Assembly (NCBI RefSeq): GCF_004010195.1
Contig: NC_057718.1
Location: forward strand, 103,881,954 to 103,945,953
Direction of reading: 5' to 3'
From: Chiloscyllium plagiosum
Lineage: Eukaryota
Length of the DNA: 64,000 bases
Shown here: piece after piece, positions 1-64,000 of the stretch
How positions within the stretch are numbered: the first letter of the stretch is position 1
Layout: each line of letters begins with the position of its first letter
Made by a program: the position numbers and the translations under genes
The notes under the pieces: model-generated
Seen by the model: the letters and a program-made list of their open reading frames with translations, nothing else
What the model was told of the DNA's origin: nothing
Database searches by the model: none

Positions 1-265
1 CGAGGGGGCATAGCTTTAAATTAAGGGGTGGTAGGTATAGGACAGATGTTAGGGGTAGGTTCTTTACTCAGCGAGTCGTGAGTTCGTGGAATGCCCTGCC
101 AGTAGCAGTGGTGGACTGTCCCTCTTTATGGGCATTTAAGCGGGCATTGGATAGGCTTATGGAGGATAGTGGGCTAGTGTAGGTTAGGTGGGCTTGGATC
201 GGCGCAACATCGAGGGCCAAAGGGCCTGTACTGTGCTGTATTCTTCTATGTTCTATGTTCTATGT
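1..265 (+). mobile_element. CR1 LINE 3' end
   Basis: Typical CR1 ORF2 C-terminus (RGHSFKLRGGRYRTDVRGRFFTQRVVSSWNALP), 3' UTR and (TTCTATG)n tail. Confidence 0.9.
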
Positions 266-760
266 AGCAAGTAGGAGCTGGGAGTAAGAGAGTTTCCTCC
301 ATTGCTTCCAGGTACATTTCGTTCCTGACAAATTCTGACTCATTTGCTGGGAAGCCCACAAATTTGTGAACGGTCATGCAGTTTTGATGTGCACAGGTCA
401 AATTAGCCAAGTTGAAAACTTTTGATTTGCTGCCTGTTTAATCAAGGCCCAAGGCCTATTTGGAAAGTTTATGAGACTGGCAAAAGCAGTGAGTCAACAC
501 ACTGCTGTTCCTTCACTTGCTCTGAGTTCAATCCAGCTCTCAAGGTCCTGCGTGAAAAGTGGCAAGATGACTCTGAACCTGGTACTCTCAAGAACCAAAG
601 GCATGTATAATTTGGCTCAATCTGGCTGCCTGGTACATTGTGAGACCAGTGCAGAACATATTCATGCCACATTCTGGCTATTGGTAATGACTGAGCTTCA
701 GGCACATGTCCTTAAGGAGTGATGGCAGCTTTATTCTGCAATGATTTGATAGACCTGACT

Positions 761-1310
761 GTAGATATACAGCATGAAAACAGATCCTATGGTCCAACTT
801 GTCCACACTGATCAGATTTTGTAAATGAATCTAGTCCCATTTGCCAGCACTTGGCCCATATCCTTCCAAACCCTTCCTATTCGTAATACCCATCCAGAAG
901 CCTTTTAAATGTTGTAATTATATCAGCCTCCACCACTTCCTCTGGCAGCTCATTCCATACACGCACCACCATCTGCATGAAAAAGTTACCCATTAGGTCT
1001 CTTTTAAATCTTTCCTCTCTCACCCTAAATCTCTTCCCTCTAGTTCTAGACTTCCCCACCCAGGGAAAAGACCTTGTCTATTTATCCTATCCATGTCCCT
1101 CATGATGTTATAAACCTCTATAAGGTCAATACTCCAGGGAAAACAGCCCCAGCCTGTTCAGCCTCTCCCTATAGCTCAAACTCTCCACCCTGGCAACATC
1201 CTTGTAAATCTTTTCTCAACCCTTTCAAGTTTCATAACATCTTTCTTATAACAGGGAGACCAGAACTGAACGCAATATTCCAAAAGTGGCATTAACAATG
1301 TCCTGTACAG
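761..1310 (-). mobile_element. CR1 LINE 3' end
   Basis: ORF 877..1059 FFMQMVVRVWNELPEEVVEA; same family as many other copies in the window. Confidence 0.9.
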
Positions 1311-1789
1311 GTTTGATAAAAATCAGGAAAAGGATGGGGATAAGCACTCACTGCTAAAATCTTTCACTAAAAGGGAAAATGTTTCTAGATGATGCTTATT
1401 ACGACATACCCTCTCTTTGGTGTGCGCTTTGTGTGTTAGGGAGTTGGTGTGTCATACAGCTGAGGACTGCAATTTCATAGATCACTGACACATTTTGACT
1501 TGTGAATACAAGCAATCAACCAGTGAAAGGGCAGCAGTGTGTAAAAGCTTTTCAGGATACGAAACTCTTTGAGAGAATCAATGGCTCCTGTCACACTATC
1601 ATAAAGAAAATGAGGTAAATGTCCTTGACCTGTTTGCTGTCTCAATTCAACAGTGAAAATATTTGACAATTCACTTAACTATTGTGGCAGTTTCACTTAC
1701 CCCTGCCTCGTTAGTGTATAATGAGCGTAATGCAGTTGGAAACTATTGAAAAATTGGTGCTATCTGAAACTAACGGGTTGTAGGAAAAA

Positions 1790-1982
1790 AAGCTGCCCAT
1801 TTGGAACATTTGACCATTGGCTTCTGGTCTTACATCTGCCATGCTAGCCCAGATACACACCAGTGTGGATGGCTCTTAACCACCCTCGGAAATGACAAGC
1901 CTCTCAGTTCAAGGGCAGTTAGGGATGGACAATAAATGTTGTCCTTGCCAGTGACACTAACAGCCCACAATAAAGAATGAGG
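1790..1982 (+). mobile_element. SINE-B (LINE-B-related SINE), degraded 3' part
   Basis: ctcttaac..cctc..aaatg..caagcctctcagtt joined to caagggcagttagggatggacaataaatg; homologous to 45800-46143. Confidence 0.7.
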
Positions 1983-2289
1983 AAACTCTTAAGTGCGTTA
2001 AGAATGGTACGGCTGACGTCCTGAGATGGAAACAGATTCCATTGTCATTCTCACTACTCGAGGTCCACAGCAGCACAGTTCAGATGTCCGCCCACAGTCG
2101 TCCTACTGACTTTCATTAAACTGCAATAAATGTTTAGCAATCATTAGTGCAGCTTCAAACGAGTTAGAAAGGCCAGGCATGTGCAGTCAGTTAAACAGAA
2201 AACCTGGGTAGCCCAGCCTGGTTATGGACCAGTGACACTTGGACCAATAATCCATTTGACATGTTTCATTTGAGATATGAGAAAAGCGA

Positions 2290-3236
2290 TATGAGTGTAT
2301 GTGTGAGAGTGTGTGTAAGTGGGTGTGTAAGAGTGTGTGTGTGTGTGAGAGAGTTTGTGTGCGTGAGTGAGTGTGTGTGTGAGAGTGTATGTGTGTGTGA
2401 CAGAGAGANNNNNNNNNNNNNNNNNNNNNNNNNNNNNNNNNNNNNNNNNNNNNNNNNNNNNNNNNNNNNNNNNNNNNNNNNNNNNNNNNNNNNNNNNNNN
2501 NNNNNNNNNNNNNNNNNNNNNNNNNNNNNNNNNNNNNNNNNNNNNNNNNNNNNNNNNNNNNNNNNNNNNNNNNNNNNNNNNNNNNNNNNNNNNNNNNNNN
2601 NNNNNNNNNNNNNNNNNNNNNNNNNNNNNNNNNNNNNNNNNNNNNNNNNNNNNNNNNNNNNNNNNNNNNNNNNNNNNNNNNNNNNNNNNNNNNNNNNNNN
2701 NNNNNNNNNNNNNNNNNNNNNNNNNNNNNNNNNNNNNNNNNNNNNNNNNNNNNNNNNNNNNNNNNNNNNNNNNNNNNNNNNNNNNNNNNNNNNNNNNNNN
2801 NNNNNNNNNNNNNNNNNNNNNNNNNNNNNNNNNNNNNNNNNNNNNNNNNNNNNNNNNNNNNNNNNNNNNNNNNNNNNNNNNNNNNNNNNNNNNNNNNNNN
2901 NNNNNNNNNNNNNNNNNNNNNNNNNNNNNNNNNNNNNNNNNNNNNNNNNNNNNNNNNNNNNNNNNNNNNNNNNNNNNNNNNNNNNNNNNNNNNNNNNNNN
3001 NNNNNNNNNNNNNNNNNNNNNNNNNNNNNNNNNNNNNNNNNNNNNNNNNNNNNNNNNNNNNNNNNNNNNNNNNNNNNNNNNNNNNNNNNNNNNNNNNNNN
3101 NNNNNNNNNNNNNNNNNNNNNNNNNNNNNNNNNNNNNNNNAACGTGTGTGCATGAGTGTCTGTGTGTGAGAGAGTGAGTGTGTGTTTTGTGTGTGTGTGT
3201 TTTGTGTGTGTGTGTTTTGTGTGTGTGTGTGTGTAT
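2290..3236. repeat. (TG)n/(AG)n-rich simple repeat spanning an N gap
   Basis: Directly visible; gap 2409-3140. Confidence 0.95.
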
Positions 3237-3699
3237 GACTTTTTTCTCCTCAAAACTTTTCCTTTCAAGTTTTTCAACAGCAATTCATGTAATGAATGCA
3301 ACTATCACATTCTAAAGTGCTGAATACTTTCTGCTTAACTGATCACAGTGAATGTAAAGAGTAAGGCTGGTCCTTTCATGTTTGAAAATAAATACATTTA
3401 ATAAAGCAAATACAATTACTGGCACTGACACTGCAGATTTGTTCTGCAGTGTTGCACCGGCCTATATTATTTATTAAGAAGGCATTGTTTGCATTATGAA
3501 CAACTTTGAACACAAAGGAGAAATCATAATTTACAGGCAAATTTTGAAAGGAGACCTTTTTCCCCTCAGAATACTGTACCAAGAAAAATTGATACCTTTA
3601 ACCCATCCACATTCAAAACAACAACCATGTCAGTATGATGTAAAATCTCACAAATGACCACAAATAAATCAAAAGGCAATGTTTAACTCAATAATACAA

Positions 3700-4110
3700 A
3701 TACAATCAAAGCTTGCCACTTGATTGGCACCACACCCACAAACGTTTACTCCCTCCACTCCTGAAGCTCAGTCACAGCTGTGTGTACTATCGACAAGATG
3801 CTCTGTAGAAATTCACCAGACAGCACCTTCCAGACCCATAACCACATCCATCTAGAAGGACAAGGGCAGCAGGTCCATGGGAACACTACCTGATGAACAT
3901 TCCCCTCTAAACCACTCACCATCCTGATTTAGAAATATATTGTCATTCTTTCAGTGTCACTGGGTCAAAATGCTGGAACTCCCTCCGTAACAACAGTATG
4001 GGTCTACCCACATGGTCCACAACGGTTCAAGAAGGCAGCTCATCCCCATCTTCTCGAGGGGAACTAGGGACAGGCAATGAAGGCTGGCCTAGCCAGGGAT
4101 ATCATTTCCC
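3700..4110 (+). mobile_element. LINE-B 3' end
   Basis: ccatctagaaggacaagggcagca...gggaactagggacaggcaat; homologous to 33145-33553. Confidence 0.85.
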
Positions 4111-4340
4111 AATCAAACTAGTCTGTGCTAGTGTTTATACTCCACTCGAATCTCATTCCATTCCAGCTCCATCGTCTCAGTTTTCCAGCCTATCATTCTT
4201 TCCCCTTTTCTCTCACGTACCCATCTAATGCCCTTTTGAAAGTAACAAAACTATGTGTCTGAATGACTTCCTGTAGTAGCAACTTTCACATTCTAAGCAT
4301 TGTCTGAGTAAAGAAATGTCTCCATGTTTCTCTATTAGAC

Positions 4341-5205
4341 ATACATGCAGATTGCAAATAGTCTATTTGGAAACACAAGCTGGGAAAAATGCAAATATGG
4401 ACAACACTGTGCTTTTGAGAAGGAAATTGTTTAATAATTAAAAGCTTAAAAGTGGAAAAAGTGTATGGTATTCACTTATTTGTTACACACATCAAGTAAC
4501 ATTTAGGGTAATTGCATTTGATATTTTTGTGAAATAGACCTTTGGGTTGAAAATCTGCCTAGCAACAACCTTTAGATAGCTATGCCACAGACTGTCATAG
4601 AACTGAGAGAAGGGCATATGTACACAAACCTCCTGAGAGTTCATAAGCCAGGACAGGTTTCGTTCTCCCTCGCTCCTTCTCAGTTACAAGAAAAATACTG
4701 AAAGATGTTGAAAAGATTAATTTCTCACCGAAGCAAAGACCTAGGTCCAACTGACCGGCTAAAGATTGAGGCTCCCCTGCAGTCAACTGCATGATATCAT
4801 CATCAAAGAACATTGAGTCAGTGAGAAAATCATCTTATTTCATCCTGCAGTTTGGATGTTTTGATCCACTGAATTTGTTTCTTTTTGATTTTTTTTCTAT
4901 CCATGTTATATCTGTTTTGTTATTTTATTTCTGAATGAATGAGTGTGTAGGTTTGGGTTTAAAGGAAATATAAGATAAATTTCCATATTAATAATGTATA
5001 GTCAATCTTTCCACTTGCTGCTTTCAATAAATTCTTCTTTTCTGATTATTGAAGAAACATGGTGTGAATTGTTATTATTTTAGGTAATGGTCACATTTGG
5101 GACAGGAATCATCTCAGTGATACAATTGCTCATTTATACATTTGTGAGGCGTATGGAATAATGGGGGATGATTTTCAGCACACACTTCCCCTCAGGGTTA
5201 TGACA
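4341..5205 (+). mobile_element. LTR-like insertion interrupting an old minus-strand CR1
   Basis: Old CR1 sequence stops near 4340 and resumes at 5206; insert has AATAAA at ~5026 and ends ...gggttatgaCA; TGTCATA (4593) and TATGACA (5199) are inverted; no TSD found. Confidence 0.45.
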
Positions 5206-5340
5206 CTTATTAATAATTTTGTACCCCTCATTTAATATTCTCCCATATGTGGAAACATTCTCTCCACATCAACTATGTTCAGCCAATTCAGAATTTTAAC
5301 AACTTCTAGGCTGGTAATCTCAAAGTCTTTTCTTATTTAG

Positions 5341-8193
5341 AGTCATAGAGTCATAGAGATGTACAGCATGGAAACAGACCCTTCGGTCCAACCCGTCCAT
5401 GCTGACCAGATATCACAACCCAATCTAGTCCCAGCTGCTAGCACCCGGCCCATATCCCTACAAACCCTTCCTATTTATATACCCATCTAAATGCCTGATG
5501 GCAATTGTACCAGCCTCCACCACATCCTCTGGCAGCTCATTCCATACACGTACCACCCTCTGCATGAAAAAGTTGCCCCTTAGTTCTCTTTTATATCTTT
5601 CCTCTCTCACCCTAAACCTATGCCCTCTAGTTCTGGACTCCCTGACTTTGTCTATTTATCCTATCCAGGCCCCTCATAATTTTGTAAACCTCTATAAGGT
5701 CACCCCTCAGCCTCCGACGCTTCAGAGAAAACAGCCCCAGCCTGTTCAGCCTCTCCCTACAGCTCAGATCCTCCAACCCTGGCAACATCCTTGTAAATCT
5801 TTTCTNNNNNNNNNNNNNNNNNNNNNNNNNNNNNNNNNNNNNNNNNNNNNNNNNNNNNNNNNNNNNNNNNNNNNNNNNNNNNNNNNNNNNNNNNNNNNNN
5901 NNNNNNNNNNNNNNNNNNNNNNNNNNNNNNNNNNNNNNNNNNNNNNNNNNNNNNNNNNNNNNNNNNNNNNNNNNNNNNNNNNNNNNNNNNNNNNNNNNNN
6001 NNNNNNNNNNNNNNNNNNNNNNNNNNNNNNNNNNNNNNNNNNNNNNNNNNNNGGTCAAGATCCTGTTGTAATCTGAGGTAACCCTGTTCACTGTACTACA
6101 CCTCCAATTTTGGTGTCTTCTGCAAACTTACTAACTGTACCTCTTATGCTCGCATCCAAATCATTTATGGAAATGACAAAAAGTAGAGGGCCCAGCACCG
6201 ATCCTTGTGGCACTCCACTGGTCACAGGCTTCCAAGTCTGAAAAATAACCCTCCACCACCACCTTCTGTCTTCTACCTTTGAGCCAGTTCTGTATCCAAA
6301 TGCCTAGTTCTCCCTGTATTCCATGAGATCTAACCTTGCTAATCAGTCTCCCATGGGGAACCTTTGAATGCCTTACTGAAGTCCATATAGATCACATCTA
6401 CTGCTCTGCCCTCATCAATCCTCTTTGTTACTTCTTCAAAAAACTCAATCAAGTTTGTGAGACATGATTTCCCAAGCACAAAGCCATGTTGACTATCCCG
6501 AATCAGTCCTTGCCTTTCCAAATACGTGTACATCCTGTCCCTCAGGATTCCTTCCAACAACTTGCCCACCACCGAGGTCAGGCTCACCGGTCTATAGTTC
6601 CCTGGCTTGTCTTTACCGCCCTTCTTAAACAGTGGCACCACGTTTGCCAACCTCCAGTCTTTCGGCACCTTACCTGTAACTATCAATGATATAAATATCT
6701 CAGCAAGAGGCCCAGCAATTATTTCTCTAGCTTCCCACAGAGTTCTCGGGTACACCTGATCAGGTCCTGGGGATTTATCCACTTTTAACCTTTCCAAGAC
6801 ATCCAGCACTTCCTCCTCTGTAATCTGGACATTTTGCAAGATGTCACCATCTATTTCCCTACAGTCTATATCTTCCATATCCTTTTCCACAGTAAATACT
6901 GATGCAAAATATTCATTTAGTATCTCCCCCATTTTCTGTGGCTCCACACAAAGGCCGCCTTGCTGATCTTTGAGGGGCCCTATTCTCTCCCTAGTTACCC
7001 TTTTGTCCTTAATATATTTGTAAAAACCCTTTGGATTCTCCTTAATTGCATTTGCCAACGCTATCCCATGTCCCTGTTTTGCCCTCCTGATTTCCATCTT
7101 AAGTATACTCCTACTTCCTTTATACTCTTCACTCGATCTATCCTGTCTATACCTGACATCTGCTTCCTTCTTTTTCTTAACCAAACTTTTTCTTTAGTCA
7201 TCCAGCATTCCCTATACCTACCAGCCTTCTCTTTCACCCTGACAGGGGATATACTTTCTCTGGATTCTTGGTATCTCATTTCTGAAGGCTTCCCATTTTC
7301 CAGCTGTCCCTTTACCTGCGAACATCTGCCTCCAATCAGCTTTCGAAAGTTCTTGCCTAATACTGTCAAAATTGGCTTTTCTCCAATTTAGAACTTCAAC
7401 TTTTAGATCTGGTCTATCCTTTTCCATCACTATTTTAATCTAATAGAATTATGGTTGCTGGCCCCAAAGTGCTCCCGTACTGACACCTCAGTCACCTGCC
7501 CTGCCTTATTTCCGAAGAGTCGGTCAGGTTTTGCACCTTCTCTAGTAAGTACATCCACATACTGAATCAGAAAATTGTACACACTTAAGAAATTCCTCTC
7601 CATCTAACCCTTTAACACTATGGCAGTCCCAGTCGATGTTTGAAAAGTTAAAATCCCCTACCATAACTACCCTAATATTCTTACAGATAGCTGAGATCTC
7701 CTTACAAGTTTGTCTCTCAATTTCCCTCTGACTATTAGGGGGTCTATAATACAATCCCAATAAGGTGATCATCCCTTTCTTATTTCCCAGTTCCACCCAA
7801 ATAACTTCCCTGGATGTATTTACAGGAATATCCTCCCTCAGCACAGCTGTAATGCTATCCCTTATCAAAAATGCCACTCCCCCTCCTCTCTTGCCTCCCT
7901 TTCTATCCTTCCTGTAGCATTTGTACCCTGGAACATTAAGCTGCCAGTCCTGCCCATCCCCGAGCCACATTTCTGTAATTGCTATGAGATCCCAGTCCNN
8001 NNNNNNNNNNNNNNNNNNNCCCCCCCCCCTTACTAGTTTAAATCCTCCCAAGCAGTTCTAGCAAATTTCCCAGCCAGTATATTAGTCCCCTTCCAATTTA
8101 GATGCAATCCGTCCTTCTTGTACAGGTCACTTCCACCCCAAAAGAGATTCCAATGATCCAAAAATGTGAATCCTTCTCCCATCCACCAGCTCC
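5341..8193 (-). mobile_element. Long CR1 LINE: ORF1 esterase C-terminus, ORF2 APE endonuclease and RT, 3' tail; frameshifted, with gaps
   Basis: ORF 7542..8051 (DLIAITEMW, YYRPPNS, VGDFNF = APE); ORF 6339..7184 (KSPGPD, NYRPVSLTS, QHGF, DVIYMDFSKAF = RT); 8035-8193 translates FLDHWNLFWGGSDLYKKDGLHLNWKG (SGNH-type DxxH); (CTATGACT)n tail. Confidence 0.95.
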
Positions 8194-8871
8194 TAAACTT
8201 CAACTTGTTCAATCTTTTCCCATCATTGGAAACTTCCGTGCTGTATCAAAATCTCCAAACATGATCAAAAAAGATCTTGATCACACAGTATCACAAAATG
8301 ACCGATTAAAAAACCATAGCTTTCTGCTCAGGAGTACACTGGTCCTTTATAAAGTATTAGGTTCACATTGTGGTGACTGTATTTCTGCTCCTGTAGGTTA
8401 TGTGGAGATATCCTGCTCAGATTGAACGTTTGCATTTCAAGCCATAACCTTCTTGTATTGTATTAGAGATTTTCAAGAATACTTATGAACAAACAGACAA
8501 AGTAAAGGAATTTATGCTGAACTGTACCGTGGTCAAATTAGCTCACTCAATGTCAGGCTGCTTAATTGATTTATTTTGCTGATTACAATTGCATAGCACG
8601 AGATTCCTATTTCCCACTGTAAACTGAAACCTGCACACTGCAAGCAAATCTTAGTTATTACGCACAACAATTTGGTTACTTTTTACAATCACATTGCTCC
8701 CTTCAATAAAGGCTTTCCCAGTAAAACCTGCATTTTCTAAGATCATCATCATTTTTCATGGAGCTGAACTATAGTTCATTATTGATTATAATGGCAGAAG
8801 TCAAGCAGCTAGAAATATTATTTCTTTATAAAGGATTATGGGACAATGGGAGGCCCAGAAGAGAAAGACTT

Positions 8872-9590
8872 AGGAACATAGGAACAGGAGGAGGCCATTC
8901 AGCCCCTTGAGCCTGTCCCTCCATTCAATGAGATCATGACTGACCAGATAGAATAGAATAGAATAGAATATCCATTATTGTTAGATTTATACTTCACCGA
9001 TTACAGTGCCAACTTAGATACAAAAGTCCCAAGGCACGGCTTTGTTTGTTACAAGATGTGCTACAGAAATGAATTGTCCAGTGTCATTAAAAACCTGCTC
9101 GGTACAGCAGGTTGGCACTTAGCTTCCAACCTGAACTGGGCATTGGCTCCAAACCGCGCCAGAGGGAAGCCTGCTGCAGGAGAAAACAGGTCTCATTTGT
9201 CATGTCTCCTCTCATAACCTAACCCTGGATTCCAGGTCTCATTTGTGTAAACCTTCACTGTACTCCCTCCAAGGTCGTGATCTCCTTCGTAAGGTGTGGC
9301 GCCCACATGTGCTCACCATTCTCCAAATGGGGCCTAACCAGGGTTTGTATAACTGCAGCATAACCTCTGCACCCTTATCCTCCAGCCCTCTAGGTATCAA
9401 GCCCATTAACATTCTTGATCATTTCCTGCACCTGTTCATGACATTTTAAAGCTCTATTCACCTGAACCCCCAGTCTCTTTGGGCATCCACTGTATTTAAC
9501 TGCACACCATCTAGAAAATTCTCTGATCTATTCTTTTTTCAGTCTAAAATGGATAACCTCACACTTGCTTCCATTAAAATCCATCTGTTG
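8872..9590 (-). mobile_element. CR1 LINE fragments interrupted by an unidentified (TTCTA)n-tailed insert (~8948-9200)
   Basis: CR1 3' tail 8872-8945; CR1 RT C-terminal region 9205-9590. Confidence 0.7.
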
Positions 9591-9592
9591 CA

Positions 9593-9810
9593 GACTTGCA
9601 TTTATATAGCACCCTTTCACAACCACAGGATGGCACAAAGGAGTTTCCAGACAGAGGTCTACTTTCTAAGCATAGCAACTGTTACATAGCAGAAACATCA
9701 CAACTAATTTGCAAACAGCTAGCTCCCACAAGCAGCAATGATATAATAACAATTTATTTAGTAATGTTGATTGTAGGATAAATATTGGATGATCACTGGG
9801 CATAACTGCT
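9593..9810 (-). mobile_element. Deu-domain SINE (SacSINE1/AmnSINE1-like) 3' part
   Basis: Reverse complement reads ccaatatttatcct.caatcaacattactaaa...cattgctgcttgtgggagct...gtgaaagggtgctatataaatgcaagtc, matching the recalled DeuSINE body and L2-type tail; homologous to 49925-50360. Confidence 0.75.
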
Positions 9811-10204
9811 GTGCAGTTTGATAATCTGACCTAGGTGCACCTCTGCAGGTGATAACATACAATCCCCTCGTGCTGTTAGAGCAGACAGTGTGAGAGAGAG
9901 AGAGAGAGAGACCAAGGCACTCGATGGTGATGAATAAGATGTCCCGTCGACCACAGGAAATTGCTGCTGAGTTGAAGGAAAGGCCGGAGCTCCTGTGAAT
10001 GAGTCAGAGAAAGACGTCATTGCATATTCGGCAGAGTCCCTGAATCAGGAGCTGCAGGTGATGGGTCTGAGTGGGATGCTCTTCAGAGGGTCAGTGTAAC
10101 TCAATGGGCCAAATGGCCTGTTACCACACTATAGGGATTCTATGGTTCTGAGTGGCACAGCATTGAAGGTGTCTGTTATGTCAACATGGTTGACTGTGCT
10201 ACCA

Positions 10205-10768
10205 TCAATGTGGACATTATGGTGTGCAGTTTTGGTCTCCTGACCTGAGGAAGGATGCTCTGGCTGTGAAGGAAGTGCAACAAATTTGTGTACCAAACTG
10301 ATTGCGAGAATGCCAAGACAGAGGCATGAAACAAGATTGGTTTGGTTAAGATTATATTAGTTTGAATTTAAAAGAATGAAGGGTGATCTTATCAAAACCT
10401 ATCCCATTCCAACAGGACTGGACAGGGTAAACATAGGAAGGATGTTCCCAATGACCAAGGGGAGTCCAGAACCAGGGATCACAGTCTAAGGATACTGGGC
10501 AGGCCATTTAGAACTGGGGTAGAGAGAAATCTCTTCACCCAGAGAGTGGGGAACTGTGGAATTCTCTGCAGTAGAAAGTGGATGAGGGCAAAACATTAAA
10601 TGTTCTTAAGAAAGAGTTGGATGTATGTCTTGTGGCTAAAGGGATCAAATGATATGCGGAAAAAATAGGAACAGGGGACTGAGTGGGATAGTCAGCCATG
10701 ATCATATCGAATGGTGGAGCGGACTCGAAGGATTGAATGGCTTACTCCTGCTCCCCTTTTCTGTGTTT
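10205..10768 (+). mobile_element. CR1 LINE 3' end (preceded by an HE1 SINE tail at 10060-10148)
   Basis: gtgcagttttggtctcc, ttcacccagagagtggg, gaatggcttactcctgctcc. Confidence 0.85.
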
Positions 10769-10769
10769 C

Positions 10770-11312
10770 ACAGGGGCTCCTGGCACTTTCCCCTGCCACC
10801 GCAGGAACTGTAAAACCTGTGCCCACACCTCCTCCCTCACCTCTATCCAAGGCCCTAAAGGAGCCTTCCACATCCATCAAAGTTTTACCTGCACATCCAC
10901 TAATATCATTTATTGTATCCGTTGCTCCCGATATGGTGTCCTCTACATTGGGGAGACTGGACGCCGCCAAGCAGAGCGCTTTAGGGAACATCTCCGGGAT
11001 ACCCGCACCAATCAACCACACCGCCCCGTGGCCCAACATTTCAACGCCCCCTCCCACTCTGCCGAGGACATGGAAGTCCTGGGCCTCCTTCACCGCCNNN
11101 NNNNNNNNTACTCTATGCTACTTTCTCCCCACCCCCACCCTCCTCTAGCTTATCTCTCCACGCTCCAGGCTCACTGCCTTTATTCCTGATGATGGCCTTT
11201 TGCCCGAAACGTCGATTTCAATGCTCCTTGGATGCTGCCTGAACTGCTGTGCTCTTCCAGCACCACTAATCCAGAATCTGGTTTCCAGCATCTGCAGTCA
11301 TTGTTTTTACCT
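10770..11312 (+). mobile_element. Penelope-like element 3' part with GIY-YIG endonuclease
   Basis: ORF 10737..11189: FPCHRRNCKTC...NIIYCIRCSRYGVLYIGETGRRQAERFREH...VAQHFN; followed by a terminal region with a hammerhead motif at ~11182-11217. Confidence 0.92.
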
Positions 11313-11339
11313 CCTGGTGTTCCTGTCAATCTTTAACAT

Positions 11340-13600
11340 GACAACTCAGTACCAGGCAACAATGGTGGATACAGCCCCAGTACAAACCTAAAATTGTTCA
11401 GATTTCCGAGTGAGCAAACAATTATCCATCAGGGAGAGAATTCAAAATACCAGAGAAGAATATTCAAGATTGAAGGAAACTCTCCACAAAGCCACTTAAC
11501 CTTAGCCTAGACCAGTCATATCTCTCAGAAAAATGTACACCACCGGACTGCTTAGCATACCCTCCCAAACTGGGAAATGAAGTTACAAAATCCATCAATC
11601 AAAATCTCCAGAGTGGATGCTCAGTTTCTCAAAGATGTCTCAGAACCATTGCTCTGAAGGGAGCAAGTAAATTAAGTATCACAGATTTCCAAGCCAGCTC
11701 TGGTTTGGGAAGGGAAACTGTTTTGCACTGCGACAGAATTCCAGGATTTCACAGAAAGTCCCAGCAGGATTCAAGCCCCAGGTTCATCACATTTGAGTAA
11801 GTTATCATCAAACATTGACAAAAGACTGGAAATGGATTGACCTGTGTTGGGAATGCAGAGGAGGTGCCTTTGAATTTTGACATACTGTCTAACAATGAGT
11901 AAAGTTGGAGAGAGAAAGGCATTACTAAAAATAACCGGCCACAAGAAGAGGTTAAATGAGAGTTGTGCTGTTGTGCATATCCATCCCAAAACAGACATTT
12001 CCAAATGGATTGGTCATCCACATTCACGATAAAGGTGGCTTTAAGGCATGTCTGAGGGAAGTTTAGAGCTTCCAACCAGGACGATTACATAAAGAATAAA
12101 GTCTTCTGGGACATGTTTGATTGCACCTTGTCAATTGGGTTTCTACTGGTGTCAAATGGTGACATCACAGAGATTCCCATTGGCCAACCAGCCTCATCTA
12201 ACCACTGAATATCTCGAAACAAATCCTCTGAGGATAGCATAGTGTGGGATTGGAACACACAGACAGCCCAAAGATCATGAAGCAGGGATTCTGTATTTTA
12301 CTGACAGCAAGTCATCACAAACAGAAAGAGAAAGTAAGGATAAAGGAGAAACCACTGGCACTTATGTACATGGAGTGATTCTGTGGCCTATGTTGGACTG
12401 AGGATTTCCTGTGCCTGTCTATTCTCCCTTCCCATCTGCTCACAAGAAATAAAAGCAGGAGTAGTCCATTCAGCCCCCGAATAAGTCCTCATCTCGGTCT
12501 CAACTCCACTTTCCTGCCCTGTCTCCATAACCCTTCAAGCTGTTGCGAATTAAAACTCCACCCTTCTTCTCCTTAAATTTATTCAATGTCCCAGAATCCA
12601 TCATAGTCTGGCATAATGAATTCCACAGATTCATTATTCTTTGAGAGAAGCAATTTTTCTGCCTCTCTGCTTTAAATCTTCTACCCCTTATCCTACAACT
12701 GTGACCTCTCATTCGAGACTGTCTCACATGAAGACAGTCTTTGTGTGACTACTTTCTCAATCCCCTTTATGTAACTCAATTATGTAACTCTTGTTATTCT
12801 TCTAAACTAGAGACAGTATTGGGCCTAAACTCTTCGATCTCTCTTCATAAGACATAACCCTTATAGAGTTATGGACCAAAAGTGGCCTCACCAATGTTCT
12901 ATACAACCTTAATATGACGTCCCAACTCCGACACTTAAGGTCTGAGTAGTGAAGGCAAGCATGCCTAATACCTTCTTAAACACCCTGTCTACCTGTAAAG
13001 CAAACTTCAGAGAATTTTGAACCTGGACCCCTAGATCTCTCTATTCTCCAACACTACCCAAGACCCAACCCTCAATTGTATAAATTCTGCCCTCACATTT
13101 GAAATCAATCCAAAGAATCTCCCCTGAACTGGCACTCCCTCAAGACCCTTTCTTTCCAACGACTGTACAACTGATCCAATTGCTGCCCATCTTCACGGTT
13201 ACCTGCTGTTGGCGATCCCATGATAGTAGCAAATAATGATAGGAGAAAGGTGAAATAGCAGAATGATGGAGAGAGAAAACACATCTATCGAAGGGAGGCT
13301 GCATCAGGCTCTCCTTTTACCAATTCTGTGTGAGTGGCTGTGTGAGACCGAGGATGAAATTAGAATAGAGATTGCCATCGAATTATTCAAGAAGTGTGGG
13401 ATATCCAGTCCATTGTAGTTGTGGGGACATGAAGGTGATTTTAGTTGCAGAGTGATCTGGCTGATAACAATGTGATTGTCGATGAAGCTGATGTTGATGA
13501 TCTGTCTGATGATCCATTCATACAGGAGATTGGGATAGGGTAGGGAGGTGGGATGAGTTATTTGGATCTGAAGATGAAGAGAATGATGAAGGTTAATGCA
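11340..13600 (+). pseudogene. Decayed pogo-superfamily (POGK-like) transposase, split by insertions at ~12250-13250
   Basis: Hand translation across frameshifts: PKLGNEVTKSINQNLQSGCSVS; ITDFQASSG; FALRQNSRISQKVPAGF; VGNAEEVPLNFDI (11846); LLKITGHKK; FPNGLVIHIHDKG; WDMF*LHL; DITEIPIG.TSLI*PLNIS; then LCEWLCETEDEIRIEIAIELFKKCGISSPL (FKK at 13386) and an acidic tail. Confidence 0.85.
12440..13095 (-). mobile_element. CR1 LINE fragments inside the pogo fossil
   Basis: ORF 12500..12727 RGHSCRIRGRRFK...FSQRIMNLWNSL. Confidence 0.85.
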
Positions 13601-14129
13601 TATTCTTTATGAATGTTAATGTCCATTCATGTATGTGCTCAACTGTTGAGGCCTATTCCTTTCTGAACTGTGAGAAACAAAATGAATAAAATTTGTACAT
13701 GTTACATTTCTCCTTTTAGTGAGTTTGATAAAATTTGATTAATTTCATGTACAGAGTTTAATGCTTATCTCCATGGAGGTTAATAATTATTTATAAATCA
13801 AAATGTAATGATTTTTGGCTCCAATTCCACTATGTTTGAGGACAGGTATGGTGGGGATGTTTCTGACCAGGTAACTCTATGATAGCGAGGCAGTGAAAAA
13901 CTGTGCATTTCAACCCCTCCAACATATTCAAAGAAAGGAAAGAAGCATTGGAATAATTTAAATGTATTGGAAAACTTAACAGAATAATTGATTACTTAAC
14001 AATTAAACAATATAGTAACATTCCATAAACACACGTTTAGCAAAGGCAAATTCAGAAAAATAGATTGTCTCAGATGCAATTCTCTAGTCCAGAAGGAAAG
14101 AACATCAAAAGAAAACTCTGAAAAAGACA

Positions 14130-14345
14130 TGCCTCTCATGTTCTTATACACCTCTATAAGGTAACCTCTCAGTCTCTGACACTCTGAAGAAAACAGTTCT
14201 AGCTTGTCTAACCTCTCACCATAACTCAGTCCCTTAAATCCTGGCAACATCCTTGCAAATTTCTTCTGCACTCTTTCCAGTTTAATAACATCCTGCTTAT
14301 AGCATGGTGACCAAAACTGAACACAATACTCCAAGTGCAGCCTCA
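14130..14345 (-). mobile_element. CR1 LINE RT C-terminal fragment
   Basis: LEYCVQFWSPCYKQDVIKLERVQKKF. Confidence 0.9.
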
Positions 14346-14584
14346 CCTGTTGTGCCAACTTAAAAAAAAACCAAAGTTAGCTACGTTGCTGGATTCAGGG
14401 CAGACAGTTCAGTTCCAAGTTTATAACAATTGCTTTCAAAAGAAACATGACAGAACAAATCCCTCTTAAAGCATACTTTGTGGCAGCTGGCTGGTTGGTA
14501 TGTGATGCAGTGTGAGACAAATTCCTGTATTACCTGAGGTAACCATGAATGCCTCTCCTTCTCAATCTCTCCCCTCTTGCCTTT

Positions 14585-14920
14585 GGGCAGCACAGTGGCT
14601 CAGTGGGTTAGCACTGATATCACACAGCACCGGGGACCTGGGTTCGATTCCAGCCTCAGGTGACTGTCTATGTGGAGTTTGCACATTCTTCCCATGTCTG
14701 CACAGGTTTCCTCCGGGTGCTCTGTTTCCCTCCCACAGTGCAAAGATGTGCAAATTAGGGTGGTCATAGTATCCAGGGATGTGTAGGCTAGGTGGATTGG
14801 CCATGGGGAAATGCAGCATTAGAGGGATAGGGTAAGGAGGTGAGTTGGATGGGATGCTGTTTGTAGGGGCAGTGTGGACTTGATGGGTCAAATGGTCTGC
14901 TTCCACACTGTAGGGATCTT
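14585..14920 (+). mobile_element. HE1-type V-SINE (tRNA head, V domain, CR1-derived tail), preceded by a SINE-C fragment at 14480-14581
   Basis: A box cagtggctcagtgg, B box gggttcgattcc, V-domain tgtggagtttgcacattct...gtttcctccgggtgctc. Confidence 0.9.
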
Positions 14921-14924
14921 ATCA

Positions 14925-16925
14925 TTCTAGGTGGCTGACCAGGGAAGGCAGGAACAGCATAAAAGGAAAGAACATCGAATATGGTGAAGATCAGTGGGAA
15001 GCCAGGGGACTGGGAAACCTTAAAAAATAAGCAGAGGGGATAACTAAAAAGGCAATAAGTGGGGAGAAGATGAAATGTGAGGAGTAAGCTAACTAGTAAT
15101 ATTAAAGAAGATTGCAAGAATTCGTCAGATATATGAAAGGTAAGAGAGGGGCAAAAATGGACGTTGAATTTCTGGAAAATGAAGCTAGGAATGTAGAAAT
15201 GGGAAACATGGAAACAGCAGAGGAACTGAATAGATATTTTGCATTAGTTTTCACAGCAGAAGATACTGGCAGCAAACCAGAGTCAAGGGATAGAGGTGAG
15301 TGTAACAGCCATCACTAAGGAGAAGGTGCTGGGGAAGTTGAAAGATCTGAAGGTGGATAAATCTCCCAGACCAGATGGACTGCAGCCCAGAGTTCTGAAG
15401 GAGGTAGCTGAGGAGATTGTAGAGACATTGGCAGTGATCTTTCAGGAATCACTGGAGTCAGGCAGGATCCTGGAGGATTGGAAAATGGTGAATAACACAC
15501 CCCTGTTAAGAAGGGAAGGAGGCAAAAGACAGGAAATTATAGGCCAGTTAGCCTGACCTTGGTCGTTAGTAAGATTTTAGAGTCGGTTATTGAGAATGAG
15601 ATTGCAGAGTACTTGGAAGGGCATGATAAAATAAGGTGGGGTCAACACAGCTTTGTCAAGGAGGGGTCATGCCTGACAGATCAGTTTGAATTATTTGAGG
15701 AGGTAATGAGCAAGTTAGATAAAGGAGAGCCAGTGGATGTGATCTGCTTGGAATTCCAGAGGGCCTTTGACAAGGTGCTGCAACAGGAGGCTGCTCAATA
15801 AGGTAAGAGCCATAGAATTAAAAGCAAGGTCCTGGCCTGAATAGAGGCTTGGCTGACTGGCAGAAGGCAGAGATTGGGAATAATGGGGTCTTTTACAGGA
15901 TGGCAGCCAGTGACTAGTGGTGTTCCACAGGGGTCTGTGTTGGGACCACAATTATTCACGTTATACATTAACAATCTGGGTGAAGGAACTGAGAGACATT
16001 GCTGCTACATTTGCAGATGACACTAGGATAGGTGGAGGGATGGGTGGTGTGGGGGAAGCGGGGAGGCTTCAGAAGAACTTGGACAGGTTAGGAGAGTGGG
16101 CAAAGAAGTGGCAGATAGAATACAATGTGGGAAAGTGTGGGGTTATGCACTTTGGTCAGAAGAATTGAGATGTTAACTACTTTCTAAATGGAGAGAAGCT
16201 TTGGAATCTGAAACGCAAAAGGACTTAGGAGTCCGAGTTCAGAATTCTTTTATGGTTAACATTCTAGTTCAGTTGGCAATTGGGAAGTCTAAAGCAATGT
16301 TAGCATTCATTTCAAGAGTGCTAGAATACAAGATTAGTGATGTACTACTGAGACTGCACAAGACTGTGATCAGACTGTGTTTGGAATATTGTGACCAGCC
16401 TTAGACCCCGTACCTAAGGAAGGATGTGCTAGTATTGAAGGGGTTCCAGAGGAGATTTGACAAGGATGATCATGGACATGAACAGCTATTACTTGAGGAG
16501 TGATTAAAGACTCTGGATCTGTCCTTGATGGAGTTTAGAAGGATTAGGTAGGAGCTGATTGAAACTTACAGAACAGTTTTTTGTGGGGTAGAGCGGATGT
16601 GGAGAAAATGTTTCCAAGAGAAGGAGAGCCTAGGACCCAAGGTAACAGCCTCAGAATGAAGGGACGACTCTTTAAAACACACTTGAAGAGGAATTTCTTC
16701 AGCCAGAGGGTGGTGAATCTATGGAACCTATTGTTGTAGAGGGCTGTAGAGGCCAAATCAGTGAGTGCATTTAAGACTGAGATATATAACTTCTTGCTTA
16801 GTAAGGGGATCAAGGGTTATGGAGAGAAGGCAGGAAAATGGGGTTGAGAAACATATCAGCCATGATCGAATAGTGGAGCAGACTTGATGGGCCGACCAGT
16901 CTAATTCTGCTCCATATCTTATGGT
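14925..16925 (+). mobile_element. CR1 LINE ORF2 (RT) to 3' end, ~2 kb, decayed
   Basis: [52 protein letters not shown]. Confidence 0.93.
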
Positions 16926-16989
16926 CATACAAGCCCTGATGAAAAGTTGGTTCTCTTGGTCATTGGATGCTGCCACACATTCCGAATAG

Positions 16990-17670
16990 CATCATAGAGA
17001 TGTACAGTACAGAAATAGACCCTTCAGTCCAGCTCATCCATGTTGACCAGATATCCTAACCTATACTAGTCCCATTTGCCAGCACTTGGCCCGTATCCCT
17101 CTAAACCCTTCCTATTCGTACACCCATCCAGATGCCATTTAAACGTTGCAATTGTACCAGCCTCCACCACTTCCTCTGGCAGCTCATTCCATACATGTAC
17201 TACCCTCTGCGTGAAAAAGTTGCCCCTTAGGTCTCTTTTATATCTTTCCCCTCTCACCCGAAACCTATGTCCTCTAGTTCTGGGTTCCTCCATCCTAGGT
17301 AAGAGACCTTTTCCAATTACACTATCCATGCCCCACATGATTTTATAAACCTCTATAAGGTCACTTCTCAGTCTCTGATGCTCCTGGGAATATAGCTCCA
17401 GCCTGTTCAGTCTCCCTCTGCCTCAAACCCTCCGACCCTGGCAACTTCCTTGTAAATCTTTTCTGAACCCTTTCAAGTTTCACAACATCTTTCCGATAGG
17501 AAGGAGACCAGAACTGCACGTAACATTGCAAAAGTAGCCTAACCAATGACCTGTACAGCCACAACGTGACCTCCCAACTTCTATACTCAATGCACTGATC
17601 AATAAAGGAAATCATACCAAATGCCTTCTTCACTATCCTATCTACCTGTGATTATACTTTCAAGGAGCTA
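16990..17670 (-). mobile_element. CR1 LINE 3' end
   Basis: ORFs 17066..17338 and 17361..17633. Confidence 0.93.
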
Positions 17671-17844
17671 TGAAATAACAGTGATTTGCAGCGTAAAAAT
17701 ATCCTGCCCATGTTGCCTTTTGTTCTTTTGTCAGTCACATTAAAGCTCTTTCCTCTTGTTGTCAACTCTCCTGTAAAATGATACACCTTTAGTGTCAGGG
17801 CTCTGAGTCGAGGAACTTGGAGTTCTAAGCCTGGAAGGGACATA

Positions 17845-18520
17845 GAATTAGAGAATTGTTGCAGGGTAAAGGAGGCCTTCAGCCCACCTGACTCTCTGAG
17901 TGCCAGTCTCCTAACTTTCACTGTTATCCTGCACCTCATTTCTATTTGAATAACCATTCATTTCCACTCAGTCCAACCCATTGTGCTTCTGAAAGCTTCC
18001 ATCAAATCTCCTCTAAGTCTCCTACCTCCAAGAAAAACAGTCCCAAATTCTGCAATTTATCTTCGAAACCAGAGTGTCCCATCCCTGGAACCTCTAAATA
18101 AGCCTCTTTGGTAATCTGTCCAATGCATTCACATCCTTCCTGCAGTGCAGCACCCAGAACCAGGATACTCTACTCCAGCAGAGGTAAAAGTCGTGTGTTA
18201 TACAAGTTCAGTACAATCTTCTTGCTCCTCTACTCCAAATCCTTATTAATGAAGCTCAGCATGCCGCAAAGTTTAATAACCAATCTCCACCACCTTTAAT
18301 GACTGGTGGAAAAGATTTATCCAGGTCTCACTGGTCCTGCACATTTGTTAGAGTTGTACCCTTCGTTTTATACTGTTTCTCAATGTTCTTTTGATCAAAA
18401 TGTACCACCTGACACCTCCCTACATTGAACTTCATCTACCTCTGACTTGCCCACTCCACAACTTGTCCTTTACACATCCCACACCGTCCTCCTCCCCAAC
18501 AATATTCCCAAGTTCTGTAT
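17845..18520 (-). mobile_element. Old, diverged CR1 LINE 3' region
   Basis: Degenerate CR1 motifs (ggaggccttcagccca, tactccagc.gaggt, ttgaacttcatct.cc). Confidence 0.65.
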
Positions 18521-18878
18521 CAATCACATCTTGCATGTTGATTGTATTATGTAAGATATTAAGTGGGATAGAAAGGCTCGTGAGAAATCTCAATTCATAT
18601 GAAAATTTTGGGACTGGGGTAAATGGACAAGTTCAAAATATTGAAAAGCCTATGGGGTCAAAACAAATTTCACCCCAAAAATAATGAAGGCAATGGCATC
18701 TACACCAGGGATAAACTGGGGCAGAAACTCTGGAATTAGGAAGTTATTATTGGGGCAGCACAGGGGTTCTTTTGTGGATATATGAATTAAGATGGTGGAA
18801 CAGTCTTTTGTGTAAGCTTTATTGTAATTGTATTATTCATCCAAACTCCGGGTCTGATGTAATGGATCTAAAGTGACC

Positions 18879-19044
18879 TTCATCAAAACTGGAGGAACTG
18901 CGGATACTGTAAGTCAGAAACAAAAACAGAAGCTGCTGGAAAAGCTCAGCAGATCTGGCAGCATCTGAAACATTAACTCTGATTTCTCTGCACAGATGCT
19001 GCCAGACCTGCTGAGCTTTTCCAGCAACTTCTATATCACTTTCC
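18879..19044. mobile_element. PLE terminal fragment in inverted-repeat arrangement
   Basis: gctgctggaaaagctcagcagatctggcagcatctg is inverted against cagatgctgccagacctgctgagcttttccagcaac. Confidence 0.8.
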
Positions 19045-20849
19045 AAAGTGACCCTCCATTGGTGTTATGAATTCCTATGTTTCCTTTTAGCAACATAACA
19101 GTTATTAATATTTCATTGTGGACACTGGGACACTGATGATATCCCCAGTTAACAAGGGAAATGGGTAATTATACCAGGAGAAAATAAAAATAATTGGAAA
19201 TGCCCAGTCTGTGAGAGAAATCTTGACGAAAGATAAAAATAGCAGAAAGAGAGAGCTGTGTAATTTTCTGCTACAGCCTGTTGTATTGGGAACAAGCTAG
19301 GAATCATTTTTGCAGATGTTCTATTACAGAAAACACGACAACTTTATAGGAGTCTGAAAGGTCAGCAAGCATCCATGAGTTTAAATGTGGTGTTGAGAGC
19401 GCAAATGACCTCAATGCATCGCCAGGCACAAATCCACACTGGAATTTGGGAAACTTGTGAATAGTTGTGAAATTAGCAAGTCTAAGGAAAGAATTCAAAG
19501 GCTGATTGGTGGTTTGTTTATGCTGTGTTTTTATTTGTTTCTTTTGATGTGACACATCGATATAACTAGTGCAGGCATATTCCACAGAGCCAGTGTTCTG
19601 CAATCAGCCTGGCTTTCCACTGCAGTTCACTTTGTAGTTTGTGCAGAAAATGGCTGGGGTTTGGACCAGCACTGAAAGGGCTGTGCACATGAAACTTTCA
19701 GCAAGACCTCAGTCACCAGAGAGGGATTTGCATGATGCTTTTCAAAATTGCTTTGTGACATTAAACCTTTTCTAAAGGGGGGAAAAAACAAAACAAGTCT
19801 GTTGATTTATTTTTTGACTGGAATTTAATACTTGGTGAAGAGTGAATGCACATGGTGGAGATTATAGGCAGTGCCTGTAGTTTCAGGAGGGGTTTAGGCA
19901 GACTGTATTGCGGAGTTCACATGCAGCAAGTGCAGAGTTAATGCAGGAAGGAAGCCAAAAGCAGGCGGTATGTTAGTTTCCATGAAATTGACTTTGGCCT
20001 GGAGAGGCTGGTCCTCAGATAGGAAGACTATACAAGACTTTGTGTGCGTTGTTTTTTTTTTGTTTTTCAAGCCGGACCCTTCCAACGCGACAGCTCTGAA
20101 TGGCAATCCGCAGGAGCTGAGCGGGAATCTCCTGGCAACGGAAAAAATCAAGACCTCACTCCCCTATTGGTACCACTGAATGATCAAAGCGAGTAGGCAT
20201 CTGCGGCCCAGAGTCCAGTGAACAGGCTGCTTGCTCCATTGTTGACTGTGGGCTGTGGAAACGCAGAGATAGTCCCTGGCACGGTAACTGAAGCATTCTA
20301 GCCGAATGAAAGAGGTTCACACGGCACATAGTCTGCTGTGAGGGCAATAAAACCTCTGAGCAGCTGATTAAAATCAGGGACCTGGGGGGGGAGCAATGAT
20401 GAGGCGCCTCAGAATATTGTGTGTGTACACATATCCTCGGTTTATGAGAACCAAGGCCGAGAGTTATATTTTGTTTTCGACTTTTAATTTTGATTTTCCC
20501 CTCGGAAAGGAGGGGGCTATTGGTTATAGGAAATGCAGTGAACAACAAGCTGCATTTATGTAGCATCGTTAGGCAATTCACTAGGATGTGATCAAACACC
20601 ATCATGTGTGGAGATTTGACTTGCCTGTGTTCACACCACTCAGCAGCGATGTGCAGAACTGAACCACCATTTCTTTTGTTATTTTGCATTGAGTTGGAAC
20701 CACTGCTGCAGTGTAAACCCACCTTTCCAGTCTGTGCTAATGCAGGCAAAGTATCTGTTGACCAAGGTAAGCCACACTTCAGTGTGAACCCAAAGCTCTG
20801 TTCTGACCCCTTTCAATAGGTATTTCCTTTAGGCCAGCGTCCCACCTAA

Positions 20850-20955
20850 ATACAGAAACAGAAATTGCTGGAAAAGCTCAGCAGGTCTGGCAGCATCTGC
20901 AGAGAGAAATCAGAGTTAACATTTCAGGTCAAGTGATCCTTCCTCAGAACTGAGG
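20850..20955 (-). mobile_element. PLE terminal fragment with hammerhead-like motif
   Basis: Reverse complement agtt-CTGAGGA-aggatcacttgacct-GAAA-tgtt-aact. Confidence 0.8.
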
Positions 20956-20971
20956 AATATATATATATATA

Positions 20972-21645
20972 GATTCATAGAGATGTACCGCATGGAAACA
21001 GATCCTTCGGTTTAACTTGTCCATGCCAACCAGAGTTCCTAAATTAGAGAAAGTGAGGACTGCAGATGCTGGAGATCAGAGTCGAGAGTGTGGTGCTGGA
21101 AAAGCACAGCAGGTCAGGCAGCATCCAAGGGGGTATGCTTGAAACGTTGACTCTCATGCTCCTTGGATGCTGTCTGACCTTTCCAGCACCACCATTTTTG
21201 ACTCAGATATCCTAAATTAATCTAGTCCCATTTGGCCCATATCCCTCCAAACTCTTCTATTTGTATACCTATACAGCTGCCTTTTAAATGTTGTAATTGT
21301 ACCAGCCTCCACCACGTCCTCTGGCAGCTCATTCCATTCCCCTTTGGTCCCTTTTAAATCTTTCTTCTCTTACCCTAAACCTCTGAAGTCTAGTTTTGGA
21401 CTCCCCTATCCTGGGGAAAAGACCTTGACTGTTCACCCTATTCTTGCCCTTCATGATTTTATAAATCTTTATAAGGTCACCCCTCAGCCTCCGATGCTCC
21501 AGGGAAAACAGCCCCAGCCTATTAAGCTTCTCTCTAAAGCTCAAACTCTCCAACCCTGGCAACAGTCTTGTAAATCTTTTCTGAACCCTTTTAAGTTTCA
21601 CAACATCCTTCCTGTAGCAGGGAGACCAGAACTGAACGCAGTATA
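20972..21645 (-). mobile_element. CR1 LINE 3' end containing an inverted PLE insert (21047-21203)
   Basis: ORF 21329..21601; insert flanked by cagagttcctaaatta / cagatatcctaaatta. Confidence 0.9.
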
Positions 21646-22324
21646 CATAAATATGTTATTTCATCTCTTCCATCTTTTTACTTACATCTTCTTTTACTCA
21701 GTAGGTAATATTTGTTTTCAGATACATTTCACTCATTCCTAAACTTTTCTCTCGACTATCCACAGTTCTCATTCCTTATTTCACTATATCACATGTAATT
21801 TCTTGCTTTATGGTAATGTTCCCCTTTTGTCTCTGAAATAGTTGTTGAGCAGTTTTTTTTTTAAATTGAGCACATGTTGCGAGAGTTTAGGCTGACAGCA
21901 ATAATGCTTCAGGCCTGAGGCCTAAACCTGCCATTTCTTGTCAAACATCATAGCAACCCATCAGCAACAATATGCGTTAGTCTCCCAAAATAAAACTCCA
22001 GGAAATCACAGACATAAAAGGGAGCACAAAGCCGCATTGTAATTACATTGGGGTTTCAAGGTGGTGAAGTGGTCTCTAGATATTTTGTTGGTAGCTGGTT
22101 ATTTAAACAACTTCACAAGGAAGTGTAGCCACTTTGAGTGAGTTGTAGAAATGGTTTAGCTAATGGTTTGGACCATATTATTATAGAATGAGCCACAACA
22201 GCTTTACAAACCCAAGACCTTTTGCTTACGACAGGAGATCAGTCTACCTCTGACAGAGGAGGTTTACCAGAATGCTAACACAAACAGTGAGGTGGGGAGG
22301 CAGGGGGCCAATAACAGGACAGGA

Positions 22325-23165
22325 GGCTGCTGGAGATCTGAAACAAACACAAACAGAAATTGCTGGAGAAACTCGGCAGGTCTGGCAGCATGTGTGGACA
22401 GCGAAACAGAGTTACCGTTTCAAGTCCAGTCGCCCTTCTTCAGAACAGGAGACAGAGAGAACTGAGGGTTCTCTTCCAGCAGCAGAAAAGGTTACTGTGA
22501 AATTTGACAATGTTTAAAATCATGAAGGATTTTGGTAGAGTGAACAAGGAGTAAAAGTTTCCATCAGCAGAATGACTGGTAACCCAAGGCCTCACGAATG
22601 TAACTAGCGAAAGAGCCGGCAGGGGTTTGAAGAGAAAGTCAATGAAGTGAATTGATATGATCCAGAACTCACAGCCTGATTGGCTGTGGAAAGTAGAGTC
22701 AACAGTAAGATTCAAAAGGCAATGGATAAAAACCTTGAATTGGATACGTTTACAGTCATACAGGGAAAGAACAGGTGAGTGGGAATTATCAGATAGCTGT
22801 ACTGAAGAGCCTGTATGGGTGCGGTGGGCTGAAGAGCCTGGTTTTCTGCTGTAAGACACTATGATTCTTTGATTTTAATGCAATCCCTAGGTTTAGTGTA
22901 CTCTGTCACTTGTGATTCATAGTCTATTATCGAGAAGTCTCTGTGCAGCAAAGGGACAGAACTCACCATTTCACCCAGAGGGTGGTGAGGGTCTGGAATG
23001 TCTGGGTGGGGAGTTGAGGCTGGAAATCTCACAACCTTTAAAAAGGACTTGGATGAGCAGGTGAAGTGACGTAGTATTCAAGGCTAGGGACCAAGTGCTG
23101 GAAAGTGGCACAAACGTAGATTTAGGGTAGTTTTGTCGGGACAGGCTGTATGGTTCTATGATCTT
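22325..23165. mobile_element. PLE terminal fragment (22325-22450, minus) followed by two old CR1 3' ends (plus)
   Basis: gctggagaaactcggcaggtctggcagcat; CR1 tail motifs gggctgaagagcctggttttctgctgtaa. Confidence 0.7.
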
Positions 23166-23915
23166 TTTTATTCTCCTATGGGATGTGTATGTCACTGACT
23201 GAGCCAGTGTTTATTGCCCATCCCCAGTTGCCCTTGAGAAGGTGGGGTGAGTTGCCTTCTTACACTGCCACAGTCTGGGTGCTTTAGGTTGACTCACATT
23301 GCCCTTAGGGAGGGAATTCTAGGATTTTGACCTAGTGACGTTGATGGAATGGTAATATAATTCCAAAGTCAGGATGGTGAGTATTTTGAAGGGAACTGCT
23401 GCCCTTGTCCTTCTGGATGCAAGTGGTCATGGGTTTGGAAGGTGCTGCCTACTGAGCCTTGGTGAATTTCAGCATCTTTTTAAAAAATCCCTACAGTGTG
23501 GAAACAGGCCATTTGGCCCATTAAGTCCACACCAACCCTCCAAAGAGTACCCCAGCCAGACCCATTCCCCTACCCTCTTACTCTACATTTACCCCTGACT
23601 AATGCACCTAACCTACACATCTCTGAACACTATGGGCAATTTAGCATGGTCAATTCGCCTAACCCACCCATTTTTGGACCATGGAAAGAAACCGTAGTAC
23701 CCAGAGAAAACCCACACAGACACAGGGAGAACGTGCAAACTCCACACAGACAGTCGCCCGAGGCTTGAATCAAACATGAGTCCCTGGTGCTGTGAGGCAG
23801 CAGTGTTAACCACTGAGCCACCAAGCCATCGAGCCACCCCATCTTGTCGGTGGTACACATTGCTGCTACTGAACATCGGTGGAGGAGGGAGTGGATGCAT
23901 GTGGATCTGGTACCA
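23165..23915 (-). mobile_element. LINE-B 3' end interrupted by an HE1 SINE
   Basis: tttattgcccatccccagttgcccttgagaaggtgg; homologous to 33145-33553. Confidence 0.85.
23480..23840 (-). mobile_element. HE1-type V-SINE, full length
   Basis: gcaaactccacacagacagtcgcccgaggc...gctgtgaggcagcagtgttaaccactgagccacc. Confidence 0.92.
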
Positions 23916-24974
23916 GTCAAAGATCCATAACTATGAGATTCAATTCAGTGCAAAAACCATGAACAAAGCCATTTAATGAAAATGTGAGCAAAATGAAAGT
24001 CGTTAAAAGCTATTAATTTACGTAAGAACTCCTTTCACTTAGATTCCCGAAGGGTAGTATAATTAAGAAATTGGAAGTCTAAATAAAGTAAGAATCCATT
24101 GTGATGCAAATGTCTGAAACGTGAAAACGATGGACCACAACAATTAAAAAAAATCTTCTATTTTCTGCACCTTATGATTAACAAATTGAAGATTATGTAA
24201 AAATTTACCTGTTTTGGGAATGTGAGATTCCTGAATTTACAGCAAACTGAATGATGTAAAACAATCCCAATGTACCAAGCTGTTCCTTTTTAAAATAACA
24301 ATTATATTGCAACACTCCATTCTTAAATTTCTTCCCACAGCAGGAAGATTAGTGGACAGACGTGATCTATGCCCTCCTTCAACAGAAGCATAAACTCCTT
24401 TATTATAACTGCTGGAGGAATACCATACAGGTGTTAAGTGTTTGCACATTAGAATCACAGCACCCTGGTTTATTTGTCCCAGACTTGGGAATATACAGGT
24501 GTTATAAGAGTGAAGCAGCACAGCATGGAATGGAGTGTTATTACATTTTGGAGTTTTGCATGTGAGCCACACATGTGCTTAATAATAATTGGTTGTCACA
24601 GGTATGATTTAGGGTCCTACAGCACAAAGAATTCACTTATTCATGAAACTTTCTCGAAGGTTGTCCCAGCAGCAACTCCTCACTGTGAAGTATTTTAAGT
24701 AGTTAAAGTGAAATTGGATTTTGTTTTGATGTATAATAGGACGTCTGCATTAAATCCATTTGGTAAAGTTAGAAACATTGAGCACTTTTCACAATCCCAG
24801 GAGACTTCAGTTACAAAAATCATAGCGGCTGGTGACGAGTGATAAACCTTCAAATTTGTACTGCCTGTATAATAACTTAATGGAATTATGGTTAAATATC
24901 TGAAACATTACCATTTCCACAAGTGAGCTATCCATTGGAGGGTTAGAAAGGCAAAAAGAAATCTTTGAACACAC

Positions 24975-25370
24975 GACAACTCAAATTTATATTGCAACCT
25001 TTAATCTAATAAAACACATCAAGGTGTTTCACAGTAGCATTATTATCAGAGTGTGACACCGAGCTGCATTTAGTCAATGAGCTAGCTTTCAGAAATGAGA
25101 AGTGAGGTAGACAAGCAGAGAGGTTGAAGTAGGGAATTTCAGAGCTCAGGGCCTAGCTGGCTGCTGGTAGAACCGTGTCAGGGGTTCCCAAGAGGCCAGA
25201 ATGCAGGTCACTTGGAGGGTTGTGGGGCTGGAGAAGTGACAAGACTGAGGAGGGATTTGCAAACAATAAAGCAATGTTTTAACTCAGGCACGTTCAACCA
25301 GGAGCCAGTGTAAGTCAGCAATCGCAGGGTGGTGATGGGTGAATGGAGCCTGGTGCAATTCAGGGTACAA
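24975..25370 (-). mobile_element. L2-like LINE 3' end, old
   Basis: L2-type tail (tttatattgcaacctttaa...aaggtgtttcacag) and agggaatttcagagctcagggcc, ggagccagtgtaagtcagca. Confidence 0.65.
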
Positions 25371-25887
25371 AATGTCCACCCAAAAAAAATCAATGCAGCA
25401 GCACCTTCACCAACGTGACTGCAGAGACCTATCAGTCAGAGATAACCTGAGATAGGTAATAAATACAAGGAACACTCTTCCCTGAAACTGGGAATGCAGT
25501 AGGAACCCAGTGGGTAAGAGTGGCTAATCAAACAGAATAAAAGTCACTGCAGGCAACCCATTAACATGGACAATGCCAAATTAGGGTTTAACCTACTGTC
25601 AAAACCAAGGGCAGTGGGCTGAACTGATGGTTTACTGTACTCTTGAGCCAGTTACAACTGAGCTTGGATCTAAAAAGGGGAACTGAAATTGCTAAGTGAA
25701 TAAATAAACCAGCCAGGTTCCTCAACAAGGGAAAAAGTTAATTTTATTTTTAAAAAATACTCACACAAAGAGGCAGAAATGATTGCTAAAAGGTTTAAAA
25801 TGTGTAAATGTAGCAAATAGTCCCACTAATGTAGAAAATAAAACAAGAACCACAATTTTTCCACACCCCCCAACTCAGACATGCAAA

Positions 25888-26080
25888 CATCACACAACAC
25901 TGAATTATAGTCCAACAGGTTTATTTGAAACTGCAAGCTTTCGGAGCCCGTGCTCAGTGCCTGAGGAAAGAACTGGAAATCCAAAAGCTTGTGGTTTCAA
26001 ACTAACCTGTTGGACTATAACCTGGTGTTTGTGTGATTTTTGACTTTGTCTACTCCAGTCCAAAACCGGCACCTTCATAT
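25888..26080. mobile_element. PLE (third family) terminal fragment, inverted, TSD catgcaaa
   Basis: tatagtccaacaggtt..caagctttcgga is inverted against tccaaaagcttg..aacctgttggactata; catgcaaa at 25880-25887 and 26081-26088. Confidence 0.75.
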
Positions 26081-26254
26081 CATGCAAAAAGCAGACAATA
26101 AAACTCTGCAGAGTTATCAGAGACTAAAACTTGACCAGATATCTCAGGAATGAAGATGCTCCCTGAATTGGGCAGGTGCTTGCTTTCAATTGTAGAGCCA
26201 CTCAGAGCTGGGCTGTTTCCCTTCTTCTCCTGGAGACAGTTGAATTGATTCAGA

Positions 26255-26510
26255 ATTTCCCCGTGTCTGCGTGGGTTTCCTCCTTGCGCTCTGGTTTCCT
26301 CCTCCAGTCCAGAGATGTGCAGGTTAGGGTGGATTGGCCATGGTACATTACTCATGGTGTTCAGAGATGTGCAGGCTAAGTGGATTGGCCGTGGGAAATG
26401 CAGGGTTACTGGGATAGGGTAGATGAGTGGGTCTGGGTGGGATGCTCTTCAGAGGGTCAGTGTGGACTCGATAGGCCAAATGGCCTACTTCCATACTGTA
26501 GGGATTCTGT
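26255..26510 (+). mobile_element. HE1-type V-SINE, 5' truncated
   Basis: ccccgtgtctgcgtgggtttcctcc...ctcttcagagggtcagtgtggactcg. Confidence 0.9.
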
Positions 26511-27749
26511 GTGGCAATATTTCTGTCTGTTCGCTCCAAATCCAGTCGCTGTCTTACACCTTGAGTCATGTAACCTTTCTCCAAGAGCTTCTTAGACTCG
26601 GGAGATGGAATTTTCTATTGTTGAGGTTAATTGTAGAGACAGGGACATCCATCTGGGGTGAGGTTTTCTCAACTTCTTACATATTCATGCATGGGTGAAA
26701 CACCAAATTTTCAATGCAGGAAGATTCCCTCCACCCCCTGCCCAGGGATCTTCACAACTCTGCTATCCAAGCGCCACATGTAACTGGGCATCTGGACAGC
26801 TCATCACTCTCTGCCACTGAGGAGCATCTGACACCTTCTGCTCATCACCTTGCCACCCACCACCCCACCCAGAAACCACCCCTCTCCTCACGCCCCACCA
26901 CCCACTATCTGTTAGTGACCCACCTGAGGGCTGTCCAGGAGACAAAGGAAGGGCATTGCCCCAGGGCTGGTGACAGGGTGCAGCCTGGACTGAGCTGTCT
27001 GCGGTTGCCAGTGACCATGGGAAGCAGAGAGGACCAGGCCCCAGTGTTCTGCTGTGCTTTGCCAGGGTGTGTGCCAATATCTATCCATGCTCCATGCCCC
27101 TATGAGAGTGAGGGTACCACTGCAGAGGGCAGCTATCTCCATAAAACGCCTCCTGTACAATTAATGGCTGCCACTTTGTTGCAGATGCCAATAGACCGGT
27201 CCCACAGTGGCACTGCCTCTCACACATCTGCCAGGATTCACACTTCAATATAACAGGAGCAACCATCCACAGCAGCTCCTGCACCATCAGCTGGCTGACC
27301 TATTATCCCGATTGTGAGAAGGTCCATATCGCTGAGCTTTTCACCAAAGGCTTACCTGGGACCAGGACACAGCTACAAACGTGGCCTTTTGAGTTGAACT
27401 CTATGTGCCTGCATCAGCCAGTGTGTGGCTCCTTCACTTGAACAGGCTTGTTGGCTCAGGAGGGCTTCACCCCAAACACTGGAAACGCTGAACAACAACA
27501 AGCCAGACTGAATGTGGCCCAGACAACCCATGAGCTGATCAACATGGTGAGACTTCACCCAGAACACTGGAAATGTTGAACAACAAACCATCATGTTTCT
27601 GAAGAAAACAAGTAGCCTAAGCCATTTGGAGGAAACAGCAGCTGCCCCCTCCAGCTACACGCCTGATTGGTCAGGTTGGGTTTGTGAATAGGGACAGCAC
27701 TCCTATTTGACCGTGAGGGTTATTCCAGGAAGGACTGGGTGGTAATGAT

Positions 27750-27875
27750 TATTCAGATATTTTTTAATCAATCTGTCCAGGGATGTTATTACACAGCTCT
27801 GGGACAGATGGGGACTTGAACCTGAGTCTCCGGGCTCTGAGGTAGGGGCACTACGACTGCATCTTAAGCACCTCT
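27750..27875 (-). mobile_element. Short tRNA-derived SINE (copies also at 28670-28745, 29215-29335, 43235-43320)
   Basis: Reverse complement has A box tgcagtcgtag and B box ggttcaagtcc; four mutually similar copies. Confidence 0.75.
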
Positions 27876-28399
27876 TGATGATTATCCATGACATACTGAT
27901 CAATGCCAAACAGGTGCTGAGTACTGAGTTGGGAAATCAACATGCCTGAAAAATTCCAAAGATTTATTAACAAGGCTTTAACCCGCCAACAGCAACTGAA
28001 TATTTGTTCACCCCTCCCCATTAAATTCACTGCCCATCCTTTGCAAAATTTAAGCTCAACCGGGAAGATTTCACACAGTGTCTTGCAAAATTCAGTTTGT
28101 GGTCTTCACAACTGTGACATCACAGATTCTGTCAACCAATCTCCTTCAGTTTGAAAAATTTCAAACTATACAGTATATATCCAGCTGATCTCTTTCTAAA
28201 TTAATATTTTAGATAGTGCATCTCCATAGTATAGTAACATATTAACACACACAGATCTAAATCTGGGGTTGCATAACAGAGAGTGAATTCGCTTTGGGTC
28301 AATGAAAATTGTGACATTGGCTGTTAGGGGCTGAATAAGGGGATAATCTATTGTCTTGTGAATCTTAGACAATTTCACTGGTATGCTAAAGTCTCTAAA

Positions 28400-28620
28400 A
28401 GCAATGAACTGCAGATGCTGGAGAACTGAAACAAACACAGAGAATGCTGGAGAAACTCAGCAGGTCTGGTAGCACCAGCAGAGAGAGAAAGCAGAATTAA
28501 TGTTTTGAGTAAAGTCTGACTCTTCTTCAGAACTGGAGAGAGAGAGACGGAAATGCAATGGTTTTACGTTGTTGAAAATGAAGAGAAGGAACAAAGCAGA
28601 AAGGCAAAGGAAGGTTAGAG
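28400..28620 (-). mobile_element. PLE terminal fragment
   Basis: actgcagatgctggag...gctggagaaactcagcaggtctgg...ctcttcttcagaact. Confidence 0.8.
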
Positions 28621-29380
28621 GACAAGAGAGATTACAACCATTGTCAGCCGACTTGTTCAGACTTCATTCAGTCTCTGGTGCAGGTAGGACCTGAACTCAG
28701 GCTTCCTGACTCAGACCTAGGGCCACTACCACAGTACCGCAAAGTGAGAGAGGTTAAATCCTGAAGATGCCTTTTGAATGAAAGGCAAAGGGACTGGCAA
28801 TGCATGTAGTAAAGAAGCAAAGCCTTCCCCTTGATGTGTAGCAATTAATTGTCCTTTTTAACAGGTGAAACAGGCAATCTAGGGGAGGTCTGTTTATCAA
28901 GAAAAAAGAAACAAAACATTGGTGCAGGGTAAGTGTACAGACTGTACTGACTTTGGAATCAGTGTGTACTGAAGCAGCCAATAGGAACATAATCAAACAA
29001 CACATCAGACTTGGATTTACAAATATAAATGGGCCATTCAATCCTGTGTGTCAGATGCCTGGAATGAACATGACTATAGGTTGTCCTACAGTTAAATCTA
29101 CAAGATGATCCTGGCCTAGAAACTTTAGGTGTTCACTGGTACAACATGGAATTATAATGCTGACTGACCACTGTCTTGGAAATTTGGTCACATAGGGTAG
29201 TAATTGCGTCCCTGAAGATATTTTCTAACCAACCTGACTAGAGATGTTATTACACACCTCTGGAACAGGTGGGACTTGAAACCAGACCTCCTGGGCCAGA
29301 GGTAGGGACATGACTCACTGCACCACAAGAGCTCCCTGAATTCCCTCAGCCTCAACAATGCACAGCTGTCCCTTAAGGGA

Positions 29381-29564
29381 AGATAGAGACGGTACAGTGT
29401 GATGCTGGAAAAAGTGCAGCAGGTCAGGCAGTATCTGAGGAGCAGGGCATCAGTCTTTGACACGTTGATTCTCCTGCTCCTTGGATGCTGCCTGACCTGC
29501 TGTGCTTTTCCAGTGTCACACTGTATCGACTCTGACTCTCCAGCATTGGCAGCCCTCACTATCT
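29381..29564. mobile_element. Inverted PLE terminal insert, TSD ccttaaggga
   Basis: TSD 29371-29380 and 29565-29574; internal inverted arms. Confidence 0.85.
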
Positions 29565-29964
29565 CCTTAAGGGAGGTAATCACATCACGTTGTGTTCACA
29601 TCAACTGCAGCTAATTCTACAGATAGTGATGAAAGTTCCATGTGCCTCTATTTTTCCTATCGAAAGACTGAGTCACACTTTTCTGTCTTGGTCACTTGCA
29701 CCTTTGTGTAATCTAAAAGTACAATAATACCAGCTCGCATCATCCCTTAGATGGTATTTTGAAATTTTGTGTATTAAATGACAACAGAACTGCCGCTCAG
29801 ATATGCCTTCTCTCTGAGACAGAAAGCTGGAATCAGTCAACATAATCTCCAGGTCTCCTGGTGTTTTGGGAATATCACCATCCCAGTGAGTGGTCTATAC
29901 ACACCAACCTCCTGTCATCTAACATCGACAGGTACACATTCTTGATAATCTCTCTCCTTGGTAG

Positions 29965-30177
29965 TTGAAAAGTGTGGTGCTGGAAAAGCGCAGCGGGCCA
30001 GGCAGCATCCAAGGAGTAGGAGAATCGACATTTCGGGCATAAGCCCTTCTTCAGGAATGAGGCTGGTGTGCCAGGCTGGCTGAGATAAAAGGTGGGGGGG
30101 GGGTGTGGGGGAATTTTGGGGGAGGGGCACAGGGAAGACCTGGGGGGGGTTGCAGTGAGAGAAGGACTCACTGAGAC
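29965..30177 (-). mobile_element. PLE terminal insert with hammerhead motif, TSD ctctccttggtag
   Basis: TSD 29952-29964 and 30178-30190; reverse complement attc-CTGAAGA-agggcttatgccc-GAAA-tgTC-gatt. Confidence 0.88.
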
Positions 30178-31394
30178 CTCTCCTTGGTAGCCCCATTCAA
30201 CAACCTATACCTGCAAGCTGCATGGTGGTTCATTTATCTGGAGAGAAGGAGGTGGAGTGAGAATGTAGTGCAGGTTTTAGGGGTTTGGATAGAGGCTGGA
30301 ATACTTTCCTTATTCTGGTGAATTTCTTGCAAGTAGCAGATACAGAAACTTACATTCCTTTTGTTTGCCAGTGTGATCTCGGTCTTCTGTCTCAGAGAAG
30401 CTGAGTGAAATTTGTTTCCAAAATCTATGTCAGTTCCCAACATCGAGTCTGGAGGGGCATGATTAACCTGAGGCTTTGTAACAATTTGCTTCCATTTCAA
30501 GCACTGGAAACCAATGCAGTGCCTTGGAAACAGGACAGACACTTAGAATATTCTCTTTTTTAAAAAAAACTCTACCCCCAGCTCATCTAACGTGATGACT
30601 TCTGACAATTACAATGTCAAACTCTGCGGGTGTGTATAGCACCCTATCAAACTGAAAAATGCCTCTCTTTGACATTGAAGGTTGAGGTTTTTGACAGCTT
30701 ATCTCATGTGAGTGGGTGGAGGCAATGAACTCCACTCATATAAACACAAATCAGACTAATTAGCTAATTAAAGCCTAATTAAACCCAAGCGAATGCAATT
30801 GATGGAACAGCACTCCTCTGAATACTCAAGGTGATTTCTAGGAATCACTGAAATTAACGTATTAAGACAAGGGGTGTGCTGTGTGGCACAGAGGGGAAAA
30901 TGTCCTCTGTCTGTTATTTGTACCTTTGTTCCAAATGTATCCTTTATAAGCAGAGAAAATAATTTGTAGTGTTTAATTGCAGCTCTTTGTAACACAGCAG
31001 AGGGTTTGTGTCACACCAGTGGCAATTAAGGACCGATTCCTGCTGTAGATTAACATTTGGAATCTTAAGCACATATCCTTCCTCCCCTTGTGTAGTTTCT
31101 GTCCTTAGTTCATTTACATCTTGAAATCACAGGCAATAAGACACAAAAGAGAGATTGCTGAATGATCTCCAGCACTAGAACAATCACACAGACATGACCT
31201 CCTCTCAGGTTGGGTAATAATCCTATTAAATATTCAGAATGGGCTTGATCCAGTGTAATTATTATTGCTGTAATTGTCCTTCTAACCAAAGTAGGGGAAC
31301 TGATTAATTATGAGTGTTATTTATTGTTTCAAATGAAAACTGAAGGTGCTGGAGAAACTCAGCAGGTCTGGTAGCATCTGTGGAGAGGGAAACA

Positions 31395-33553
31395 GGGAAG
31401 ACAACGACCCATTGGTATTATTCTCAGACTATTAATCCAGAAACTCAGCTAATTTCTGGGGATTCAAATGACGGCAGATGGTGGAGTTTGAATTCAATAA
31501 AACCTATGTACTGATGAAAACATTGTCGATTGTCAGAAAAACCCCACCTGGTTCACTAATGTCCTTAAGGGAAGGCTATCTGCTGTTTTTACCTGGTATG
31601 GCCTATACAGATTCCAGACCCGCAGCGATGTGGGTGACTCTCAACTGCCCTCTGAAGTGGTCATGCAAGCCACTCAATTGTATCAACAAAGTCTCAACAA
31701 AGAAGTGAAAGCAGACGGACAATCTGGTAATGTCTTCAGCATCGGCAAAAGCAGCCCCGTTGACCCTGCAAACTCCTCCTGACTAACACCCGGGGGTTAG
31801 TGCCAAAACGGAGAGGGCTGTCTCACAGGTGGGTCCAGCAGCACCCTGAGAGAGTCCTACTCACAGAATCATCGTCAGCTTAATGGAATCAATCAGACCA
31901 TACCCCAGACACCACCACAGCCACCATCCCACTGGCAGCACAGTGGGACACAATCAGGAGGGAGTTGCCCTGGGAGCCCTCAACATTGACTCTGCGCCTC
32001 ATGAAGTCTCATGGTTTCAGCTAAACATGGGCAAGGAAACCTCCTACTGATTGCCACGTACCATCCTCCCTCGGCTGATGAATCAGTACTGCTCCATGTA
32101 GGTTGCTAGGACATAAAATGTCCTCTGGGTGGGGGATTTCAATGTCCACCACCAAGAGTGGCTAGGCAGCAGTGCTACTGATTGAGCTGATCAGGACTAC
32201 ATTGGGTCTGCAGCAGGTGGTGAGGGAACGAACACAGAGGAAACACATACCTGATCTCATCCTTACCAATTCCCCCAGCTGCAGATGTATCTGTCCATGA
32301 CGGTATCTGTAAGCGTGATCACCGTACAGTCCTTGTGGAGACCAAGTCCCACCTTCACATTGAGAATAACCCCCATCGTGCTGTGTGACATTTCACCATG
32401 CTAGATGGGACAGACTTCAAGCAGATCTAGCAACTCAAGATTGGGCATCCATGAGGCACTGTGGGCCATTAACAGCAGCAGAACTGTACTCCAGCACAAT
32501 CTGCAACCTCATGGCCCAGCATATCCCCCACTCAACCATTACCATCAAGCCAGGGGATCAATCCTGGTTCAATGGAGGGCATGCCAGGAGCAGCAGTGGG
32601 TATACCCTGAAGATGAGATGTCCACCTGGTGAAGCCACGAAACAGGACTGCTTACATGGCAAACAGCATAAGCAGTAAGTGATAGACAGAGCTCAGCCAT
32701 CCCACAACCAGCGGATCAGATCTAAGTTCTGCAGTCCTGCCACATCTAATGTAGACAATTAAACAACTCACTGGAGGAGGGTTCTCCACAAATATCCCCA
32801 TCCTCAGTGATGGAAGATCCCTGCCTGTCAGTGCAAAAGATAAAGCTGAAGCTTTCGCAGCAATCTTCAGCCAGAAGTGCCGAGTGGATGATCCATCTCG
32901 GGCTCCTCCAGTGATACCAAGAAACGATTGGAGATACTGGATACCACAAAGGCTATGGGTCCTGACAATATTCTGACAATAGTACTGAAGACTTGTACAC
33001 TGGAACTTGCAGCTCCCCTAGCCAAGCTCTTCCACTACAGTTACAACACTCGCATCTACCTGACAATGCGAAAAATTACCCAGGTACATCCTGTACACAA
33101 AAAGCAGAACAAAGCCAACCCAGCCAATCACTGGCCCAACAATCTATTGATTGGCACCACATCCACAAGCATCCACTCCCTCCACCACCCACGCTCAGTA
33201 GCAGCAATGTGTACTATCTACAAGATGCACTACAGAAAGTCACCAAAGATCAGACAGCACCTTCCAAACCTATGACCACTTCCATCTAGAAGGACAAGGG
33301 CAGCAGATACATGGGAACACCACCCTCCTGCAAGTTTCCCTTCAAACCACTCACCATCCTGACTTGGAAATACATTGCCATTTCTTTACTGTCGCTGGGT
33401 CAAAATCCTGGAAGTCCCTCCCTAAGGGCATTGTGGGTCCACCTACAGCACATGGATTGCACGGGTCAAGAAGGCAGCTCACCCCGACCTTCTCATGGGA
33501 CAGGCAATAGGTGCTGTCCATAGCGGCACCCATGCCCCTTGAATGCATGAAAA
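31395..33553 (+). mobile_element. LINE-B: tRNA/SINE-like 5' leader, APE endonuclease, RT N-terminus (RT core deleted near 33145), 3' end
   Basis: LTNTRGLVPK..VLLTES; WVGDFNVHHQEWLG; RDHRTV; KAMGPDNILTIVLKTCTLELAAPLAKLF; the 5' 290 bp match SINE-B. Confidence 0.9.
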
Positions 33554-33554
33554 A

Positions 33555-34015
33555 TGTTAATATTTCGAATCCAGTGATCCTTCCTCAGACAGATGCAGTG
33601 AGATGTTGCTGAGTTTCTCCAGCATTTTCCATGTTTGGTGCTGAGCTCTGCAGTATTTTGTGTTTAGGGGGATCTGATCAGTGTTGTCTCTGTTTCTTTT
33701 CTTTTCTGAGGAGAGAGGCGCCACTAACCTTTGCCTTTGATATATCCAAAATACAACATGCACTTAATCTGCTATTTTACAACAAATACCCTGGCAACAT
33801 GGCCTGAGATATTCAAAAAATAATCTTGAAAACCAAATAATACAATAATCCAAAGAACTGCGGATGCTGGGGATCTGAAAGATAAAAAGTAAATGCTGGA
33901 GAAACTCAGCAGGTCTGGCAGTCTCTGTGGAGAGAGAGAGAGAAACAGAGTTAATGTTTTGAGTCCCATCACCCTTGTTCAGAACCTGCTGAATTTTTCC
34001 AGCACTTGCAGTTCT
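33555..34015. mobile_element. Two PLE terminal fragments (33555-33665, 33850-34015)
   Basis: gctgagtttctccagcatttt and aagaactgcggatgctgg...gagaaactcagcaggtctggca. Confidence 0.75.
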
Positions 34016-34136
34016 TTGATTTAATTATTAATACAATTTTATTGTTGATTCTTAAGCTGTCTGTTTCTGATCCATGAGGCAAATGCGGCTCTGTTTGTGT
34101 ATTTTCTATTGATGAGTAGAAGTGATTGGTCTTATC

Positions 34137-34822
34137 GGTGTGTGATCAGTGTATGACCAGTGTGTGATCAGTGTATGATCAGTGTGTGATCTGTGTGTGA
34201 TCTGTGTGTGATCTGTGTGTGATCAGTGTATGATCTGTGTGTGATCAGTGTATGATTTGTGTGTGATCTGTGTGTGATCTGTGTGTGATCAGTGTATGAT
34301 CAGTGTGTGATCAGTGTATGATCAGTGTGTGATCAGTGTGTGATCAGTGTGTGATCAGTGTGTGATCAGTGTATGATCAGTGTGTGATCTGTGTGCGATC
34401 TGTGTGTGATCAGTGTATGATCTGTGTGTGATCAGTGTATGATCTGTGTGCGATCTGTGTGTGATCAGTATATGATCAGTGTGTGATCAGTGTATGATTT
34501 TGTATATGATTTGTGTGTGATCAGTGTGTGATCAGTGCATGATTTGTGTGTGATCAGTGTGTGATCAGTGTATGATCTGTGTGTGATCAGTGTGTGATCG
34601 GTGTGTGATCTGTGTATGATCAGTGTGTGATCAGTGTATGATTTTGTGTATGATTTGTGTGTGATCAGTGTGTGATCAGTGTATGATTTGTGTGTGACCA
34701 GTGTGTGATCGGTGTGTGATCTGTGTGTGATCAGTGTGTGATCAGTGTATGATCTTGTGTATGATTTGTGTGTGATCAGTGTATGATTTGTGTATGATCT
34801 GTGTGTGATTTGTGTGTGATTC
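34137..34822. repeat. 11-bp minisatellite (GTGTGTGATCA variants), ~60 copies
   Basis: Direct periodicity of 11 bp with occasional 12-bp variants. Confidence 0.97.
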
Positions 34823-34999
34823 AGTCCCACATTGACCAATGAGAAGATGCTGGGTTTCACTGGACACAGATTAACAGTGACGTGGGCAGGATTATAAAAT
34901 TGGATGTAGCTAAGAACAAGGTAAGTTGTGCTGCGAGGTGCTGAAATAGCTGGTAGCTATAGGAATGTGCAGGTATGTGTGCAATGAAGTGTCAGCCAT

Positions 35000-35465
35000 G
35001 CCACATCTGAGCCTTGTGAAGTAGTGGTTTATGGTCAAAGTACTGTTCCAGAAAACTGTCCCAAACACGTTCTGGGACATCTTCCTCTGCAGCATTAGTG
35101 CTCATTGTATTTACCCTGAGTATACGTGGATTAAAATCATCCATGGTTGCTGCATTTCCCTTGCTATATGGTTCTTTAATTTCCTGCTTAACATGCTTTA
35201 CATTGTGACCACTGCTTGGTATGCTATATACCATTCCAGATGATATTTGCTGCCCCTTCTTGTTTCTTAGCTCAACCTATCCAGATTTTACATCCTGTCC
35301 TTCCTATCAGAGATCTTCTCTCTCTGTCACACTGATCCTGTCCCCTATTATCAGTATTTTTCCCAATTCTGTCTCATTTTGCCAATCCTTCTAAAATGTC
35401 AAGTATTCTTTAATATTCAACTCCTAGTCTTGGTCACCCTGCAGCCATGTGTCTATAATAGCAAT
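35000..35465 (-). mobile_element. Old CR1 ORF2 APE fragment
   Basis: ORF 34992..35234 MDDFN...FLEQY. Confidence 0.7.
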
Positions 35466-35724
35466 TAACAGATTGTCCTGCAGCCTCTCTGTTGTTCTTG
35501 ATCCTTGTAGAAATAGGATCCTGGAGTCACATAGATGGCTATAGAGCTAATGAGTGAATAATCTCCACTATTGCTGCCTTACTCTTCTTCAAAACCCTCC
35601 ATCACCTGTCTCACAGCTGATCTACCTCCACTGCTACAAGTTTGCCTCTCTCTACATTCTTCTGATGAACTGTTATATTCACCTGTATCTAAAACAGAAG
35701 CAAAATTATCCTTTTATGAACATG

Positions 35725-36975
35725 TGTTCATTCATGGGAGGTTTCCATCCCTAATTAACCTTAAGAAGGTGGTGGTGAGCTGCCTTCTTGAACTGCTGCA
35801 GTATTTGCCATGTCATTACCCCGACAATGCCCTCAGGGAGTGAATTCCAAGACATTGACCGATTGACATTGAAGGAACGGCGATATACTTCTAAGTCAGG
35901 AATGTGAGTGGCTTGGAGGGAGAATTTGCAGGGGATGGTGTTCCCATGTACCTACTGCCCCTGTCCTTCTAGATGGAAGAGGTCATGGGTTTAGAAGGTG
36001 CTGTCGAAGGATCCTTGGTAAATGTTTGTAGCACTTCTCATAGTGCACACTGCTGCTACTGAGCGCTGATGGTGATGGTGATGGTGAATTATTTGATATA
36101 GAATTCCCATCCTTTGATTTGCTGTTATAGCCACTGTGTTTATACGGTTGGTCCTGTATAGTTTCATAGTCAGTACTAATGCTCCAGGATGTTGGTAGTG
36201 GGGTATTCAGTGCTGGTAACACCATTGAATGTCAAGGGGCTGTGATTAGATTTGTCTTTGTTGGAGATAGCCATTGCCTGGCACTTATGTGGTGAGAATG
36301 TTATTTGCCACATGTCAGTGCCAGTCTGGATATTATCCAAGTCCTGCTCCATTGGGACCATTCTGCTTCAGTATCTGAGGGAAACAAGCAGGAGGCTGAA
36401 AGAATACAGCAAGTCAGGCAGCATTAGAGGGTGGAGAAGTCAACGTTTTGGTTGTAGCCCTTCTTCAGGACTGAACATCGTGCAATCATCAGCGAACATC
36501 CTCGCTTCTGACCTCCTGATGGAGGGAAGGTCATTAATGAAGCAGTTGGTTGGGCCTAGGTACAATCCTGAGGAACTCCTGCAGAGATGTCCTGGAGCTG
36601 AGAGACTGACTTTGTACATCCAATGCCATCTCCCCATGTGCCAGGTAAGTTCCCTGATACCCATTGATTCCATTCAAGATTAGATTGGTGCTGGAAAAGC
36701 ACAATAGGTCAGGCAGCATCAGAGGAGCAGGAAAATCGACGTTTCGGGCAATTCCTGATGAAGGGCTTTTGCCCGAAACGTCAATTTTCCTGGTCCTCGG
36801 ATGCTGCCTGAACTACTGTGCTTTTCCAGCACCACTCTAATATTGACTCTAATCTCCAGGCATCGGCAGTACCCACTTCTGCCTACCATTGATTCCCGTT
36901 TTGCTAGGGTTCTTCAATGCCACACTCAGTCAAATGTGGCCTTGATGTCAAGGACTCTCACTTTCATCTCACTTC
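35725..36975 (-). mobile_element. LINE-B RT/3' region containing two PLE inserts (36381-36472, 36672-36885)
   Basis: CFINDLPSIRRSEARMFADDCT; QDLDNIQT..WQITFSPHKCQAM; TSD ccattgattcc at 36661-36671 and 36886-36896. Confidence 0.88.
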
Positions 36976-37719
36976 CAGAAGATCTCCAGATGTGACTATC
37001 CACCATGTCATTTCAAGATGGGTGAGATATTGCAGGAGAGTTAGGCTCCAGGAGCTTTTAGCCTTAAGGTACAACCATTCAACTACATCAGGCTGTGACA
37101 CTGCAGGGAATGTGCACTGAGTTTTGAATACACTTAGACAGCAGTCAAGGAAAGGCCAGCTTCAACAAAAGAATATTATTTTTTAAAAAGCCAATGGATT
37201 GTACCAGAACAAAAAGCATTGTGAATAAAGCCAGTTTATCAGAAGTAAGTTTAATACTGATATAAAAATGTGTATTTGCATCTCATACTATGTAACTAAA
37301 AATGATACATCTATTGAGTGTATTTCTGTTTATTTCTCCATGAGTTAATCCAGAGAGATAACATTAATCCTGAAATTTAGACAATGTCAGTAGGGATGGA
37401 TTTTTTAATGCAAAAGTATACTTTATTCATAAACAATTTGTATCTACATTCACAGGTGCAATGGAAAGAGACAGAGAGGCTGCACACTCATTAAGGAAGA
37501 CAGGCTGCAGTCTCCTGTATGAGTGCCTTGTGTGCCCCACTGTGACTTCAAACTAAAGGTGATTTTGTCTGTGGGTATCCAGATTATGCACTGCTTAATT
37601 ATGTGCCAACTAATTGCTGTTACCTTCCTTGAATGTCCTCAGGTAATAAGAGGGCACATTTCTCCCCCTGCTCACCAGCCCGTGAAGAGAAAGTGCTCAG
37701 TAACCCTTCTTCCACTCAC

Positions 37720-37746
37720 CAGACAAAGGAAGTTTACTGAAGCAAG
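37720..37746 (-). other. Candidate 27-nt microexon
   Basis: cttttctctctctctcttgctcAG | cttgcttcagtaaacttcctttgtctg | GTGAGT. Confidence 0.4.
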
Positions 37747-38464
37747 CTGAGCAAGAGAGAGAGAGAAAAGATTACTGCACACAAATAAATCTTGGTATTC
37801 TGAAAAAAGAAGCATAAGGTGCACAATATCCCTGGCACCTGGCCAATTAATGTGAACATGACTGGTCTCTTCAGTGAACGTCTGTAGTTAGTGTCGTCAA
37901 CGAAGACAATGCTTTATCCAAGGATTCTTCAAACACCTTGCTAAATGCAGAAATCTGTGTGGTAGCAGAAATACATGCCCACTTGCTCCAAAATGACAAA
38001 GCAATTATTCAAAAGAGGTTTAAAAGTAAATTATTTCGATAAAGGCAAAGGGACAACAAGAGCTGGGTTTATTTACCTCGGACACAGAATGACTGATCCC
38101 TCTGCTGATTCTTCAATGTGAGCCAGTTCAGAATGCAGTGATACTGGAGAGTGGGATCCTGGCTCTCCTGCTGTCGTTAGACACAGACTGGGTCCATATA
38201 TGGACTGAACACAACACAAAGGCTGCAAGTGATCTCACTCAGTCCACAATAAATGTTCTGGGATGAATATAGTGGACAGAAAACGGAATTTGTTAAAAAG
38301 GTCAAAGACAATGGCTTTAGTCTCATTGATGTTTTTCTAACGCAATGAGCCTTTAAAACAACTCACAAACACAACTCTGTACTTTCACAGCCAGCTCCAG
38401 CCTCAGAGCTGATGGCTAAATGTTTCATTTTTAATGCTAGTCTTTTTTGTCAGCAGCCAGGAAA

Positions 38465-38750
38465 TCCCAACAGTGCAGGAAGAGGCCATTCAGCCCTTTC
38501 CTGACACTATGAGGAGCATCCCACCCCTGTTACCCTGCATTTCGCATTTTCCACCTGGCCTGCACATTATGGGGCAATTTAACTCGGCCAATCCACCCTA
38601 ACCTGCAAACCTTTGGACCGTGGGATGAAACCAGAGCAACCTCTCACAGACACAGGGAGCGTGTGCAAATTCCACATGGTCACCTGAGGCTGGAATCGAA
38701 CCTGGATTAGTGAGGCAGCAGTGCTAACCACTGAGCCACCGTGCCACCCA
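38465..38750 (-). mobile_element. HE1-type V-SINE, diverged
   Basis: gaggcagcagtgctaaccactgagccaccgtgccaccc. Confidence 0.88.
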
Positions 38751-38969
38751 AAAGCATTATTTAGGACCAATGATAATGACAAGTTGAGACTGTGAAGTGT
38801 TCCAGTGACACCCATGCCTCTACTGGAGCTAAATATTTCTTGAACGTGATGGATTGATAGATCAAGAGGGGAGAAGAAGCCTACTCTGAAACCAAAGGTC
38901 TATATTGACCTTATAAAGAATATATAGTCCATAAACAAAGGTAATTGATTTCAAATAATTGACGCAAGA

Positions 38970-39217
38970 CTGTATGACAGTGTGTATCTGCATGTGTGTG
39001 TATGTGTGTCTGCGTCTGAGTGTGTGTGTGGGAAACATTGTGGATGTGTCTGTCTGAGTGTGTGTATGTGTGACATTGTGTGTGTATGTGTGAGACAGTA
39101 TATATGTGTGTGTGACACAATATGTGTGTCTGTGAGTGTATGAGTGAGTCTGTCTGTATGTGAAAGTGTGTATGATAATGTGTATGTGTGTGAGAGAGAA
39201 TGTGTGTGTCTGCCTTA

Positions 39218-39276
<59 letters not shown>
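38970..39276. repeat. (TG)n-rich simple repeat
   Basis: Directly visible; pure (TG)n at ~39223-39276. Confidence 0.95.
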
Positions 39277-39277
<1 letters not shown>

Positions 39278-39479
39278 TAAATGGGAGCGTACTGAGGGGA
39301 GTGGGTGGAGGGAAAGTTTCCTCCTTTGTTAAAGTCAGGAACGTGCCGGGTGAGAGGATGATGGAATTAAATTTAATGGGAAGTTTTAAAAGTGAACGAA
39401 ACGTTGACTCAGCAAGGATTAATTTGCAAAGTTATTGGTGAAAAGCTGGGTCCATGGTCTAAACTGGATTAACCAATGA

Positions 39480-40555
39480 ATTAGAGACCATTCAGCCCAT
39501 CAGACCTGCTTCACCATTCAATAAGGTCATGTATGTGACCTCAATCCCACATTGTTACCGTCTTTCACTCCCTCGTTGATCACAAATCTGTGCTATTTCA
39601 GCCTTAAAAATACTCAGTGACCGCACTCACTGCTTTCTGGGGAGGATAGTTCCAAAGACTCTAAGAGAAACAATTCCTCCTTTTGCCCATCTGAAATGGA
39701 CTCCCTTTTTATAAACTGTGTCCCCTACTCCTAGTGACTGCTGTCTTGAGGGGCCAGCACAGGTCTGATGGACAGACTGGCCTCAGGCTATACAGTGAAA
39801 TAGAAAATGTTCAAAATCTGTGTGCAAGAATTGCAGTGCACAGTTAACCCATACCATCTCCATGACCCACAAGGACTGAGATAGGGAGAAATGTCTTCAC
39901 CCAGAGAGTGGGGAGCCTGTGGGATTCCCTACCACAGAGAGCAAAACCACTGTAGAATTTTAATGGGTTAGATATAGCACTAGGGGCTAAAGGCATCAAA
40001 GGATATGGGGGAAAAGCAGGGTCAGGTTATTGAGCTGGATGGTCAGCTGTGATCGTAACGAATGGGCAGGGGAGGCTCAAAGGGCTGGATGTTCTCGGGA
40101 ATGGAGGGTTTGAGTTATAAAGATAGACTGGATAGGCTGGGGCTGTTTTTCCCTGGAGCGTAGGAGTTGAGGGGTGACTTTATAGAGGTTTATAAAATCA
40201 TGAGGGGTGTAAAAGGGTCTTTTGCCTCAGGTGGGGGAGCTCAAAACTAGGGGGCACTTGTTAAGGTGAGAGGAGAAAGATTTAAAAAGGATGTAAGGGG
40301 AAACCTTTTTACACAGAGAGTGGTTCGTGTGTGGAATGACCTTCCTGAGGAAGTGGTGGATGGGGTATAGTTACAATGTTTATAAGACATTTGGATAAGT
40401 ACATGAATAGGAAATGGATATGAGCCAGGAGCAGGCAGGTGGGACTGGTTTAGTTTGGGAACATGGTTGGCATGGACTGATTGGACTGAAGGGTCAGTTT
40501 CCATGCTGGATGAGTCTGTGGCCTACTCCTGCTCCTGTATTCTACGCTTCTATGT
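39480..40555. mobile_element. Cluster of CR1 3' ends; a younger copy (40090-40515, plus) lies inside the tail of an older one
   Basis: Older tail ggaggctcaaagggctg (40085) resumes as tggcctactcctgctcc (40519). Confidence 0.8.
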
Positions 40556-40579
40556 GGCCTAATCATTAACAGCCAGTGC

Positions 40580-41000
40580 GCAGTACAGCAGAGGGTACCC
40601 ATGTTGTACAATGAGAGCAGGGCTCCATGCCCATGCTTCATTAAAGCTGACCTGGTGTTGGCTTAGAGGAGATGTTGGGCCTGCCTCCCCTCGTGTAGAG
40701 GGAGCCTGCCAGGTCTGAGCACCTCCTTGTGGGATTCCTCCAGAGTAAAGTGGCCATGACCCAGGTCCAGGCAGTGGGCTGTGGAGAAGGTTTGTGGTTC
40801 CTGACTGCCTGCCCCTCTTCTGTGGCTGGCTGCCTATTGACAGGACCCTCGCTCTGCTTCAATGTCCCCAGTGAGAGAGAGGTGTGCATCATCAGGACTG
40901 GGGGTGCATGATAGCCCCCTCCAATCTCATTGTAATCTATTCCCATCCCTCCCTTCCTACTCTCCCCTGTCTTTGCATGTTTGTCAGACAGGTGGTGCAA
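40580..41000 (+). mobile_element. Tx1/L1-clade LINE 3' end, decayed
   Basis: Across frameshifts RSEHLLVGFLQSKVA..RSRQWAVEKV.VPDCLPLFCG..GCMIAPSNLIVI, resembling recalled Tx1 ORF2 C-termini. Confidence 0.6.
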
Positions 41001-41182
41001 TAATTGTTGAAAATTGAAACTTTGGCACAGATTCAGTGAACCAAATTGGCAAAGGTACCCTGGAGAATGAGTTCACCGAGTGTATTTGAGGCAATTTCTT
41101 AATACAACCGATTATAAAACCTACCTAGGAACAGACTATTTTAGACCTGACAATGTGTAATGACATGATGAATATATCACCT

Positions 41183-42060
41183 GGATTGCACCCCTTCCCA
41201 CCCTACCTCCTGCAAAAATGCCATCCCGTATTCCCAATTCCTCCGCCTCCACTGTATCTGCTCCCAGGAGGACCAGTTCAACCACAGAACACACCCGATG
41301 GCCTCCTTCTTTAGAGACCGCAATTTCCCTTCCCACATGGTTGAAGATGCCCTCCAACGCTTCTCATCCACATCCTGCACCTCCGCCCTCAAACCCCACC
41401 CCTCAAACCATAACAAGGACAGAACTCCCGGTCCTCACCTTCCACCCTACCAACCTTCGCATAAACCACATCATCCGCCGACATTTCCGTCACCTCCAAA
41501 CAGATCCCACCACCAGGGATATATTTCCCACAGCACCCCTTTCCGCCTTCCGCAAAGACCGTTCCCTCCGTGACTACCTAGTTAGGTCCACGCCCCCCCA
41601 ACAACCCACCCTCCCGTCCTGGCACCTTCCCCTGCCACCACAGGAATTGCAAAACCTGTGCCCACACTCATCTTCCGCCTCGGAACACTTCAACCCCGGG
41701 GCATCAATGTGGATTTCACCAGTTTCCTCATTTCCCCTCCCCCCAGTTCCAAACTTCCAGCTCGGCACCATCCCCATGAGTTGTCCTACCTGCCTATCTT
41801 CCTTCCCACCTATCCACTCCACCCTCCTCTCTGACCTATCACCTCCATCACACCCCCATTCACCTATTGTACATTTTGCTGCCTTCTCCCCAGCCCCACC
41901 CCCATTTATCTCTCCACCCTGGAGGCTCACTGATGAAGGACTTTTGCCTGAAACGTCGATTTTCCTGCTCCTCGGAGGCTGCCTGACCTGCTGTGCTTTT
42001 CCAGCACCACTCTGATCTCTACTCTGGTTTCCAGCATCTGCAGTCCTCACTTTTTCTGAG
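41183..42060 (+). mobile_element. Penelope-like element with RT C-terminus, GIY-YIG internally deleted, 16-bp TSD
   Basis: KNAIPYSQFLRLHCICS, VLTFHPTNLRINHII, AFRKDRSLRDYLVRS; TSD gatgaatatatcacct at 41167-41182 and 42061-42076. Confidence 0.92.
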
Positions 42061-42173
42061 GATGAATATATCACCTCATCATAAACGATCATTTTGGCAA
42101 GAATGAGCAATCTGTGATAGAATTTCCCGTTGTTGTTTGAAAGTGCTTGAATCTAATATCATAAACTTAAATA

Positions 42174-42906
42174 AAGGTTGTGGGTGTTGGTTAACTGAGA
42201 CAACTACAAGGTTGTGGGTGTTGGTTAACTGAAATAGCTACAAGGCTGTGAATGTTGGTTAACTGAGACAACTACAGGGTTGTGGGTGTTGGTTGACTAA
42301 GACAGCTACAAGGCTGTGGGTGTTGGTTAACTGAGACAGCTACAAGGCTATGGGTGTTGGTTAACTGAGACAACTACAGGGTTGTGGGTGTTGGTTAACT
42401 GAGACAGCTACAAGGCAGTGAGTGTTGGTTAACTGAGATAGCTACAAGGCTGGGAATGTTGGTTAACTGAGACAGCTGGCACGGGTGGCACGGTGGCACA
42501 GTGGTTAGCACTGCTGCCTCACAGCGCCAGAGACCCGGGTTCAATTCCCGACTCAGGCGACTGACTATGTGGACGTTCTCCCCGTGTCTGCGTGGGTTTC
42601 CTCCGGGTGCTCCGGTTTCCTCCCACAGTCCAAAGATGTGCAGAGTCAGGTGAATTGGCCACACTAAATTGCCCATAGTGTTAGGTTAAAGGGGTAAATG
42701 TAGGGGTAGGGGTATGGGTGGGTTGCGCTTCGGCGGGTCAGTGTGGACTTGTTGGGCCGAAGGGCCTGTTTCCACCCTGTAAGTAATCTAATCTAATCTA
42801 GCTACAAGGCTGGGAATGTTGGTTAACTGAGATAGCTACAAGGCTGGGAATGTTGGTTAACTGAGACAGCTACAAGACTGTGGGTGCTGTTGAACTGAGA
42901 CAGCTG
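42174..42906. repeat. 34-bp minisatellite (~9 + 3 units) split by an HE1 SINE
   Basis: Unit ggttgtgggtgttggttaactgagacaactacaa at 42176, 42210, and onward. Confidence 0.95.
42483..42799 (+). mobile_element. HE1-type V-SINE, young full-length copy
   Basis: Intact A/B boxes, many CpGs retained, (AATCT)n tail. Confidence 0.95.
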
Positions 42907-43095
42907 GTTTGCAATGTTGAATGATACCATCAGTATGTGTTCAAATCTTGCATTGGCAGAGATAACCATGAAGGGGTTACCATGAGGTTAACTTCTCAAC
43001 CTCTCCCCCTCAACAGAGACATAGTGACCCTTAGGTTAAAGCACCACCAGTTGTCTCTCTGTAATGATTTGGTGAGACTTGGTGACTTTACCTTC
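42895..43095 (+). mobile_element. SINE-C (unnamed tRNA-headed SINE; copies at 14480-14581 and 49392-49555)
   Basis: Shared ggttaccatga..cttctcaacctctcccc..gtgaccct.aggttaaa.caccaccagt. Confidence 0.75.
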
Positions 43096-43419
43096 ACAAG
43101 GCTATGAAGATATTTAGTTAATGTAGAATGGGAAATAGGTTAAAAGACCAGATTGTGATGTATCCAGTTTCCATATTAATAATGGTAAAGGCTGTTACTC
43201 TCACTGTCAGCCCACTTTTAATTAACCTATTTAGGTTACTACACATCTCCAGGGTAGGTGGACCTAGAATATGGACTTTCTGCATCAGAGATAGGGACAC
43301 TACCCTTCCTTAGCCACAGGCCTGAGTCCATCTTGGAACTCCTCTTTGGTACACAGCACAAGGTTTCTTCAAGGTGTGCTTCCCTTTTATCTCTGCTGGT
43401 TTCTGCCTTCTGTATCGCA

Positions 43420-43907
43420 AGGAGGTTGTGAAACTTGAAGGATGTTGCCAGGTTTGGAGGGTTTGAGCTAGAGGGAGAGGCTGAATAGGCTAGGGCTATT
43501 TTTCCTGGAGGCCGAGGGGTGACCTTATAGAGGTTTATAAAATCATGAGGGGCATGGAAAGGATAAATAGACAAAGTCTTTTCCCTGGCTGGGGGAGTCC
43601 AGAAGTAAACGGCTTAGGTTTAGGGTGAGAGGGGAAAGATTTAAAAGGGACCTAAGGGGCAACTTTTTCACACAGAGGGTGGTACATGTATGGAATGTAT
43701 ACATGTATGGTGGTACAGAGGAAGTGGTGGAGGCTGGTACAATTGTAACATTTAAAAGGCATCTGGATGGGTATATGAATAGGAAGGGTCTGGAGGGATA
43801 TGGGCCAAATGCTGGCAAGTGGGACTAGATTAGATTGGGATATCTGGTTGGCGTGGATGGGTTGGACTGAAGGGCATGTTTCCTTGCTGTACATCTCCAC
43901 GACTCTG
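43420..43907 (+). mobile_element. CR1 LINE 3' end
   Basis: ORF 43625..43828. Confidence 0.92.
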
Positions 43908-45404
43908 TGGTGCATTTTGCCTTCCTCAAGCCTCCTTCACTCACTCCCCGGTTAGTGAAAACCTGTGTTGGTAGAGTCTACACAAGGTCAGTTGTGGCAG
44001 TACGGCTGCGGTAGAGAATATCAGAGAAAATGATTCCTCCCTTCTGGCTCACTGTCCAAAGTATTCCATGACTGGATAGATCCATCCCATCACAAACTTG
44101 GATTCTACACTTTCAGTCAGGTTCAACTGCAAAGTGCAGAAGAGTTTGATTCCCAAGCATTGGAATTATCTTGGAATATCAACTTGTGCGAAAACGAATG
44201 CAAGAATTCCAAGGTCAACCTGTACTATCCAATCACATCTACTTGTTGAACGACAATAGAACGATCCTCATATTCTGAATGTTGAGAATTCTCTGTAGTT
44301 TGTCAATCTGTCCATTTTTCCAGGTCACTTCATTATCATTTCATGTTGATACTTTTAAAATTACGTTTATGACATTATCCAAAGAGGGAAAGCATGTCAA
44401 GTCACATCTACCGAGTAGAAATCTCCTGCATAATTTGCTTGAGAAGTATCCTGTCCAAATTAAGAGACTTAAGAATGGAAAATGAGTAATGTTGCAAGCA
44501 GCCTGAAGGCATCTTAGGCACAACTTGGCTGAGAAATAGACATGGCAGGTGTGGTTGAAATTCCACATCACAAGGTTTTTAATGACTTATTTCAATCGTT
44601 TTCTCAGCCAAGAAGCAGCTGAGAACTTCAGCTGAAACTTGCACCGAATTGGGATGCCTATACTGTGAGAAACTGCAAAGTCTTAAAGTTCACCCCTTGA
44701 AATCCCTGTAAAACCCATTGCAGAATTGTCTTTGTTCCAAGCTCTTTTAATGGTGCTAATTGGGATGCTTGTAATGAGGCTATTTCTGGTCCAGTGTTTC
44801 CCCATTAAGTGCAATCAATGACCCAAGGACTAACGCGAACTCAGTTTTTCTTTCCTTCCAGTTTCCTGCTCAAAGTCATTGGCCTGTCCCCAAACATAAA
44901 GTCTGGATTGAACCAACGCCATTGTCAGGGCTTTGAGTTGTTATTTATTTTTAAAACATTTTCCTTTTAAAAACAAATCCTTCATATATTTTAGAGTGGT
45001 TTTGGGAGCTGTGTGGCAAATACAGCTGAGAAAGGTTTGTTATAAAATGTTAGCGTAGTTTATTTTAAACAGTTTCTCGCCAAAACCTGAAAATAACCCG
45101 ATTCTAAATGCAGTAGTGAAACTGGCTTTGAAAATCTAGACTCAAAATATTTTGGTAAAAAATAGTCAGTCTCTTCATGTGTTAGGAGAGAAAAACGACT
45201 TAGAGTTTTTAAAAGTGTACCTAAAACTCCTATAGTTCAGGACCTTTCCTGAGGAAGCAAATAAAACAAATTAGCACAAAATCCCAATGGCTGATCAATT
45301 TCATCTGCGATGTGATTATTTTTGTTGGCAGGATAAGGATGATACTTTTATTAAACAACTCAAAAAATGGCTGAGACTCAGTTTGCAATGACAATCTTTT
45401 TCAT

Positions 45405-45560
45405 GTGCAGGTCAGGTGACTTGGCCATGCTAAATTGTCCATAATGATAGGTGCACTAGTCAGAGGGAAATGGGTCTGGGGGTGGGTTACTCTTTAGAGG
45501 GTCGGTGTGGACATTTGGGCCAAAGGGCCTGTTTCCACACTGTAGGGCATCTAATCTGAT
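45405..45560 (+). mobile_element. HE1-type SINE 3' half
   Basis: gtgcaggtcaggtgacttggccatgctaaattg...gcctgtttccacactgtag. Confidence 0.85.
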
Positions 45561-45799
45561 CTCATTTCCTCCTTGCCAAGGGATCTTCTGTCACAGTAAA
45601 TCACACTCACCTATCCTATACCGGTCTCTAGCACTTGCCATAGCTCGTCAGGAGCTGCTGTGGGTCAGCTGCTCTTTGCCCTTTCAGGGAGATCTCTATG
45701 GATTTTGCCTCTAATCAAATGACCAAAATACTGACACACTCTTTCCTGGAAGTCACTTTTTAGAGATTTTCTTTTATCTTTGCATTGCACTAAATGTAA

Positions 45800-46143
45800 T
45801 TTTTTTTTTCTATTCATTCATGGGATGTGGCTGTCTCTGGCTAGACCAGCATTTATTGCCCCATCCCTATTAAGAGTCAAGCACATTGCTGTGGGTCTGG
45901 AGTCACATGAAGACCAGACCAGGTAAGCTGGCAGTTTCCTTCCCTAAAGGGATTTAGTGAACTACTTGGGTTTTTCCTGACAATTGATTCATGGTCATCA
46001 TTAGACTTTTAATTCCATATTTTTAAAATTGAATTCAAATTCCACAATCTGCCATACTGAGATTCAAACCCAGGTCCCCAGAACATGTCCTGGGTCTCTG
46101 GATCAACAGCCCAGTGATAATACCATGAGGCCATTGCCTCCCC
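45800..46143 (-). mobile_element. SINE-B, full length
   Basis: Reverse complement: A box tggcctcatggt, B box gggtttgaatctc, body matching the LINE-B leader, tail gggatggggcaataaatgctgg..cccatgaatgaat followed by an A run. Confidence 0.88.
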
Positions 46144-46830
46144 TTATAATTTGGGTTAAAATGCCTCGCTCTTCCAAGTTGGTCTCTCTGACTGTGTGAG
46201 AATGTCAACCGGCTGAAGTGAACCTCGTGGCCAGATCCTCATGAATAGCGACCAGCAGAACTACTTGATGGTGTGATGTGTTGGAGGAGAGGGGAGTGCC
46301 GGAATTTAACCCAACTGACTCAGGCCAATTGAGTATGGCCTACAGATGGTTGAGGGAGCAGCAAGCCAGATCCAATGGGAAGCCGGGAGAATGGCGTGGT
46401 GCAGCAGTGCAAGTTATGTTAGGATCACAACAAAATTCAATATTTCTCCTTTCAGGGCCCCCTTAACTCTATATTAGAGGAAAGCTTATTGAAAATGAAA
46501 TGCTTGGACCTGAACATCATCATTAATGACTTGGTAATGATTAGGTACAAACTGTCTGGAATACCCTGTCAAAGAACAATAAATACAAGCGAGGATGTTG
46601 GATTGTAAGTGCTCCAATATCTTTACTCCCATTAGGGGCACTGTATGGTATAAAATCAAAGGAGCAGATGCCAACCATTCAGCCTCTTGGGCTTGGTCCT
46701 GACTTGATAAGGACATCGCTGATCTGACTGTAACTTCAAATCCATATTGCTGTCTACCTCAACGAATAATGTGGAGTTGAGGATTATCAGATCCACCATG
46801 ATATCATTGAATGGCATAGCTTGCTGGGCT

Positions 46831-46963
46831 CGCGAGTGTGGTGCTGGAAAAGCACAGCAGGTCAGGCAGCATCCGAGGAACAGGAAAAATTGATGTTTCG
46901 GGCCAGAGCCTTTCATCGGCTCTCAACTCTGATGTCCGGCATCTACAAACTTCACTGTGTCCA
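46831..46963 (-). mobile_element. PLE terminal insert within a CR1 tail
   Basis: Flanked by agcttgctgggct (46818-46830) and agcttgatgggct (46964-46976). Confidence 0.8.
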
Positions 46964-47137
46964 AGCTTGATGGGCTGAATGGCCTACTCCTGCTCCTAAG
47001 ACTTTTAAGTATCTCTGTCCTCACAATATTCAAGGACTTTGTTTCCTTCTAAATGGTGGTCTGCAGGGTAAGGAGGGGCTGCCTGGCATCCTGTGAGCAG
47101 GAAGCTGCTGCACTATTCAATCCTGCTACAGTAAGGC

Positions 47138-47173
47138 AGTCCTGAAGAAGGGTTACACCCCGAAACATTGACT
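47138..47173 (+). ncRNA. Minimal hammerhead ribozyme motif (PLE-borne)
   Basis: agtc-CTGAAGA-a-ggg ttacac ccc-GAAA-caTT-gact; stem I agtc/gact pairs. Confidence 0.6.
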
Positions 47174-47994
47174 TCTCCACCTCCTGAAGCTGTCTAGCTC
47201 ACTGTGTTCTCCCAGCCTCCTGCTTGTCTGCGATGAGATAGTGTGTTCCTCTGATGATTCAGCAGTCACTAGTAGAAGGAAAGGTGCATTCTGATATGAA
47301 GCATCAGTTATTGAACATGAATTCTGCAATATGTAACCTCAGGTCATGTGGAATCTTAGAACAATATGTAACACAGAAGAAGGCAATTTGGTCCATGGTG
47401 GCTGGGTTCCTCTTTGGGTCATTGGAAAGCTCTACAATCTCCTGTTCATTCCGCATAGCCTTTCTGTCTCCTGCAATATTTCCCTGATTTCCTTTTGAAA
47501 GTTCCTGTTTCCACTGCTCCTTCAGGTTGTCCTTTCCACGTTACATGTTGCTGCCTAAAATGTGTTTTCTCATTTTGCATCTGCTTCTTATCAATCACCT
47601 TCAACCAGTGTCCTCCAGTTCCCAGCCTTTCTGCTATTGGAGACAGTTTGCTGTATATACTGTAAACGTACTTCACTAGTTTAACTGATAGTTTGCTAAG
47701 GCTCGGGGACACCTAATACAGTCAAAGAAATGTTCTTATGTCTATTTAAGGCTGTGGTAAGGTTCTTGATCAGACGGGGAATCAAGGGTTATGGGGAAAG
47801 AGCAGGAAAGTGGAATATTGGATTAGCCATGAACCTGTTAAATGGTGGAGCAGGTTCAAGGAGCCGAATGGCCTACTCCAGTTCCTGTTTCTTAAGGTCT
47901 TATATTTGTAAACAATGACTGGAAATGATTTAGATTGCAAACTTTATCGCATCTCAAATAATCTGTAATTCTTTTGCTATTGAGTGAAGTTATG

Positions 47995-48450
47995 CAAGGA
48001 ATGGAGGATTAGAGCTATAGGGAGAGGTTGAATAGGCTGAGGCTGTTTTCCCTGGAGCGTTGGAGGCTGAGGGGTGACCGTATAGAGGTTTATAAAATCA
48101 TGAGGGGCATAGAGAGGGTAAATAGACAAGGTCTCTTCCCTAGTGTGGGCGAGTCCAGAACTAAAGGGCATAGGTTGAGGATGAGAGGGGAAAGATATAA
48201 AAGAGACCTAAGGGGCAACGTTTTCACGCAGAGGGTGGTACGTGTATGGAATGAGCTGCCAGAGGAAGTGGTGGAGGCTGGTACAGTTACAGCATTTAAA
48301 AGGCATCTGGATGGGTATATGAATAGGAAGGGTTTAGAGGGATATGGGCCAAGTGCTGGCAAATGGGACTAGATTGGTTTAGGATAGCTGGTCAGCATGG
48401 ACAACTTGGACCGAAGGGTCTGTTTCCATGCTGGACATCTCTATGACTCT
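47995..48450 (+). mobile_element. CR1 LINE 3' end, young
   Basis: Open 114-aa ORF 48028..48372. Confidence 0.95.
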
Positions 48451-49179
48451 TTGTATATGGGCCAAGGGTGGGCAGAAGGGATCAGCCAGCTCCTGTGCTA
48501 TGCTGTTCTGTGTTCTATGTTCTATGTTCTATGTATTTATCTGTTGTCCAAAAATGTGCATTGGCAGGAATATTTGCTGAGCAAAAGCTTACAAAGAATG
48601 GTAGAGCATCCCTTCAGGAAGGTCAGTGATATCAGTTTGCTGGGATGGAGAGGATAGTTTGGAAGAATGCACTGGATGTAAATAATTGAGTTGAATCCAC
48701 AAACTTGGAACATAATTTTACAGTTCCCCACCTCACCAAAACTCTCCTCTTTCTAATAACCTTTATTCTGACTGTGTAGTTTTGATATCTTTTCAATTGG
48801 TGCAGTACTAGGGCTGGCAACTCTGACATCTTTCGAGTCAAAGCAGTCTGCTAAAGATAATCCTGACTTCACCTGGCAGGACTGCAGTGTGGAACACATA
48901 ATGAAAGGATATAGCATATCGCCTCACAATTAAAATCAGTGGTAGAGGCCATTTTACAATCAAATAATGGAAAATAGCATTTCAAAAAGTTTTCATCTCA
49001 ATTTTAATTATGATTTGTATTTGAAGGAAGCATGATTGATACATTGTAGCTCTCAGGATGATTTCAGAATGTGACTGATTGTTATAAATCTGATCATTTG
49101 AATTTACTTGGGATGAAAGATGACTATTTGGGATAGTCGAGGCATTGAGGACACGAGGAATGAAGGTGATGTTGGAGCA

Positions 49180-49815
49180 TTACATATCTGGAGTCACATT
49201 AAGTCACAGCTGGAGTATTGTATGCGTTCACCACGCTATAGAAAGGATGTGATTGCAATAGAGAGGGTGCGCAGGAGATTCACTGGGATGTTGGATGGAA
49301 TGATTCAGCAACGGAGAGGGGCTATCTCGCTGACGTTGTTTTTCTTAAAGCAGAGAAGGCCTAGGGTGATCTGATTGAGGTGTGCAAAGTTGGAACATGG
49401 GTTCCATTCCCACACCAGCTGAGGTTACCATAAAGGACTCTCCTTCTCAACCTCTCCCCTCGCCTGACACACGGTGACCCTCAGGTTAAACCACCACCAG
49501 TCATCTCTCTCTCTCTCTCGCCAATGAGAGAGCAGCCCTATAGTCCTGTGGGTCTGTGTATAAATTTCTGAGAGGAGTTAATAAAGCAAAACATTTAGCC
49601 TTAGTTCAGGGGTCAATAAACAGGTGGTACAGTTCTAAGATAAAGAGCAGGAGAATTGAAAGGGATTTTGAGAAAACCCTGATTCACCTGAAGGTAGTGG
49701 TTGGCTGGAGCTCACTGCCTAAAGGGTGATGGAGTCAGGAGCCCTCAAGACATTTGATGAGCACATGAAATGCCATACAAGGCAATAAGCCACATGCTGG
49801 GAAATGCGATTAGAA
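49180..49815 (+). mobile_element. Old CR1 3' region interrupted by SINE-C (49392-49555)
   Basis: QLEYCMRSPRYRKDVIAIERVRRRFT. Confidence 0.8.
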
Positions 49816-49924
49816 TACACGGATTTTGCTTTAACAGCTCTCTGATTGTATGAGTTAGAAAAGAATCCTGGGTTCTTTTTGAAGGCTGAGTAAAGCATTT
49901 TTGGGAGCTATATTTCTTCAGAAG

Positions 49925-50360
49925 TGTCCAATGGGTAGCTTTCTTAACTCTGAATCAGAAAGAAGGTCACAGATTCACAATCCAGCTCAGAATCTAGATT
50001 GAAACTGACAGTCAGCACTGAGAAGGTACTGCATTATTGCAAGTGCTATATTTTAGATAAGACAGGAAACTGCATCCTCGTCTGTTCTTTCAGATCAACG
50101 TAAAATATCCCTGGTATTTTTCAGAGAGGAGTCGGGAGATTTCCCACATACTCCAGCCAATACTTATCACATGACCAATTTCACCAAAACAGATTGTCTG
50201 ATCATGAATCACATTTCTATTTCAGGGAGACTGACTGTTCACTAAGTGCCTGCCACATTCCTACATTGCGACAATATCTGCCTTTCAAGAATAGGTCATT
50301 GGCTATAAATTGCCTTGGGACGTCTTGAGATCCAGAGAGGTGGTGTAATTGCAAATTCTC
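49925..50360 (+). mobile_element. Deu-domain SINE (SacSINE1/AmnSINE1-like), near full length, diverged
   Basis: cagcactgagaaggtactgcatt..acgtaaaatatccctgg..gccaatacttatc..aaaacagattgtctgatcat..cattggctataaattgccttgggacgtcttgag. Confidence 0.8.
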
Positions 50361-50761
50361 CTGTTCCAAGTGAAACACAACAATGTGGAGATTGTCAGGC
50401 GAAACAAACTGGCATTGTCGATTCTGGACTGGGTCAACAATTACTGAGCACAAAGCAAAACAAATTAAGAATGTTAACGAGGAGTCATGCTCTCTGCAAC
50501 CACATGCTTTTACATGAAGAGTGTTCATTCAGTAAACATTACAGCCAGAGACAGACATCAAATTTAATTTCAATAACATTACTCGCATGTATTGCTTCCT
50601 CAGCCTTCATTACATTAATAATCATGGTTCCATCAATTGGGATATTTTGGAACTAGAACGTTATTAAATGATTCAGTTATCAGAAGGCTGGCACGGTGAG
50701 GTTACTCATTTTCAGCTTCGCCATGTTGGCAGAACCAGAGACATTTTTCACACCCCCCCAA

Positions 50762-51000
50762 TGTTACAAAGTCATAAGTGCCCTGTGTGATTGGGTGGTT
50801 AATAACTCCAGTCCCACAGGGTCTCTATTTTGGGATAACATGATTATAAACTCCCTGTTCCCAAAGAAAAGCTTAAGGTGGATTACAGACCTAAAAGAAA
50901 GTTACTAGAATCAAAAATGAAAGTTTTAGTTTGTAGAGTTTGCCCTTGAGCATTCTCAGTTTCCTTTCTCTTGAATAAGAATAAAGTGGAATTTGTAACA
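50762..51000. mobile_element. 239-bp TG...CA element with terminal inverted repeats
   Basis: tgttacaaagtc and gaatttgtaaca are an 11/12 inverted match; AATAAA at ~50980; TSD not clear. Confidence 0.5.
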
Positions 51001-52151
51001 GTAATCATGAGATATTATAAGCAATCTGACACTCATAATTATTGAAGCTGTTTCACTGGTGGAGTCATACATCAGGAGTTCTCAGAGTGATCTTGCAATG
51101 ATGGTTGTAAACTCTGTGCGCCTGGTTGCATATGAAACTTCCCATCAATCTGTTTGCTAGTGTTATGGCACCTCAACAAGAAATTCTGAGCAATACAATC
51201 ATGATGTGTTAAGTTGGTAAGGTGCTTGGTTGGTTGGTTATGTCCCACTTGATTTCATGCTCTTAAAGTTTCAAATGCTTCTTTTGCAAAACAATGAAGA
51301 AACTTGAAACAGGAGGAGTCTATTCAGCCCCTCAAGTCTGTTCAATACTCAACTGGACAATGGGTGGTCTGTATTCAAACACTATTTACGTGCCTTGGTT
51401 CCTTTCTCCTTACTCCCCTTGTCTGACAAACATCTGTCAATCTCAGTTTGAAGTGTTTGATTAACCACCCAGCCTTGAGGGAGGAAGTTCCAGGTTTTCA
51501 CAAAGTGTGTACAAGATAATGATTCGGAAAGGGATAAATAGGGGTCACACATTTAAAACAGAAATTAGACGTGTTCTTGTCTCTCAGAGGGTCATGAGCC
51601 TTTAAGCTACAAGGGAGGGGCATGTGGAGGGTTTCTAAATAATAGTGAAAATAGAAAGACAGACGAGCATGGTTTTGAGTCTGAAAATAATAAGTTAATT
51701 AGAAAAGGGAGACAAGAGCAAGTCAGAAAACAAGGAAACTCCAAAGAATTGGACTGCATTTATTTCAATGCAAGGGGTCTTGCTGATAAGGCTGATGAAC
51801 TCAAGAGATATATAGGAACATGGGACTATTACTTGGCTGAGGGAAGAACAGGACTGGCAGCTCAATGTTCTGTGTTCTAAATGCTATCAGGTGGATAGAA
51901 AGAGAGGCAGGAGAGATGGGGTAGTGGTGTTTTTGATTAAAGTAAACATTACTACTGTACTTAGGATATTTCTGAGGGATTGTCCAAGAAAGCTATATGG
52001 ATAGAACTTAGAAATAAGGAAGGAATGATCACCTGGATGGGATTGTACTATAGGACCTACGATAGTCAGAGGCAAACTGAGGAGCAATAATGTAGAGAGA
52101 GATCTCAGACATATGTAAGAATAGTAGGATTGTAACAGTAGGGGATTTTAG

Positions 52152-53478
52152 TTCAGAAAGTGAGGACTGCAGATGCTGGAGATCAGAGCTGAAAATGTGT
52201 TGCTGGAAAAGCGCAGCAGGTCAGGCAGCATCCAAGGAACAGGAGAATCAACGTTTCGGGCATAAGCCCTTCTTCAGGCTTTCCTGAAGAAGGGCTTATG
52301 CCTGAAGCNNNNNNNNNNNNNNNNNNNNNNNNNNNNNNNNNNNNNNNNNNNNNNNNNNNNNNNNNNNNNNNNNNNNNNNNNNNNNNNNNNNNNNNNNNNN
52401 NNNNNNNNNNNNNNNNNNNNNNNNNNNNNNNNNNNNNNNNNNNNNNNNNNNNNNNNNNNNNNNNNNNNNNNNNNNNNNNNNNNNNNNNNNNNNNNNNNNN
52501 NNNNNNNNNNNNNNNNNNNNNNNNNNNNNNNNNNNNNNNNNNNNNNNNNNNNNNNNNNNNNNNNNNNNNNNNNNNNNNNNNNNNNNNNNNNNNNNNNNNN
52601 NNNNNNNNNNNNNNNNNNNNNNNNNNNNNNNNNNNNNNNNNNNNNNNNNNNNNNNNNNNNNNNNNNNNNNNNNNNNNNNNNNNNNNNNNNNNNNNNNNNN
52701 NNNNNNNNNNNNNNNNNNNNNNNNNNNNNNNNNNNNNNNNNNNNNNNNNNNNNNNNNNNNNNNNNNNNNNNNNNNNNNNNNNNNNNNNNNNNNNNNNNNN
52801 NNNNNNNNNNNNNNNNNNNNNNNNNNNNNNNNNNNNNNNNNNNNNNNNNNNNNNNNNNNNNNNNNNNNNNNNNNNNNNNNNNNNNNNNNNNNNNNNNNNN
52901 NNNNNNNNNNNNNNNNNNNNNNNNNNNNNNNNNNNNNNNNNNNNNNNNNNNNNNNNNNNNNNNNNNNNNNNNNNNNNNNNNNNNNNNNNNNNNNNNNNNG
53001 AATCCCTCCAGCCCGGCACTGCCTTCCTGACCTGTAGTCTTCTTCTTGACCTCTCCGCCTCCATCCTACTCCGACCTATCACCCACACGTTGACCTCTTT
53101 CCACCTATCACATTTAGCAGTCTTCTTCTTGACCTGCAGTCTTCTTCTTGACCTCTCTGCCTCCATCCTACTCCGACCTATCACCCACACGTTGACCTCT
53201 TTCCACCTATCACATTTAGCAGTCTTCTTCTTGACCTGCAGTCTTCTTCTTGACCTCTCTGCCTCCATCCTACTCCGACCTATCACCCACACGTTGACCT
53301 CTTTCCACCTATCACATTTCCAACTCCCCTCCTCCAAGTCCCTCCTCCCTACCTTTTATCTTCTCCTGCTGAACACTCTCTGCTCATTCCTGAAGAAGGG
53401 CCTGTGCCCGAAATGTCGAATCTCCTGTTCCCTGGATGCTGCCTGACCTGCTGTGCTGTTCCAGCAATAAAGTTTCAA
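52152..53478. mobile_element. PLE with inverted termini, N gap and a 102-bp tandem triplication (~53020-53320)
   Basis: Left arm aaaatgtgttgctggaaaagcgcagcagg is inverted against right arm cctgctgtgctgttccagcaataaagttt. Confidence 0.85.
53386..53421 (+). ncRNA. Minimal type I hammerhead ribozyme motif (PLE-borne)
   Basis: attc-CTGAAGA-a-gggc ctgt gccc-GAAA-tg-TC-gaat; stems I and II fully paired; GUC cleavage triplet. Confidence 0.7.
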
Positions 53479-54185
53479 GTTTGGTATGCTTTCCTTTATT
53501 GGTCGGAGCACTGAGTACAGGAGTTGGGAGGTCATGTTGCGGCTGTATAGGACATTGGTTAGGCCACTGTTGGAATATTGTGTGCAATTCTGGTCTCCTT
53601 CCTATCGGAAAGATGTTGTGAAACTTGAAAGAGTTCAGACAAGATTTACAAGGATTTTGCCAGGTTTGGAGGAATTGAGCTATAGGGAGAGGCTGAATAG
53701 GCTGGGGCTGTCAGAGGCTGAGGGGTGACTATAGAGGTTTATAAAATCATCAGGGGCATAAATAGACAAGGTATTTTCCCTGGGGTGGTGGAGTCCAGAA
53801 CTAGAGGGCATAGGTTTAGGGTGAGAGGGGAAAGATATAAAAGGGACCTAAGGGGCAACTGTTTCACACAAATGGTGGTGTGTATATGCAATGAGCAGTC
53901 AGAGGAAGTGGTGGATTCCTGAAGAAGAGTTTATGCCCAAAACGTCGATTCTCCTGCTCCTTGGATGCTGCCTGACCTGCTGCGCTTTTCCAGCAACACA
54001 TTTTTCAGAGGAAGTGGTGGAGGCTGGTACAATTACAGCATTTAAAAGGCAACTGGATGGGTATATGAATAGGAAAGGTTTAGAGGGATACGGGCAAAGT
54101 GCTGGCAAATGGGTCTAGATTAGGTGAGGATATCTGGTCGGCATGGATGAATTGGACCGAAGGCTCTGCATCTCTATGACTCTAA
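53479..54185 (+). mobile_element. Young CR1 3' end containing an 89-bp PLE insert (53916-54004)
   Basis: ORF 53486..53728; TSD tcagaggaagtggtgga at 53899-53915 and 54005-54021. Confidence 0.93.
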
Positions 54186-55287
54186 GTGTATCCCAGGATG
54201 TTGTGGGAAGTTAGGGTAGAAAATATGGGGCACCGAGGGGGCAAGGATTGATTCTGAATAGTCAATATGATTTTGTGTGACAGAAATCATGTCTTACAAA
54301 CTTGATTGAGTTTTTTGAAGAAATAACCAAAAAGATTGATGAGGGCAGAGCAGTAAACGTTGTTTATTTGGACTTTAGTAAAGCCTTTGATAAGATTCCA
54401 CATGGTAGACTAATTAATAAACCTAGCTCACATGGGATTCAGGGAGAGCTAGCCAATTGGATACAGAATTGGCTTGACAGTAGGAGACAGAGGGTGGTGG
54501 GAGAGGGTTGCTTTTCGGACTGGAGACCTGTGACCTGCAGTGTTCCACAGGGATCAATGTTGGGTCCAGTTTTGTTTGTCATTTATATAAATGATTTGGA
54601 TGAAACTATAGGAGGCATGGTTAGTATGTTTGTGGGTGACACCAAAATTAGTGGGATAGTGGACAGTGAAGAAGGTGATCTAAGATTACAAAGAGATCTT
54701 GATCAATTGGGTCAATGGATTGGGGAGTGGCGGAAGGAGTTTAATTTGCATAAATGTGAGATGTTGCATTTTAGTAAACAACCAAAGATAGGACTTATAC
54801 AGGTAATGGTAGGACCCTGGGTTGTGGAGTAGAACAGAGAGTGGTTCAGGTACATAATTCTTTGAAATTTGTGTTACAGGTAGACAGGTTAAGAAGGTAT
54901 TTATAGAAGTTTATAAGGTCATAAAGGGTGTAGATAAGGTGAATAGCAAGTGTCTTTTCCTACGGTCAGAGGGTTCAAAATTAGGGGCTCCATTTTTAAG
55001 GTGAGAGGGGAAAGATTTTAAAAAGACACGAAGTGCAACTTTTTAACATAGAGAGTAATTTGTGTTTGGAATGTGCTGCCAGAGGAAGTGGTAGATATAG
55101 GTACAGTCACAATATTTAAAAGAGATTTGGATAAGTATATGAATAAAAAGGGTTTAGAGGGATATGGGCCAAGTGGGTGTGGTTTAGTTTGGGAAATGGG
55201 GTTGGCATGAACTAGTTGGAGCAAAGGGTCTGTTTCCGTGCTTGATGCCTCGATACCTCTCTTCCTGAATAGGTGCTCGAAGCCGAG

Positions 55288-55560
55288 TGATAGAGCTCTA
55301 CAGCAGGGAAACAGGCTCCTTGGCCCAACTTGTCCATGCCAACCAGATTTCCCAAACTAACAAACTAAACTAGTCCCATTTGCCTGCATTTGGTCCATAT
55401 CCCTCTAAACCTTTCCTATCCATGCACCGGCCCAAATGTCTTTTAAATGTTGCAATTGTACCAGCCTCTGCTATTTCTTCTGGCAGTTCATTCCATATAC
55501 GTATTACCCTCTGTGTGAAAAAATTGTTCCTCGGGGCCTTATTAAAACTCCTCCCAATCT
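55288..55560 (-). mobile_element. CR1 LINE 3' end
   Basis: Reverse complement of the tail at 55000-55255. Confidence 0.9.
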
Positions 55561-57029
55561 CAGGAGCAGAAAAATCCCCATTGTAATACAGTTTAAGATT
55601 GTTGTTACAGCTTAACCAATGGGATTTAGTTCTGTTTCATTGTTGTAAGCATTCTACTCCTCTTTCATGATATCTAGGATTGCATTAGCATTTTTGTGTA
55701 CTTTTGTGACCTTGCCCACCTTCCCAAAAAACTGGGACGTGAGCCATGGAAAGAGGAGCTGGAGTAGACCATTTGGCCCATCAACCCTGCTGCTTTATTC
55801 AGTAAGATGCTAGTTGAATTAACCCACACACTTTCCTGCTCTACCCTGATATGTGTTAATTCCTGTTGTAACCCATACCTTGTGCCCCACTGTCCAGGCT
55901 ACATTTCACAATGACATGACAGAAATAAGTCTCAACAGAACTTGCAAATCAATCTCTTTTATTCACCCTACCGTACTGTATGGATTATATAGGGGTCCCC
56001 ATGAATCTTAATAGCAGCTGAACGTAAGCTATGGGACGCTCCGTGTTCACAGTAAGGACCAGGAGGGGTGGTGAACATGTTGATATTCAAGGCAATCAAA
56101 ACAAAATCCCAATACATGCAGATCACGAGTTCCTGTTTTGACCCAATGACTAAAGATCCCCCATAACAGAGAATGATTGATGAGCACAGCATCTGCTTTA
56201 GTTGTAAAATTAACAGCAATAAAAGCAAGACCAGGCCTCTGATGAGATGAACAAGGGACAGATTTTATTTCAGCCTCTGATTTTATTAGATGGAGAATGC
56301 ACTCCATTACCAGGAGATCAATATTCCCCAATCGACAGACAGTTTCTTCACTGAAATGGGATGGTTTGGACTAACCTCCTGAAAGTAAGCTTTCTGTTCT
56401 ATTATCTCACCTTTCCTTCTGGTGTTACAGAAACTCACTCCCCTGTTACTTACCTGGAACCCAGAAAGGAGTATCAGACGTCTCATATCCAAACGAGAAA
56501 GGAACCATGCTGTTAATTTAAAGGATTGCAAACTCTAGAACTTTCTAGAGGTTTGAAGCATCTGTCTTTTTCGCAGGGGGAATCTCTGCCATGGATGGAT
56601 CAACCTGTAGTTAACTCAATTAACCTGCAGTTAACTCTGCTCCTCTGTCACAACCCTTCCACCTCGTACCCCTTCAGGTGGTTCCAACTATTTCTTGCAA
56701 CAAACTTAAGACATATTTCATGCGCTGGACCAGGCACAGATTTCCATCTCATTGACTGGGCCACATGCCTGGAGGTAAGGTACAGCAAGCCACATCATAA
56801 CTATTACACAGCGAGGACCAAAGAACTAAATGGCTAACTGCCTCAGAAAGTTGTTCCTCACTCCGTCTCCCCATCTCTCCCCAGGCAGACATATGCAGCT
56901 AATTCAGGGACAGTGATCAGGAGCCTCCTCAGTCCAAAGCCACTCAGACTCCACTCTTCCCTTGGCCGACCATTTTCATAAAGTTTTAGAAGGCCATTCA
57001 GCCCATCAGGTCTGCACCAGCTCTTCAAA

Positions 57030-57500
57030 TGAATGAAGTTGTACACTTTGGTGTGAAAAATAAGAAGGCAGAGTATTATTTAAATGGTGATATATTGGGA
57101 AGTGTGGATAGTACAAAGGGATTTGGTGCCCTTGTACACAGGTCAATGAAAGTAGACAGGCAGGTTCAGCAAGCATTGAGATGGTAAATGTTGTATTGGC
57201 CTTCACTGCAAGAGGATTTGAGTTCTGAAGCAGGGATGTCCACCTACAGTTATACAGGGCCTTGATCAGACCACAGCTAGAGTATTGTGTGCAGCCTTGG
57301 TCTCACCATCTAAGAAACGATAGGCCTTCTCTCGGAGGAGTGCAGAGGACCCGACTGATACAGGGGATGGAAGGGCTGTCTTGTGAGGACAAAGGGGATG
57401 GAAGGGCTGTCTTGTGAGGACAAAGGGGCAGCATTCTGAAAGCTTGTGATTTCAAATAAACCTGGTGGATTATAACCTGGTGTTGTGTGACTCCTGACCC
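57030..57500 (+). mobile_element. CR1 RT fragment, 31-bp tandem duplication, then a PLE terminal fragment (57425-57500)
   Basis: gagtattgtgtgcagccttggtctcac; gaaagcttgtgatttcaaataaacctggtggattataacctggtgttgtgtga. Confidence 0.75.
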
Positions 57501-58489
57501 ATTCCAGGGTAGTATCGCCGACAATTATAGCTCAACTGAATTTGGGGATCTTCCTAATCTGGGCAGCTCAGTTCTACCTCCCCCTTGAACAATAAATTCA
57601 AATGAATGACCGTGGGAGCTATTTTTCTATTCATTATTTTTTCAAAATCATGTCAGCTGATGGCTGCCTAATCTGAATGTAAATCCTATTTAATTAAATT
57701 AAGAACCCATTGGCTCTCAGGAAAAATCATTCACTTACAGCAGATGCTTGTTTAACAGAGGTGGCTGAGAGGACAGGTCTCATTTAGTTGTAATGTTAAC
57801 ATTCACGACCAGTCAGAAACATTCAACTAAGAGACCATTGTTTTAAAAAGTACATTTTCATTATCCCACAAAATTACCTCAATTATCTCACAAAAAAATT
57901 ACCCAAAAAAATGGAATAACGGAACAAAAATAGACACATTACTTTTATGATTATCAAAAAATGAATCAATTTTATCTCTTAATTTGTCAATCATAAAACT
58001 GCTGCAGCCGTAATTACTAATCATATTGTCATTCTCCTTTCTACACTAATCACACATCAATATCCAGGCAACCAGTTTCCATCAGAATTAATCTACATGC
58101 AGATGAATTAATTTTACTTTGCCACTAATCAAATTACCCCACTCAACTATATCCTCTTGGCCGAGTAATTTTCTTTTCACGCTGGAAATTTGCGATTACA
58201 ATTCAAAAACACTTAGGGTTGACAATGCAAGCAACTTAGATTGTGCCCTTTGCATTGAAATGGGTTTTAAAACACCAGAATGTGAGGATATTGCCTTTTC
58301 TTTTGTTCCTGTGCTTGCTGCAGACAAAAACCTGTCCCCACGCATCTTGGAATTCCCAGAATCTTCAACCTGGAAATAAATAAGAATTTTTGTCCAGTAC
58401 TGACTAAGGCAGGAGTTCATGTGCTGCCTCAGATACCCTCCCAACTCCCTACAATCTCACAGACCTAACCTCACGGCAGTTTATCCAGT

Positions 58490-59170
58490 TTACCCTCCCA
58501 GCTCCCTCCTCTCCCAGCTCTCTCCCCTCCCAGTTCCCTACCCTCCTGGCTCCCTCTTCTCCAACTCCCTCCCCTCCCATCTCCCTCCTCTCCCGGCTCC
58601 CTCTCCTCCCATCTCCCTCTCCTCCCGNNNNNNNNNNNNNNNNNNNNNNNNNNNNNNNNNNNNNNNNNNNNNNNNNNNNNNNNNNNNNNNNNNNNNNNNN
58701 NNNNNNNNNNNNNNNNNNNNNNNNNNNNNNNNNNNNNNNNNNNNNNNNNNNNNNNNNNNNNNNNNNNNNNNNNNNNNNNNNNNNNNNNNNNNNNNNNNNN
58801 NNNNNNNNNNNNNNNNNNNNNNNNNNNNNNNNNNNNNNNNNNNNNNNNNNNNNNNNNNNNNNNNNNNNNNNNNNNNNNNNNNNNNNNNNNNNNNNNNNNN
58901 NNNNNNNNNNNNNNNNNNNNNNNNNNNNNNNNNNNNNNNNNNNNNNNNNNNNNNNNNNNNNNNNNNNNNNNNNNNNNNNNNNNNNNNNNNNNNNNNNNNN
59001 NNNNNNNNNNNNNNNNNNNNNNNNNNNNNNNNNNNNNNNNNNNNNNNNNNNNNNNNNNNNNNNTCACCTCCCAGCTCCCTCACCTCCCAGCTCCCTCTCC
59101 TCCCCTCCCCCTCCCCTCCATCTCCCTCACCTCCCAGCTCCCTCCTCTCCCGGCTCCCTCCTCTCCCTTG
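58490..59170. repeat. CT-rich low-complexity repeat spanning an N gap
   Basis: ctcccagctccctc-type units. Confidence 0.9.
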
Positions 59171-59489
59171 ACTCTGGCGGAATCCTTCCCTCATCCTTAT
59201 CCTCTGTAATTAGGGTTTGACAGTAGCTGTCAAAAGGCTTGCCTACCAATCAGATCCTTAAAGGTTCAGGGTTATCAAGCTGACTGTATAATAAAGGTGA
59301 TCTGATTAGTTTCCCTTGACTGTTCTGCAGTGTGGGGCACCTGCCACATTTAAAGTACAGCTCCACATTTCTGAAGGAGCCCTGATCGAAGCCCCCCATC
59401 GGAAATGCAGAGCTCTTCCATCATTTAGAGGAGCAGGAGCAGTGGCGATGAGTGAGGGATACCCATTCCTCGGGCAATCCATCTCTACC

Positions 59490-59590
59490 CTTTTGCGGAA
59501 GGGTCACTCGATCCGAAACATTAATTCTGATTATTCTCTGCAGATGCTGCCAGACCTGCTGAGCTTTTCCAGCATCTTCTGTTTTTGTTT
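59490..59590 (+). mobile_element. PLE terminal fragment
   Basis: gggtcactcgatccgaaacattaattctg...gatgctgccagacctgctgagcttttccagca. Confidence 0.8.
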
Positions 59591-60439
59591 CAATCATCCT
59601 GCACTGTGTGAATATTATTAATCAGCCCCACCTTTCCACTTTGTAGATATTATCCCCTGAATAGTCTAAAACCTGATAACAAATCTGGCCATTGGGTTTA
59701 ACTCATCCAAATTGACATCCTGCATAGCGTTAAGTCCTTGTTTAAATCCCTGTTGTGTGTTCCCTACACTGCTTCTCATCTCATTATGCCCCATTAAACA
59801 AGAGCACCCTGAATTTTCATGGAGTCTCTATTTTCCTGGGTCTTTCGCAGTTAGCTCCTATTTAGATGTGTTTCAAAATACGTGACACACAATTTATTTA
59901 TTGATACCTTGCATCAATGTCAACCAAATATGATGTTGGGTTATGGGGTCATTAGGATGCGATGGATGGCTGTGAATATATGTCAAATAGATGGTCCATT
60001 TTGTTTTCCTGTAAAGGTTTTAGGTTCTTCAGACTTTAAGAAGTGAGGTGAGGGGTTATTGGGAGAGGAATTCCAGAATTTCCGGACAAGACAGCTGATG
60101 GACCAGCCCCCAATGACTGAGTGATTAAAACTGGGGATAACACCAGAAACCCTCTCAAGAAAGTGTTAAATGATGGCACATATTAAGAGTCCATCGCCCC
60201 AATCATTGGGAAGAGACAAACATGCTCTTGTCAGCTTTTACGACGATGATTGCACATCTTAATTGTGACAATGAATATGGAAAGAAGCAGATGTTGAACA
60301 GCAAAATATTACAGAGTGTCTCTGATTCATCTGTGCTAACATCATGAATCGCTTACTGGACTAATGATCCAATGAAAATGGTTCAAATCTTATCACGGCA
60401 GTTGAAGAATGTGAGTTAAATGAAATAAATGTGGAATAA

Positions 60440-61540
60440 GACGCTTGTCAGCGATGGTGCTGTGAAACCCATATCCTTTAGAGAAGAGAATCTGCCATCC
60501 TGTTATCCTGGGCCCACAGCTTTGGGGTGACTTCTTAACCACATGGTTGTTTCAGAACACAACACGTGCACTGGGACGAGACAGTGTTTCACCATCACCT
60601 TCTGAGGTCACTTAGGGATGGCCAATAACTGATGGCTTCACCAGTGAGGCCTACATCCTGTAGTTGGATGAAACAAATGGGTGAACTTACTCCAAGAGGT
60701 CTTTTGTTGCAGGATAACAGCGAAGATATTCTTATTCAGAGCATTGATATTCCCTTACTTATTTCACTCATGAGACATGGACATCACTGGCTGGGCCCAG
60801 CATTTATTGCCCGTCCCTAGTTGCCCCTTGAGAAGGTGGACGTGAGCTGCCTTCTTGAACCGCTGCCATCCGTGGACTGTAGGTAGACCCACAATGCCGT
60901 TAGGGAGGAATTCCAGGATTTTGAACCTATGGCACTGAAGGAACAGCAATACATTTCCAAGTCAGGATGGTGGATGGATTTGGAGAGGAACTTGAAGGGG
61001 GTGGTTTTCTTTAAAATCTTCAAACAGTGCCCTTTGGTTCCTCACCCATTCACAAGCAGGAACAGTTTCTTCCTTATCACTTTGGTCAGACCCTTCATGA
61101 TTTTGGAAACTTCTCCAAGGAAAACACTCCCAATTTTTCCAATTTTTCCTCATAGCCGAGTTCCTGATCCCTGGATCCATTCTCCTAAAGCTCTCTCTTC
61201 ATTAGCCTCACATTCTTTCAAGAAGGTTGAGGCCAGAAGTGGATGCAATACTCCAGCTGGGGTCTAACTAGTATCTTCTACAAATGCCACATGACCTCCT
61301 TGCTCCTGCACTCTACGCCACCATTAATAAAGCCTAGAATATTGGATGATTTGTTAACGGCTCTGCCACTTTTAATGATGTATGTACATATAGAACCAGG
61401 TCTCTCTGCTCCTTTCGAATTGTGCCCTTCATTTTTATACTCATTGTCTATGTTCACCTCACACTTCCTACATTAAACTTCATCTGCCCACCTATGTGCC
61501 CACTCCACCAACTTCTCAAAATCCTTTTGAAGTTTTGGGT
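60440..61540. mobile_element. SINE-B remnant (60440-60680, plus), LINE-B 3' end (60760-61010, minus), old CR1 (61010-61540, minus)
   Basis: Homology to other copies in this window. Confidence 0.75.
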
Positions 61541-62139
61541 TCCCTGCCCATAAATGAGGCTATTGGTCTGTGACCCAGATGCCTGTCTGACCATCACTGG
61601 CATGGACACAGTACCTGCCTTCAGGAAGACATTCCAAATCCCTGGGACGGTGGCCTTTCCAGAACCTCCCCTCCTCCCGCTGCCCACCTTCTCCTTGAAC
61701 CTGTCTGGTGCACTGAAAATGTTGTCTGACATTTACTGCTCCTGTGCTCCCTGAATTCGATGTATGTGTCCTGTATCTTGAACCCAATCTCTGGCTGGAA
61801 TCACCGTGGAGATTTTTCCTGTTGGACCTGTCTATTTATCATAGATGTTCTCACCTTAACACCTGGTGTCTGCAGTGTGCCATTTGGGAGCTGTTACCAA
61901 TCAGCAGCCAGGCCTAAAGCTAACACAGTACCAAAGTAGATAATTCAGCAGTTCTACATTTTCACATATCCAGCACCAATTGAGAGCTCAAGGTTTGAGC
62001 TAATATCCACACATAACCCCAAGTGCGCTGGCTATCCTGGACATACCTGCAAGTCATGACTCAAAAAAAGCAAAGATATCTCTCGAGCTGCCAGAAGTTG
62101 GCATTAGCAAATACTTCTTGAGTAAATACTGCCTGCATC

Positions 62140-62233
62140 TCTCCTGATGAGGGGCTTATGCTCGAAATGTCGACTCTCCTGCTCCTCGGATACTGCCTGA
62201 CCGGCTGCACTTTTCCAGCACCACACTTTTTGA
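62140..62233 (+). mobile_element. PLE terminal fragment with hammerhead motif
   Basis: c-CTGATGA-ggggcttatgctc-GAAA-tgTC-gactctcctgctcc. Confidence 0.85.
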
Positions 62234-63189
62234 CATAGGAGTGGAAAGCTAAAAGGAGAGAGAATATGAATAAAAGTAGTGGGATTAACATAAGCAGGAA
62301 TATCAAAGGGGCTAGGGTAACGTTACACATGTTTCTTCAGTGAGATCATGCTTTTCTGGACGTGTCAACCTGTGATTCTTGGCAAGAATACAAGTGTTAA
62401 TGAATGAACCGTGCTCTGACACACTCACTGGGTGCCTCCACGTGTTCCTCTGTTGCCAATGAATGTTAACTTACACCGATCTTACACACTCTACATTAGA
62501 TGTTGCAGTTGGATGTCATGGACAACATCTGCAGCAGAAGTTGAGAAACAACAGTTTTTTAAAAATACCAGTAGCTGTTTTAAAACTGTCCTACCATGAG
62601 AATAATTAGATTCAACTATTTTTAAGATTTCCTTCTGAGATGTTTGAGGATTGCTGGGCTCTGGTTATCAAGCTGGGGTGATTTTAAAACTCTGTTAGAC
62701 AGCTTGTCACTCTCACTTTCTGAATGATACACATCTGTGTAGTTTTACGCATGCTGTGTGTGAGCATATCTGTGTATATGCATGTCTGTTTGAGTGCATG
62801 GGTGCGAATGTGAGTGTGTGTAAGAATGTGTGACAGTGTGCACACATGGATCTGAGATCTCCGAAGTGATCTACTCTGTGAATCAGATCTGATCTCCCAG
62901 CCCCGCCCATCAGAAGCTGTTCCGTAGCTTCTCATAACTTGCCCAATCAGAGTTCGTCTCACTCAGAATAGACTAGTGATAGAACTAAGAACCACCTCCA
63001 AGTAGGACCCCAAGCCTGTGTGGATACCCACTTTACAGAGCTATGTAAGTACACAGTTATTGCACAACTGATTATAAAGAGTGGAGCAGATGTTCATTCA
63101 GAGTAAATGGAATTCAGTGCAGGCAGCTGTGGTATTGAGTGACAGGCAAACTGTCCTTGCCTGTGCCTCATTGAAGCACACTTGTTCAA

Positions 63190-63575
63190 TGTTTGAGTTA
63201 TAGGGAGAGTCTGAATAGGCTGGGGATTTTTTCCCTGGAGCATCAGAGACAGAGGGTTGACCTTTTGGAAGTTTATAAAATCATGAGAGGCATCAGTAGG
63301 GTGAATAATCTAGGTTTAAGATGAAAGGGGAAAGATTTAAAAGGGGCAACCTCTTCACGCAGAGGGTGGTACGTGTATGGAATGAGCTGCCACAGGAAGT
63401 GGTGGAGGTTGGTACAATTACAGCATTTAAAAGGCATCTGGATGGGTTTTGAATAGGAAGGGTTTAGAGGGATATGGGCAAAATGCTGGCAAATGGGACA
63501 AGATTAATTTAGGATACTTGGCCAGCATGGACAAGTTGGACCGCTATTTCCGTGCTGTACAACTTTATGACTCAA
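63190..63575 (+). mobile_element. CR1 LINE 3' end with internal deletions
   Basis: ttcacgcagagggtggtacgtgtatggaatgagctgcc. Confidence 0.9.
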
Positions 63576-63864
63576 TGATATACCTGAAACCCAAATAAAA
63601 GTTCCTACAAAGACATCAACTACCTCAGGGTGTGTTTATTCACTGTGTTGCTGAAGCTGCTGCGTAAGATTTGCAGGTTGGACATCTAAACCCTGGCCCC
63701 CTCACAACTAGAACCACAATGTAATTTGAATTTTCCCGGGTTTTAGACTCCAGAGGTTAGTTGTTGAGGGTCCTTTCAGTATGGGAACTAGATCTGAGTA
63801 TCGTGAAGCAGTGAATCCGATAACTGGCCCACCGCCCCATCCGGTACTAACGCCAAATTGGTTT

Positions 63865-63970
63865 GTTTATTCGTTCATGGGGTGTAGGAGCACTGGCTAG
63901 ACCAACATTTATTGTCCATCCCAAAGTCCCAGTTAAGAGTCAACCACATTGCTGCCGGTCTGGAGTCACA
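63865..63970 (-). mobile_element. SINE-B 3' part
   Basis: catttattgtccatccc..agttaagagtcaaccacattgctgccggtctggagtcacatg. Confidence 0.8.
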
Positions 63971-64000
63971 TGGACTAATCACGTGGACAATAAATGCAAA

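Follow-up and report, generated by a model that had tools for sequence, protein, structure and literature searches.

Results

A decayed LINE with a tRNA-like head

Positions 31395-33553 of the window (the whole 64,000-nt stretch of Chiloscyllium plagiosum DNA analysed here) hold a dead, internally deleted LINE copy of 2.16 kb. Read along the plus strand, it begins with a tRNA-like head (31395-31485), delimited by alignment to a SINE and by box matching, which comprises an A box, an anticodon arm, a long extra arm and a B box, the boxes being decayed in this copy. The head is followed by a leader body common to the LINE and the SINE (31486-31678, placed by sequence comparison) and by a leader segment found only in the LINE (31679-31772), which reaches the endonuclease. 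The coding region consists of an APE endonuclease remnant with stops and frameshifts (31773-32360), the linker and the start of the reverse transcriptase (RT) domain (32370-33149, 62-76% identical to a Heptranchias protein fragment) and the C-terminal part of the single ORF (33171-33491). A 3′ tail with a stem-loop and a short A run (33492-33554), again common to LINE and SINE, closes the element. At 33149-33171 an internal deletion of about 320 codons has taken out the RT catalytic core, and the alignment to a 940-aa relative breaks off at residue 514 and resumes at residue 835 (about 320 aa absent).

The first-pass annotation had described an APE endonuclease that left no room for an ORF1, and this held: the first endonuclease strand lies at 31773, with 378 nt of the element ahead of it. 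Its description of a single-ORF LINE stood in part, as the copy is collinear with 935-975-aa single-ORF APE-RT proteins but lacks the RT core. Pfam Exo_endo_phos matches in the copy were weak and below the curated cut-offs. The RT core of the family was located at 36954-36400 on the minus strand, within a 5′-truncated copy (35735-36954, minus strand) that keeps the FADD motif and carries foreign inserts. Further 3′ fragments of the same LINE lie at 3715-4120 (plus strand), 60763-61009 (minus) and 23164-23924 (minus), the last of them split by another SINE.

No in-frame ATG precedes the endonuclease in the copy at 31395-33553. A short upstream frame (31628-31708) opens within the shared leader and ends shortly beyond the junction with the LINE-only leader, and a search for proteins reading from a leader ATG into the endonuclease found none (weak evidence). 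The A run at the LINE 3′ end has 5 A and that on the SINE 9-10 A; covariation in the 3′ tail is slight, with two-sided change in 2 of 12 pairs. A possible target-site duplication of 7-8 nt, A-rich, was seen at the SINE, and none was clear at the LINE.

The LINE interrupts a host repeat whose inverted arms lie at 31342-31364 and 33607-33629, with the left half of the repeat at 31330-31394 and the right half at 33555-33630. When the two flanks were rejoined, 8 of 20 matches in the window spanned the join, 5 of them cleanly at 75-81% identity. Because the flanks rejoin into a host repeat that is intact elsewhere, the head, body and tail are a single interruption. This short inverted-arm repeat, here at 31342-33629, is abundant and also occurs at 22344-22460, 20856-20948, 33882-34022 and 59494-59596.

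The SINE consists of the two ends of the LINE

The start of the LINE had been noted to align with the full SINE at 45803-46143 (minus strand), and this was confirmed: 31395-31644 matches 46143-45869 with 186 of 248 aligned bases identical. The alignment score of 251.5 compares with a mean of 68 and a maximum of 93 in 300 shuffles, and BLASTN gave E=3e-27. The A- and B-box-like motifs, scored against box patterns, are present in the SINE with 1 and 2 mismatches, but those of the LINE copy itself are decayed (A box with 3 mismatches, B box broken by two small deletions). The first 95 nt of the SINE gave a weak full-length alignment to the Rfam tRNA model (14.3 bits, E=4.3; cut-off 29) in which the anticodon arm, a 21-nt extra arm and the T arm could be followed. 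Rfam found neither a tRNA nor a ribozyme in the head of the LINE copy at 31395 and no tRNA in the 15 tested of 80 related LINE loci; ARAGORN found nothing at default settings, and its output at relaxed settings was noise.

A Deu domain, as expected if the SINE were SacSINE1, gave no motif match at ≤3 mismatches in the window and was not seen by eye against the alignment printed in the supplement of PMC7245038. The UCON3 and Meta domains likewise showed no match by eye to the leader body. With a body that is none of these three domains, the SINE is distinct from SacSINE1.

Beyond the shared head and leader, the SINE copies pass directly to the LINE tail and hold LINE 5′ and 3′ sequence only. 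The junction reported at about 1900-1930 is present, in a 5′-truncated SINE at 1810-1980 (plus strand) with its break at 1909/1910, and its LINE counterpart was found at 31666-31687. This longer junction form joins near 31678 and reaches into the last four codons of the LINE ORF. The full SINE at 45.8 kb has a shorter form, joined earlier, near 31644, and the 5′-truncated SINE at 63860-63972 (minus strand) also has the shorter form. The shorter junctions are derivable from the longer SINE, and the several forms may be later deletions of one SINE. The SINE end does correspond to the LINE tail (40 of 56 bases identical to the tail of the copy at 31395), but the tail text quoted in the first-pass annotation came from other copies; against four LINE tails in the window, the SINE tail is 71-80% identical.

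The leader-LINE junction recurs

A junction confined to this locus would have pointed to a chance neighbour, but it recurs in many contigs and in the 5′ ends of all seven published elasmobranch consensus sequences described below. In public runs, the LINE leader was found on loose ends behind 31686 in 92 contigs (X4) and 62 contigs (X12), under two species labels. The SINE tail was found on loose ends behind 31676 in 69, 65 and 14 contigs, and the shorter SINE junction behind 31654 in 60, 21 and 9 contigs. Among the matches listed, 9 of 32 pieces bridge the junction with at least 31 letters on each side and 9-18 differences, and one further listed piece is probably the orthologous locus. The contig evidence covers the leader-LINE junction; evidence for the head comes from this locus and from the published consensus sequences.

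The junction motif had 0 matches in viral contigs, and protein scans of viral contigs yielded no loci. Metagenome contigs gave 4 matches, none with an adjoining LINE protein. An animal-like metagenome contig carries a 39-nt, 82% match around the motif (L003, 1091-1129), which is probably due to chance because the motif itself selected the contig.

The LINE belongs to the elasmobranch CR1-Zenon family

On sequence, the LINE at 31395-33553 is a member of the elasmobranch CR1-Zenon family (Stuart et al. 2026, PMC13343379). The supplement of that paper covers five elasmobranch species with seven Zenon consensus sequences, of which six measure 3.1-3.3 kb. Matches were judged from motifs and by eye within their first 400 nt. 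Within this span, the head and the passage through the junction are found in 7/7 elasmobranch consensus sequences, and the head is found in 0/3 of the non-elasmobranch ones (2 hagfish, 1 coelacanth). By eye against the box patterns, the A box is present in 7/7 and the B box in 6/7 elasmobranch consensus sequences, and across the five species the LINE consensus sequences keep both boxes near-perfect. A 15-mer from the leader occurs in 6 rows of the supplement, all elasmobranch Zenon, and a 12-mer from the junction occurs 5 times. In the one consensus that could be read that far, no in-frame AUG was seen by eye before the endonuclease. The Zenon consensus sequences have an ATG after the stop of the upstream frame; in the one where its reading frame was followed by eye, this ATG is not in frame with the endonuclease.

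The same paper describes Zenon as having a poly-A and no ORF1, states that elasmobranch Zenons had previously not been deposited in a repeat database, and scores hundreds to over 2,000 elasmobranch Zenon copies per genome (its Table 3). Its main text contains no use of 'tRNA', 'promoter', 'polymerase III' or 'Pol III', and 'SINE' appears there in one reference title only. The family is therefore already catalogued, with its tRNA-type head unremarked in that main text. Our literature search found no report of a tRNA head on this LINE; Repbase, Dfam, closed-access papers and some supplements could hold one.

Named proteins close to that of the LINE come from Heptranchias and Heterodontus, which points to a shark as host, and Branchiostoma, a moth and Penaeus supply the named distant relatives. 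Distant full-length relatives have ORFs of 940-990 aa, several on contigs of 3.3-4.0 kb. In a quick tree of the linker and RT start (63 rows, no labelled Zenon reference), five shark rows joined a Branchiostoma group (95), and this group fell inside a set with lepidopteran and Penaeus proteins (89), with the window's CR1 apart on a long branch. One relative, L006 (67-2799), has a Zenon-type ORF that groups with the Penaeus protein, carries one T4 run and has its 5′ end beyond the contig; it may be a second tRNA-headed lineage. Separately, of 191 candidate stretches from GTDB species genomes (L005-L084), 102 encode relatives of an animal LINE protein, which suggests that host DNA was binned into bacterial MAGs.

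Other elements in the window include a different tRNA-type SINE at 23470-23835, inserted in the Zenon 3′ fragment there, which we take to resemble V-SINE HE1, and frames at 10702-11189 and 41164-42015 that presumably resemble Penelope-like RT and GIY-YIG remnants. Canonical CR1 LINE remnants lie at 6058-8057, 15248-16400 and 54248-54832 and served as a control in the analysis of T runs.

T runs are depleted on the LINE sense strand

Four or more consecutive T act as a terminator for RNA polymerase III (Pol III). The 2,419 non-redundant bases of the LINE family's sense strand contain no TTTT, where 3.7 occurrences would be expected (P=0.025), and the other strand of the same bases has 8 T4 runs. 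Counting overlapping 3′ ends as well gives 0 in 3,801 (P=0.002); we prefer the non-redundant figure. TTT runs on the sense strand are halved (8 observed, 17.6 expected), and runs of the other bases are near expectation (A 13/19.6, C 16/17.5, G 10/5.9). Phenylalanine codons TTT:TTC stand at 1:6 in the LINE versus 28:6 in the window's CR1, which has 28 T4 runs in 5,062 nt. In 75 of 80 related invertebrate-type loci (L047, L048, L056, L063 and L064 left out), no LINE stretch lacked T4, with a median of 6.2 per kb and a median observed/expected ratio of 1.09. By eye, in the first 400 nt, TTTT is present in 0/7 elasmobranch Zenon 5′ ends versus 3/3 of those from hagfish and coelacanth. The LINE sense strand is itself T-poor (21%), and the equally T-poor relative L006 has 1 T4 run in 2,733 nt. 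A single T5 stands in the leader of the LINE copy at 31395, where other copies have T-poor sequence. As a sign of Pol III transcription the deficit is modest, suggestive and not decisive. Taken with the boxes, the sequences make it likely that the active ancestors of the Zenon copies were transcribed by Pol III from the tRNA-like head.

Discussion

These comparisons show that the order of head, leader and ORF is a trait of the family, that the unit was inserted as one piece and that the SINE is made of the two ends of the LINE. The interpretation we favour, to which we give about an even chance, is that the locus is a decayed elasmobranch Zenon copy of a family whose tRNA-like head likely drove Pol III transcription, and whose SINEs likely arose by loss of the coding middle. 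The head is missing from the hagfish and coelacanth Zenons and would therefore have been gained in the elasmobranch line, probably once, in the ancestor of sharks and rays. TFIIIC and TFIIIB would bring Pol III to the first G of the head; from there the polymerase would read through about 3.3 kb that selection had cleared of terminators. The uncapped LINE RNA would then be translated, and its protein would bind the 3′ stem-loop and insert the RNA by target-primed reverse transcription. A deletion retaining head and tail would yield a ready-made SINE in one step. The first-pass annotation had offered a choice between a LINE with its own tRNA-derived promoter and a deletion-derived SINE, or a captured head; this pair is supported, and its two halves are not mutually exclusive, with the head gained in elasmobranchs and the SINEs holding only LINE ends.

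The same exact fit of SINE and LINE ends is accounted for equally well by the reverse order of events, in which a deletion form of Zenon gained a tRNA head to become the SINE and a template switch within the shared leader later passed the SINE's head to the LINE. That order agrees with the model put forward for two-ended LINE derivatives, which are proposed to acquire small-RNA heads (PMC5786205), and Zenon does make two-ended derivatives (PMC6740152). It needs, however, an extra step and a headless elasmobranch Zenon, none of which is among the seven consensus sequences, and we consider it unlikely. Because the other Zenons have no head, the simplest order is that the elasmobranch LINE gained a head and deletion followed. 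A chance insertion of a SINE beside or within the LINE at this locus would suit the far greater abundance of SINE-type sequence, with depth dropping about 13-fold past 31676; it is refuted by the recurrence of the junction, the single empty site and the published consensus sequences, and we regard it as extremely improbable.

A further possibility accepts the head as a family trait but assigns LINE transcription to RNA polymerase II (Pol II), through initiation in the leader or read-through; the boxes would then serve only the SINE, or work as an enhancer or a structural RNA element, and base composition would explain why T runs are lacking. Its protein must be made, which favours a capped RNA, the sense strand is T-poor, L006 is similarly low in T runs, and Kojima considered LINEs and their two-ended forms very likely to be Pol II products (PMC5786205). 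Set against this are the near-perfect A and B boxes in LINE consensus sequences of five species and the halving of TTT runs while A, C and G runs stay near expectation, and we judge Pol II transcription to be unlikely.

The favoured Pol III interpretation can be extended to an autonomous coding LINE that Pol III transcribes over its full length and that sharks and rays have retained; its uncapped RNA would be translated without an in-frame AUG, and a one-step deletion would convert the LINE into SINEs. We put this forward tentatively, as a proposal drawn from sequence comparison that falls somewhat short of an even chance. In the textbook division, coding LINEs are transcribed by Pol II and non-coding SINEs by Pol III, whose RNA is uncapped. 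If the proposal is true, a LINE with a conserved tRNA promoter and without terminators breaks that split, provides a natural example of a long translated Pol III RNA and gives a one-step origin for SINEs and their bodies. The reading of the LINE as a Pol III unit is directly testable with a reporter and with existing shark assemblies.

Comparison with known systems

The SINE at 45.8 kb has the traits of tRNA-derived SINEs, namely a tRNA-related head with A and B boxes and a tail from a partner LINE. The LINE is like the published elasmobranch CR1-Zenon in its 5′ sequence, junction, length of about 3.3 kb, lack of an ORF1, APE and RT domains and perhaps A tail, and the window copy differs in being 2.16 kb long without the RT core (PMC13343379). 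SacSINE1 and other Deu-domain shark SINEs (Luchetti et al. 2017, PMC5499810) also combine a tRNA head with a LINE-derived tail; SacSINE1, however, has a Deu domain and a reported tail donor, L2-2_CM, whereas the shark SINE described here has no Deu domain (PMC5499810, PMC7245038). In SINEs that stem from two-ended RTE and Vingi LINEs (Kojima 2018, PMC5786205), body and tail come from one LINE, as here, but the tRNA head was added to the SINE only. The Persaeus SIDE of Lepidoptera (Wang et al. 2019, PMC6740152) is a short element that joins the 5′ end of a 3.3-kb Zenon LINE to its 3′ end, just as the shark SINE is made of the two ends of its LINE. Persaeus is described as having no tRNA homology or Pol III promoter, whereas in the shark family the LINE and its short form both carry the head.
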